This document shows, one piece after another, positions 1-64,000 of a stretch of DNA of 64,000 nt. Below the pieces are notes generated by a model. That model was given only the letters and a program-made list of their open reading frames with translations, had not been told where the DNA came from and searched no databases. The DNA is taken from contig OX597816.1 in assembly GCA_951406725.2 (NCBI GenBank), positions 111,166,001 to 111,230,000 of the forward strand, in the 5' to 3' direction. How positions within the stretch are numbered: the stretch's first letter is position 1; each line of letters opens with the position of its first letter. This DNA comes from Octopus vulgaris (taxonomy: Eukaryota). Both the position numbers and the translations under genes were made by a program.

Positions 1-964
1 CAAGGTTTAGTGTTTGCGTCTTTATGAACAGTAAAAATATTCTCGTGAGTGAGTGTGCAAGTGGACGTCAATGTGCACAAGTAAGAAATTTTATGTCTGT
101 TTTATTGGTATCTCTATTGAGATATAGTGTTGCGATGGAATTGTATATATGAGGAAACGGAAGAAGGATGAAATGTATTGATAGTTGTCTAGAGAACGAA
201 ATAAAGTGTTTCGGTGGCGAATGTATAATTTCAGAAATAACTTTTAAGATGACATTCCAGTTAGAATTTCGTTAGACTCCAAACGCACGAAGATAGCGTC
301 AAACGCTCTTTTCTCAAATGACCAAAACCAATCAAATATGTTTCAGTATATAGCTGTCCAACAATTTTGCTGCGCCTTTGCCAAAATTATCCAGACTATT
401 GCATACAAACTTTACAACGCATTACACATACAAGAGACGAAACGTCGTTAAAATGGCTGCATTGAATTACCCAGAGAACTCCGAACGCACATATCGTTCA
501 ACATTTCAACTGATTTAGCTATTCTGTTTATCAGCTCTCGGAGTTTGGAAATTCAAAACATTACAACAAAATGACATATTATTATGTTTAGCAATGTCTT
601 AATAAAGGGTTCTCCATTTCGTCAAGAAAATATTCAACATTCTTTATATTAAATGTTAGCTTGTATTCCTTTATTTCAATTCGGACCCTGATTTTTTTCA
701 CTGTAATCCTTAATCTTATAAATTATTTGGCAACAACACTTCCCATTGGTATCTACGAAGGCAAGTATAAGTTTATAGAGAGGTAGAGGCAGAGGGATAG
801 AAGAATTAAGGAGGGTCGATAAAAAATGAGAGGGACAGTGTGAAGGGAAAGAAGGGGAATGTGTTCCTTCTTTCAATATCTAATTGTATTTGCAATAGTC
901 GTTCTTTTGGTGAAACTGTCGTATCTCCAGCTGCTTCATATTCGAAGATACTGTTACTTATTTA

Positions 965-1009
<45 letters not shown>

Positions 1010-1228
1010 TGTGTGTGTGTGTATGTGTGTGTATGCGTGTGTGTGTAATTGTTTTTCAAGATTCCTGGTGTGAAATCGTGTATTGAAGCAGATATTGTTA
1101 CATTTAGAGATGGTCATATTTTCTTTTCTTTAATGTCTGTAGCCAATTGGCACACGTATTGCGTTTGGTATTAGGGTTTACACGACTTTTGTACCTATGT
1201 ATTTAGTTCATATATATATGCAGTTAAA

Positions 1229-1433
1229 GTTGGCGAGCTGCCAGAATCGTTACCGCACCGGAGAAAATACAAGTGGTATTTCCTCCTCCTTCACGTTCTA
1301 ATTCCATCGAGGTCATCCTTGCCCTTAATCTTCTTGGGGACGATACGATAAGTGCCAATTGAACAATCAATTCGATGTCACCAATTTACACTTTCACCCG
1401 TAATTGTTGGTCTTGTGCCTGCATTTGAAGCCA
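1229..1433 (+). mobile_element. Degenerate tRNA-derived SINE (same family as 61517-61750)
   Basis: Starts ggcgagctgccagaatcgtta, has a central gaggtcatccttgcccttaatc-type block and ends ttgtgcctgcatttgaagcc; aligns by eye to the copies at 38490-38720 and 61385-61750. Confidence 0.7.
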
Positions 1434-3289
1434 GTGTATATACAGTAGTATGAGTACTCATCTTCCGGTAGGTTGTCCTAGGGTTTGGATGCATGTTTTA
1501 ACAGACTGTTGTAAATACACTAATATTCATACATATAAATACATATGCACGAATGTACATACGCACGCTCACACATACAGACACACATCTGTAATCACGA
1601 AGATAGGAAGAAGAATAATTCGTTCCGCTGTGTGTTGTTACCAAAGTTTAAAACCAAGCCACCGTTTTGAATTTTCAAAGGATTCTTTTATTTACAAGGA
1701 AATATACAGAGATTAATTACCAAGAGTATTGAGCTGTATCCTAGGAGTTCTTACGGCTATATATATGGCTAGAAGTGCGATTGCCTGCTTGTTAGAAAGA
1801 TTATGGCGAGGACCCATGGAAATTTCCATCCGAAATCATATGATCGTAGAGCAGCTAAATTAGTATTGGTGAACAGTTAAGCCGTGATCACATGATGTTT
1901 CAAGACCGTTATTCGTTAATGCCTTGAGATGTTTTCAAATCTGTACCTCGCGTACGAACTCCTGTGCCAGAGAGTTTGTCGCAGGACAAACGAACGAAAA
2001 TACAATGATAACCAAAGGCAGTATAATGCAAATGTACAATGTGTGATGTGTGCGTAATAGTGGGGAAAACTGTCAAAGAAAAGATATCTTGAAAAAATCA
2101 CGAACACAAGTGAATTACAGGTCAAGAATGAGGTATCATGCAGTGTTACCTTCTGAAAATTATAGGGCTGAAACACTGCCAATGATGAATAGAGCATACA
2201 GGTAATTGTGCTGGCGAGACGAGAGAAATTTCTGTGAACTGTAGCCAAAATCATTCTTTCTTTTTAACCCAACGTCGATCAATGGCCAAGGATACTGTAT
2301 TCTCGGGAATATCTGAAACATCTGCCTTACGGATGGTACGCATAAATATGACAGGTACTTTTGGAAATTTCTGTTCGAATTCATATGATAGAATGAGTGC
2401 ATCTAAAATACTTGTGGCTAACAATAATGCCGAAATAACCTGATGTGCCAAAGCCGTTTTTCGTCACTGATCTGGCATGGCTTCAAATCCAAGCCCCGCT
2501 ACAAACTTATATACAAATAGTTACATGAATATAAGTGCAATTTATAAGTGAAAATATATGGGGGTGTGTGTCTATCGATTGATGTATCTTTATACATATT
2601 TATATATAAGAATATATATTAATGTGTGTATATTTGTATGTGTGTGTGTATGTGTGTGTGTGTGTGTGTGCGAGTGAACGTATCTGTATCGTTCATGTAT
2701 TTGCATGTGTGTACGCAAAATTCAGGAAACATTTCTATACATTATGTGAAAACTTTGTACGTGTAATTCAAATTAAATAATATGCTGCCCTTATTTACCA
2801 ACAATGCGCTGCTAAGTCAGCTTCGAAACCAAACTGAACTTACATCGTGTAACTTCTAATAAGAAAAAGGTTAAATAAATAAAGCAGGGAAATTATTTTC
2901 CGTTGTAATATGGAAAGAAAATACCTGAAAACTTCAAAGAAGTTATAATCCTTAGCCTTAAAAATACGACCAAGCCATATTACTGCAGAATTTCTTTGAA
3001 ATGAAACATAATTTCAGTAGGATGCAATGATATGCCACAGTAGGTAAACTTTTTTACAGTTTCTTATACAAAAGGATTTTTACTACATTGCTTGCCTTCT
3101 TTTTTTTTATCAATTTTCTATCTTACTTTCTCTATTATTATGTTTTCCTTTCACTTTCTCTATTATGCCAGTCTATATTACTTACCTCCCTCCTTTTAAA
3201 ATTCTTTGTGTGTATACACAGATTATATATACACTCACGCAAGTGTAACATATATATTTCTATGTGTGTGTGTGTGTGTGTGTGTGTTT

Positions 3290-3359
3290 GAAATTTATAT
3301 ATATGCATGTATATATGTGTGTATAAATATATATACATACATGTATATGTATATGTGTG

Positions 3360-3423
<64 letters not shown>

Positions 3424-3452
3424 TATATACATATATATATACATATATATAT

Positions 3453-3508
<56 letters not shown>

Positions 3509-3515
3509 GTGTATA
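3290..3515. repeat. (TA)n / mixed TA-TG microsatellite
   Basis: Directly visible; source of the YIYI ORFs. Confidence 0.95.
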
Positions 3516-3538
3516 TACATGGTGTGTGTGTTAAATAT

Positions 3539-4058
3539 ATGAGGGTAGAAATTACTATTATTAATTAATATCAATTTAAACCAGTATCCTAGCATACTTT
3601 AAAAAGTCCGAAGTCTATGAATTATATTACACACACAAGAAGAATAGCCGACAAGGTGGATTCCTAATATGCTAGAAGAAAACGCCAAATCGCCTTACTA
3701 CGAAGAATATGTTCTCAAAAAGTTTCAGCAAACGCCAGAATGTAAGCAAGCAAGACAAATGAAAAGATACAAAATATGGCAATAAACTCCAAACCTCGAG
3801 ATTTCGCTATTAACGGTCACTAATGTGATCATCCGTGGCTCATCAGGAAACATAATTCACAGAACTAGACACAAAACGTCCTCTCGATAGAGAACATGTA
3901 TAAAATTCTGCCAATTATGGATCAGGGTCTCTCTTACAAATGTTTTGATTTTGACGAGCTGAAACTTGAAAGAACACTGCGGTTTATAGATTTCCGCAGC
4001 GAATTCACCGGTTAGAGAACACGGCTATTTAAAAGTCAAATAATGAGGGTAGAAATTA
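3539..4058 (-). mobile_element. Non-coding HHR-containing element (retrozyme or Penelope pLTR-derived) bounded by a 16-bp direct repeat
   Basis: atgagggtagaaatta at 3539-3554 and 4043-4058 (spacing 504); internal minus-strand CTGATGA...GAAA hammerhead core. Confidence 0.55.
3785..3855 (-). ncRNA. Putative type I hammerhead ribozyme
   Basis: Minus strand CTGATGA (3846-3840); stem II gc-..acgg-..tcac-atta-gtga-ccgt-..gc; GAAA (3805-3802); near-palindromic stem III AATCTCGAGGTT; stem I weak. Confidence 0.55.
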
Positions 4059-4092
4059 TTAATGGTGACTATTCCTCTTATATATGTTATAC

Positions 4093-4478
4093 AGGTGCAG
4101 GAGTGGGTTTGCGTTAAGTAGCTTGCTTACTAACCCCATGGTTCCGGGTTCAGTCCCACTGCGTGGTACCTTGGGCAAATGTCTTCTGCTATAGCTTCGG
4201 GCCCACCAAAGACTTGTGAGTGGATTTGATGGACAGAAATTGAAAGAAGCCCGTCCTATATATGTGTGTGTCTGTCTGTCTGTGAATGTTTCTGCGTCTG
4301 TGTTTGTCCCAACATCGCTTGACAACCGATGGTGGTGTGTTTAGGTCCCCGTAACTTAGCGGTTCGGCAAAAGAGAACTGATAGTTTAAGTACTAGGCAT
4401 TCTGGGGTCGATTTACATGTCTAAAGGCGGTGCTCCAACACGGCTGCAGTCAAATGACTGAAACAAGTAAAAAAAAAA
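4093..4478 (+). mobile_element. tRNA-derived SINE, near full length
   Basis: tRNA-like head with B-box-like ggttcagtccc, body accttgggcaaatgtcttctgctatag, internal (TG)-rich tract, 3' end gactgaaacaagtaaaaa; partial copies at 37530-37620(-), 38328-38480(+), 19700-19860(-), 41640-41800(-). Confidence 0.8.
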
Positions 4479-4499
4479 GATACTCCCAATGAATTTGAT

Positions 4500-6233
4500 G
4501 TGCCTATGGGTAGTTCGGATAGTGCGCAGATAGCCGATTTGGTCGGAATATATATTCTCTACGAATTGTCCGACCAATTCCCGGAGATCGCGGGCGGCCT
4601 GTATCGTGACGATTGTCTGTTTTACCTGCAAAACACCACGAACAGAATAGTGCAGAAAACTAAGAGCAGGTTAGCTAGGTTTTTTAATAGAATGGGCATG
4701 AGTATAGTTTTTGATAATGAACTCACCAAGGCCAATTTCCTAGACGTTACACTTAACCTTAATAGCGACTCATACTGCCCTTACCATAAGCCTTCCACTA
4801 ATTTGAAGTATGTCAGTGTCTTCTCAAATCATGCCAAAACCGTAACAGACAATTTGGTTAAAAACATCTCTCTAAGATTGTCTGGCTTGTCCGCCAGTGC
4901 CGATATTTTTATGCAGAAAGCGGAATTTTATAACGCCGCACTATCCAAGGCCGGTTATAGGCAGAAGGTAATTTATATTGATCCGGCCCTTCCGATGCCA
5001 TCATTCGGTCATCAGGATAGGGCCGTATATAATAACATTAACATTTTAAGTAAGGACGGGAGCGCGGTGGATGCCGGGGTAGTCGCTCCCGCATTTAATT
5101 TAGCGAACAAGGATAATTATCGGTCCGGGAGGTCTTACACTAACCCAAGACCCGTCATTCATCCGAGAATCACCCACCCGAATGCGAGAGCTGGCGTCCC
5201 GATCCATCACACTGATAGGAATAAGCATATATGGTTTGTAATCCCCTTTGGTAAGCAGATTAGAACTAACCTCCCCCTCATGTTTAGACAAGCCATTGCC
5301 AATAACTTCCCCAGAAATTCCAAATATTACTCCACGGTTAACTCGCATAAAGTTAGGATAGCTTTCTCCAACACTAAAAACCTCGCCCAGATAATCGCCT
5401 CCCATAATAATAGGCTACTTACTAAGACCCTATCACCTTTTTCCGGAGGCACAGCCTCTTCCGCTCCCGGTTTAATGCTCAGTAGGAATAATTATAGTAG
5501 TAATAATGATATGAGAGCCAGTACAGTGACACATAATCTCAGCTCCAGCCAGGGAGTACCCACTAGGGGTATAGTTATAAATAGGGGTGTTGTGGTTGAC
5601 GGTAACAATGGGAGTAGGGTAGAGAGCCCCAATAGCATCCCCAGCATCATTTCCCGCAATAGCAGCACCACGGGCAGTAGCAATGACAGCACTTTGATAG
5701 ATAGTGGAGAATCAGGGGTTATTCCTATAGTTAATAGTGACGTAGTGGAAAATAGAGTAGTAAGCGGCTGCAGGTCTCGGAACGAATATAGTGACAGGAA
5801 CGCAGTTCTAATTTCAGAAACTAATCCTAGCAGAATTAGATTCACGTCGGCGAACTCCAAGATCAAAAACGCCGTCTACCAATGCAAGGTTTACACGGAC
5901 TCAGATGTCTTCACTTATGTAGGGGCCTCATCCTCAAGATTGTCTTTGCGTGTCTCCAACCATTACGCAACTTTTCGGGACATGAACAAGCGCCAGACCA
6001 CGGGACTCAGTAAGCTAATATGGCGACTGAAGGATACGAACCTAAGCTACAGGCTGGAATGGTCAATTTTGTCGGTGGCCCTCCCATTTGATAGGGGCAG
6101 AAGGCAGTGCAACCTTTGTGTCTCCGAACTCTTCCATATTTTGTTTGCCAGAGGCCGGATGGTAAACGGGCTTTTACAGTCGGCTTTTCGATGCCCCCAT
6201 TGGCGGCGTTACACTTATCTGGCTTTTAAATAG
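4500..6233 (+). pseudogene. 5'-truncated duplicate of the PLE ORF (C-terminal 577 aa)
   Basis: Translation matches the last 577 aa of ORF 7170-9857; lacks the N-terminal RT motifs (DKT, FDI). Confidence 0.9.
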
Positions 6234-6818
6234 CGTTTATAAATAATACCGGCACCCATAGCCCTTGGTAACAAATTCTGAAATAGCCTTTAAGATATCT
6301 ACGATTAACCACTGCAAGGGGAATTACTCCTGTAAGACAAACGGGGCTTGGTTTTTTCACAGCGGGGGGTTTCCTTGACAAGGCAGGCTTAGATGAGAAC
6401 ACACACACACATAAAACATGATATATATTTTTTTTCTGCCACCCAACGGTCATCACGGCAGTAGCCACTGACAGCCGAACGATCAAACGCACACACGTAC
6501 ACAAAAAATGTTTTCTACCCCTACGCCAACACACACGTATATAGAACAGTATACACACACACACGTCTCTAAGTAGATTTTTTCTCGCCCCTTATAAAAC
6601 ATCCAATATTCCTTAAATAGTCAGAACTTTATTCTCGGTCACAAAGAACATCTACGCCCCCTCACCCACATGATTGACCGATGCCTGACCCGTTGAATTC
6701 TTCAGCCACCGGTTCTCAACATACACTGATAAACAGTTTCGCCATGGGCTCTTAGGAGCATAGTTCGATTTGTTTTTGCTCCGCCTCTGTTCTGTTTTTG
6801 TTTTTCCAACGGGTTTCC

Positions 6819-6912
6819 TATTTTCTTCCTGAAGAGAAAGACACAATATGGTCCCATTATTCCATCGGATTTTGGTAATTTGTGCCTTTCGAAACACGTG
6901 TAGAATGAAATA
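6819..6912 (+). ncRNA. Type I hammerhead ribozyme (PLE unit 1)
   Basis: Stem I tattttcttc / gaatgaaata; core CTGAAGA 6829-6835; stem II gaaagacacaa / ttgtgcctttc (10 of 11 pairs); GAAA 6891-6894; palindromic stem III ACACGTGT; GUA triplet, predicted cleavage after 6902. Confidence 0.8.
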
Positions 6913-7169
6913 AAACGATTTCTGTTCAATCTGCGTTCAGCTCCATTTCTTCAATTCACCAATAATGTTCTAATTTCAATTATCCGCACCAACGCACGGT
7001 TGCAACACCATATGGTTGTACCTCCAACCGTGCTGTTTTACTGCTGTGATTTTTGCTACTAAGGTATCGGTTAAACTTTTGATTAATCTACTACAAGATT
7101 ATTCATCTTTCTATTTCACATAATACATACCGCTTCGTCAAGAAACTGCTACTTTAACCGATACCAATA

Positions 7170-9857
7170 ATGGAGTTGTTCGAGATTGATGCGTCCCTTA
7201 AGGATATTCCTATACCACCAAAGGATGCCTTCCTTAAGGAGTTGGTTTGTAAAACCAACGCATTCATAAACCGGATAAGATGGCTCATTTTCTTCCACGA
7301 GAACGAAGATCTAAAATCGAACCGGACAACAGCATCGTCCGAATACGGCCGGCTTTTTAAAACATTGGATACGCCGCCACCTAACCCAAGACTGAAGAAG
7401 TTTGAGGACGACTTGTGGGACATAGTTAGAAAGATTAAGTTCAGGAAGTCACCCAGGAGAAATGCCCACCTCAGATACCTAGATAAAATTACCAAGGACA
7501 TTAATAGAACGGACGGAGTCCTGGTCCAGTCCGACAAGACCAGGAACACATACAAGATGCCCATTAAGCAGTACCTAGATTTACTCGGTAAAGAGATCAA
7601 GAAAAATTATAGAAAAACCAATTGGAGTACCCTGAGGAAGGTAAACTTGGAAATTAAGGAAATAATATTTAAACACCGAATTCAAATGAGAACTCAGCCG
7701 CTTAGCCCTAAGCAACCCGGATTTATAGTGAAGGACCATAAACCGAACTTCCACACCAACCCAGCGCTAAGACTCATATGCCCTGCTAGATCTGATATCG
7801 GGATAATCAGTAAGTACATTTTAGATAAATATATCCCTAGTTTAGTAAACAAGCTGAAGCTCAGCCTCTGGGCCAACTCCTCGCAGGTAGTGAAGTGGTT
7901 CTCTTCCATCCCCAATAAGAACCGTACTAGGTTCATTCAGTTTGATATCGCCAGCTTCTACCCCTCGATTAACCCTAGTGTGCTAAATAAGGCCCTCTGG
8001 CATGCTCACAACAAGGCTGGCCTCACCAGAGAAGAGATAGATATCATTTTAGTTGCCAGGAAATCGTTTATTAAGTTTGATAATAAGTTGTGGATCCGTA
8101 AAGATACTCCCAATGAATTTGATGTGCCTATGGGTAGTTCGGATAGTGCGCAGATAGCCGATTTGGTCGGAATATATATTCTCTACGAATTGTCCGACCA
8201 ATTCCCGGAGATCGCGGGCGGCCTGTATCGTGACGATTGTCTGTTTTACCTGCAAAACACCACGAACAGAATAGTGCAGAAAACTAAGAGCAGGTTAGCT
8301 AGGTTTTTTAATAGAATGGGCATGAGTATAGTTTTTGATAATGAACTCACCAAGGCCAATTTCCTAGACGTTACACTTAACCTTAATAGCGACTCATACT
8401 GCCCTTACCATAAGCCTTCCACTAATTTGAAGTATGTCAGTGTCTTCTCAAATCATGCCAAAACCGTAACAGACAATTTGGTTAAAAACATCTCTCTAAG
8501 ATTGTCTGGCTTGTCCGCCAGTGCCGATATTTTTATGCAGAAAGCGGAATTTTATAACGCCGCACTATCCAAGGCCGGTTATAGGCAGAAGGTAATTTAT
8601 ATTGATCCGGCCCTTCCGATGCCATCATTCGGTCATCAGGATAGGGCCGTATATAATAACATTAACATTTTAAGTAAGGACGGGAGCGCGGTGGATGCCG
8701 GGGTAGTCGCTCCCGCATTTAATTTAGCGAACAAGGATAATTATCGGTCCGGGAGGTCTTACACTAACCCAAGACCCGTCATTCATCCGAGAATCACCCA
8801 CCCGAATGCGAGAGCTGGCGTCCCGATCCATCACACTGATAGGAATAAGCATATATGGTTTGTAATCCCCTTTGGTAAGCAGATTAGAACTAACCTCCCC
8901 CTCATGTTTAGACAAGCCATTGCCAATAACTTCCCCAGAAATTCCAAATATTACTCCACGGTTAACTCGCATAAAGTTAGGATAGCTTTCTCCAACACTA
9001 AAAACCTCGCCCAGATAATCGCCTCCCATAATAATAGGCTACTTACTAAGACCCTATCACCTTTTTCCGGAGGCACAGCCTCTTCCGCTCCCGGTTTAAT
9101 GCTCAGTAGGAATAATTATAGTAGTAATAATGATATGAGAGCCAGTACAGTGACACATAATCTCAGCTCCAGCCAGGGAGTACCCACTAGGGGTATAGTT
9201 ATAAATAGGGGTGTTGTGGTTGACGGTAACAATGGGAGTAGGGTAGAGAGCCCCAATAGCATCCCCAGCATCATTTCCCGCAATAGCAGCACCACGGGCA
9301 GTAGCAATGACAGCACTTTGATAGATAGTGGAGAATCAGGGGTTATTCCTATAGTTAATAGTGACGTAGTGGAAAATAGAGTAGTAAGCGGCTGCAGGTC
9401 TCGGAACGAATATAGTGACAGGAACGCAGTTCTAATTTCAGAAACTAATCCTAGCAGAATTAGATTCACGTCGGCGAACTCCAAGATCAAAAACGCCGTC
9501 TACCAATGCAAGGTTTACACGGACTCAGATGTCTTCACTTATGTAGGGGCCTCATCCTCAAGATTGTCTTTGCGTGTCTCCAACCATTACGCAACTTTTC
9601 GGGACATGAACAAGCGCCAGACCACGGGACTCAGTAAGCTAATATGGCGACTGAAGGATACGAACCTAAGCTACAGGCTGGAATGGTCAATTTTGTCGGT
9701 GGCCCTCCCATTTGATAGGGGCAGAAGGCAGTGCAACCTTTGTGTCTCCGAACTCTTCCATATTTTGTTTGCCAGAGGCCGGATGGTAAACGGGCTTTTA
9801 CAGTCGGCTTTTCGATGCCCCCATTGGCGGCGTTACACTTATCTGGCTTTTAAATAG
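7170..9857 (+). CDS. Penelope-like reverse transcriptase + C-terminal GIY-YIG endonuclease, 895 aa, intact
   Basis: Motifs SLKDIPIP, SDKT, KDHKPNF, FIQFDIASFYPSI, MGSSD, GLYRDD, FLDVTLNL; endonuclease AVYQC...YVG...R..NH...CNLCVSE...N...CPH. This signature set matches the Naiad branch of PLEs. Confidence 0.93.
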   Translation: MELFEIDASLKDIPIPPKDAFLKELVCKTNAFINRIRWLIFFHENEDLKSNRTTASSEYGRLFKTLDTPPPNPRLKKFEDDLWDIVRKIKFRKSPRRNAHLRYLDKITKDINRTDGVLVQSDKTRNTYKMPIKQYLDLLGKEIKKNYRKTNWSTLRKVNLEIKEIIFKHRIQMRTQPLSPKQPGFIVKDHKPNFHTNPALRLICPARSDIGIISKYILDKYIPSLVNKLKLSLWANSSQVVKWFSSIPNKNRTRFIQFDIASFYPSINPSVLNKALWHAHNKAGLTREEIDIILVARKSFIKFDNKLWIRKDTPNEFDVPMGSSDSAQIADLVGIYILYELSDQFPEIAGGLYRDDCLFYLQNTTNRIVQKTKSRLARFFNRMGMSIVFDNELTKANFLDVTLNLNSDSYCPYHKPSTNLKYVSVFSNHAKTVTDNLVKNISLRLSGLSASADIFMQKAEFYNAALSKAGYRQKVIYIDPALPMPSFGHQDRAVYNNINILSKDGSAVDAGVVAPAFNLANKDNYRSGRSYTNPRPVIHPRITHPNARAGVPIHHTDRNKHIWFVIPFGKQIRTNLPLMFRQAIANNFPRNSKYYSTVNSHKVRIAFSNTKNLAQIIASHNNRLLTKTLSPFSGGTASSAPGLMLSRNNYSSNNDMRASTVTHNLSSSQGVPTRGIVINRGVVVDGNNGSRVESPNSIPSIISRNSSTTGSSNDSTLIDSGESGVIPIVNSDVVENRVVSGCRSRNEYSDRNAVLISETNPSRIRFTSANSKIKNAVYQCKVYTDSDVFTYVGASSSRLSLRVSNHYATFRDMNKRQTTGLSKLIWRLKDTNLSYRLEWSILSVALPFDRGRRQCNLCVSELFHILFARGRMVNGLLQSAFRCPHWRRYTYLAFK

Positions 9858-10443
9858 CGTTTATAAATAATACCGGCACCCATAGCCCTTGGTAACAAAT
9901 TCTGAAATAGCCTTTAAGATATCTACGATTAACCACTGCAAGGGGAATTACTCCTGTAAGACAAACGGGGCTTGGTTTTTTCACAGCGGGGGGTTTCCTT
10001 GACAAGGCAGGCTTAGATGAGAACACACACACACATAAAACATGATATATATTTTTTTTTCTGCCACCCAACGGTCATCACGGCAGTAGCCACTGACAGC
10101 CGAACGATCAAACGCACACACGTACACAAAAAATGTTTTCTACCCCTACGCCAACACACACGTATATAGAACAGTATACACACACACACGTCTCTAAGTA
10201 GATTTTTTCTCGCCCCTTATAAAACATCCAATATTCCTTAAATAGTCAGAACTTTATTCTCGGTCACAAAGAACATCTACGCCCCCTCACCCACATGATT
10301 GACCGATGCCTGACCCGTTGAATTCTTCAGCCACCGGTTCTCAACATACACTGATAAACAGTTTCGCCATGGGCTCTTAGGAGCATAGTTCGATTTGTTT
10401 TTGCTCCGCCTCTGTTCTGTTTTTGTTTTTCCAACGGGTTTCC

Positions 10444-10537
10444 TATTTTCTTCCTGAAGAGAAAGACACAATATGGTCCCATTATTCCATCGGATTTTGG
10501 TAATTTGTGCCTTTCGAAACACGTGTAGAATGAAATA
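10444..10537 (+). ncRNA. Type I hammerhead ribozyme (PLE unit 2)
   Basis: Same sequence as 6819-6912; CTGAAGA 10454-10460; predicted cleavage after 10527. Confidence 0.8.
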
Positions 10538-10746
10538 AAACGATTTCTGTTCAATCTGCGTTCAGCTCCATTTCTTCAATTCACCAATAATGTTCTAATT
10601 TCAATTATCCGCACCAACGCACGGTTGCAACACCATATGGTTGTACCTCCAACCGTGCTGTTTTACTGCTGTGATTTTTGCTACTAAGGTATCGGTTAAA
10701 CTTTTGATTAATCTACTACAAGATTATTCATCTTTCTATTTCACAT

Positions 10747-10791
<45 letters not shown>

Positions 10792-11316
10792 GGGGGATGA
10801 GTATATATACTTATATAATATAAAATTTATGCATATTAAATATTTCTGTAATATACAAGTCTATAGATACATAAATATATTTGTGTATGTAATTATATAT
10901 TTATGTATATATTTGCCAATATGTATGCGTATTAATGATTGTTTTTATGTCAGTTATGTTATATATTAAGATAATTAATTTACCATTAAACCTTATGATT
11001 TCTCAATATATTTCAGCAAAAATGTATATTTGATACATTTTACACTATAATATTTGACAGTACCTAAAAATTCACGACTTAATCGGTTTCATTTTACAAC
11101 TCTTCTCTGCTTTAATACATTCCCTGGTACGTGAACCTTTGATAATTGTTGCAATGCTAATGAGAATTATATGCAATGTAGATGGACAGGTTAAATGGAT
11201 CTACAACAAGGAGGAAATAGCACATACTTAAATTCATTTTATATTTAAGTTTGTGTATGCATATATATATATATATATAAAGAGAGAGAGAGAGGGGGGC
11301 ACATATTACACACACG

Positions 11317-11378
<62 letters not shown>

Positions 11379-11708
11379 CATACACACATTCATATTAATA
11401 CGTATGTGTGTGCGTGAATTTGCTCGTTTGTTGTTTTGTATCTCATGCTGTGTTGGTTCTCCATAAGAACTTGAATTTAGTATAGCAATACACAACCACT
11501 TAACTAATTCAACGAGGATTTTGTCAAGTTGATCCAACATTAGGACTGTCATAAGTAGAAGGTACCGTGTGAGTCCTCGAATGTGTGATTGTTTGTGTTT
11601 TTGTGTGCGTCTGTTGTTCCCGTTGTGGTCATTTATGTCAGCTCATAGACTAGCGTTTCTTCAAGCGGAGTTTGATACGAGAATGACTTAATAGAAATAC
11701 TTTGATAA

Positions 11709-12460
11709 CACTGGTCAAAAAAAAATTGAAAAGGTGTCGAGACACCAAACATCTTTGTTTAGCTAACTTGGGGGCGCTGAATCTGAAAATGACCTTACTT
11801 TTTTTTTTGGTTAGCTACCGTTTTTGCTGTACAGAAATGCCTCATTTGGAAGGGGGAACATTTTTTTCATTTATTTTCTGTATATTTGATATCGATCGAT
11901 GGCAAAATTTCTCAAAATAAAATCGTAGAATCCTCTCAATTCGTATTTAAACCAACAAATATTGGTCTGCTTATTAAGAAATACTATTTCTGCAATAATA
12001 ATCAGATCTTAACTCTTTAAATTAGCATGATTGAATATACCAAGACCAACAAGTATTTTCATCAAATCATTAAATAACAGCAGAAATAAAACCTTCATGA
12101 ACATAAGAACTATGGTAAAAAGTTTCTCTTTCTTGTTTGTCTATAATGTTCAATGTTATTTAAGTCCCTTTTGATACTCCAGCAGTAGTCAGCCATCATT
12201 CGTTTGTTTTGATATCCTGATGGAATCGTTCTCGTTGCTCATCAATCACATTGCCGCAATTTATCTAGATGGCTATGTAATAAAACGTGAACCTTAATAC
12301 TCATATTAGCGCCTATGTCCTGTAGAATTTTCAACAGCGTTTCCACTAACTCCATGTAGTTATTTACAGCATACTTTCGTGGACCCACGCGCGTTTCAAT
12401 TGCATCGACTGCACTCTTTAAGATATGCATCTGGTGCTTTTGTCAGTACAGTTTCATCAG
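11709..12460 (-). mobile_element. Chapaev-like (CMC) DNA transposon relic: 3' terminus plus transposase C-terminus
   Basis: Minus-strand frames give NMSIKVH..HSHLD, DEQRERFHQDIK and MMADYCWSIKR; terminus cactggtcaaaaaaaaattg...gggggcgctgaatctgaaaatg. Confidence 0.75.
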
Positions 12461-12670
12461 GGTCCGTTATTTACTGACATTCGAAATGAAGCTGAAGGAA
12501 TCAGCAAGCCAAGTAAATTAAGTTTTTTTTTTTTTTGGTGGGGGAGGTATTGGCGTTACTAAAAATAGTTGTAGTATTAAGGATCCATGGGTCATCTCTG
12601 CTAAGTTTGGTAGGTGAAGCGAGATACAGTTTTACATATAGGTCAAGATTAGATAAAAACATTTGCGCAG

Positions 12671-12985
12671 ATTCATTCGTACTATCAAAATGTTTATCGT
12701 TCTACTCATTGCAAGGAGAATACTACTACTTTTAGAGGTATTCAATTAATTTTGATTTATTATATACGTTTCTTTTTGTTGTCACAATTGTTACTCTAGA
12801 AATTTGTGGTTTTCTGGCTATATTAAGTGTAATATTCATTAGTACTATCAAAAACATTATCATTCTACTCATTTAAAGGAAATACTCTTATTTTTAGAGG
12901 TACTCAATTAATTTTGATTTATTATATGTTTATTGTTTTCAAAATTGTTATGTTAATAATTTATAATTTTCTAGCTATAAGTGTA
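12671..12985. repeat. Diverged tandem duplication, ~163-bp period
   Basis: attcatt-gtactatcaaaa...ttctactcatt...ttttagaggta-tcaattaattttgatttattata occurs at ~12671 and ~12834. Confidence 0.75.
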
Positions 12986-13129
12986 ATGCGTTTATTTGAA
13001 TTTCTTGAAAGTATATTTATTTGCATTGAAGACATCTTAAACAAGTGTTACCAGATTAAATTCAGAAGTAAAAATTCGGTACATTTCCTCAACACATAAG
13101 TCATATCGTCTTGATGACAAAGATCCCGA

Positions 13130-14270
13130 TATTTCTATCAAACACTATTGTGCAAATACTATTTGTTAAATTAAAGGGGATATTTTTTTTTATGTGTTTC
13201 GGGTGACATGCGTTAAACAGGAGATCTTGTTGACATTTTTTATCATAATACCCAACAGAGGGAGCTGTTCGATCGTAAATTGAATTTCGGGGTTTATATT
13301 ATTTAGTATTGATTTAAATTTCAAAAATTCATCAATAGTCACCTTCCAAATGATAAAGCAGTCATCCAGGCATCATTTCCAGATTTTTCTTATATAATGG
13401 GAAATGGATATCAATATTTTTGCAGTAACACTTCATATATGATGAATTCAAAATGTCCCATTATTAGGTTCGCATGAAGAGGAGCTGCTTTCGTTCCCAC
13501 CGCAATTTCATATTTTTTATGATAGTACGTGTCTCAAAATAGGAAATAATTATTCTGAAGCATAAATTTTAATATTTAAATAAGAAAAAAACCTGGTTTA
13601 TGCGTCCCGGAATTACTTCGGGATAATTTTCTAACCAGAATTTTATTACTTCTATTCTATAGTCATGTGGGATGTTGGTGTAAAGATTGATAGCATCGAA
13701 GGAAACCAATAATGTCTCTTCTTTAGTTCCTTCTTGGTAGGTGCTTCTCATGTCTAGATTGTCTCTAATGAAACATTTGATGTATTTCAGTGAAAGTTTC
13801 AGTAGGATGTCTAGAAAACTGCTTAGGCGGTGAGTTTCACAGGCTGGGCTAGCTATAATGGGACTTAACTTTAAGTCTTCCGACGCTTGGATATTTATGT
13901 ATTTACCTCGTGATTGTTTTCAGGCTTTATTAACTATCTTGCTCTTGTGTATTTTATGTAGGCCGTAAAAGACTAGGTTTTCATTTAAAGTTCGTGATAT
14001 AATCTATTTCTTTTTCTCTCAGGCCGTTTGCATGTAGAAGAATTAAGGATGCAATATTTCTCATTGTTTTTGTTGCTTATCGATCACAGCTTTTCGTAGA
14101 AAGTATCGTTTTCTAGCATGGGTAATACTAGATATTTGTAGTATTCTGTATCCATCAGAAGTATAGCACTCATTTGTCTGCTTCTTTAATTGTCAGTTCT
14201 TTGTTGTTTTGTAGTTCAATTAATTTTTTTTCCATTTTCGATTGTTGAGGTTTGAATATGTCACATCTAA
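13130..14270 (-). pseudogene. Decayed Penelope-like RT fragment (non-Naiad family)
   Basis: LLVSFDAINLYTNIPHD, GTKAAPLHANLIMGHFE and LDDCFIIW on the minus strand, with stops and frameshifts. Confidence 0.8.
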
Positions 14271-14962
14271 ATATGAATGCATAACCAACTTTGGTCTCAA
14301 TATATATTTTAATTCATGATCACATGCCCATCACTCTCTATATATCATCTCACTATTTAAGCTTTTTAGTTTTTGTGTATATTTATTTATCCCCCACCAG
14401 ACAGATGGACAATTACCTCCACAGTCACCTATAATAAAGTTGCAGGGGCTGCCAGAAGATAGTTTGGATCATTCCTCCTCATCAACTGCCTCATCAATGG
14501 ATTTTCTGTTTGGGTTTACTCCCTTAGATTTTCATACTTCTGTATATGTCTACAAGGCAGCAGAAACAGCCGCAGGTTGTACCATCTACTGCTATATTGG
14601 TAGCAGCACTAGTCTGACCTGACACATACACATGACGCGCATCCCCACCCCACCCCCACAAACAAGGATATATATAAAAAATAAAAATAAAGTGTAAAAT
14701 AATATATATATAAATAAAAGATATGCCATTGAGAAATAGAAGATAATATATACACATAAAAGTAAAAATATATAAGTAGAAATATAATTTAAAATATGAC
14801 ATATATATATATATTACAGACATTTTGTTGGATGAACGTTGAGTGTTCATGGAGTTCCTCCGCCCTTTGGTGGGGTTGCCAGTTTAGTCGCCAACGACCC
14901 GACCATGCAACAGGCTGTACTGGTTTACATGTTACCAGTAGCACTGTAGAGCGAACTGACCT

Positions 14963-14995
<33 letters not shown>

Positions 14996-16172
14996 TTATT
15001 GTAGATTTATATGTATATATACATATACATATATGACGTTACATAGATGTTTGCATACATAAGCGTATGCCTTTCTTCAACATGATACTAATATTAATAT
15101 CTATTTTATAGTTAAGGTGGTGAGATGAGAGAATCGATAAAATAAGTATCCCCTCCACTCTACTTTCTGGCCTTGTACCAAAATTTGAAAACAATATTAA
15201 TTCTAAAGCCATATTCATTTTGATTATGCAATATTTACTATAATATGTTTGATATGTGCAATAAAATCAATATCTAATAAAGAATGTAATATTAATATAA
15301 AGTATAAATTCATATAAATTACATGATATTACTTAATAATTAACAATAACCATATTTGTAATGAAATTATTCATATTAATAATTGCATTAATATCATTAA
15401 TAATTTGTAACATCGGCTATAATACATATCCTTTTATTATGAGTAACAATTATAGTTTTAAGTGTTACCTGCTTGGTAAATGTCTGTAAATTCCTAACTC
15501 TTCCTGCTTATTGTTTTATTGATTATTTAGCGCCTAAATTTACACAGCATGACTAACTCTTGGAAAAGCGATGATTGACTCTTGAATAACGTGACATATT
15601 ACACGTTATAGACATTTTATTACTGAATATATATTTATCAAATAAACTTTTCCACTGTATGCTGCGTGGGGATACCGCCCATATTTTCTATAACCCGCAA
15701 AATTTCATCATTTTCTTTCGATTGATATTATTGTTTATATATCCTTAAGATGATCTTATAATATTACTACCGTGTATATAATATTTAGCAGGTATCTGTG
15801 CGTCTATTTAAGCGTACGTATTGTTTATTTTGTATATATCGCTTGCTTAAAGTTATGAGTCATGTCTCTTGCCAATTACCTTTTTAGAGTAGACGCGTTC
15901 TGGATTTTCTTGGTATCTAAATGAAAAACTTAAACTACTTGAATGGTCGGCTGCGTTCCTTTCAAGATAACAGTATAGTCATTAATTGCCCATCAAAATC
16001 TCTCTTTGCGTATTTCGAATGATGACTTGCCTCGTTTATGTATATGAACTGTATCGATGAAAGAATTGTAAGGTAACTATAATATTCTTTGACCTGATGC
16101 GAAAGCCTTTTTACCAGTATTAATTTATAAATTATACGGCCAAATTATTTCATTTATGTACATTGATATATA

Positions 16173-19100
16173 CCGTATTTTCCGGCGTCGAAGATGCTTC
16201 CTCCTCGAGGACGCACCCTGATTCTAGCAACCAAAAATTTGAAAAAATTAATAAACACAAAAATAAGGTCCCGGCACTTCGGGTCTTGTAATCTTTACAG
16301 ATGCAATGGAAACAAAAAACATCACTGTAACCTCCAGCACGCCACTTAAACTGTTCCTAGTACGTATTTGCGCTATCCCTTACGTTGACTAACCGTACCT
16401 GTCTCCCGTTGTGACACTACACTCGTGTCTGTAAAACTAACAAAAGGCGGTACAGAGACATGGTATGATAAGTTTACGCCTACCTTTATGTACCCACTGT
16501 AATACTGAAACTACATTACGACAGGGATAGATTTAGAGGTGGTGATATGAGAGATGCACCCACCACTAACCAAAAAATTATTCAAATTTGACTGTTATAT
16601 TTAATCATGTGTGATGGAAACCATATATCTATACCAAGAAGAAACAACACTTGAAGGGTTCAATATAAAAATTTGTTTTTTCAGTATCTCTGAACATATT
16701 GCACTGTCATTTCATTGATCAATTGCAATGAATCAAACCTCAGACCCACCCTACCCAAGACATTTCTGGATCCACTCCTGCACTACGATACTCCAGTTCG
16801 ACTAGTCAATGTTCGGCCCAGCAGTGATTTTATCTTCGTGTGTTGCGTCAGGAATGTTCTTGGCCAATAGTGTATCAGTACATGCAAGTGGACGGGGCTA
16901 CAGCTAGTATTTTAAGATTTTGGTAGTATTGGATGTAGACTTAAACAATACTTTTTATTGTCCCAGACAAAGGACAAACTAAACTCCACAACAGGAAATT
17001 TTTTGTGAGAAATACGGAATAGTATTTTATTGCAGTTACACTTTGTAAAAATATCATGAACATGACATCCCGAACAGAAAAAAATAAAAATAAAATAAAA
17101 ATTACAGTAAAATCTACACAATAAAAGATCACTTCAATCATTTATAGAAGTACCATACAAATATAACATCCTAAATAGAACAAAACAAAAACAGAACAGT
17201 GATTAAAATCTGCACAGTGGAAATATTATCAATAAGAAAACATATTTTAATCTTCAAATCTAGAAAATATTTCACGTTATTACAATCTGGAAAATGTTCA
17301 CACGAACATAACAAAACAAACGTTACAATTAAATTACAATGGAAAAAGATTTAAAAGTGGGCAAATATTAAAGATACGACCATAAGGAAAATATCTTAAA
17401 AATCCTGAAAGCTGACTGCAATCATCCATAACCCCAAAACCAGAAGAATCATCAGGGTCATCAACACTGTCCGCAGTATCACTATCTTCAAACGGAATGT
17501 CATCCTCTGTGCCAAAGCAATTTTACTACTACTTCAATTTTCACAGTGTTCCATGATTTCAGGACCCACTCGCACACTTGAGCAATTGTTGGCCTTTTCA
17601 AACCACCTGTTGACGTTATGTCATGGTCCTTGGCTGTCATCCACTGATTCCACTCTTCTTTCATAAATGCCTTAAAATGCTTGTTGATTGATACGTCCAG
17701 TGGTTGTAATTGGCTTGTTAAACCACTAGGGATCACTGCCATTTTCGTTTTCAGTTTCTGTACCCTCTCTTTAATACTCTTTGTTTTGTGGGCACGCAGG
17801 GATGTTTTTGTAAGAAGGCCACTGGAACACCTTGACCAGAACTTATCTAGCCATAACTGCACTCCCTCTACATCCATCCACCCCTTTGGGTGGGCGTAAA
17901 AAACTTACACTAAGAATTTTGTCTAGGGTAAGTTTTCCTCTTGAAAATAAGTAGCGGTGGCAGTTTTCCTCCATCAGCGCAACACGGTAGTACTGCTTTA
18001 TAGTGGTTTTTCTCATGTCCAGATATCATTACATTTACGGTCTTGGACCCTTTAACATCCTTTGTTATATTTAATACCACATGAAGCGTTAGTGACACCT
18101 CATCAATGTTTCCGATCTAACCCAGTTCGTAGTCAGTCTCTTTTCTTGCAGTGATTATGAACCTGTGAAATTTGATTAGTTTCTTATAATCTTGAGGCAT
18201 TTTTGTGCTATTCTTGCTTTCATTCTCATTCCAGTCCGTGTCTTTTCATAAATCTGTAACACCAGGTTGATGTGCCACGAAAATCATCCAGACCTCGTGC
18301 TGCTGCCCTCACTTTTAATTCATCGTTAATCATTTTTGTTGATACTGAATAACATGAATTTCTCTCTGCAACTATCCCCTCTTTTATCTCTTGTTTCATT
18401 TCTGGCCACTTAACTGCTGTCTGATGTAGGTCATGTTTAAGTCTTCATGCCGGCTTCAATAGGTCCTTTTGATTCTTCCAGTAGCGGATCATTTTCTCGG
18501 CTGACGGTGCTCCAAATTGCTTCTTGGCAACTCTGCTGTCATGCTGTTTGACATATTCAAACACCTGTAGCTTGTAGCCGATTGTTTAAGAGTATCCTCT
18601 GCTTGAGGTTGCCATAATAACGGTTGTGCCAAAAGTTTTAAGTAAAATCTTCTGAAGATGCGGATCACTCCTAACGTCAGCGGGTCCAGTTTTGAACTGT
18701 TTAAGACCATGACTTTCCGAGATCAAGGAGGAAGCCTATGTTGCCGTCTGAACACAACACGTTTCATCACTGAGAGGAGTGAGTAAGTGATGTCTGAACG
18801 CAATACGTTTCATCTCAGAAAGTGAGTGATTATGCTAGCATCGTTCTTAATATTAGCTTGTAAATCCTTTTAACATACCGCAGTTTTACTTTCGTTCATT
18901 AATGATTTACCCTTAAAGTCAGGTTGTTTCAAGCGAGTAACAATATCGGCAATATAGATACACATGTAAAATATCACTCGTCAGTTTCTTCGTCTAACAT
19001 ACACTGCCCAAACGGGAATGAATATTTGTGATTGCGTATATTCTAAAAAAAATTATCGTACTTTTGTTTATTGACTACTTTAACAAAATATAATTTATAC

Positions 19101-19273
19101 ACTTCACTTAGCGGTCGTATACAGGGGGTCAGATTACTGACTAGCATAGATAGCTTTCCTCTAGGGTTAGGACATGCCTATGAAAACTGCAGCCTTCGAC
19201 CTCCAGGACGCATGGTAAATTTTTGAGACTTATTTTAGGTAAAATGTAGCGTTTCCAACGCTGGGAAATACGG
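16173..19273 (-). mobile_element. pogo/Tc2-type (POGK-like) DNA transposon, full length but decayed
   Basis: TIRs ccgtattttccggcgtcgaagatgct / agcgtttccaacgctgggaaatacgg with TA on both sides; DDE fragments GHEK...CCADGGKLPPLLIFKRK and AVIPSGLTSQLQPLDVSINKHFK. Confidence 0.85.
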
Positions 19274-19588
19274 TAGCTTATATCATCCATATACATTAAT
19301 ATTATATACATTAATATAAGTATGTAAAATGATTTATTATTTATGTATTTATTTATTATATGCTAAAATGAATTGTTTTTATATGATAAAGGATGGGGAA
19401 CGATCGTAGTTGAATGAATGTCAATTGGTGAAATAATTGTTTTCGTTTTGTACCTCCTCTCTTTCTTTATATTTTACACACTTCTAGTGAAATGATCATT
19501 ACCCGTTGTAATTATTGAATTTCAAATCATAGAACTATACAAGCACACACAGCCAGGTACATTCATACACACACACACACACACACAA

Positions 19589-19688
<100 letters not shown>

Positions 19689-22600
19689 ATGTATGATGAA
19701 TTTCTTTCAAGCCCCGTATATTACATCCATTCACAAGGCTTTCGTGGGCTTGAAGTATGTCGCTATACTGAAAGGCACTTTCCCAATCTGCCACACAGCG
19801 AGACTGAACCTGAATTCCCATGACGGTGAAGCAAACATCTTAATCACACAACCATCGGATAAACTGTGGAAAACAAAAGTTTGAATAAATCTTTGCAAAA
19901 TGATATCTAGTTTGATTAAGAAAATTAAATAACAAAAACTAAAATGCCTTATATTTTTAAATTATCAATCAATAACAGTTTTCTAATTAAAGAAATAATT
20001 TCTGTTGATGAAATGCACAATCATTGTTAAATAAATATTTCTGATAGCAATTTAATGGTGATGGATAGTTGATCATTACACCAACAAGAAACATTTGTGA
20101 GAAATATGGATAACATTTGCAATGAATTGAAAACTAAATACTAGGTACCTGGTAATATTTGTTTTAGTTTTCACTATCTGAAACCCGATGCATTTTCTTC
20201 AGCTGACCTGATAGGAAATTTATTTTAGCTGAGCCAACACAAATATTTAATCATTCAAAATTTTATTTTAATGAAGAAGGCAAACTTTGAGTTTGATGAT
20301 AGTTCTTATCAGCATGTGCAAGGGAAACAGCTCAAAACTTCTAAATAATTGGAATTTCAATGGTGGGTGTGAGTTTGATCTTAGGCAAGAGTATCTTTAC
20401 AAATTTGAACAGAGTTTTGTCTTATAACGACTCCACAAGAAATGATAGTCCATATCTGACCTACAAGAGCTTAAAATGACTGAGATAGATGAGCTTCTGA
20501 ATGTGGATGTTTCACATGCGAGAATTTCAAAACTATAATTGTGTATACAATATTTTCTGTTAGTCTTACAAAGAGAAATAAGAGTGTTCTTAGTAAAATA
20601 TCAAATAATAGCTCCTTAAAATGTAACTCTATATACTGCATAAATTTCATACATAAGATTTGAGTACACTCGAGGCACAATTCTGGTTTCTGGTTCACGC
20701 TAATCTGCTACTTAAACATTGCATGGATAAAGTCACTTCCTGTTTCTCTATATTCATATGAACAAAATTTAATTCAATGTTTGATTTAATTGAAATGCAT
20801 GACAAGGTGAAGGTGATTAACAATCAGCACAAGGATGTAAGGGATATTCTGTAACCAAGATTAACTACTTCCAGCGGTGGTTGTGTCACTATAAGCCCTC
20901 AATATTTTATACGGTATTTGTAACACTTGACTCACAAACTGAGAAGATTCAACAATGACTTAGAAAATAAGCTAACTTCAATTTGTGTAAGAGCAAGAAA
21001 GGGGGGGAAAATAATGCATCTTGTTTTTAAAAAAATATTGAGAGGTCCATTCAAACAAGATTGGCACTTTCAATTAAATAAATACAAAAGGAAATTATAA
21101 ATTTAGAAAGTAGGAAACCTTTAGCTATGTATATAACATTATGAAAGCTTTCAAGTTTTCCTTTCTGTCATTTTGAAGATTATTCAAATTGACAGTTTGT
21201 TTTTATAATGTTCCTGCAAAAGTGCAACTGCTTACAGAAATGACTAAGAATATTATGTAATTTAAATACAGCAGCAAATTGTAAATAGAAATTTCTGCTA
21301 AAAAGTTCCGTATTATAGCTATCTGATGTTAAATGATGTGTGGCCCTACATGACTTAGAAGAAAAGATAATACCAAATAGGCTTGATAATATAAAATGTT
21401 CAACAGGACTGCTTTGCAGTTAAAAGTTTTGAAGCCAATACCTTGTTTCGCATTGTAGAATTAGAAACTAAATATTAGCAAATATGTTTTTGTCAAAAGG
21501 TAAAATCTGGACAAAATTAATCTTGTATTAACATATAAGAATTAAGATGAAATAACTTGCTATTTTTCAAGAACCGTGTATTAAATGTTAGTATCTATGT
21601 ATTAAGTTACTAATACCGTATTAATATAAAGAGTAAATATCTAAGATTTAAATATTTTCAATGATCTGTTGATACAGTGTCAGCAGCTAAGCTATTAGTC
21701 AAGCAGTTAAGAATATATTAAGTACACTAACATACCTTACATGTGAATTGAAAGAAAGTAAACTCCATTTTGTGAAGTTATTAGTTCATACATTGCAATG
21801 AGATGAAATGATTGAGTGGCTTACATAATTAATAACTAAGATTTATACTCACTTATGAAGCATACAACTGTGAAATATTGTGACTGATGATATTCACTAC
21901 CGTTTTATTAATCTCCATTAGCATTTCACTCAGTAAAATATCAAATGTGATTTGCTGCCATCACTCATGAGATCCAAACACAGACTTTCATAATATCCTA
22001 ATATTAAAATGTAAAGTACCACAAAGTAGAATATTTTATAAATATATCTCTTCAAAGCAACAAACATTCCGAGAATCTGAAGACGTAAAAGTATTTCAGT
22101 AGCGATGTCTTTCTTTCTAAATCTTATTTTTTTTTTTTTACATTAAATCATTAAATATCTCAAAGTCTTATTGTATGACTATCAGATACATACTTCCGAA
22201 TTTAGTTAATATCCTTAACAGACGTAACTTATTAAATATACTAGCTGGACATTTCTAAATCTTTGTAACTTTTACATTAAAGGAGCATGAATTCTAATGA
22301 AGCAATTTCCACTTTCAAAGAATTTGCTTTCTTTGAAGTATATTTATGGATTTTAACTGCAGATAATCTCTGACCATATTATATAACATAGCATATTATA
22401 TAACACCGTATTTATTAATATGATTCCAAATATTCTCGAGTTCTAATTCTACTTTTACATATGTGTAGACGCCCTGCAAATTACAGCTATTTCATTTTAC
22501 GGAATTTTGCGCTTACGGAAATTGTAAAATACGTCCACTAATTTGGGAATGCGGTCAGGAATTTAACTCTCTCGAAAACAAGGTTAAATTTTAAGAACTT

Positions 22601-22876
22601 AAAAGCTACACTTTTTCCGAGTTGTAAAGGCTGCCTTTCGGTGTTTTAGCTTATACCATAGTAGTTAATTTGAAAATCAATTATCACGAAATGTTTATAG
22701 ATATATATACATGTATATATGATGAAGGGCATACGAATTATTGTATCCATCTCTACAAATTGTGAGGGGAAATTTTCACTGTGAATATCTGTGCGTCCAT
22801 TTGTGTACGTTTTCTTGGGCCATAAGGGGCATCTATTTATCCACACACACAACACACACACACATACACATACACA

Positions 22877-22947
<71 letters not shown>

Positions 22948-24198
22948 GGGGCTGGTATATGCGTGTGTGTGTAAGCATGCATGTATATTAATCTGTGCAG
23001 CCAACACTGTATCTACTATCAACACCAAAACCAATACAACCGCTACCATTACCAAAGTACCAACTCAACAATGCAAGGATCATGTAAAAAGATAAGCAAC
23101 CCATTTTTAAAAATCCATCACACGAGATATGGTTATCTAATATACTGAAAGTCGACTGAAATGCTTTCAATCTTAATTCAATGACAATTGACCTAAATAG
23201 CAATGAGAATTAAGTTGAAGCTAAACCGTAAAACTTTACAATTGGTTTGAAAAATGTGACAAGCACCATTCCCAACGATACCCACATTAGCACCAAAAAC
23301 AAAGCCAATGCAATCAATACCACCGCTATTACCAGCCCACCAACTTTTAAGTGACCAAAAAGCAACAATAACAGTATCAGCACGATAGTATTGTTTGCAT
23401 CTACATATTTTGTAAGTCAAGATAACATATATGGATCGATGAGTGTGCGTGCGTGTGTATACGTGTGTGTGTGTAGAGTGCGGAGTTTTTATGGCTCAAA
23501 TATCCTGGATACAAGGAATGAAGGGCCTACGACCCTGGTAGCCCTTCAACTAACTTTAAGGATACAATACTTCTTTCCGTTCACTCCTTCACCTTTCCAA
23601 GTTTTCATGGCTGTTTTTATATCTATTAGGACATAAAACACTTTTTGCGCACACAAACAATTCTTTCCTGGATAATTTGTTTGACTTAATATTTGTCGTA
23701 GTCACTGTTGACCGTTGCAGCTATTGGCTTTATTTACAATTCCAGATAACTGAAATCAAGCCATGAATGGTAACTGAAGAACCGTAAAATTATTACACCG
23801 GATATTAAGCTTGATGTCTGAAAAGGGCTTGATACAGAAGAAAAGAATAATTCCCGTGACCAAACATGAATGTTTGTAACATGTACAATAAGAACAAGAC
23901 GTGACAACATCGAAAAATTAAGCCAATGCCAAAGTAGTTACTTCTAGCTAGTAAACACTTGAAAGGTCCAAGGGAGGAATGAATTATCACAACAAAAATT
24001 GACAAACGATACTGTAGTGATACAAAAACTGCTATCAATAATCTTGAGTAGCTGAAAAATATAACTGATAGAGAGTGCTACTTCACCGACCAAGTATATC
24101 ACGTTGCCATATTTGCGCTTTGATAGAACATTGGTGCATGTCCATTTGTTTCTTGAAAACAAATATCAGTACAGTGATTGAAAGCATTTTAAAATAGT

Positions 24199-25837
24199 CT
24201 ATACGCTGCAACTGACAAACAGCTGGAAACACTATTAAAGACAGTTCATGGATTTACCAAAGAAATAGATATGAAATTTGGATTAGAAAAATGCGCCAAA
24301 GTAACCATGAAAAGAGGAAAACTAGTTAAGAGTAACAACATTACACTAGATAAAACCAATGAAATAAAAGAATTAGACCAAAGCCAAACTTACAAATACT
24401 TAGGAATCCATGAACTAGATAAGACACAACACACACAAATGAAAGAGAAAATAAAAAAAGAATATTATAGACGAGTTAGATCAATACTAAAAACAGAGCT
24501 CAATGCTAAAAACAAGATAATAGGTATCAACACTTTAGCTGTCCCAGTTATAAGTTACAGCTACAATATCCTTAACTGGACACGAAATGAACTGTCCAAA
24601 ATAGATAGGAAAACAAGAAAAATACTGACAGGATCTAGGATGCATCACCCAAAATCTGACATAGAAAGACTATATATACAACGTATAGAAGGTGGTAGAG
24701 GCCTTATACAGCTGGAAAACTACTATAAAATAACCACCATAGGACTGCAAAAATACCTACTCCAGAAGGAAGGAAAACTGATCCAGATAGCAGCAAAACA
24801 CGAGCAAATCAAAAAACTGTCCTCAGTATTTAAGGAAGCTGACAAATACAAACAAGAAATCATACCACCTAATAAACACAAAGAAGAAGAAGAAGATGAT
24901 GAAGAAACAACAAAAGCTATAAAACAAATGAAATCCAAACTAAAAATAGAACAGCAACGAGCCATGATAAAACGATGGCAAGAAAAACCCCTTCATGGTA
25001 AATACTGCACTAAACTAAACGCAAAAGAAATAGACAAAGAAAAATCCCAGCAATGGTTGAGAAGCTCAGGACTCAAAGCAGAAACAGAGGGATTTTTAAT
25101 TGCAGCACAAGACCAAAGCCTCCCCACCAGAAATTACCAAAAACATGTAATGAAAAGAAATATTACAAGTAACTGCAGAATATGTGTAGATGGACAAGAA
25201 ACAATAAATCATATTATCTCTAGCTGCCCAGTCCTGGCTAAGAAGGAATATATTCACAGACATGACAGAGTTGGAATCTACATACATTGGAAGCTATGCC
25301 AACATTATGGAATAACAACAGAAAAAAGATGGTATAGGCACACACCAGAAAAGGTCACAGAAAACGAGAAAGCAACCATACTCTGGGATATGCCGATACA
25401 TACAGATAGAGAAATTAAGGCCAACAGACCAGATATAGTTGTCAGAGATCATGAAGAAAAAAAATGCTTTCTAATTGATGTATCAATACCGGCAGATGAC
25501 AACGTGTCTCTAAAAGAAATGGAGAAACTCTCAAAATACAAAGACCTGGAAATAGAGGTAACTAGAATGTGGAACCTGAAAACAGAAACAATTCCTATCA
25601 TAGTAGGTGCATTAGGCATGATAAAAAAATATTCAGACAAATACATAACAAAAACACCAGGACTTACAAACACATATAACATACAGAAAATTGCACCACT
25701 AGGCACTGCACACATCCTACGTAGAACACTTTCCATACAATAACCATCAGAGCATCACAACAAATCACAGCACATACCCAAGGCACACAGAGCTGCGCTC
25801 GGTAGTGAAGTGAAAGCACGCTATAAAAATAAAACTA

Positions 25838-25840
<3 letters not shown>
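24199..25840 (+). mobile_element. R4/Dong-clade non-LTR retrotransposon, 5'-truncated copy 1
   Basis: Begins just after the RT YMDD motif (compare copy 3); short 3' UTR ends aataaaactactg followed by (AAT)n. Confidence 0.9.
24271..25743 (+). CDS. C-terminal RT/thumb + CCHC zinc knuckle + restriction-like endonuclease (truncated LINE ORF, 490 aa)
   Basis: KFGLEKC, YKYLG, GGRGL, CRIC..ETINHIISSC, RHD, RPDIVV...IDVSIP...KYKDL. Confidence 0.85.
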   Translation: MKFGLEKCAKVTMKRGKLVKSNNITLDKTNEIKELDQSQTYKYLGIHELDKTQHTQMKEKIKKEYYRRVRSILKTELNAKNKIIGINTLAVPVISYSYNILNWTRNELSKIDRKTRKILTGSRMHHPKSDIERLYIQRIEGGRGLIQLENYYKITTIGLQKYLLQKEGKLIQIAAKHEQIKKLSSVFKEADKYKQEIIPPNKHKEEEEDDEETTKAIKQMKSKLKIEQQRAMIKRWQEKPLHGKYCTKLNAKEIDKEKSQQWLRSSGLKAETEGFLIAAQDQSLPTRNYQKHVMKRNITSNCRICVDGQETINHIISSCPVLAKKEYIHRHDRVGIYIHWKLCQHYGITTEKRWYRHTPEKVTENEKATILWDMPIHTDREIKANRPDIVVRDHEEKKCFLIDVSIPADDNVSLKEMEKLSKYKDLEIEVTRMWNLKTETIPIIVGALGMIKKYSDKYITKTPGLTNTYNIQKIAPLGTAHILRRTLSIQ

Positions 25841-25896
<56 letters not shown>

Positions 25897-25907
25897 TGAT
25901 GATGATG

Positions 25908-25986
<79 letters not shown>

Positions 25987-26396
25987 TAATAATAATAATA
26001 CCAACAACAACAACATCCTGAGCCAGTCGTTGAAGGTAAAGATGTCACACAAGATTGTGCTGACAAGCATTGCCTGCATCCTTAACAAAACCCTATCAAT
26101 TAAAATTTTTGTGTTGTATTACATGAAGATATTTCGCTATTGTCCCTGCCATTCCCCCTCTCTAAGCTTTCAGTAATACTGTAACATTTCTTATCGTTCA
26201 CTCGCCCTAGGACACTGGGTGTGTCTCGAAAAGGATTGTAACAAACATGCAGGTTGAAAAGTAAATACTGCTGCTGCTGCTACTGCTGCTACTACTACTA
26301 CTACTAATATTGCCACTACTACTACTACAACTACTACTACTACTACTACTACAACTACTAACAATAAAAATAATATTAATAATAATAATAATAATG

Positions 26397-26447
<51 letters not shown>
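25841..26447. repeat. (AAT)n / (CTA)n / (GAT)n microsatellite cluster containing an older LINE 3' remnant (~26010-26230)
   Basis: Visible tracts; remnant translates KIVLTSIACILNKTLSI*, resembling the LINE C-terminus. Confidence 0.8.
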
Positions 26448-26450
<3 letters not shown>

Positions 26451-26972
26451 TTTAACGGAACCCATAACAAAACCAAGCATAAGGAGAGCGGACGGATAAT
26501 GGTAAATACTATAATATAGTTGATTTAGGAGTTACACACACACACTCGCTACTCTATACAACAAACCTCCAAAAACATACAAGAATAAACTCATTCTGTA
26601 AATACCCAACAAAATGAACAAAACCCACAACATGTGCCAAAGAAGACCGATACCCGACAGAAAAAGACAACCTTCGCTACACAAACAACAGACAAGATAA
26701 AAACTAATACAACACAAGGCTCAAACAAAACCCCATAAAATGACATATTGATACAAATCAATATCCCACCGGAAAAAAATGCAGCACACACCCCAAAGGT
26801 GCAACAAATGATGCAATAGGAAGTTGGTTGAAACTTTCAGATGTCGAGAAATAATAGTGGTGGCGAACGTTACCTTACCTCATATTGCTGCTTCGTGTAA
26901 AAATCTAGGCAAGCGGGGTCACAATCACCATTGTGATATGAAAGACGAACAATGGTTGGAGCCATTTATTTT

Positions 26973-27046
26973 CTTGCAATACATTTGTATATACACACGG
27001 TAACATCATGCAGATGTACCGCGTGTATATACAAATGTATGGCAAG
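26973..27046. repeat. Near-perfect inverted repeat (hairpin), ~34-bp arms, 5-nt loop
   Basis: cttgcaatacatttgtatatacacacggtaacatc-atgca-gatgtaccgcgtgtatatacaaatgtatggcaag. Confidence 0.9.
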
Positions 27047-27769
27047 TGTACGGTACACTACAAAATAAGAAAAATATAAAATAAGACAAACTTAAATACA
27101 AAAATTATTTGAACAGGGTTTTACTGATATTTGACTCCCTGATATACAGCTTTCTTTTAACAAAGTTTAATTACAAAATATATTCAACATATTCATTATG
27201 ACTGACACACGTGGGCGAAAAGTACCAAATGAGAGGGGAAAATATTTGATATACTGAAACACTTTTACCCATTGATGCACAATTATCTACACATCATAAT
27301 ATGTCTCAGATTAATGTAAGGAAAACAACTAGGTATATTTGAATTATTTTACAAAAACTTTGTCGCCTAATCATTCTAGAAGCTGCTGAAAATTAGTCAA
27401 ACTGGTACTAAACCACGTTTGCAGCAACATAAAATAACCAAAGAAGAACATTCAGGGATGAAAGTGGGTTTTCTGAGATATAGACGGACACAAAAGAGAC
27501 CCATCCCTTTTCCTGAAAACAAAGCAACCTCAATCCCTGATACAAACCAGAAGTTACTCACTTCTGACAAGTTGTGAAAACTAATACTAAATAGTAATAC
27601 AGTAGACAACACCTCAGTTTATGAGAGACAGGGGTTTCCGAAAAACTCTGGTTGTAACAGCGAAAATGAAGCTGGACTTTTAGAGAAAGGCGTCTCAGTC
27701 GGCAATGGAACAGTAAAGATGCATACTGACCACAGCTGTCATCCTAATACAGCATCAGCAGATAGTAGA

Positions 27770-28300
27770 GCTAAGAGAAGGATGTAGGTCAGCGAAGGAA
27801 ACAGGATAGTGATACAGTGCTACTTACAAAGAGAACCTAAATGAAGGGGCTATAGAAAACGGATGTTAACAGTTTGGGTACAAAAGGGTGTGTTTAAATT
27901 GACTGGGCAGATATTACTTGATGAAGCTAATGCTATTAGGAGAAGGAAGTGGATGGCAGAATTGGAGGTAGAAGAGATCACAAGAGAACTGGAAAAGAAA
28001 GACCAGGCAGTGGAAAAGACAAACAACAACATAGGAAATACTTCTCAAACTAAAGAAGAGCCTAAATAAAAAAAATAATAATAGCGCTATAAATAAGGAA
28101 GGGACAACTGGCACTAACGACTTAAGTGATTTAAGTGAGGAAGATCAGATGATTTTAGATGAGTTGCAAGAAGTAATAAGTAAAAAAGTAAGAAAACGAT
28201 CGCCAGGATTAAAAATAAAAACATCAAGAGAAGGAAGCTACAATAAATGAGTAAGAATGTAGATGCAGTTATCTGAAAAATTCCGAGTTGATTTTGATTA
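27770..28300 (+). pseudogene. Decayed N-terminal region of an R4/Dong-like LINE ORF
   Basis: VIQCY...P..RGYRKRMLTVW...LLDEANAIRRRKWMAELEVEEI resembles the N-terminal block of R4-clade ORFs. Confidence 0.6.
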
Positions 28301-29415
28301 AACATACTTCAAGAAGTGAATTCGCAACATTTTGAACATTGTTAGCCGTTTACCACCTTCTTTACAAATTACGTGGAAGAGCACGTGGAAGAGAAGTGCT
28401 CTTGAGTACAAAAGTTCCAAGGGAGATTATCCTAAATTCAATTTTCTGGTAGTGTTTACTACTAAACCTGCATCAGATGTGAATGCCCTCGTCTATGGCA
28501 AAATGATGATAAAGAAACATCACGATCATGCGTCAAAGACTGCTACTACTACAAGCTTGACTACTAGTGCTACTAGTCACAGAGACAATATACATCATAC
28601 AGGTACTTATGCGCATCCAGAGCCAATATGAGTATTGTGTAATAGACATCATCGATTGTGTTATTACCAAATGTTTCGAAGAATGACACCGAAAGGCAGG
28701 TTAGGCGTTGTCATGGAACGCAAATTGTGTCATAATTGCCTTTCATCTAGATACGATACAGAATCATATAGGAAACAATCTGTCTGTAATGTGGAAGGTT
28801 GTAGTAAAAAACACACCATGTACATTCATGTAAATAAATACACCAAGTCAGGAGAGTAATGTGTCAAATACTAATATATCTGCTAGTACTGATTCAGTTA
28901 CACACAAAGCAGTTATACGAATTAGAGTGAATGTTGGTATGTAAGTGTTTGTCCTGCATGATACAGGATCAAGTAATTCCTTTTGTGTAAGTAATTTAGC
29001 AAAACGATTGCGCTTGCAGGGTGAAAGTGTGTCATATAATTTGAATAAATTGAACAGATCTACATCTGCTAAGTCAGGAAATGTCGGCTCATCTTTATGT
29101 ACTGAAGATGATGATAGTTTATAGATTTCTAGTGTATATGTGGTTGACGAAATCCCAGTAAAAACAACAAAGATAGATTTGAGCAAATATGAACATCATG
29201 ATATTAGCATGCCACATTTTGATAATTCTTGCCAAGTTGATCTATTACTAGGTCAAGATCATTCAGAAGCCTTTATACAATTAGAGGTACGTAAGGGAAA
29301 CAAAGGTGAGCCCTTTGCTGTTAGAACAATCTTTGGTTGGTGTATCAATGGCCAGTTAAAAAGGTTAGTCGTCAAGTCATATCTAACTTTGTTACTATGC
29401 CGCCCCCTGTAGTTA
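28300..29415 (+). mobile_element. BEL/Pao LTR retrotransposon fragment (gag cysteine motifs + aspartic protease), decayed
   Basis: KLCHNCL...CNVEGCSKKHTMYIH, LHDTGSSNSF, VDLLLGQD...PFAVRTIFGWCING. Confidence 0.85.
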
Positions 29416-29424
29416 CAAATGACA

Positions 29425-29735
29425 TACTTAGAATATGCCAGACTTTACAGTCCTAAATGAGGAAAAAATCAATATGAGAGGTATAGGTAAGATAGCAAAG
29501 TACCAAGACCTAGTCATTGAATTACAGAGACTATGGAAAGTGCGGGTAAAATGTATTTCAGTAGTTATAGAGGCATTAGGAACTATCCCTAAAGATTTGA
29601 ACAGATGGATAGAGGAAATTGGCATAAAACCCGGTTTACCACAGCTTCAGAAAACAATGATGTTAGCTACAGCTACAATATTTACAAGGAGTCTTGACAT
29701 CTAAGGTTACTTGTTGTAGCCGGATGTTAGGATAT
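29425..29735 (+). pseudogene. 3' end of an RLE-type LINE (older subfamily)
   Basis: KIAKYQDLVIELQRLWKV...VVIEALGTIPK...LQKTMMLATATIFTRSLDI*. Confidence 0.8.
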
Positions 29736-29754
29736 TTTAAACAACAGTTTAATC

Positions 29755-32692
29755 CAGTATTTCCCAAACTTTTCGCGCCAAATTGCAATATCGCCCACCT
29801 ATCGGCCACAAAATGCTCCATCGCCCTCAATACAAAATCCCTTAGGACCAACGCCCTGTATCATTTGACACACACACCCTATATCGTAAACTCGCTACCC
29901 TGTTAGTGGCGTTTGGACTAAATATGCAGTTGTTTACAAATCCTGTATTGTGTGTTTAGGTTTTTCATTAGTGTAAATAAAATTCTAACGGTAATTCTAT
30001 ATTATGCAGAAAGATTATCTTCTGGAAACTTGCGCTTTCTTTTACACTCATTTTCCTTTTCCCCAAATCAACCATTGATCAGAAATACCGATGCAAAAAT
30101 AATTAACAATTATAAAGAAAAATAATAAATCTTTTTTAATGAGAACCATGTGACAGGTGGGATGCTGCTAGTGCAGATACATTCGGTTTCAAACTTATCA
30201 ACTTTAGCCGCAAGTCAGCAGTCCAATTCTTTTATGGGAAAATAAAATTGCAACATGGTTAAAACCAGAGTCAACCAGGTATGAGGTAGAGAAGGCAAGC
30301 AAAAGTAATTTCAGATGTTTCCACAGATTGGGGTAGGAATTTAATAAACTCTGATGTTACCACAAACCTTCTTTACCATTACAGCGATATCGCATTGTGG
30401 TGTCATTGTCATTTTGTAATTCTATCAATTCCTCCCGAACATCATCCTCGCAATCGACTGCATCGACCTCAAACGGATTGCTATACCACTTTGGACTATT
30501 CAGCGTAATAACGTCTTGAAATCGCTCCACCACGTTATCGTGTAAATAGTTGCGATATGTGGTTAAATCCTCATCAATCAATTCAAATTTCAAAGAATCA
30601 AGTAGTGGAAATTGATGGAATTGACGTTTTGAAATGTAGTCTTAAACAAAACCAATTTCGAAATGAAGGTATTGATAATGATTTACAATCAACGGGGGTT
30701 TTCTGTTTCTTTGCAATAACTTATTCAAATAATTTAATTTCGTGAATATATCACAAAGAAAAAAGACATCGCACCTTGCAGCCATCAATGAAGCGGATAG
30801 CGGAGTATTTTCAAAGAAAAAATTATATAAAACAGTTCAACAAAGCGTAAAACAGTTTCTTTTGACTGCCACCGCACTACATTATAAGTGTTTAGAATGG
30901 TCCTCAACATTTCTCAGACAGAGCTGATGGAAAATTCAATATGTTCAAAGTCTTGATAGCTAACTGTAGCACATCATTCAATCTACTGTTCATATTGGTA
31001 GCCACTAAATGTTGCCTATGTGCCAAGTAATGAACAGTTAGTATCTGGTAGAAACTTTCACGCTTTGGGAGAGATGAAACACCTCTGTATCTTCCTATCA
31101 TCGAAGGGGCTCCCTCAGACGACTGGCAAGAAAATTACTGAGTTGGATATTATGTTCAAAAAGAAAAGACTTGAGAGTGCGAAAAATAGTTGCACCTTTT
31201 GAATCTAGCGGCAATTTCTCTGTGAACAGCATTTCCTCACAAGGTTGAAGGACATCGCTGAAAAACCGAACATATACCATCATCAAACATTGATTGTTGA
31301 CAACAGCTGATTCATCCACTTCTATAAAAAATTCAGAACGCTGGAGAATATTAATGAGCTGATGTTTGACATCGTTGGCTATTTCATCGATGTGTCTAAA
31401 AATTGTGCTATTACTAAGTGGCATCTTCTTCATAATGTTATCGCGTTTTTCGTGCATAACGGTTGGCAAAACCTCTTCGATAACTGGGCGAAGTAATGTT
31501 TCTCCAATTGTGTAAGACTTCCCAGACTTAGCACCAAGCAATACAATGTTGTACGATGCAATCAACCCATCATTCTTCTGTTTACTAATTTCATGGGTTA
31601 GCGTGTTTGTATTTGCTTTCTGAAAGAGAAGCTTAGTTGCAAAAAGTATGACAACAGCTTGTCCTTGTTAGAATGCTTCGCATCAAAGTGATACTTCAAG
31701 CCTGAAGGTTTCGTTGCTTCGGTGGTCAATGTTTGATGGCAAATAAGGCATTTTGGTAACTAAACGTTCTGAGAAAAGGGAATAAATCCAAACGATAAAA
31801 AATTGCTACTGTACTGTCAAGAAATTTTCTTGACTGGAGGCATCAGTAAAGTGAAAATGTGAGAACGAGTTTCTATTGACGGCATCAGAAAGGCAGTATG
31901 GTATTCCCAAAGAAAAGAAGAAGCCAATAGAGTAAATTCAAATGACACGTCTTTACTGGAGCAAATACGAATCTGGTTCATTTGGCTGCCAGTATTTCAA
32001 ACATTAAAGTTTATCGAAAATATTAGTATCTAGCATATTAATGTAACTTTCCAAGATAAATTGCTGGAGTTATTCAACTTTTTTTGGGAAAAGGTTTTTA
32101 AAAAGTTATAGAGATTTAAAATTTGATCATTTTCATCCAATCAAGAAACACGATTTCAAAGCTGTCATTTTGTGTGTGACTGCACATTTTGTCAACATCC
32201 TGAAAATAGTATTTTTGTTTTGATATGAAACCACAGAATTGCGCATGACATATAACCCCTCATAATTTTTTTTATTTTTCGATGTTTTCAGAAAAGTTTG
32301 GCGAATTTGAATTCTATTCGTGTGACTTCATACGATTATGCAAAACAAAAAAAAATTGTAATGGAGTGTGATTTAACGCCTAGGCCTATTTGGCTGCTAA
32401 TTTTCGTACGCATGACATCCATCCAATGACTGTGAGAAAAACTTTCGATCGATAGACAAGTCCGCATTTTTGATAGGAAGGGACGTCACGTACGATTAAC
32501 CAGATCGATAAAAGTGCATCCTTATTCTGAGCATGACTAGATATAAGTAAATGCAAACTTAATCTCTAAAATTTCATTGTCACCCACAAATGTTCATATC
32601 GCTCACCCAAATCTCAAATCGCCCACCATTTTCAAGAAATTCGCCCATCTCCCACATGTAAGTTGAAATCGCCCACTTTGAGAAGCTACTAA
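29755..32692 (-). mobile_element. hAT (Buster/Charlie-like) DNA transposon relic, probably with a nested insertion at ~31970-32580
   Basis: ASY...KSYTIGETLLRP, MPLSNSTIFRHIDEIA, IEVDES, HYLAHRQHL, NPF...EELIELQND; TIR-like cagtatttcccaaactt at 29755. The right boundary (ttgagaagctact near 32690) is tentative. Confidence 0.8.
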
Positions 32693-32718
32693 ACTCTAAT
32701 CTGTTGTATGTATATGAA

Positions 32719-32766
<48 letters not shown>

Positions 32767-32815
32767 TAATAATAATAATAATAACAACAACAACAACAAT
32801 GATAATAATAATAAC

Positions 32816-32875
<60 letters not shown>

Positions 32876-32877
<2 letters not shown>

Positions 32878-33605
32878 GACCAAAGCCTCCCCACCAGAAA
32901 TTACCAAAAACATGTAATGAAAAGAAATATAAAAAGTAACTACAGAATATGTGGAGATGGACAAGAAACAATAAATCATATTATCTCTAGCTGCCCAGTC
33001 CTGGCTAAGAAGGAATATATTCACAGACATGACAGAGTTGAAAGCAACATACATTGGAAGCTATGCCAACATTATGGAATAACAACAGAAAAAAGATGGT
33101 ATAGGCACACACCGGAAAAGGTCACAGAAAACGAGAAAGCAACCATACTCTGGGATATGCCGATACACACAGATAGAGAAATTAAGGCCAACAGACCAGA
33201 TATAGTTGTCAGAGATCATGAAGAAAAAATGCTTTCTAATTGATGTATCAATACCGGCAGATGACAACGTGTCTCTAAAAGAAATGGAGAAACTCTCAAA
33301 ATACAAATACCTGGAAATAGAGGTAACCAGAATGTGGAATCTAAAAACAGAAACAATTCCTATCATAGTAGGTGCATTAGGCATGATAAAAAAATATTCA
33401 GACAAATACGTAACAAAAACACCAGGACTTACAAACACATATAACATACAGAAAATTGCACTACTAGGCAATGCACACATCCTACGCAGAACACTTTCCA
33501 TACAATAACCATCAGAGCATCACAACAAATCATAGCACATACCCAAGGCACACAGAGCTGCGCTCGGTAGTGAAGTGAAAACACGTTATAAAAATAAAAC
33601 TACTG
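32876..33605 (+). mobile_element. R4/Dong-clade LINE, 5'-truncated copy 2 (frameshifted), embedded in (AAT)n
   Basis: Near-identical to 25110-25840; (AAT)n on both sides, followed by (AAG)n. Confidence 0.92.
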
Positions 33606-33606
33606 A

Positions 33607-33665
<59 letters not shown>

Positions 33666-33888
33666 AAGAAGAAGAAGAAGAAGAAGAAGAAGAAGAAGAA
33701 GAAGAAGAAGAAGAAGAAGAAGAAGAAGAAGAAGAAAAAGAAGAAATGAACAAGCAACATGGACGTGTGACAGTGAGCTGCAGGGAAGATTAGATCAAAT
33801 TTGAAACCATCACGAACCAGGAATTAAGAATCCACATGAACAATGAAAGGAAACTATGTTATAATGTATGCCATCTCAAGAAACTGGA

Positions 33889-33997
<109 letters not shown>

Positions 33998-34191
33998 AAA
34001 ACCTAACTTCCTTCAGATACGCCGCCACAACAACACGTGCGTGAAAATATAAACACATGGATTGCAATATATCCATGCGAAAACTGCAAATTTGTGAGTA
34101 GAATATTGGATTTAATATTTTAATTAGATATACATCCATATTCACACAAGATCCCTCGCTCTCCACCCCCCCTCTCTCTCTCTCTACATAT

Positions 34192-34250
<59 letters not shown>

Positions 34251-34453
34251 CACGTATGCACATTGCTGTCTCTTCTCGGTCTCTCGCTTACACATCAATA
34301 ATGATTATAATACGAAAGAAACAGCAACACATGGCCATGAGCGTTGTTCTGTCACAAAGTAAATACTGTAAAAAGAAATCGAAACGCCAGCTTAATTTAA
34401 TTCATCCTTAGTCGAAAGAAACCTGTTGTTATGTCCTGTTATTTGTATTGTTT

Positions 34454-35145
34454 TCATATACATTCACTGCTTTCTTCCAAGGAATCTAATGCTCTTAGCT
34501 TAGTTTTTTCTTGGGGCTGGCCAGATTGGAGCAATCTCGTGTATAAGCAGCCGAAATTGCAAAGATAATCTGGAACACAACTAAGGATAGAAACTTCGAA
34601 AGACCCGTCCTTGTTTTCATCTGTCTGGATGTATTGCGTTCCTGTCCTATTTTTGTAATATATATATATGCTAGCCTTTTCGTGTTCAGCAGCCGTCGCG
34701 GCAAGACACATTTTTTCTCTCTCTTGCCCTAAGGTATTTTTCTAACGCCAGCTCAAAATTCATTCGTCCTGCCGAAAAGACGCTTGTCTGTGACGTCCTG
34801 TTCTTGTTATAAGTATTATCATTATTGTTTTTACGTATTTTTGTATTCTTATTCGTGTTATCATTATTGTTTTTACGTATTTTTGTATTTTTATTCGTGT
34901 AACATCGTCTGGTTTTCCGTTCTTGTTTTGTATACATTCGAGGCTTTCTTCCAAGGAACCTATTGCGCTCGGCTTAGATTTTCCTTTGGGGGTGGCCAGA
35001 TCGGAGCAATCTGAAGATTAATCAGCCGAAATTGTGAGGATGATCCGGTTCTAGACTGAAGATTGAAGGCATCGAATGTCCCGTCCGTGTTTTTTGTATC
35101 GTCTTCTAAATGTTTTACGTTCTTGTCCCAGTTTGTATTTTTTAC
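34454..35145. repeat. Two diverged copies of a ~200-bp dispersed repeat (34454-34655 and 34930-35130) with a linker containing a ~39-bp tandem duplication
   Basis: Shared blocks atacattc..gctttcttccaaggaa, tggccagat-ggagcaatct, cagccgaaattg, cccgtcc. Confidence 0.75.
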
Positions 35146-35154
35146 ATTTACACA

Positions 35155-35299
<145 letters not shown>

Positions 35300-35452
35300 T
35301 ATCAGTAATCTTACCATATTCGTTGCGTACCAATGAATGCTTTAATATTAATTGGTCTCTTTAGTTTCGGACCTCTGGAGCTAGCAGAAAGGTCCGCACG
35401 AAATGCGGCTTTTAAGCTAGTAATTAATTAAATAACCCATTATTTGACTATC

Positions 35453-35530
<78 letters not shown>

Positions 35531-36574
35531 CAGAAATATCGTACCATCATTTTATTAAACAGATTATCAGATGTTCTTATACATTGCACACTTCTGCTCC
35601 ATTTAGAGCCTACTTTTTTTAACTTAGCTGTCTTCCTATTGTTTTAGTGGCATGTCTTCCAAGAGGTCTCTTCTGGTCACTTGAATACTACTTTACAACT
35701 CTACAGGATCTCTTTTTTTCAGTGAGCTTTACATAAGGAACAATTATATTCTTGAATCTTTAACTGAAATTAACTTTGAGCATGTATTCTTAAGATTTTG
35801 AAATCAGTATTTTTTAGTCTCATCACACACTGAGCTGAGAACAGTTCATTCTAGCATTTCGACTTCGTTTAAAACAAAGTTAGTTAATTTCCTCTACAAT
35901 TCTATTTTCAAAAAAGGAAACAAGTGTAATTTAAATGTTACTTTGTATTTGTAAACAATGACAATAGGTTACATTAAATTATAATTGATGCTAAGGCAGA
36001 TCTGTTGACCGTACTAGATAAACTATACTAAAATTACTGTCAGATAGTTTCTCTTTCTCATTCATTTCCATTAGAATATCTTAGAAATTGCTAAAATCAC
36101 ATTAAATTATATTTTGTGTCTTCGATTTGCATTTTGCCACTGCTTTTATGAAGACAGCAGGAGCTCCATTTTAAATATGATTTTTAACTTTATAATTGCA
36201 AATTCAGTGCAGACTCAATGTCAAAACAAACTGGGAAAACAAAAGGCAAACACTTTCCATTTCGTTTTATCTATTTTTCTGAGTAATAAACGGAGAAAAG
36301 GGGACTACGAGTTATTTCTTAAAGCGTATCACTTGTTTGAAAACAGTCTTAAGAATATCAAAAATTCCAAACATACTTATTTTTTTTTTAACATTTGATT
36401 CCTAGAATTGTCTGTAAAGTATATGATGACGTATCTAATACATTGTATAGCTTACATTGAGTAAGTATGTATCACATCAAGTCTTAGATAATCAAGGTTC
36501 TGCCAAAAGATTATTGTTTTAAAATTAATTATCCTTCTTTATGCTACATTTGATATCATACATTGTTTACACAG

Positions 36575-36618
<44 letters not shown>

Positions 36619-36622
36619 ACAC

Positions 36623-36691
<69 letters not shown>

Positions 36692-36899
36692 ACAAATTAT
36701 ATATCAGAAACAAGTTAAAAATAATTGTCATTACTTGTAATTCATTTATTAGACCAAATGTGGTTCACTGCTGTTTCCAGTAGTCCTTATAGGTGCATTA
36801 CTGATAGGGTTACTCAATTGGTCTATTGATCATTTGAAGTAAATTGAACGACCTAAGAAAATTAATATTACTTTCATCAGATATTATTATTTCCAGCAA

Positions 36900-37272
36900 T
36901 TGGTCTGACGACATTTGAACTGGTGACATTTGAAGTCTGACAACATTTGAACTGGTGACGTTTGAACTCTGTGACAATATTTGAACTGGTGATATCAGTG
37001 TTTGACTGTCATATCCTCGTCACCATAGAATTTTTTCAATCTCATCGAAAGTCTCTTTTGGTGTACGGACTTTCAAGTATAAGAGCCTGATCACTGATCT
37101 GCATGCTGCTGCATATATTTTAACATCTTGGTCCACTTCAGCAGCCGTAAAATACAAACGACTACAATTTACAATGTGACATAGAGAGACATGTATGATT
37201 ATACCTGTTGAAGATCAGTTTTCTGCTATAACCGGAAGTAGGTCACAGGAAATCTGTAATGAACACGCCTCG
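36900..37272 (-). mobile_element. mariner relic (5' TIR + N-terminal HTH)
   Basis: Minus strand TA|cgaggcgtgttcattacag terminus; CRSVIRLLYLKVRTPKETFDE resembles a mariner N-terminus. Confidence 0.7.
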
Positions 37273-37458
37273 TACATACATACACACACACACACATATA
37301 TACACACGCACACACATATATACATACATACATGAAAATATATATATACGTAAAGATATATATATATATATACATACACACATATACATACATATATATG
37401 TGTGTGTGTGCGCGCATTTGTATATTACACACACACACAAACACACACACACACACAT

Positions 37459-37515
<57 letters not shown>

Positions 37516-37638
37516 AGTAAATGTATGCATATACGAAGGGGTTCTTTCAGTTTCCAACTTTCAGATTTACACACAAAGCTTTGGTCAACCCGAGGCTATA
37601 GTAGAAGCCACTTGCCAGGGTGATATGTAGGTGGGGAA

Positions 37639-37696
<58 letters not shown>

Positions 37697-37860
37697 GCAT
37701 ACGTACATAGGTATATATATATATGTATGTATATATATATATATAAAAAGGATGTGTTATAATACTATGCCACAAATACAAAAACAGCCATACCAGCAAT
37801 CCATCATATCTCCATCATCAGCTGCCCCTCGGATATCATTATGATTTCGACACAAGCTAC

Positions 37861-38200
37861 AGGCGCATGACTCAGTGATTAGAGCGTCGGTCACACTATT
37901 CTGAGGTAGTGAGTTAGATTCCCGGACAGAATTGTGTGTTGTGTTCTTGAGCAAGACACTTAGTCTAACGTTGCTCCAGTTCACTCAGCTGTAGAAATGC
38001 GTTGTGACGTCACTGGTGCCAAGCTGCAGCAGCATTTGCCTTTCGTTTGGACAACATCAGTGGCATGGAAAGAGGAGGTTGGTATGCATGGGTGACTGCT
38101 TGTCTTCTATAAACAACATTGCCCGGACTTGTGCCTCGGAGAGGATCTTTCTAAGCACAATCCCATAGTCAATCTTGACTGAAGTGGGCTTTTACCCACG
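37861..38200 (+). mobile_element. tRNA-derived SINE (third family)
   Basis: Head ggcgcatgactcagtgattagagcg...gagttagattccc (A/B-box-like); core tgtgttcttgagcaagacactt. Confidence 0.8.
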
Positions 38201-38489
38201 TTTCTTTTCATTCTTACACAGTTTGCGTAGGCACATTGTACTGAAATACAGAGCAATGCATCGACTGGGAAGATTTTATTTACACATTCAGCATGAACAT
38301 ATTACCATGAGCAAAACAATCACGGACTTACCAAAGCCTCGAGAGAGGATCTGACCGATAGAAACTGAGAGAAGCCCGTCGTATATGTATAGATATATGT
38401 GTGTGCATGTGTGCATGTGTGTTTGTGTATGTGTGGATGTTTTTTGTGCGTGTATGCCTATTCAACACATCAAATAGACCAATAAAATA

Positions 38490-38720
38490 AATACCTATTT
38501 CTTTACTACCCACAAGGGGCTAAACACAGAGAGGACAAACAAAGACAGACAAACGGATTAAGTCAATTATATCGACCCCAGTGCGTAAGTGGTACTTATT
38601 TAATTGACCCCGAAAGGATGAAAGGCAAAGTTGACCTCGGCGAAATTTGAACTCAGAATGTGGCGGCAGACGGAATACTGCTAAGCATTTCGCCGGCCTG
38701 CTAACGATTCTGCCAGCTCG
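38490..38720 (-). mobile_element. tRNA-derived SINE (Nin/Deu-like central domain)
   Basis: Reverse complement closely matches 61517-61750, including gcctttcatcctttcggggtc. Confidence 0.85.
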
Positions 38721-39529
38721 TCTAAAATAAATACCAAGCTTTAAAAATTAAGCACTAGGGTTCATTCGTTCGGCTAAAAGGTTTCTTCAGCTCTATGGCT
38801 GGCCTTTTTCATGACCAACTATATTTGGACGTTACGCCAATCTATGTCAGTCTCTATCCAGAAAGTGTATGATCTACTCCGAACACTAAAGGAAACTGAG
38901 GCCATGAAGAATATATTGGTCTACTAGGAGCTTCAATGAATCACTTCTCCTACATAGGAACTAAGCTAATTCGATATCCTCTCCATTAGTTCAGGTTCTT
39001 AATTAAATAGGTATGTGCAACAATAATAGTTCAATAAAACAACACAATAGCACTCTTTGTTAAACTTAAAGGCACAATATTAAATGATATATGCAGATGT
39101 CTAATTCTAGAATTAATAACCATGAAAGCGAAATCCATCAAAGCATTAGCCATATCAAAGAGATTATAGGTATTGTTGTTGCTGTTGTTGAAGGGTGTTT
39201 TATGTAGAGTAAGCTAATGAATAACTAATGTTACGTTGTGCAAACTTGTGAATCTCTTTAAGGAGGCATGTGATTATCCTATCATAATCAATTATATGGA
39301 ACATTTCGGAATGTTTATCTTAATTTAATCTACATACTCTCAAATGGCTGATAAAAACTGCAGTAAGCATTCTTAATGGCATATCAGAACAGTATGTGTG
39401 TATGGGTGTTCGGGTGTATTTAACAATATTCATAAATGATATGTACAAACAGGCAAACATACGTACGTACACAAATACCCATATGCACGCACACACTAAC
39501 AATCACACACAAAAATACATATACGTATG

Positions 39530-39640
<111 letters not shown>

Positions 39641-40233
39641 GTTATTAGGCTTGCAACTGTACAATTTCAGCAAGCGTAATAAGTGTAATATTCTCAAATC
39701 AAAACATTATATAAATGTCAATTTATATGCTTCAGTGCCTGTATTTTTTATTATTGAATAAAGAAGGTTTAATGCATTTTTGTATATTTATTTTAAAAAA
39801 TACATAATAAATTTCGTAATGAATTTAAATTATACATTATTTGTTTTCAGGTAACATCATAATGTAATCTTAAAGAACTTATAATTTTGCAATTCCTGTC
39901 AAACACATTGTGGTCACTTAAAGTTTGCATCAAATTATAAAACAAGCACTTTTACATGGTGACGAAAACAAACCTAGATTAATCTGTCTGGAATTGGTGC
40001 TTACAATGTCTGATATAAATATATAAATAGTTAATATATTTGTATGTGTGTGTATGTGTGTGTGTGTGTGTGTTAATGTTTGTATGTGTATGCTTGCGTG
40101 TATATCTGTTGTGCGTGTATTTATTCAGAGAGTGAAAAGAAAAGGAGGGGTTGTTGAATGGATGGATGGATGGATTGATGTATGGAAGGATGAATGGACA
40201 GATGCATGGACAGATGGATAAATAAATAAATAA

Positions 40234-40234
<1 letters not shown>

Positions 40235-40280
<46 letters not shown>

Positions 40281-40281
40281 C

Positions 40282-40333
<52 letters not shown>

Positions 40334-40532
40334 GTTGAGAAGATATACAGATAAATTAATTGTTTGATTGATAGATTGACAAAATAGATAGATAATAGCT
40401 AGCTAGCCGATAACTAGATAGATAGATAGATAGATAGCAAGAGAGAAAGACTGACAGACAGCCAGATAGATAGGTAGATAGATAGATAGATAAATAGATA
40501 GATAGCTAGATGATTAGATAGATAAATAGATT

Positions 40533-40631
<99 letters not shown>

Positions 40632-40790
40632 GGATCGACAGATAGACAGACAGACAAAGAGATACATACATACACATGCATACATACATATATACATACA
40701 TATGCACATGCACACATACACATGCATACATACATACATACATACATACATACATACATACATACATACATGTATTCATACATACATGAA
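40235..40790. repeat. (GATA)n and (CATA)n tetranucleotide microsatellites
   Basis: Directly visible; a similar (GATA)n tract lies at 59165-59323. Confidence 0.95.
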
Positions 40791-41474
40791 AAGTTACACA
40801 AATACTTATACGCCCATACATGTTTAAGAAAATGACTAAGAGTCTATTAATTCTGTTTTGAAACTTAAATTGTATTTTTCAGTCTTCATCCATTTCATTA
40901 TGTTGAAATGTTTTCTTTTTCTTGAGAAGACAAAAAGCTTCCAATGATTGCCTTTCAATTACAGGCTTTACTTAGATCTATTTTCAGTTTCAACATCACA
41001 TATTTTCACATCTGACAGTAAAAATCCGATCATAAGTATTTTTATTCATTTATTTATATATTTCAATTTCATTTGCATCAGAGATTTCTATGTTGCAAGT
41101 TAAAACATCTTGCAAGCTAAATGAAATTACCCACGCTAAGAAAGTTATATTTCTTGAACAAATAACATCACTAATACCCATCTTTGTGAATGAAATATAG
41201 AATATAATATCAAGTATTTCAAATTACCTATATATCCTTAAGATAAAACTTATCAGTGATTTTAGGTATTCTATGAGACACGGATTCTATTGTACTTTAA
41301 AAGCAGAGTTTTGTCTCATGCAATGTAATACACACACATATAATATATGATATATATATGTGTGTGTGTGTAGAGAGAGAGAGACAGACAGACAGACATA
41401 CACACAGAAAGACAAACAGACAGTCTGACAGATTCATAGATAAATAGATAGATATATATGTATATACATCCCAT

Positions 41475-41539
<65 letters not shown>

Positions 41540-42559
41540 TAGACACGCTGACAGACAGGTAGACAGCCAAGCAGACAGATAGATAGATAGTTACACCTCT
41601 ATATACATACATATATATAAATATATATATATATATATACCTTTTACCATTTATTTGCTTTAGTGATTGGACTGCAACCATGCTAGAGCATCACCTTGAA
41701 GGGTTTCTATCGAAGAAATCGGCATCAGTTCTTAAAGTTGAATGTTTATTACTTATCATAACAGGCTGTTTTGCTGAGCCAAAAATTACAGGGATGCAAA
41801 CAAACCAACAGTGTCGATGGGGAGTACAAGCACAACTACATGCACACATGCACATATTTATTTATCATCTATTTAAGAGGATTGTATACGCCTAATTTCC
41901 CGTCTTCCTTCGTGCCTATCCATGAATAAATTAGGCATGCAACATATGTTGCAAAGCACACATGGTTTACTTTGTCCACCATCAGTAAGAGTAATTAATT
42001 GTGCTCAAGCCCTTGATCTGTTTGAAATGGAATTTTGCAAGTTTTCAACTGTCATTCTCCGTGGTTTCTAGTCGTACCATACCGTGCCTCCCTTTTCTTA
42101 AAGTTTCCAATGCAGAGCTCATCATGTCACCACAACTTACACTGTTTTCAGGTAAATCTACAACATTCATTTACAATATGGAAATAGTTCCATCAAATTC
42201 ATTATATACTTGGCAGAGTGGAAACACTTGTTCATTTCTAAGACTGACCATTAATCTTGGGCTTTCACTGCAAGTATACTACTCTCAGTTCCCTTTTTAA
42301 GTTCTCTTTTCTTTAACCACTCCCACCTATGTCGTCCAGCAGCTTCACTTGTGGCCACATATTTGTGTAGCCCTTTGTTCAGTAGAGCTTCTTCATGCCT
42401 TTCTTGTACTTCTTGTTTTGCTTTTACTTTCCCTTACTTCCAGTATATCCCCTTCTCTTACTACTACTACTATTAAGGTTTCCTCACTTGTAGGTAGATT
42501 TCTCAGCAACCCCCTTTTTCCACACTTATCAATCCTTTTCTTTCATTTGCTCATTTCTC

Positions 42560-42560
<1 letters not shown>

Positions 42561-42624
<64 letters not shown>

Positions 42625-42637
42625 GTTATTATTATTA

Positions 42638-42699
<62 letters not shown>

Positions 42700-43200
42700 G
42701 TTATTATTATTATTGTTATTATTATTATTATTATTTTGGTTTGGCTCAGGTTAAGTCTTATTCCTGGCAGGGATTATAAGGATAGCGGGTTTCTGCCTGT
42801 AACCTTAGGTATCCACACGTTTTCAGCAGTCTTTCAAGTGCTTAGAGCCCTCCTGATAATTCTGGCTGTTCCTAGGAAACAAAATTTCTGTAGGAGCTCT
42901 ACCGAGCATTCTGTTTCAATCCCCTTCAGCTATTTGTCTATATCTTGGCTTACTGTTTCCAGTGTACCATATATTATAAGCACGGCCTTAACTCTTCACA
43001 ATCTCCAAATTCTTCCTGTTTAAAATTTAAGGGATTGCATTGTTTCTTCCTTTTGTGGCATTTTCTCTTTCTTTATGATCCTGGAATGAAACGGGTATGA
43101 TGAGTCAAAATGTAAGCAACTTCGCTTTTCCTTATTTATAATCGTTATGCATGGTCTATTATTTTCTAACTTCTTGTCTGTTTGAATAGGAAAGTTCCAC

Positions 43201-43231
<31 letters not shown>

Positions 43232-43680
43232 CCATCATCATCACCATCATCATCGTCATCATTATTACACTAGTGCATGCTAATTGAAGTAGCAGGTATA
43301 TTATCTTGATGTTTGGTGACAACAAGTTTCCTCAAAATCTCAAAAACCTTCCTTATGATCCTTTCAGAACATAGGAGGGTACTTTCATGCATGATGACAA
43401 TGCAAGCTACAATTCCAATCACTTTTAGTCTTTTAGATGACATTTTAGGTGTTGTACCAGTCCACCAAATGCTACAAGAATAATTGTTGTCTTGGTCTTC
43501 CACATTCCCTTCAGTTCTCTGGCTAGATTCTTATCTTCCTCAAGTTAAAAAAATTCCTTTGGTATTAATTCTGCTAACATAGGGAATTACAAAATTTATT
43601 ACCTTGTTTATTTTGTCTTCTATGATCATATCCGCCCTTCCCTAGTTGTGGAGCACAGAGTACAAGATTTGTACCCAGCA
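42561..43680 (-). mobile_element. Two decayed RLE-LINE 3' fragments (~42740-43205 and ~43290-43680) next to an (ATT)n tract
   Basis: ILWNFPIQTDKKLENNRP.ITIINKEKRSC and STLLCSERIIRKVFEI; the first fragment ends in (TAA)n on its coding strand. Confidence 0.7.
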
Positions 43681-43719
43681 CAGAATAGCTCACTTAAACT
43701 TTTAAGAGGAGAGGGTCTT

Positions 43720-45135
43720 CTTTGAGTGTTTTCAGGCAAACCCATCCAGGAATGGTATATCGAGAAAAATACAAGCGGTCAAACAAAAGTATTCTATCAA
43801 ATTTTCTCCATAGATTATTGGGATTTGTGTTAGAAAGTAACACAATGAAGTTTAGACAAAGATATTACCACCAGACGAAGAGTTGCGCCATGGGTACCCC
43901 CATGGTAGTTAATTTCGCTATTGTCTTCATAACGAAATTCGAGACGCAGTTACTGAAAACATTCAAATCCCTTCATGGTCATGAACCAATACTCTGGTTA
44001 CGGTTCATTGACGACATATTTTCTGTCTGGGGAGGATCACAGGATAGTTTAATGGACTTCTTGCATTTCTGTACCTGTTATGCTAGAAATTATGGCTTTA
44101 AGTCCAACATAAAATTTACGACTAATTTTTCAATAACTACCGTTCAATGTTTCGACACAAAATCAATTTTTCTGGAGGCAGAATAGTGACAGAGTTATTT
44201 TGCAAGCCCACGTCATCCCACATTTATCTGCACCGCCGCTCTGAACATCCACATCATCTTTTTCGGTCAAATCCGAAATCCCAATTTTTGAGGACAAAAT
44301 GGATTTGTACTGACATAGGGGATTACTGGAAACATGCAAATCCTTTTGTATATCATTATGTCAAACGCGGTTACAGTGAATCAAGATTAAAGGAAATAGC
44401 AAATGAAATAGCTAAGATTAGCAAAGCTGTCAAACCTACACGCATAATTTTAGCACACACACAATACAATAAATGACAGAATTCCTTTAGTGATAAGCTG
44501 ACATTTCAAAAGTGTTGCATGAAAGTTACCAGCCTGTGGCGAAAACAATATCCTCGCTTCAACAGAAATTCCCTCAGCCGCCTATTGTAGCCTTTAGATG
44601 GAATAAGAATATAAGAGAATTGATGACCTCTATAGCTGACTCCAAGAAATCGAACATTGGAGTATCTAAATGCTGTACCTTAAAGAACAGCCGCAAGAGA
44701 GCTAAGCCCTGTTCATTCTGCAACAACATGAGTGAAGTGAATTCCATCAGAAATCAAAACAGAAATGTCATGATTTATACAGAAGGTGGAACATGTAAAG
44801 ATTCCCATTTGGTGTACGCTGCATAATGCACGAAACATAACTTAATTTATATTGGTTGTACAACAGAACAATTAAGCAAAATGCTTAATGGGTACTGATT
44901 CGATGTCAGATACAATAACAGTAGTTCGACAGAACTTGCTGAGCATTTCGTTTCAATCGGCTGCAGTTTTGAAGAAGACTTGAAAGTGCATGTTCTCAGA
45001 AAATATTCTGAATCTGCTCCACTTCTTAGAATGTATGAGGAGAAATATATTTGCAGGTTATTCACATCACGCCCTGGAGAAATGAATAAGATTACAGGAG
45101 AATATCATCAAATTTATACAAAACTGTTTGATTAA
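43720..45135 (+). pseudogene. Decayed Penelope-like element (Neptune-like): RT, Cys linker, GIY-YIG
   Basis: YHQTKSCAMGTP, WLRFIDDIF, LFCKPT...YLH..SEHP, PPIVAFR, CSFC...TC..SHLVYAA*CTKHNLIYIG; stops and frameshifts. Confidence 0.88.
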
Positions 45136-46264
45136 ATAATCTTCTTTATTTTTTCCTTCTTTTTTCTGTCTTTTTTCTTTTCAGCTGTTATAAAATTATA
45201 ACTTAAAAACTTATGATGTCATTTCATCAACGTGTGGACGCTGGTTGCTCTCGTTCATACTTTACATTAAAGTTTCTATAATTTTGAATTTTCCTAATTT
45301 TTATAATTTTTAATTGTTATGCCTTAGCATTGTTCATTCACTCATGGAAATGTGGATATTCCTTGAGATCCCAGATTTGTGACCCATCGAAAATACCAAC
45401 CTCCGGCTTCTTTATACTCAACACTGGGAATATTTTCTGCATATACAGTCAAGGAACTTCCCTTCTTTGTTCAAAACCTTCGCAAACCAATTCATTAAAC
45501 CTAGTTTGATGTGCTGTGGTAGTATATTTATTTCTGTCAACCACGAGTTTTGCTATTATATTCTTTTCTGCAGTGACCATGCTAATTTTTATTGTTTTTA
45601 TTCTCCGAGGACATTGCTTCCTCCCGCAGTGCTCTACTTAGATCTACTAACCCAGCAGGGATACTTGGTGCATCCATTCTGCTGAGAAAATTCAGCATCT
45701 TTAGATCCAAACAGATAGACATTGGTGATCGTTTTAGGATATCATTCGTAAGACAAGGACGTGTGTTTCCTCCTGCTCATTTGTCTTAGTTGAGTGACCA
45801 GTTAGGATGGATCCATATTTGTTGTTATTATGTTGAAGAACACAGTATATCTCTGCATAGGACTATGTATGAATAACCGCGATTCACTTCGTTCATATTT
45901 TGTTATATCCCTTTCATCAGCAAGATTTGAACATCGTTGAAGAAACGAAATTATTTTCTTCAGAGAAGAAAAACAATAAATCCATTTTCCTATTGTGATA
46001 GTGCGAGATTTTGGTTAAGAGCATTATCATAAACACTAGCGGTACTAGAAACAAATGAAAGTCATATTCTTATTCAGTGGCCTGAATGTACCTTGTGGGT
46101 GAACAGGCCTAAAATCTGAGGTACCAAAATATGTATTTGTACCTCAGTGTGTAATATAAAATGACAAAAACGATTCTCGAATAGAAGAAACCGGTGAGAT
46201 AAAGCTAAATTAAGTAAAATATTCTGTTCAATTTATTATACGTCTTTCTTTCACAATACATAGC

Positions 46265-46440
46265 CAATAAACCAACGAGGAAGCCTTTCTTTGCTCGATT
46301 TGCTAGATGTAGCAGTCTAACACTCCTAGAAACAGAACTTGTCATATTAAAAACCAACATACATTATTTTTAAAACAAGATAAAACCTGGTTTGAATTCA
46401 ATTAATTATACGTCCATTAGATCAACGTCGAATAAAAGAA
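46265..46440 (+). repeat. Old dispersed repeat, second copy at ~53365-53540
   Basis: Collinear blocks accaacga-gaagcc, ttgct, tagcag-ctaac, tacattatt..aaacaaga, ttgaatt-a-tt-attata-gt in both copies. Confidence 0.6.
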
Positions 46441-46927
46441 AAATACCAATGCATAGACATAAATGTTATTTCTCCCCCCTTTTAACTGTTGTTAAGCATA
46501 TATTGGCAGCTATTTCCGACACTCAGTTACTCACTCACAGAATGATTTTTAATTGATGTGGCTTTATTCACCATATTTCATTGCGGTAGCGAAAACTAAC
46601 GTAATTATCAACCATTTTTTCAAGTTTTTATCACCTGTTTACATTATTAAACTCATTGCAGGAGAAATATATATTACCGAATATCTGATAAAATTTCCTC
46701 TGAAGTGATAATACTATTTGATGCTAAACTCATTTTACATACTCACAGAACTTTTTCTCCTTCTCTCTCTCTCGCTCCCATTCTCCCTCCCTCTTCCACA
46801 CACACATACACATATATATATATGTATATGCATATATATATATATATATAAATACATACATACATATATATATATACACATATATATATATACACATATA
46901 TACATACATACTTATATGTGTATATAT

Positions 46928-46976
<49 letters not shown>

Positions 46977-46990
46977 GTATGCATGTATGT

Positions 46991-47026
<36 letters not shown>

Positions 47027-47158
47027 TTGTACACCCGATGTACGCACATACAGACATACCACACACTTAAATCTGCCAGTTCTTAATAATGTGACAGAAC
47101 TCAGCATTCACTTTTCACAAAGACTATCTGATATACATATCATTGTGTGTGTGTGTGT

Positions 47159-47735
47159 AGGGTTGGCCAAATAGTGCCTTCGGGTTTTTTCCACACTAAA
47201 CTTCAAGCATTGTAATAAATAGCTAACACCAATGTGTCGTTTGCGCACGCGTACTTGTTAGATACTTGAAACGTCAATGTCGTTCAACGCAAACATGTCA
47301 TGAGATAGGTTCCATTTTGTGTGCTTGCGATCACCCTGAAAATGGGGAACTTTATCAACATGGTGTGCTTTTTTTCTTTTAAATGAGGCACGAAAGCGAT
47401 GGAAACCTTCGGAAAGGTATACACCCTCTACATAGAGTATCCTGTTACGGAAGATGTGTGCGAGAGGTGGTTTTCAAGATTTCTATCAGGAATTTTTTGG
47501 GGTCAAAATGCTCCTCAGTATGTCCGGTGAAATGAGATTAGCGGCGGCAACAAAATGAAGGCTTCAGTCGACACCAACCCCCGTCATACGTTCAAATGAT
47601 GGCAGATATTCACCAAATATCCAAATAACGTGTTGAAAATCACCTGCATCAACTTGGTTACACCAACAGGTTTAGCGCTTGGGTCCCGTATTAATTCGAA
47701 CTAGGTTAACCTCGCCCGACAGTTTTCCATAAAAT
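47159..47735 (+). mobile_element. mariner relic (5' end + N-terminal half of transposase)
   Basis: CERWFSRFLSG, VDTNPRHT, VENHLHQLGY...AWVPY (WVPHEL-like motif). Confidence 0.8.
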
Positions 47736-48150
47736 ATTACGATGAATGTTCAATCTCATTCTTAAAGTGAGTTTAGTTTGTCCATTGTAGTCTTCTCTGC
47801 ACTCATTGCATTTGATGATATATATTAAAATTTCTGAAGAGCAAATACAATGTTTTTTTTTTTTCAGATTATAAACTTGTTCTGATACGAGTTACACAAT
47901 TGGATCGGCCACACATCTTAACTGTTGTGGTTAAATCCCTCGTTAATCGTTTCGCGTTGCTAAGAAGTATTTTGGGGGCACTTCGGTTGTCTTTTGCATT
48001 TGATTGCTTTGTGTAACTTTTAGATTCTTGGATCTTGGTTTAATAACGCCATGCTCTGATGGATAATGCTGAACGTTCCTTTTCCTTAGGTTATGTGTTG
48101 TAATTAAAGACAGAGTTATAGGTGCCCATATGTATGTATATATATGTGTA

Positions 48151-48254
<104 letters not shown>

Positions 48255-50039
48255 AATATGTATCCACCTATTTATCTATTGATTCATTAATCTCTCTGTC
48301 TATTATATGTATATATATATATCAATATCTATCCATCTATCCATCTATTTACTTCACTGTGTGTGTGCGCGCACCTTTGTATTTTTCACTTTCAATATAT
48401 AGACACAATTCTTAATGACTGAATGTGGTTAGCGGGAGTCATATGCTTATCTTAGAATTTTTGTGTGGTTGTGTTTAACCTTATATCTAGGCAATTTATT
48501 ATGCTCACGTTTCTTTAGATACTTATTTAGATGTTGGATTCTTTAATGGCATACATACATCATTTTCACTGAATTTCTCTAATTAGTCTCTGCCGATGCT
48601 TTTAGGAGATAGCAGATTTATTATCTCTGTAGAATTCTATACAGAGTTGCTTCGCTTATTTGTACACTCTTCTCGTTTGCATAGAAATGACAGATTCTCA
48701 GTCACTACCTCTTTATAGCGTCCCATGTCCGCATCAATGATTTGGCACACATATACTTAAAAGATCTTGATCCTCGAAATTTAGGCTTAAGGTCAACAAA
48801 ACGAGGAAAGAAGTGGATTACATCGAAAAGGTGCTTATTTTATCGTCCTTGAGTGATGAAAACAAAAGTGCACCTCCACCGAATTAGAACCCAAAACGTA
48901 AAGAGCTAAAATGAATACCGCTAAGCTCTTTGCACGATGTGATAAATCTTCTGCCTGCTCTCCGACTTTAATTTGTATAAATAATTCTATCTAAGTTTTG
49001 CAACAGAACTTTTGAGCACTCCAATCCTAAGTAAATCCAAAACATCTATGTAAATCTGATATATATATATATATACCTGTGTTTTACTCTTAAAGAAAAT
49101 TACACTACAAATCAGCGAACCAAATCTACAAACAACTATCCCATAAAAATCGAATGCACACCCATGTTGACAAAAACGTGACTTATGGCTAACGAACCGA
49201 AATAAATCAAGCTTTTTGATCAACAACTTAAAAACTACATACAAAGTAAAATCATTAAATGACTTCAGCACAGTGAATAGGAGTAAAACTGTTCTAAACG
49301 AACCTCAAATAATATATTTAAAAAATCTTTTCAGATACCAAAGCAACATATTTTCATAAAAGCTAGCGAATTTGAAAAACAGGAAATACGCTGAATCAAC
49401 TGAAGAAAAATTCCCTTTTGTAACCAAAACAGCAAATAGCGTTTCCTGACAAATATATTTATAAAATTAAAGACAATAAAAGCTTAAAACTCAAATTTGT
49501 AAGCAACCAATAAAATGGCGAAAAGCTGAAAAATGCCCCTGACAAAATAAGTATAACAACATAACAAGCATCAAACCAGCCAACAAAATATACAACTATA
49601 ATCAACGCCCTAATTCAAACAAAATAATAAAAATAACGCCAGAGACTAACAAATAGCAACGAGAGGCATAACCAAATGACTGTCAACACTGATAGATATG
49701 CAATAACATAATCTCTTAAATGTAGCAGTTCTAAGTTCACTATCGTTGTAGAGTGAGATCTGAATCGCGAGAAATCCATTAACCATTTTGTGTCCACCAT
49801 GTATCTAATTTCTCTTCTTTATTTGTGAACAGAATTATCTTATATTATATACACACGCATAAATACCCCCCTCTCTCGCACGCACACACACACATATATA
49901 CACACACAACTAAGTGATGAAAAGTATTTTTATTATTTATACAAATTCTGCTGAGGTCGACCGTATCTTTCATTCTTTCTGCATCGGTAAAATAAGTACC
50001 AGTGATACACTGGGGTTGACGTATTCGACGCACCTCCTT

Positions 50040-50800
50040 TGCATTTGATGAGTGTCCAACTCTCGTATCTTTCTCCTGAGGCCTTGATGTTATTTTGGAG
50101 AGAGGTAGCCCATTTTGGCTCTGTATTATCCTTTGGGATCGGTCTTCTATCTGTTAGAGCACAGTCACTGCGACACAGTATAGTATGACATTTATTGTCC
50201 GAACTTTTGGAGGTTGGATTTGAGCTACTTGTTCTCTCGCAATTTCATCGATCACGATTAACATCAGGCCGGTATTATTTTGTCATGTAGTCCTTTACGC
50301 TTATGAGAAGTGAAGTTCTTCTTGAGCTGCGATTTTAGTATTTTGTATGCATCACTTTTTTTTGTAGGATCATACGTAGTTGCTCCATGACCGTGTAGTG
50401 ATGGCGTTTTATTATTGTTGTGTTTGTCTTGGTCGTGTTTCTTTTTTTCACGGTCACTTCACAAAAGATATTTACTATGTTGTTAATACGGGTATTATCA
50501 TTTATTCATTTTGCTTGCGTGATTTTGTTTGGTAAGGTGACCTATTTCTTTTCAACATATGTAGCTTGCTGGCATAATTGTTTTGCTCAAAAATATGAGA
50601 ATGTTGGGTGTTTCTTATCCTAATATTCTTTAAGTCCCTTCAAGTAGCCTATCGGGGAATCTTCCCTAACCTTCCTGTAGAACTGGTATATATCTTGATT
50701 CATTTCAAATGTCCGCTGGAATTTTCCTCTGTAGTTCCGTAATCTTCGATAGATCTTTCGTCGCCATAGTGTATATATATAGTAATTTTTCCTCGTGGTA
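50040..50800 (-). pseudogene. Decayed N-terminal region of an R4/Dong-like LINE
   Basis: Minus strand TFEMNQDIYQFYRKV...GYLKGLKEY*DKKHP resembles the N-terminal block at 27770-28300. Confidence 0.55.
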
Positions 50801-51014
50801 TGATCTCACTGTCTGATTACTGCTACGGTCTTTTCGAAAAAGGTTGTTTATTTGCATTTACTCAAGAAAAAAAACCCATTTCTTTACCAAGCTTGCATTG
50901 ATGTCAAAAGTTATAGAGAACAGTATTCCTGACTATTATCATTTGTGCTCTATACCAACGTGTCTTTATTGCACGCCACGTTCATATGTACGTACGTACA
51001 CACGTACGTATATA

Positions 51015-51063
<49 letters not shown>

Positions 51064-51097
51064 AAGTATGCATGTATGCATGCATGTATGTGTTTGT

Positions 51098-51347
51098 GTG
51101 AAAAGTAGGAGAGTCCAGTTTGCTGGACATTGTTGTAGAGCTAAAAACGAGGCAATTTCTACTCTTCTCCTCTGGAAGCCATTTACTCGCAATACCAGAG
51201 GGCGCACACTCTCCTACCTTGATGTAATCTCCAGGGATACAGGCATCCAGCAACAGGACCTCCGTAATGCTATGATGGACCGTGAAGTCTGACGTAGCAT
51301 GGTAAATTTCATTGTCTCGATCACGGTCGAACAATGATGATGATGAT
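51098..51347 (+). mobile_element. RTE-clade LINE 3' end
   Basis: SRRVQFAGHCCR...LLLWKP...RGR...AMMDREV followed by a (GAT)n tail; inserted in a (TG)-rich tract. Confidence 0.8.
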
Positions 51348-54300
51348 TGTGTGTATGTATATGTGTGTATGCATGTATGTCCTGGTTATGACTTAAAACT
51401 ACATTCAGTTCTGAGACTCTGGTTTAGGATTTCTTGCGTTTTGAGGAGTGGGGAATCGCCTCTTAACCACTATCATTCTCAGATCTACTCTGACCTTAAG
51501 TAGTTGCACCTGGCTGAGTCCCAGATACGGGTTAACTAACATGATGAAATTCCATTTGAGTCCGAGGATGCAGAAATGCTCTTTGTTGGTGACAGGACAT
51601 GCAGTAAAACCACAGTTATTGATGGAATCCTAGCTATTGTCACAACATCTTTCTAGGAAAAAAGACTCTAATCTAAATTCTGCAGTTTCACGTGATTACT
51701 GATGACAACGCTTCGACGTATCACTGGATATTAATCAGAGAGATTCAGAAAGCGGTCCTCGTGTGGTGCAAGCGTTTATCACGATATTCCAATGACGTAT
51801 AGATATCTCTTTATAGTGACTTTATTTGTCATATTATCTCTGGAAGGTCCTATAAAAACAGAAAACTAGTGACGTGTGCTGGCCTAACCAGTTTGGAAAT
51901 TCACAATAAGTTACAACTTTCGTTTGTTACTTATGCTTCAAATCATGCAGATCTGCAACGAGATTGAATAGTCTTTTGAGAGATCATCGATGGAAAGTCA
52001 GAAATGAGATTAATAACCAGGAAGCACAATAAAACAGCAATCATCTATGAAATCTCCATGTATGTATTGATGAGTGAGATTGAAAGAGATAATATTTCCC
52101 AATAACTACTCTTTTGTATTGTTTAATTAGTATTTAAGCATCCCCTCATAGCGAGATTGTTTTGAAAATTGTATATTTTACAAATGTTAAGGGCTATAAT
52201 TCTAGCTCTGTCCCTCTACTTTCTTACAGAGAAGTGGAAACTGTATTTGGTCAGATAACCAGAAACATCAAATGGTAATATAAGACATGTAAGGTAAGAA
52301 TAAACCTCCAAAAATTTCGTTTTATGATTTTTATATACGTAATTGAGTGTAGCAACCCTGCCACTACAATCTGACGTTTAACGTAATTTCATAACACATT
52401 CAGTATTGTAACAGAACAGGTAGAACTACTTTCTACTAATCGTTTTAGCACCTGGGAATTTATCAAATCTGTTAATATCTTAATTGTCCTCCTAGTTACT
52501 TTTATCATAAGCAATTTAGATACTACCTATTATTGTTGCCTGTGCTATTATCACTCCAGTTATTGACCGTGTGAACATAGTAATTCTTAATTTTCGTGTT
52601 TGTTTAGGTAATTTCTATTTTATCTACTGTGTATCTAAAGTGTTCTTTGCATTGTACCTATTGTATTCATTCGTTTCACATCATAACAAAATATTTTATA
52701 CTTCTCTATTGTGTCTGGGCTCCTTTGCTGAATATTTAATTGATTTCGTGAATATTTATGCGGCATTGTCAAAGTACTTTAAATAACTATTGTCGTTACA
52801 AACGTATTTGTTAGTGGGCATTGCTTTAACTGAAATTAAAAATACTTTGGTAGTATTTTTTTGTCATAGGTTTTCTGTTAACTGAAGTTGTACATTTGAC
52901 ACGGGAGAACCTTACGCACAGACAATAATCAGTATTATAATAAATAAATAAATAACTAACTAAATAAATAAATAAATAAACGAACCTGGTAAAATCATAG
53001 TGAACGATCCGTGCCTAAGAACAGAGCGACGGGTTCGTCCTAGACTGATCACCATTTGTTTTGTTGACACAAGGATCACTGGAGGCTTGGTATTTACGAT
53101 AATTTAACTGAAAAACATAAGAATTGTGAAACTTTCTGAAATGTAAGACAGAAACAAATCAAATATCTGTTTCTCACATTCGATTGTGTTACACTTGATT
53201 GAAATAACACTATAACTCTTAGAATGAGTTTGGTATACGTTTTATACAACTGAATGACAGAAACAATTCTCAAATAGAAGAATCTGGAGAGACATAATGA
53301 AACTGAGTAATGTTAGACTTTACATACGTTAAGTCTTTTTTTTAAAAAAACAACAAATAAGTATTAGACCAACGATGAAGCCATTTTTACGTACCTTGCT
53401 TGGTATAGCAGCCTAACTTTCCTAAACCAGAGCCTGCCATCTTAAAAAAAAACAGCGTACATTATTCCTGAAACAAGAGGTTATATTTTGAATTTATTTG
53501 ATTATATGTTCACTCGATCAGGAGCGACGAGGAACAAAAAGAACAACGCAAAATATATCTTAAGATTGCTCGTAAGTAGCATTTTAGCATGGTACTATAA
53601 CGTTGACATCAACCACTTATCAGTATGTACTGGATGCAGTTTGTAGTGGCACCACCACTAAAGTCTGTTACATCATGTCCTCAGAACGCAAAGAACCACA
53701 TCAAATATAGTCCAACATTCTAATAGTTTCGCCAATTCACTGAGCTGGATCAGTGCCCATAACGATGAGAAGTAAAGTCGACATAAGACAGAACTTGTCC
53801 AGGGCATAGAATGATAAAATAAATACCATGAGATAGTCTATCCAACGATCTGATGGCTTTTCTAATCTGTCGCCATTCTCTCCTTTCATCCAGCAATCAC
53901 GTTACAGCAGTTACTGGATGTTTTAATCATGTCAGCTCTAGGAACTCTACTGTCTCCATTGATGAGACAAATTGACTGCGAAGTTGAATAGAACAGAAGG
54001 ATGATCAAGAAACTTAAACAAGAACGGGTATGAGAATAAGTAAAATGGAAAACTTGGAGTAAGAGTAGAAACGTGAGGGTAAAGGTGAGAAAGTTTCAGG
54101 AAAGAGAAAACCAGAGGCAGACCCCTATTTGCATCGATGTGTTTGCATATGCGTGTAAGTTTAGGTGTATGTATGTGAATTTGTTACAGTCAACATTTAT
54201 AGATATAAATATCTGACTCTATCTCAATAATGATGTCTTTTGATGTCGGCTTTGGATTCTTTCAAGGTTCTTTACGTTAATGTTTAAGTATAGATAATAA

Positions 54301-54670
54301 ACGTTTGTTTTTTCTGAAAACAACATCACTAGTTTTGATTCAATTTTCTATCATTATTATTTAACTAAATAACTAGTAGATCAATTTCCTGATCTAACAG
54401 TTAGTTTTGAAGTGTAATTTCTTTATTGTTTGCTACCCTATAGATGTTATTTCTTCATCTGTTCTTCACATGTGTCGTTAATATATGAGTTCACAGTGAC
54501 ATTGTTTCATGAAATATTGACGAAAGAACATTGTATATGATCGAATTTTGAGAAAGGTAGTGCAAAATACATTCCGATTGCTTTACTGGTGTGATATAAG
54601 TTGTAACAATCATAAACATGCCAAGAGTTGGGATGCCAACAGTACAGGAATCTTGACAGTAATATGTTAA

Positions 54671-54883
54671 TACAGTTCTCTATTGAAGAAATAAGGAATT
54701 ATGTATATTATTTACATTATTTACATTTGACGGATATTTGTCCTCATCTTGTTTGTTGTTAACACAACGTTTCGGCTGATATACCCTCCAGCCTTCATCA
54801 GGCGTCTTGGAGAAATTTTGAACATGGCTTCTCATTCCTAAGGTATTTTTCGATGTTGTTGTTGTTGTTGTTATTATTATTAC

Positions 54884-54944
<61 letters not shown>
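54671..54944 (-). mobile_element. HHR-tailed SINE-like element, left arm of the fold-back dimer
   Basis: 54708-54860 is the reverse complement of ~57720-57877 with 2 mismatches in the unique part. Confidence 0.85.
54761..54806 (-). ncRNA. Minimal type I hammerhead ribozyme
   Basis: Reverse complement of 57779-57824. Confidence 0.7.
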
Positions 54945-54947
<3 letters not shown>

Positions 54948-57410
54948 TAGTTTTATTTTTATAGCGTGCTTTCACTTCACTACCGAGCGCAGCTCTGTGT
55001 GCCTTGGGTATGTGCTGTGATTTGTTGTGATGCTCTCATGGTTATTGTATGGAAAGTGTTCTGCGAAGGATGTGTGCAGTGCCTAGTAGTGCAATTTTCT
55101 GTATGTTATATGTGTTTGTAAGTCCTGGTGTTTTTGTTACGTATTTGTCTGAATATTTTTTTATCATGCCTAATGCACCTACTATGATAGGAATTGTTTC
55201 TGTTTTCAGGTTCCACATTCTAGTTATCTCTATTTCCAGGTCTTTGTATTTTGAGAGTTTCTCCATTTCTTTTAGAGACACGTTGTCATCTGCCGGTATT
55301 GATACATCAATTAGAAAGCATTTTTTTCTTCATGATCTCTGACAACTATATCTGGTCTGTTGGCCTTAATTTCTCTATCTGTGTGTATCGGCATATCCCA
55401 GAGTATGGTTGCTTTCTCGTTTTCTGTGACCTTTTCTGGTGTGTGCCTATACCATCTTTTTTCTGTTGTTATTCCATAATGTTGGCATAGCTTCCAATGT
55501 ATGTAGGTTCCAACTCTGTCATGTCTGTGAATATATTCCTTCTTAGCCAGGACTGGGCAGCTAGGGATAATATGATTTATTGTTTCTTGTCCATCTACAC
55601 ATATTCTGCAGTTACTTGTAATATTTCTTTTCATTACATGTTTTTGGTAATTTCTGGTGGGGAGGCTTTGGTCTTGTGCTGCAATTAAAAATCCCTCTGT
55701 TTCTGCTTTGAGTCCTGAGCTTCTCAACCATTGCTGGGATTTTTCTTTGTCTATTTCTTTTGCGTTTAGTTTAGTGCAGTATTTACCATGAAGGGCTTTT
55801 CTTGCCATCGTTTTATCATGGCTCGTTGCTGTTCTATTTTTAGTTTGGATTTCATTTGTTTTATAGCTTTTGTTGTTTCTTCATCATCTTCTTCTTCTTC
55901 TTTGTGTTTATTAGGTGGTATGATTTCTTGTTTGTATTTGTCAGCTTCCTTAAATACTGAGAACAGTTTTTTGTTTTGCTCGTGTTTTTCTGCTATCTGG
56001 ATCAGTTTTCCTTCCTTCTGAAGTAGGTATTTTTGCAGTCCTATGGTGGTTATTTTATAGTAGTTTTCCAGCTGTATAAGGGCTCTACCACCTTCTATAC
56101 GTTGTATATATAGTCTTTCTATGTCAGATTTTGGGTGATGCATCCTAGATCCTGTCAGTATTTTTCTTGTTTTCCTATCTATTTTGGACAGTTCATTTCG
56201 TGTCCAGTTAAGGATATTGTAGCTGTAACTTATAACTGGGACAGCTAAAGTGTTGATACCTATTATCTTGTTTTTAGCATTGAGCTCTGTTTTTAGTATT
56301 GATCTAACTCGTCTATAATATTCTTTTTTATTTTCTCTTTCATTTGTGTGTGTTGTGTCTTATCTAGTTCATGGATTCCTAAGTATTTGTAAGTTTGGCT
56401 TTGGTCTAATTCTTTTATTTCATTGGTTTTATCTAGTGTGATGTTGTTACTCTTAACTAGTTTTCCTCTTTTCATGGTTACTTTGACGCATTTTTCTAAT
56501 CCAAATTTCATATCTATTTCTTTGGTAAATCCATGAACTGTCTTTAATAGTGTTTTCAGCTGTTTGTCATTTGCAGCGTATAGTTTTAGGTCATCCATAT
56601 ATAAAAGGTGGCTGATCGTTTTGCCGTAACATTTATACCCGCATCCAGTTCTATTTAGCATATCAGATAGAGGTGACAGTGCCAAGCAGAAAAGGAGTGG
56701 AGAGAGCGTGTCTCCCTGGAATATTCCTCTTCTAATGGGGATGGCTTTGGTTTTCATGAGTCCCTCTTTTGTTTGGAGGTGTAGGGCTGTTTGCCATTTA
56801 TTCATAGAGTGCTCTATGAATTTTATGATTGTTGGTGCTACTTTGTTAATGGCTAGTGTTTCGAGGATCCATGTGTGGGGGATGCTATCAAACGCCTTTT
56901 TGTAGTCAATCCAGGCCATACTGAGGCCTTTCTTCTTTCTGTGGCTGTCTTCAGTTACGACTTTATTAATCATTAGTTGATCTTTACAGCCATATGAGCC
57001 CTTGCGGCATCCTTTCTGCTCTTCTGGGAACAGTTTGTTTTCGTCCAGGTGCTTGTTCAGCCTTTGCGATATCACTGCAGTAAATGCCTTGAACATAGTA
57101 GGGAGGCAGGTTATTGGTCTGTAGTTTTCTGGTTTTGTTGTTTCATTTGATTTGGGAATTAAGATGGTTTTTTCCACTTCGTGAGCCATTCAGGCATTGT
57201 CTCTGGCTCTGCTAGTATGCTGTTAAAGTTTTCAGCCAGCTTTTTGTACATTCCTGTTAGATATTTCAACCAGAAGTTGGGGATCTTGTCATGCCCAGGT
57301 GCCTTCCAGTTGCATAGTTTTTGCAGTGCCTGGGTGACCTCTTCAGTTGTTATGGGGGTCCAAAGTTGTTCAGATGCCGAGTTTGTTATTTTCATACTCC
57401 TTTTTTTTGG
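54945..57410 (-). mobile_element. R4/Dong-clade LINE copy 3 (RT + CCHC + RLE, several frameshifts)
   Basis: KAPGHDKI, YRPITCL, WIDYKKAFDS, GIFQGDTLSPLLF, HLLYMDDLK, CRIC, RPDIVV; 3' end aataaaactactg then (AAT)n. Confidence 0.93.
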
Positions 57411-57411
57411 C

Positions 57412-57563
57412 TGTTCGTTCGCCGACCATATTTCTCTCCAGTGTTCGTTCGCCGACCATATTTCTCTCCAGTGTTCGTTCGCCGACCATATTTCTCTCCA
57501 GTGTTCGTTCGCCGACCATAATTCTCTCCAGTTATCTTTCGCCGACCATATTTCTCTCCAGTT
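57412..57563. repeat. 30-bp tandem repeat x5 at the LINE 5' junction
   Basis: Unit gttcgttcgccgaccatatttctctccagt; the minus strand reads WREIWSANEH. Confidence 0.92.
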
Positions 57564-57582
57564 ATTATTATTATCGAACTCG

Positions 57583-57626
57583 GAGTTCGATTCCTGCCAG
57601 TGACCTGAATAATAATAATAATAATG

Positions 57627-57714
<88 letters not shown>

Positions 57715-57877
57715 CAACAGCAACAACAACATCGAAAAATACCTTAGGAATGAGAAACCATGTTCAAAATTTCTCCAAGACGCCTGATGAAGGCTGGAGG
57801 GTATATCAGCCGAAACGTTGTGTTAACAACAAACAAGATGAGGACAAATATCTGTCAAATGTAAATAATGTAAATAA
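57583..57877 (+). mobile_element. HHR-tailed SINE-like element, right arm (B-box remnant + (AAT)n + unique tail)
   Basis: gagttcgattcc (Pol III B-box-like), gtgacctg(AAT)n, then catcgaaaaataccttagg...HHR...aaatgtaaataa. Confidence 0.85.
57779..57824 (+). ncRNA. Minimal type I hammerhead ribozyme
   Basis: Stem I gacgc/gtgtt; CTGATGA 57784-57790; stem II GGCTG-10nt-CAGCC; GAAA 57812-57815; palindromic AACGTT stem III; GUU site, predicted cut after 57819. Confidence 0.7.
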
Positions 57878-58960
57878 GTAATATTTTATTTCACACAAAA
57901 GAGATAATTAATTACTGAGAGTTCACATTTCCACACATAGACAGAACTATGATTATATATTTTTGTGAATTAAACTAACGAGGTGCATAATTCCTGAAGT
58001 ATAAAATATTTTATATTGCCATTGTGGATTATATTGAGACACGGTCTGGTTTAAACGTCAAAAGAACAAACACATTGCACTGATTCAATGCTGAGATGCT
58101 AATGACCCTCAGTGATGAAATAACTCGCTCAATTAGAAGGCCTACTATTACACTGCATAGATTCATGAATGCCTATCTACTATATTGCCTCTGACATATA
58201 TTTAAATAACCTAGATAGTTATATTTTCCCTCTAGAGCAAGCACAAGGTTGTTTCAGTACTGTTCTAGGAATATTATTCCTCGTTCATATATAATTTGAT
58301 CTCTCTACAATTTTCATATATAAAGAGATTACTGAACTCACTAAATTGTTACTGTCACAAAACTAGAGAAGTTAGAACAGCCTCCAGATAATAAATCTCT
58401 TTCTCTCAGACTCAATAATGAAAACAAGAATGGGTTTATTATAATTTTACCGGTGCAATATCCCTTATTGTTTGCTTGAAAGAGTTAACACATCTCATTT
58501 GTAATATCTTCATATTTTGGCATGAACAAAATGTCGGAAATCAGTGCCCCAGGCTGAAACCAGTAAACGAAAATTAACGCAGAAACGTGGTCACATACAC
58601 AAGCGCATACATACGCATACATATATATGTGTAAGCGTGGGAATTTGTGAGAGTTTATGTGCATAAAATATACTCATGCAAATATTTCTATGAGCTAACA
58701 AGATCTTCACACAAACTCAATTACAACCAAAGCAGAGTTTGGAATTTATTTATTACCAAAAGGCCTCAATTTTTCTGTGGCTTTAGAGTACAAAATTGGC
58801 AATGATTATATTAAAAGAACTCATTTTGTTGGTGAAGAATGAAACTGTTTTAGTAGGTACCAAAACCATTTCATAGCTTTATTTTTCACCTCACGGCCTG
58901 CAACATATTGCTCTTCTGCTCCAATCGCTTTTCATAAACTTAGGAGTATTTTTCTGGGAA

Positions 58961-59037
<77 letters not shown>

Positions 59038-59185
59038 TGTATGTATGTATGTATGTATGTATGTATGCATAATGTATATGTATGTACGCATACACACACG
59101 CACACAAACACATACACACAAACACACACATGCGTATATATATACATATTTATGTATGTATGTATAGATAGATAGATAGATAGAT

Positions 59186-59324
<139 letters not shown>

Positions 59325-61384
59325 GTTAATCTACTACATTATCACAAACAAACAACATTTCTCGTCTGATTAACACAAGAATGCGATAAAGAATCTGAAT
59401 AAATGAGACTTTTATATAAAATTGGAATGTTAAGAAATAAATAGATACACGAACAGATAAATAGATGAAATAGTCAAACTGCCTCTGTATTGCTAATCTT
59501 CATTCTTATTGTTTATGCTTCACCACTTTCTTCAACATATCTTTCTGAACAATTGTTACACATGGATCGAAATCTAATATCGAATGGATATTGTTATGGT
59601 GCTTCCTATATGCTCTTTGAACCAATAAATACTGTACATTCATTTCACTTCCCTACATTCTGATAATGAAACACTGGGCAATGTATTATGCATTCGAAAG
59701 CATAGGGTTAAAGTAGCAGAGAATAACACTTCTATAGGTTACGTATTTATTCACAGATATGCCCCCTTTTCCATTGGTTCCTAACAGATTGATGATGATT
59801 CAGTATATATTCTGTACGGCTGAATTGTATTACACAGGAAATAAGCATTGCATCAAACCATATACTTACTTGTGCTTAAATTTCCCTCGAACTTCCCTTT
59901 TAATAATCTCTTCTTATCTCACATTGCGCTTCCCACTATCTTAAGTCACTCTCTTTCTCGCCCACTCAAAGTCTGTGATTTTCTTCTGTTACTCTTTCCA
60001 TTATTGCATTGCTACTTTTCTTATTTCAAATATTTTACACAGATATTAAGCTACTTTATTATTTTTAAATTTGTTTCTTCACATTGATTTCCCTGTAAAA
60101 AATTATTCATTTTAGATTGAAATCAATGCTGCTCCTGCATGGCTTTGACCGTTAATTCTAAAACAAATTAAACAACTAAAAATATATATGACAACTAAAG
60201 AATGTTCATCATGTACAGCTAACAATTCAGATTGCAGTGACATTATTTTGTAGCTGTCCCTACACTGCAACAACTGGAATCTAAGGATTCCTCATATATG
60301 AATCCTCACATTTATAAGTATATAAAGTACGAAAACAAATAATCAAGTGTATACGGTGATGTTCAAATCTATCAGAAAAAAGAAGCAACAATGTCAATGA
60401 TTAGAATTTCAAGATGGCATTAAAATAGTTTAGTTTCAGATCATAGGGAGCATGAAAGTGTGGAACAGATAAGAACCAAAATCTAGACTTAAAAAATAAA
60501 CCTTGTTTACTGTGTTCTTTTCCACTCATCAACAATACTTATTTCTTATATGACTATAGCCTTTCCAGTTGATAGAGGATAAAAAACAATAATTTATATT
60601 ATCATTGATGTTGATATCGATATCTTGTGTCAAAGCAGATCTCATGAAACAAAGCTGTGATCAAAAGGCATTCTAGCCGTGACCATCATATTTTGTTTAC
60701 AGATGCAATTTATCTCAGTTTAGATTATCCAATAAAAATTCGCTCAGGTTAAGGCAATAATGTGTGATGTACATGAAAGGATTCTCTTGCTAGTTTTGAG
60801 AAGTGCGGCTTTTCCAACAACCGTTGTTCCCCTCAGTTTGATGACTGAAAGTTGCAATCATTTTTTTTTCTGTGAATGTATTAACCATGTAACTTTAATG
60901 AAATGATTTCAATTTAATAATAAATACTATGTGTTTAATTTAGTTTATCAAGAAATCAGCTCTTAATACAGAAAAAGAACAAAGTAGTAAAACCCATCAT
61001 TAGGGTGGGGTCTATTCCATTTCTCAGACTGAGGTAGAACTAAGCAGTAACACGCACACTGGTTTTCACATATGGCATAATTTAGGGTCAAACACTTAGG
61101 GCTCTATAAATTAGATTCATTTTCCCTTTGTTCCTGAATTCTGGCTGTTAATGTGCCTTATATAACGTAATTTATAAATAGTTGTGATATTTTCATTTTT
61201 AAAGCGACTTCATAGTAATGCATTTATTTATTTCAGATGAATATGGTACTTAAGTCACACATGTATATGTATGTATGTATATACTAAGACGGTAAATATA
61301 TTTTTCTATTTTTCTTACTTTAGATATTAAACATTCGACTAGATGTTTTAATTTTAATATATTTGTTTTGCCTTAATTTCATCG

Positions 61385-61900
61385 ACCGCCGAGGTCAACC
61401 TTGTCTTCCATCCTTACGTGGTCCATAAAATAAGAACCAGTCAAGTTCTGAGACCAATGTAATCGACTAACCTCCTCCTCCAAACTTTCAGGACTTGTTC
61501 CTAAAATAGAAAAAAAGCGGCGGGCTGACGGAACTGTTTGCACGCCGGACAAAATGCTTAGCGGTATTCCGTCTGCCGTTACGTTCTAAGATCAAATTCC
61601 GCCGAGGTTGACTTTGCCTTTCATCCTTTCGGGGTCGATTAAATAAGTACCATTTACGCACTGGGGTCGATATAATCGACTTAATCCGTTTGTTTGTCCT
61701 TGTTTGTCTTCTCTGCGTTTACCCCCTTGTGGGTAGTAAAGAAATAGGTATTACACCAATCTTTACTTTGTAATTCAAATTCCATTGAGCTCGACTTTGT
61801 TTTCATCCTTTCGGGTTTGTTTTCATCCTTTCACAGAAGGTCGATGAAATTCCTAACCATCTTCCCCACAATTTGAAGCCTTGTGCCTATGGCAAAACTG
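61385..61900 (+). mobile_element. Cluster of SINEs: well-preserved copy 61517-61750 flanked by two partial older copies
   Basis: gccgaggttgactttgcctttcatcctttcggggtcgattaaataagtacc core, with diverged versions at ~61388 and ~61790. Confidence 0.85.
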
Positions 61901-63139
61901 ATTAATTACTTTTGATTAAGACCAGACACAAATCATCGTGAGAATCAAACAAGTAATTTTACAATTAATTGCACTTAATTTGATTTAAAACGTATTTAAA
62001 AACTTTAATACCGATACAGTTAATGCGATTTTAAAAATAAGATGTCGATAAGTGATAAAAATAAGATACGGTATTAACAGAAACAACATTTCATTCTCTT
62101 GGTATGAAGTTTTACTTTGGAGCTTAGTTGGCTATGGATAACTTACAACGTTTAAGTAGCTAAACGTAAGCCACTGGGTAGATCAGAAAAGTTAAAACTG
62201 ACGTTTATAGTGTACGTCATTTGCCACTTTAAGAATTTACATTGTTAAGGAAATGATCTATTATATACGTAATTAAGAATGATCAGTGAGTTACAAGGAA
62301 GCGCGCAGCTGATGATTTTAGTACACGCTGCTCATCAGTGGGTATAAAATAGCAAAATGGAATAGTTTGCTGAGAGTGGCTGAGGTGTAACAGATACCTT
62401 TTAAATGATCATGTGTATTAATTTTCAATGCAGTTGTGGATATACAAGAAGTTATTTCTGCTCTAAGGTACAAGAATATTTTCAGGTTCATGCTGCTATT
62501 TAAAACTACAAAGCCAAATAAATTGGAAATACCATTCTCGTGAAAAACAATAGAATCGTTAGTAGCAGAAAAAATAAAGTAATTAACCACGCCTATGCAG
62601 TGAGAATGGCTTTCGTTAAATTAAACAGCTTTTTGCAAACACTTACCACTCTTTATGTAAATTCATCAATGAAGAATATACTGAAGAAGAACTTACCTGA
62701 TTAGTAGTAAGAATATTATTATATTGGTGTACACTAATGTGCATGAGTAGGTATCAAATAATTTCATAATGAATGTGAGAAATTACCCAGATAACAAACT
62801 TCTCTATATATGATAATTTAGCTAATGCGACTGTGCTCAATGTACTGAAAGAAATGTAATTAATAATAATTATTATTTGATCAAAAGAAGGTAATATGAG
62901 GTCAGGGATAAGTATTATCTTAGTCCGATTTTGGCAAAAACAGGCGATTGATTACTCTGCATGTGTTACAGTCGTATTACACCACTTCAAGGAAGTGTTG
63001 CATCCTCCGCTTCTGTTTGATTAGTGTTAGAGAATCACTATATATACGTACAGTAACATAAACAAAAAGGTGATATTACCCGACGACAAGATCCACGCAA
63101 AATGTGACAGTAAAGACAGTATAATTCTGTAGTGGGGAA

Positions 63140-63228
<89 letters not shown>

Positions 63229-63247
63229 TAATAATAATAATAATAAA

Positions 63248-64000
63248 CTGAAGGATCCTACCAAAATTTACAACAACAACCATGGGAAGACATCACAATA
63301 GCAGACCTAAGAAAGGCACTCACGAAGGCCCATAATTGGAAATCCCCCGGTAAAGATAGGGTGCCGAATTTCTGGCTCGCATCGCTCCCATGCGCACACG
63401 GTAAGCTAGTTCAGCTGCTCAATCGAATTATGAGAGACCCAAAGAAAACACCTGAATGGTTAGCAAGTGGCATTACTTACCTACTCCCAAAGAATAACGA
63501 AACCAACCTTCCAAATAACTATCGGCCTATAACCTGTCTATCCACCACGTATAAAATCCTAACATCTATCCTGGCGGAGAAAACATATGCATTCATGGAG
63601 AAGAACGATATTTTCCCCATTGAACAAAAAGGGTGCCGCCGAGGCTCTTACGGATGCAAAGATCAACTGCTAATCAATCGTATGATCCTTGAGAACTGTC
63701 ACAACAAGCGCAGAAATCTCAGCACCGCATGGATTGACTATAAAAAGGCCTTCGACAGTATACCGCATCCATGGATCTTGAGATCGCTGGACATCTTCAA
63801 GATTTCCCCTGTGATTTCAAACTTCCTGAACCACAATATGTCGTTGTGGAATACGAATCTCCAATTATACCACTCTAATGGAGTACTTGCCTCAGAAAAT
63901 ATAAACATCAACTGTGGAATTTTTCAAGGTGACTCACTTTCACCTTTAATATTCTGCATAGCCCTAATACCCCTGACAAGTGAATTAAACAGAACAGGGT
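63248..64000 (+). mobile_element. Second R4/Dong-clade LINE subfamily, 5'-truncated, open reading frame running off the window end
   Basis: Manual translation shows no stop: HNWKSPGKDRVPNFW, NYRPITCL, EQKGCRRGSYGCKDQL, WIDYKKAFDSIPH, GIFQGDSLSPL; begins right after (AAT)n 63140-63246; absent from the ORF track because no stop codon is reached. Confidence 0.9.

Follow-up and report, generated by a model that had tools for sequence, protein, structure and literature searches.

The question raised by this locus is how a Penelope-like element (PLE) came to be inserted as more than one but fewer than two copies of itself, and whether the ribozyme it carries took part. The element lies on the forward strand of the window, a 64,000-nt stretch of Octopus vulgaris DNA (contig OX597816.1) that contains no N and, by BLAST, no other copy of the element. 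The insertion is 6271 nt long and amounts to 1.73 units, as had been reported in a preliminary description: a full unit of 3625 nt (7122–10746) is preceded by a 5′-truncated copy of 2646 nt (4476–7121, 0.73 unit), which starts in the middle of the reverse transcriptase (RT) sequence. In a self-comparison, positions 4476–6427 were identical to 8100–10051 and 6428–7121 to 10053–10746 with 0 mismatches, the sole difference being one extra homopolymer T in the downstream copy. No target-site duplication was found, the longest word common to both flanks being 3 nt. On the left, the truncated copy is joined by 3–4 nt of A-rich microhomology to the A-rich tail of a high-copy host repeat (4098–4475, forward strand), presumably SINE-like, whose summed contig depth exceeded the ORF's by a factor of thousands in 4/4 runs. 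On the right, the element runs into a forward-strand (TA)n microsatellite (10747–10790), the likely target, which begins with TACATA; since this flank start is the same as unit positions 7124–7129 after a 2-nt gap, the 3′ end may lie anywhere from 10746 to 10752. In public contig data (4 of 24 listed runs, positions 3900–8099), the joint from 8099 to 4476 was present in 4/4 runs. The left junction was bridged by no public contig among the eight pieces listed per run, and the exact 1.73-mer is therefore without independent confirmation. The element is young and intact, and the locus very probably holds a real tandem of the Hydra clade of PLEs.

The ORF (7170–9857, forward strand) runs from ATG to stop over 895 amino acids with no internal stops, which bears out its earlier description as intact, and encodes a telomerase-like RT, a long disordered linker and, C-terminally, a GIY-YIG endonuclease (EN). 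Within the RT region (amino acids 1–480, positions 7170–8609), the motifs RWL (37–39, differing from RWK in the third residue), DKT (122–124), PMGS and YRDD (353) are found, GxKF is absent, and the five best fold matches were all TERT structures. The EN, located at amino acids 770–895 approximately (9495–9857), gave a fold match to I-TevI (Z 9.4, rmsd 2.4, 89 aligned residues) and keeps the catalytic residues (Y778, Y791, G793, R802, H806, E861 and N874) together with the CxxC and CxH motifs (CNLC, 855–858; CPH, 883–885); CCHH is lacking, and C780 is the only cysteine between the two tyrosine motifs. Pfam detected neither an RT nor an EN domain in this ORF, and a PDB sequence profile search gave nothing below E 0.1. 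For residues 620–895, a word-based search was without matches, while an exhaustive search gave matches.

Since the RT is followed by a C-terminal GIY-YIG domain and the DKT, RW and CxxC/CxH motifs are present, the element is assigned, on these sequence features, to the Hydra clade. The partial tandem forms pseudo-LTRs (pLTRs), as is characteristic of PLEs. The preliminary description had called the element a Naiad. In the text of Craig et al. (PMC8557442), Naiads are similar in length (3.4–4.4 kb), (TA)n preference and partial tandems, but have an N-terminal EN, DKA, CxC, an IFD and no canonical hammerhead ribozyme (HHR), none of which fits the element in the window; with its C-terminal EN, DKT without CxC and a canonical HHR, the Naiad identity is ruled out. 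The Hydra clade as described there (with Hydra-1_Obim and Hydra-1_Ajap as examples) shares the C-terminal GIY-YIG, DKT and an RW motif, the lack of GxKF and CCHH, CxxC and CxH around E and N, and a canonical HHR with self-complementary helix III, a 3′ end past the cut and (TA)n insertion. The window element differs in its unit length (3.6 kb, Hydra elements being under 3 kb), in RWL instead of RWK, in a 55-nt HHR helix II unlike that of the clade, and in two insertions in the ORF (87 vs a median of 21 amino acids, and 157 vs a median of 39). Its family is distinct from Hydra-1_Obim (2507 bp). Among named sequences, the closest are incomplete gene models from Octopus sinensis. One of them, XP_036366068.1 (P0259), shows 62% identity over 519 amino acids and is sister to the window element in the RT tree (100 SH-aLRT in a quick tree in which P0259 fills 36% of the columns). 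A quick tree also nests the window element among finger-bearing Hydra-type homologs; with the published reference proteins, the comparison was purely visual.

What makes the insertion stand out is the linker of its protein. Craig et al. link a zinc finger in this region (CxC-CP-C) to (TA)n targeting (PMC8557442). The finger cysteines are conserved in 63/63 aligned homologs at three columns and in 62/63 at the fourth (alignment A2), and a strict CxCX5C-type motif occurs in 72 of the 75 EN-bearing proteins among 107 matches. In the window element, the S/N-rich disordered linker (amino acids 632–764, within 9063–9494, forward strand) carries no such finger, and it is absent in all three frames; no CxC motif is present anywhere in the ORF. 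Hydra-1_Obim keeps the finger. A single finger cysteine is retained in the window element and is missing from its sister P0259, both having instead a conserved replacement segment before the nuclease (amino acids 752–775 in the window element). The same finger-less linker and replacement segment are found in P0259, XP_029632940.1 (P0110) and XP_029649382.1 (P0109), which are uncharacterised, partial and misannotated gene models of sister families. Among 150 matches to the EN region, four have the replacement segment and no finger by pattern, 64 have the finger and 82 are too short. N-rich linker inserts, as in this linker, are known from families of Adineta vaga. The absence of the finger is read, from the distribution of the motif, as a derived loss, and the element is accordingly filed as a variant of the Hydra clade and not as a typical member. 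Adjacency to (TA)n persists without the finger at the window locus and in three contigs, a small sample. The finger-less elements likely represent an octopus lineage that appears amplified, is under purifying selection and abuts (TA)n; short 3′ copies could have been mobilised by the protein of another family. No description of a finger-less Hydra lineage was found in the literature searched.

Both copies carry an identical type I HHR, in agreement with the preliminary description. The upstream one (6812–6918, forward strand) consists of the core CUGAAGA at 6829, a helix II of 55 nt, GAAA at 6891, a bulged helix I and a self-complementary helix III, ACACGUGU, with the predicted cut after GUA at 6902; in the downstream one (10437–10543) the predicted cut follows 10527. 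The two cut sites are thus spaced by 3625 nt, exactly one unit. The leader between cut and ATG comprises 267 nt, and the insertion ends 219 nt downstream of the second cut. When the unit was shuffled, the HHR descriptor matched in 0/2000 cases. The HHR was missed by Rfam (E ≤ 5), which returned only microRNA and snoRNA models on microsatellites. A canonical HHR near the 3′ end is a Hydra feature, and the type of helix III is that seen in File S2 of PMC8557442. According to the folding calculations, the preferred fold of the monomer is inactive by 2.8 kcal/mol, and a double-hammerhead fold (−44.5 kcal/mol) is nearly equal to the free fold (−44.6 kcal/mol) and lies below two active monomers (−31.4 kcal/mol). 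With its palindromic helix III, the HHR is predicted to work as a dimer and to cleave only when the two copies in one transcript form a double hammerhead.

The preliminary description had argued that a cDNA of this length must cross the cleavage junction twice. This holds only for a cleaved template. All 24 scorable published Hydra consensuses in File S2 of PMC8557442 end 30–355 nt past the cut (median 79; one family, with its only HHR match at the 5′ end, was left out of the count), so that any two-pLTR copy with an HHR spans the site twice, and passing twice across the cut is, judging from these consensuses, not special. Nor was there a consistent step in contig depth at the cut (ratio 0.75–2.2), which argues solely against a cut linear template; linear cleaved RNA was rejected as the main template route for want of such a step at 6903.

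What lies beyond the HHR was compared in 77 metagenome loci with related elements (from the best 80 of 463), 60 of which retain the HHR core with downstream sequence. Within 200 nt past the HHR, a hairpin of the form GCUC-stem-2-nt-bulge-GAGC-ACU was found in 53/57 scorable loci vs 4.9% of shuffles, a comparison with a small bias in favour of the hairpin since the best core per locus was used in the test and the first core in the control. In 33/57 loci the hairpin is doubled, at about +45 and +110. Covariation in its inner stem is confined to the register with a 2-nt bulge. At positions 1–3, the proximal hairpins (40 of 42, two too short being dropped) pair in 37, 33 and 30 cases vs 28, 23 and 17 when shuffled (0/2000 each), and the distal ones (n = 28) more weakly in 28, 12 and 17 vs 26, 11 and 11 (4, 930 and 6 of 2000); these 70 hairpins were picked by position, leaving out off-position hairpins and near-duplicates, kinship was ignored, and the search itself demanded an outer stem. 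Exits into unrelated flank, visible in 17 of 25 cases, lie 0–10 nt before the hairpin in 13/17, at 27 nt in one, and in loci without the hairpin in three. The pattern TA[CT]A...GCTC, written after inspection of the window and a few loci, occurred in 46/60 loci vs 8%. Published consensuses, inspected by eye, agree: such a hairpin follows 2 nt after the start of Hydra-1_Ajap and lies close to the 3′ end in Hydra-2_Amil and Hydra-2_Ajap, and Hydra-1_Crog opens with a compensated GCCC/GGGC version; at the consensus ends of Hydra-1_Obim no canonical hairpin was seen.

In the window only a degenerate form is present (7132–7153), directly after TACATA at the element's own 3′ end (together 7124–7153, forward strand), and its position suggests that it is homologous to the Hydra-type hairpin. 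A larger stem-loop is predicted at 7063–7163, in which a 13-bp helix (7063–7075 with 7151–7163) encloses the putative RT start and is whole only at the tandem junction (z −6.4; leader z −4.0). The TA-rich stretch may pair with a (TA)n primer. The idea that the finger binds the hairpin and that the two were lost together is not supported: 59 of 66 scorable loci have both, six have a finger without a hairpin match (some on short contigs), in one, apparently frameshifted, the hairpin is accompanied by no more than a remnant of the finger, and Hydra-1_Obim keeps its finger although no canonical hairpin was seen by eye at its ends. No description of the hairpin was found in the literature searched, with Arkhipova 2006, Repbase reports, figure images, PAc supplementary figures and bioRxiv supplements lying outside that scope; the main text of Craig et al. 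(PMC8557442) makes no mention of a hairpin, stem-loop or microhomology. This 3′-end hairpin is apparently undescribed so far.

The state of the family was assessed from contig depth and variants in the four runs, where depth is not copy number, rare alleles may be dropped, and the individuals are not known to include that of the window. At 7120, summed depth is reduced by a factor of 8 to 36 in 4/4 runs, and a family-wide 3′ end is therefore placed there; three contigs in run X5 go into (TA)n after 7129. Upstream, single-contig depth decays log-linearly with a half-length of about 0.9–1.1 kb (r −0.96 and −0.97; seven contigs in X7, six in X5), and 5′ truncation is thus random. On an endless template this decay predicts that 12–18% of full-length copies extend by another 2646 nt, and in Drosophila virilis about 30% of Penelope copies consist of a full downstream and a variably truncated upstream copy (PMC2377424). 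The earlier view that the upstream repeat is unusually long is rejected on both counts. The 5′ part of the ORF is 23–53 times deeper than unique flank, which, as contig depth and not copy number, is a rough hint of tens of full-length copies. Among 40 of 123 variant rows, 15/22 ORF variants were synonymous (22–28% expected, P ≤ 1.3e-4), which points to a functional protein under purifying selection; the pattern fits a recently amplifying autonomous family, and it is plausible that the element is still active. The depth profiles of runs X1 and X10, guessed to be RNA, resemble those of DNA runs, and runs X20–X24 hold almost none of the element's words.

Several alleles of the window set its element apart from the family. 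Those at 6042 and 6813, present in both copies, were absent from 4/4 runs, that at 5297 was nearly absent from the four runs, and those at 5203 and 5837 were common only to run X10. In the unique part, the allele at 7719 was absent from 4/4 runs and gives G184, where R is found in 4/4 runs and in the two closest full-length homologs. Since mutations arising after insertion would occupy one copy only, and since an assembly loop would carry majority alleles, which the copies do not, one unit was likely re-read after these alleles had arisen. We consider a recent re-reading of one unit, by whatever route, probable; the shared alleles would fit equally with a circular template, with a switch guided by homology or with an event at the DNA level. 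Of the mechanism first proposed, the cDNA longer than a unit stands and recent re-reading is favoured by the common alleles, while the Naiad label, the obligatory double crossing and the exceptional repeat length do not hold.

The reading we tentatively place first, at somewhat less than an even chance, is that the insertion was made in one target-primed event, the RT passing a second time over a terminally redundant RNA of roughly unit length after a homology-guided template switch, with ribozyme cleavage likely not needed. It builds on the intact ORF with RT and C-terminal GIY-YIG, the two identical HHRs, the 3′ (TA)n, the missing target-site duplication and the 5′ microhomology. The endonuclease would nick AT-rich DNA and the RT would start internally at 7121–7129, 219–227 nt past the cut, by analogy with the biochemistry of PAc, the Poseidon element of Anolis (Frangieh et al. 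2024, PMC11167929). Judging from the relatives, two features would mark the start: the bulged hairpin and the TA-rich stretch, for which a brief pairing with the (TA)n primer is possible. At the 5′ end of the RNA, the cDNA would re-anneal to the repeated pLTR part and be extended until a random drop-off after 1.73 units. The HHR, active only where a transcript with two copies folds into the double hammerhead, would likely serve RNA processing and not be required. PAc, the only system found with biochemical data, is similar in its internal RT start, AT-rich target and two start sites, the start lying in a stem-loop about 90 nt downstream of the HHR cleavage site; it differs in that this start is inside the ORF and reported as non-homologous to the target, which speaks against the pairing step, whereas the window element ends in the leader at a TA-like stretch (PMC11167929). 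The tandem geometry is ordinary for PLEs: D. virilis Penelope and A. vaga Pen2_Av, which belong to other clades, have the same full downstream and variably truncated upstream copies (PMC2377424, PMC3846280), and Pen2_Av also shows 5′ microhomology and no target-site duplication in the account given in PMC3846280; no inverted copy is present at the window locus.

A template switch in place of a circle is nevertheless no better than a tentative choice, as no data here separate the two. In the alternative published by Cervera and de la Pena in 2014 (PMC4209133), and also put forward in the preliminary description, cleavage of the double hammerhead at both sites releases a 3625-nt RNA, RtcB-type ligation closes it, and the RT, starting 219 nt past the joint, rolls 1.73 times around the circle, a route that we regard as possible but less than probable. 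An RT start 219 nt from the 5′ end of a cut linear RNA would yield no more than 219 nt of cDNA and make such RNA useful only as a circle, and the palindromic helix III, a dimer that is favoured over two active monomers (−44.5 vs −31.4), the lack of a depth step and the identical copies with common private alleles all speak for it. This family and most of its relatives have retained the HHR, the dimer fold costs nothing, and animal non-LTR retrozymes with type I HHRs in tandem units do circularise via RtcB (PMC7229834); these retrozymes are short and non-coding, however, and circles of autonomous PLEs were not found demonstrated in the literature examined. Against the circle, Naiad and most Chlamys elements make the same tandems without HHRs (PMC8557442), and HHR-dead PAc mutants insert normally in vitro, with no RNA-seq reads ending at the cut in the data reported (PMC11167929), which together point to independence from the ribozyme, although the PAc templates were short and tandem formation lay outside that assay. 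Metazoan PLE HHRs moreover cleave weakly in vitro (PMC4209133), and the monomer prefers its inactive fold. In favour of re-reading, most new copies in D. melanogaster transformed with a pLTR-flanked Penelope were such tandems, and the D. virilis Penelope transcript is about one unit long (PMC2377424). The same de novo origin from pLTR-only donors makes it unlikely that a genomic master with some three units or more supplied an uncleaved read-through RNA that was simply copied, as proposed for PAc (PMC11167929); two related contigs comprise 2.09 (L026) and 2.06 (L044) units, which may be assembly loops, but units inherited from a master should differ, whereas those of the window share derived alleles with 0 mismatches, so that a recent homogenising step would still be needed. 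Unequal exchange, gene conversion or a self-targeted, in-register insertion into the own pLTR would homogenise the copies too, and both PAc and Penelope have endonucleases that cleave the pLTR region of their own element (PMC11167929); yet the upstream copy is 5′-truncated with microhomology, as expected where the RT stops, tandems of this kind are widespread among PLEs (PMC2377424), and an origin at the DNA level is very unlikely. An extra turn of the assembly through a collapsed repeat loop is just as improbable, or slightly more so: related short-read contigs often are such loops and the left junction is unbridged in the pieces listed, but a loop should show family-majority alleles, while the copies carry alleles absent from the four runs and differ by the homopolymer T in a window free of N.

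The tandem geometry and the circle idea are known; new are the lost finger and the apparently undescribed 3′-end hairpin. A wider reading, which we hold to be possible though rather doubtful, is that Hydra PLEs set the RT start by the bulged hairpin and choose (TA)n by telomerase-like pairing of TA-rich RNA with the nicked primer, which would make the linker finger dispensable, as the amplifying octopus lineage suggests. The conserved hairpin is a concrete cis-element to mutate, and the finger-less lineage tests the published idea of finger-directed (TA)n insertion. How pLTRs are regenerated and what the hammerhead does in PLEs are stated as open questions (PMC2377424, PMC8557442). The window locus does not answer them, but it offers a clean test case, since its ORF is intact, its two ribozymes are identical and its private alleles mark the donor lineage; if the template were also a hammerhead-made circle, the family would be a ready system for solving pLTR regeneration.

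Summed contig depth over the Hydra-clade Penelope-like element (PLE) fell 1.5- to 3.3-fold from the 6700 to the 6560 bin in all four sequencing runs, and in two of them (X1 and X7) this drop was the largest depth step upstream of the element's 3' end. The step hints at a short non-autonomous derivative of approximately 420 nt (window 6700–7121), which would carry the hammerhead. Diverged copies were found in run X10. One contig of this run (record 13, window 7085–7272), with 8 differences, meets unrelated sequence at 7085 and is possibly a copy with an upstream repeat of only about 37 nt. Other X10 contigs represent a subfamily diverged by approximately 7%.

Other transposon sequences are located in the window. 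A PLE-type reverse transcriptase (RT) fragment on the plus strand (43698–44186; MGT..., RFIDD), with a weak match to RVT_1 (E 0.08), belongs to a PLE clade other than that of the 4476–10746 element. A minus-strand ORF fragment (31098–31667) may resemble a hAT-type transposase. A minus-strand non-LTR retrotransposon (about 54856–57640), which we take to encode an RT and a restriction-like endonuclease and to be R4/Dong-like from its motifs, is set in (TAA)n between two inverted repeats of 237 nt each (54708–54944 and 57641–57877, 98%). Both repeats contain a minimal hammerhead core (57784, plus strand, and 54801, minus strand) and are likely the 3' termini of a different PLE, lying inverted to each other and interrupted at a later time. 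Further 5'-truncated copies of the non-LTR element, 93–99% identical, are found at 24193–25929 and 32876–33694, and terminate in trinucleotide repeats.

Three related Hydra-type metagenome loci are longer than one unit as assembled: L026 (2.09 units, 2 mismatches between copies), L044 (2.06 units, 10 mismatches) and L066 (1.33 units, 3 mismatches). Their lengths could reflect either genuine tandems or loops introduced in assembly. Four cephalopod gene models, P0010, P0109 (XP_029649382.1), P0110 (XP_029632940.1) and P0259 (XP_036366068.1), are Hydra-type PLE proteins to which automatic annotation has given misleading names (GATA zinc finger, dyrk1 kinase, DDB_G-like).

Follow-up and report, generated by a model that had tools for sequence, protein, structure and literature searches.

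Two copies of a 149-nt unique sequence face each other in inverted orientation within the 64-kb stretch of Octopus vulgaris DNA analysed here (the window), and a LINE lies between them (Table 1). The two arms differ at two positions, 57757/54828 and 57853/54732, both of which are transitions. An earlier note on this DNA had described inverted unique arms of about 155 bp with two mismatches; the orientation and the mismatches stand, and the length is corrected to 149 nt. Upstream of each arm, in its own sense, lies an (AAT)n tract with an AAC run at its end, also as described earlier. Arms and tracts taken together form an inverted match of 237 nt at 98%. The tracts are unequal in length: the left one measures about 88 nt, with an 11-nt run beyond the LINE, and the right one 121 nt. 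An ORF with reverse transcriptase (RT) and GIY-YIG domains is absent from the unit, and the coding remnants between the arms are those of the LINE only.

Table 1. Features of the inverted unit and of the LINE nested in it, in window positions.
Feature	Positions	Strand	Remarks
Target-site duplication (TSD), left copy	54658..54669	+	12 bp, 1 mismatch
3' extension ("tail"), 38 nt	54670..54707	-	left arm only
Left arm, unique hammerhead-bearing unit	54708..54856	-	149 nt
Left minimal type I hammerhead motif	54761..54806	-	core at 54801; ends mirrored from right arm
Left (AAT)n-(AAC)n tract	54857..54944	-	Dong target
5'-truncated LINE, fitting the Dong/R4 clade	54945..57561	-	frameshifted; RT, CCHC finger, REL-type endonuclease motif by eye
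Dong ORF segment of 30 nt, five copies	57412..57561	-	at truncated 5' end of LINE
11-nt TAA run	57562..57572	-	between centre and LINE 5' end
Fold-back centre	57573..57591	.	9-bp inverted arms around 57582
Head stub, 25 nt, without A box	57583..57607	+	B-box-like motif at 57583-57594; 57592-57607 unmirrored
Right (AAT)n-(AAC)n tract	57608..57728	+	
Right arm, unique unit without tail	57729..57877	+	149 nt
Right minimal type I hammerhead motif	57779..57824	+	predicted cut after 57819
TSD, right copy	57877..57888	+	

The sequence of the LINE fits the Dong/R4 clade, and Pfam identifies its RVT_1 (E 1e-33) and zf-RVT domains. It is 98.7% identical to a copy at 24199-25838 and 97.1% identical to one at 32876-33603 of the same window, and all three LINE copies with a 3' end in the window finish in TAA runs. 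Dong elements are described as targeting (TAA)n in molluscs (PMC7998251), and 1,129 recent Dong insertions are reported for O. vulgaris (PMC13282606). The LINE resembles Dong/R4 elements in its RT and REL-type endonuclease, its (TAA)n target, its 5' truncation and its youth in octopus. The earlier proposal that a Dong LINE later entered the left arm's TAA tract is supported, and the LINE does lie in that tract. It differs from the described Dong/R4 elements in that a 30-nt piece of its ORF stands five times in tandem at the truncated 5' end. All five copies are in frame with the LINE ORF, and one contig, which leads from the 30-mer into unrelated sequence upstream, is read as the native LINE. 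The 30-mers were also considered as part of the hammerhead element; that assignment was rejected, as they are duplicated Dong ORF sequence.

At the centre of the locus is a perfect 19-nt palindrome with 9-bp arms and a 1-nt spacer, located as previously noted at a B-box-like motif, which starts 1 nt from the centre. It is one of three non-simple palindromes in the window. Among 300 simulated sequences of 3.2 kb, 9 contain such a palindrome at any position. The locus had been expected to form a clean head-to-head palindrome once the LINE and the 30-mers were removed, and this does not hold: the left arm lacks 16 nt, has 38 nt more at its 3' end, and is preceded by a tract of different length. 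The overall palindrome is imperfect because the missing 16 nt of the head stub (57592-57607) have no counterpart in the left arm, where only 9 nt of the stub are present. This gap can be drawn with an AT dinucleotide at either end and may reflect a microhomology jump. Under the reading of a single insertion, the gap demands an extra event.

Is the inverted arrangement real? A long-read fold-back artefact of assembly would produce an inverted copy, and the LINE does contain frameshifts, some of them near homopolymer runs. Among the contigs aligned to 57502-57625 (40 from X1, 28 from X5, 0 from X14/X20), none covers 57577-57625, of which 57601-57625 was skipped as repeat. However, the inverted match ends at the ends of the element, the flanks differ, the LINE and the tail occur in one arm only, and a share of 0.94-0.95 of the sampled words from the right arm and its flank is present in four runs from 3 studies. 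An artefact is therefore very improbable.

One mark of a single event lies outside the arms. A direct repeat with 11 of 12 positions identical sits just outside both arms and encloses the whole unit. Of 1500 random flank pairs, searched over registers and lengths just as the real flanks were, not one attains its score, and two half-real controls of 600 each gave none either. This 12-bp TSD was missed in the first reading and is newly identified here; the earlier note had counted LINE-type TSDs in the family as a refutation of its reading. The TSD was also weighed as an argument against mobilisation by Penelope-like elements (PLEs) and rejected as such, because inverted PLE units are described with TSDs of 8-10 bp around them (PMC3846280).

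The anatomy of the locus can be compared directly with that of PLEs. PLE insertions have inverted pLTRs, palindromes of 18 and 38 bp that were read as the result of self-priming, and a tail of 31 bp that only one arm carries (Arkhipova et al. 2013, PMC3846280). Craig et al. 2021 generalise this anatomy, with a tail of 30-40 bp at one end (PMC8557442). In vitro work on an anole PLE shows that the tail extends from one start site of reverse transcription to the other (Frangieh et al. 2024, PMC11167929). Features of EN+ PLE inverted units that are found here are head-to-head arms with a junction palindrome, a 30-40 nt tail on one arm, a short outer TSD, and a minimal type I hammerhead motif near the 3' end. 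The locus differs from such units in having no ORF and in its 5' part, made up of an (AAT)n tract plus a B-box-like stub instead of PLE coding sequence or a known PLE UTR.

An alternative is that two copies of a young, high-copy family inserted independently at neighbouring positions and that the 9-bp palindrome came from a local snap-back. The left arm's lack of 16 nt of the stub would fit such a history, and young copies may be 98-99% alike regardless of how they came to be neighbours. Yet both arms lie within one TSD, leaving out the LINE there is no unique DNA between them, and the same AAC run ends both tracts, so we judge two insertions to be quite improbable. A TSD around the unit, a tail on one arm, and head-to-head pairs in relatives (described below) constitute the published PLE signature; one fold-back insertion is therefore well supported. 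Together with the junction palindrome, these observations uphold the earlier suggestion of a single Penelope-type inverted insertion formed by fold-back. We regard it as highly probable that this is a genuine inverted insertion of PLE type, probably dead, in which a Dong element is nested.

Each arm contains a complete minimal type I hammerhead motif, consisting of stem I (GACGC/GUGUU; in the right arm 57779-57783 paired with 57820-57824), CUGAUGA followed by one additional A, a stem II of 5 bp, GAAA, and a predicted GUU cleavage site. A 4-nt palindrome occupies the position of helix III, such that helix III would form in a dimer. A structure-aware scan of the 64-kb window found exactly two hammerheads, those of the arms, and none in 60 Markov controls of 64 kb. 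The motif, which the earlier note had reported for each arm, is recovered with its helices; cleavage is predicted. Rfam yields no match for the hammerhead motif of the arms. Three traits described for the minimal hammerheads of PLEs (PMC4209133) recur in the arms: one base more after A9, G-C as the first pair of stem II, and a helix III reduced to a palindromic stub. When folded alone, the hammerhead has predicted pair probabilities >0.9 for both stems. Within the 149-nt unit, a rival hairpin is favoured in the predicted fold, and the probability of stem II is 0.02. The same paper describes paired motifs on opposite strands in Schistosoma; it also reports that activity is low and absent from the monomer (Cervera and de la Pena 2014, PMC4209133).

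Both copies are likely to be dead, on the basis of the modelled folds and the arrangement of the arms, because there is no A box, the hammerheads lie on opposite strands, and the predicted rival hairpin sequesters the core. With the hammerheads on opposite strands there is no dimer in cis, which minimal hammerheads need.

The hammerhead unit is a multi-copy sequence, as is apparent from 58 matches among translated sequences. Two of these relatives, P0001 and P0023, bear the species name Octopus bimaculoides; P0023 is a dystrobrevin isoform with the unit at its start. No scored match came from word-based protein searches in which three frames of the right arm were used, and an Atlas search gave no usable one. 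From the 58 matches, 21 relatives were chosen by eye as the closer family. A 3' end like the left arm's tail is present in translation in 5 of the 21 that were aligned; several others, judged by eye, diverge into unrelated sequence at the same point, and some stop too early to tell. Another 28 matches form a sister family, in which the tail is present at 35 of 43 unit ends and missing from 8 (1 uninformative). Head-to-tail tandems occur in 12 of these 28. Of 55 translated relatives, 5 hold an inverted pair with the antisense copy first; this test covered 55 of the 58 matches, three longer than 400 aa being left out, and two further weak scores were set aside. The inverted pairs are clear in P0018, P0002 and P0041 and marginal in P0003 and P0015. 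P0018 is the clearest, with a score of 72 against a shuffle maximum of 46. Its turn lies inside the unit, indicating that the fold-back point differs among loci. Inverted and tandem dimers, whose frequency the earlier note had proposed to check, are both present, inverted ones among the 55 relatives and tandem ones in the sister family. The two arms are 94% identical in translation, compared with 74% for the best aligned relative in a library that holds one representative per 50% cluster. Variants private to the two arms are not apparent from this sample of older relatives, as residues that the arms have in common recur in 2 and in 4 of the 21.

What was the inserted RNA? Our preferred reading, which we hold to be somewhat more probable than its denial, is that the arms, tracts and palindrome stem from a single insertion made in trans by an endonuclease-bearing PLE that used a short non-coding RNA with a hammerhead and a likely tRNA-derived 5' part, and that the Dong element likely entered the left TAA tract afterwards. 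The sequence suggests that this RNA was a tRNA-headed Pol III element. The B-box-like match at 57583 is the sole one in the 64-kb window, and it lies at the unit's 5' end, where it reads in the sense direction. The search pattern was that of a general B box. By chance, a mean of 0.9 such matches is expected per 64 kb; hence only the position of the match is telling, and the position was judged after the fact. The earlier note had called the element a Pol III SINE. A B-box-like motif in the 25-nt stub agrees with this, but no A box was found in the stub of this truncated locus, and neither Rfam nor ARAGORN detects a tRNA in it. Neither sense unit contains a run of four T, the first such run being at 57884, past the right arm; this is a weak sign, as 54% of shuffled units likewise lack one. 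The arm ends of the locus have no poly(A), which the earlier note had proposed checking. At its 3' end the element has the hammerhead unit, with or without the tail, and blast finds no match there to the Dong 3' end.

A second possibility is that the RNA copied in the single PLE-type insertion came from a PLE with a Pol II promoter, either autonomous or internally deleted, and represents its 3' end (pLTR). In that case, both the (AAT)n tract and the stub would be 3' UTR and the resemblance to a B box incidental. Minimal hammerhead copies in animals are mostly truncated PLE ends (PMC4209133), the sister family consists of pLTR-like 129-nt tandems with a constant, non-tract upstream part, and the stub lacks a tRNA match. 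However, the window's only B-box match falls at the 5' end of the unit, no ORF remnant adjoins the arms, and four motifs of the unit have no match in a Craig 2021 supplement file (PMC8557442). We consider a pLTR origin unlikely, though far from negligible. The window's own PLE at 4476-10752 and four other regions are no more similar to the unit than shuffled sequences are, and no autonomous partner was found in the window or in that supplement file. A 15-nt match between the unit and a repeat at 34380-35200 is likewise not significant against shuffles.

A third possibility is a chimeric donor. In this case, an unrelated tRNA-SINE ending in (AAT)n lay upstream of a PLE end-piece, and the read-through RNA of that one locus was inserted, with no hybrid family involved. 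PLEs mobilise in trans and carry neighbouring DNA with them (PMC3846280). The stub and the Dong 3' end both finish in CTG before an AAT run, so the stub could be the end of a Dong-mobilised SINE. Against a one-off chimera, a tract-like stretch lies directly upstream of the unit in two other relatives (P0006 and P0016, 2 of the 21 aligned relatives by eye, in a frame in which the head is not visible). A further lead, octopus copies in which the hammerhead unit would be joined to a complete tRNA-like head, raises the odds of the SINE reading and speaks against the chimera, which strikes us as distinctly unlikely.

If the inserted RNA was indeed a short, tRNA-headed hammerhead RNA, the locus could have arisen as follows. 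A PLE endonuclease would cut the two strands of AT-rich DNA at points staggered by about 12 bp. Reverse transcription would begin from the outer start site for one arm, which keeps the tail, and from the inner site for the other, which loses it, as in the anole PLE in vitro (PMC11167929). Both copies would halt at the B-box region and be joined head to head by fold-back or self-priming, giving rise to the 19-nt palindrome. In the left arm, 16 nt would be lost between the two AT dinucleotides, either at joining or at the Dong insertion. Dong would then insert into its usual (TAA)n target, and its reverse transcriptase may have re-copied the 30-nt ORF segment several times at the truncated end. 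Hammerhead cleavage is unnecessary for the PLE in vitro (PMC11167929).

How does this element relate to known ones? The anatomy of the insertion is an already known PLE pattern; it is plausible that the pairing of a SINE with a PLE would be new. Sm-alpha and Sj-alpha of schistosomes are SINE-like and carry hammerheads; Sm-alpha is related to tRNA-Gln, apparently transcribed by Pol III, and often in tandem (PMC2770079, PMC6765202). Canonical type I hammerheads are also present in schistosomes (PMC4209133). These elements resemble the octopus unit in combining a tRNA-derived, Pol III-type part with a hammerhead in a short non-coding repeat, of which the octopus unit has the stub only. They are described as tandem SINE-like repeats, and the available descriptions do not mention PLE enzymes, inverted units, tails or TSDs, whereas the octopus hammerhead is of the minimal PLE type. 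Hence, the earlier claim of a possibly undescribed SINE-PLE partnership was overstated for the combination of a SINE with a hammerhead, but may hold for a SINE with PLE integration hallmarks. Neither a SINE with such hallmarks nor this octopus family appeared in the literature searched; most subscription journals fall outside that search, as do Repbase, Dfam and the Zenodo O. vulgaris TE library, which may already contain the family. Short motifs of the unit are absent from indexed main texts and from the searched supplements, including 4 files of PMC4758252. Pattern scans of prokaryote, metagenome and viral collections gave no match; a further scan gave three bacterial matches, which contain no tRNA gene and are taken as chance.

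Non-LTR retrozymes have been put forward as non-autonomous derivatives of PLEs (Li et al. 2026, 10.64898/2026.07.22.740005; Cervera and de la Pena 2020, PMC7229834). Like these and other non-autonomous PLE derivatives (also MRC1, PMC8557442), the octopus unit is short and non-coding, has a type I hammerhead and a proposed dependence on PLE enzymes, and has a sister family that forms tandems. Retrozymes, as these sources define them, are head-to-tail tandems, in contrast to the inverted octopus locus, where tandems occur in the sister family only. The available portions of the two retrozyme papers make no mention of a tRNA-derived head or Pol III promoter. Non-autonomous elements that have tRNA-derived promoters and are not driven by LINEs are exemplified by Helenus (PMC10886601).

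What would follow if the preferred reading is correct? SINEs are generally held to depend on LINE enzymes. We propose, tentatively and with a slight lean against it, that a tRNA-headed Pol III SINE is dispersed in octopus genomes, that it ends 3' in a Penelope pLTR (a minimal hammerhead, with or without a tail), and that it moves by means of PLE enzymes instead of LINE enzymes. Inverted dimers, tails on one side and TSDs of the PLE type would be the scars of this SINE-PLE partnership. If so, a tRNA-headed element with PLE integration scars would be a Pol III parasite of Penelope-like elements. It would also suggest a mobiliser for the long-known Sm-alpha elements of schistosomes. In addition, it would offer a short natural template for an in vitro PLE system, applicable to the trans action of the reverse transcriptase, the roles of the tail and the hammerhead, and the origin of inverted arms. 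If the head is not family-wide, the locus would be an ordinary PLE scar with a nested LINE. PLEs make up 6.83% and SINEs 11.6% of the O. vulgaris genome (PMC13282606), so a misfiled family could be large.

Besides the hammerhead-bearing unit and the nested Dong element, the window contains several other features (listed below).

Additional repeat features of the window, by position
Position	Strand	Feature	Detail
3790-3860	minus	Another CUGAUGA...CGAAA motif	Stem II long
4476-10752		Penelope-like element	Partial tandem, 2655 bp at 99.9%
25838-26017		Tract after another Dong copy	Ends in AAC run, then ATC
34448-35134		Two old repeats	74% identical; decayed hammerhead-like words
43698-44183 and 63247-63999		Penelope-like RT fragment and RT of second Dong-like family	Fragment decayed
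57412-57572		30-mer and TAA junctions	Several variants

The Penelope-like element arranged in partial tandem has an ORF of 899 aa, for which there was no Pfam match, and the N-terminus of this ORF is reminiscent of the Hydra clade. The scans found no canonical hammerhead in the element, in contrast to the Hydra families, all of which carry hammerheads according to Craig 2021 (PMC8557442). The decayed RT fragment is Penelope-like by eye (Pfam E 0.08).

Hammerhead-like words also occur in the two old repeats, where the match to the start of the 149-nt unit is 15 nt long, on the opposite strand, and not significant. The minus-strand motif failed the helix test in the structure-aware scan.

Among the translated relatives of the unit, 28 matches within P0002-P0058 represent a sister hammerhead-type family that is known from translation alone. 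Its copies occur as 129-nt head-to-tail tandems and as head-to-head pairs, with a constant upstream part of ~90 nt and an optional tail of ~33 nt. Another relative, P0023, is an O. bimaculoides dystrobrevin beta isoform whose annotated start is a translated piece of the unit, possibly reflecting exonisation or an annotation artefact.

Over a stretch of 158 nt, the RT of the second Dong-like family shares 70% identity with the nested LINE. The tract following another Dong copy ends as the tracts of the arms do, but the sequence beyond is unrelated. At the 5′ end of the nested LINE, contigs from two sequencing runs include several differing junctions among the 30-mer (a 30-nt Dong ORF segment), further 30-mers and TAA runs, with depths well under that of the single unit; this one position in the ORF may be where Dong copies at multiple loci become truncated and stutter.
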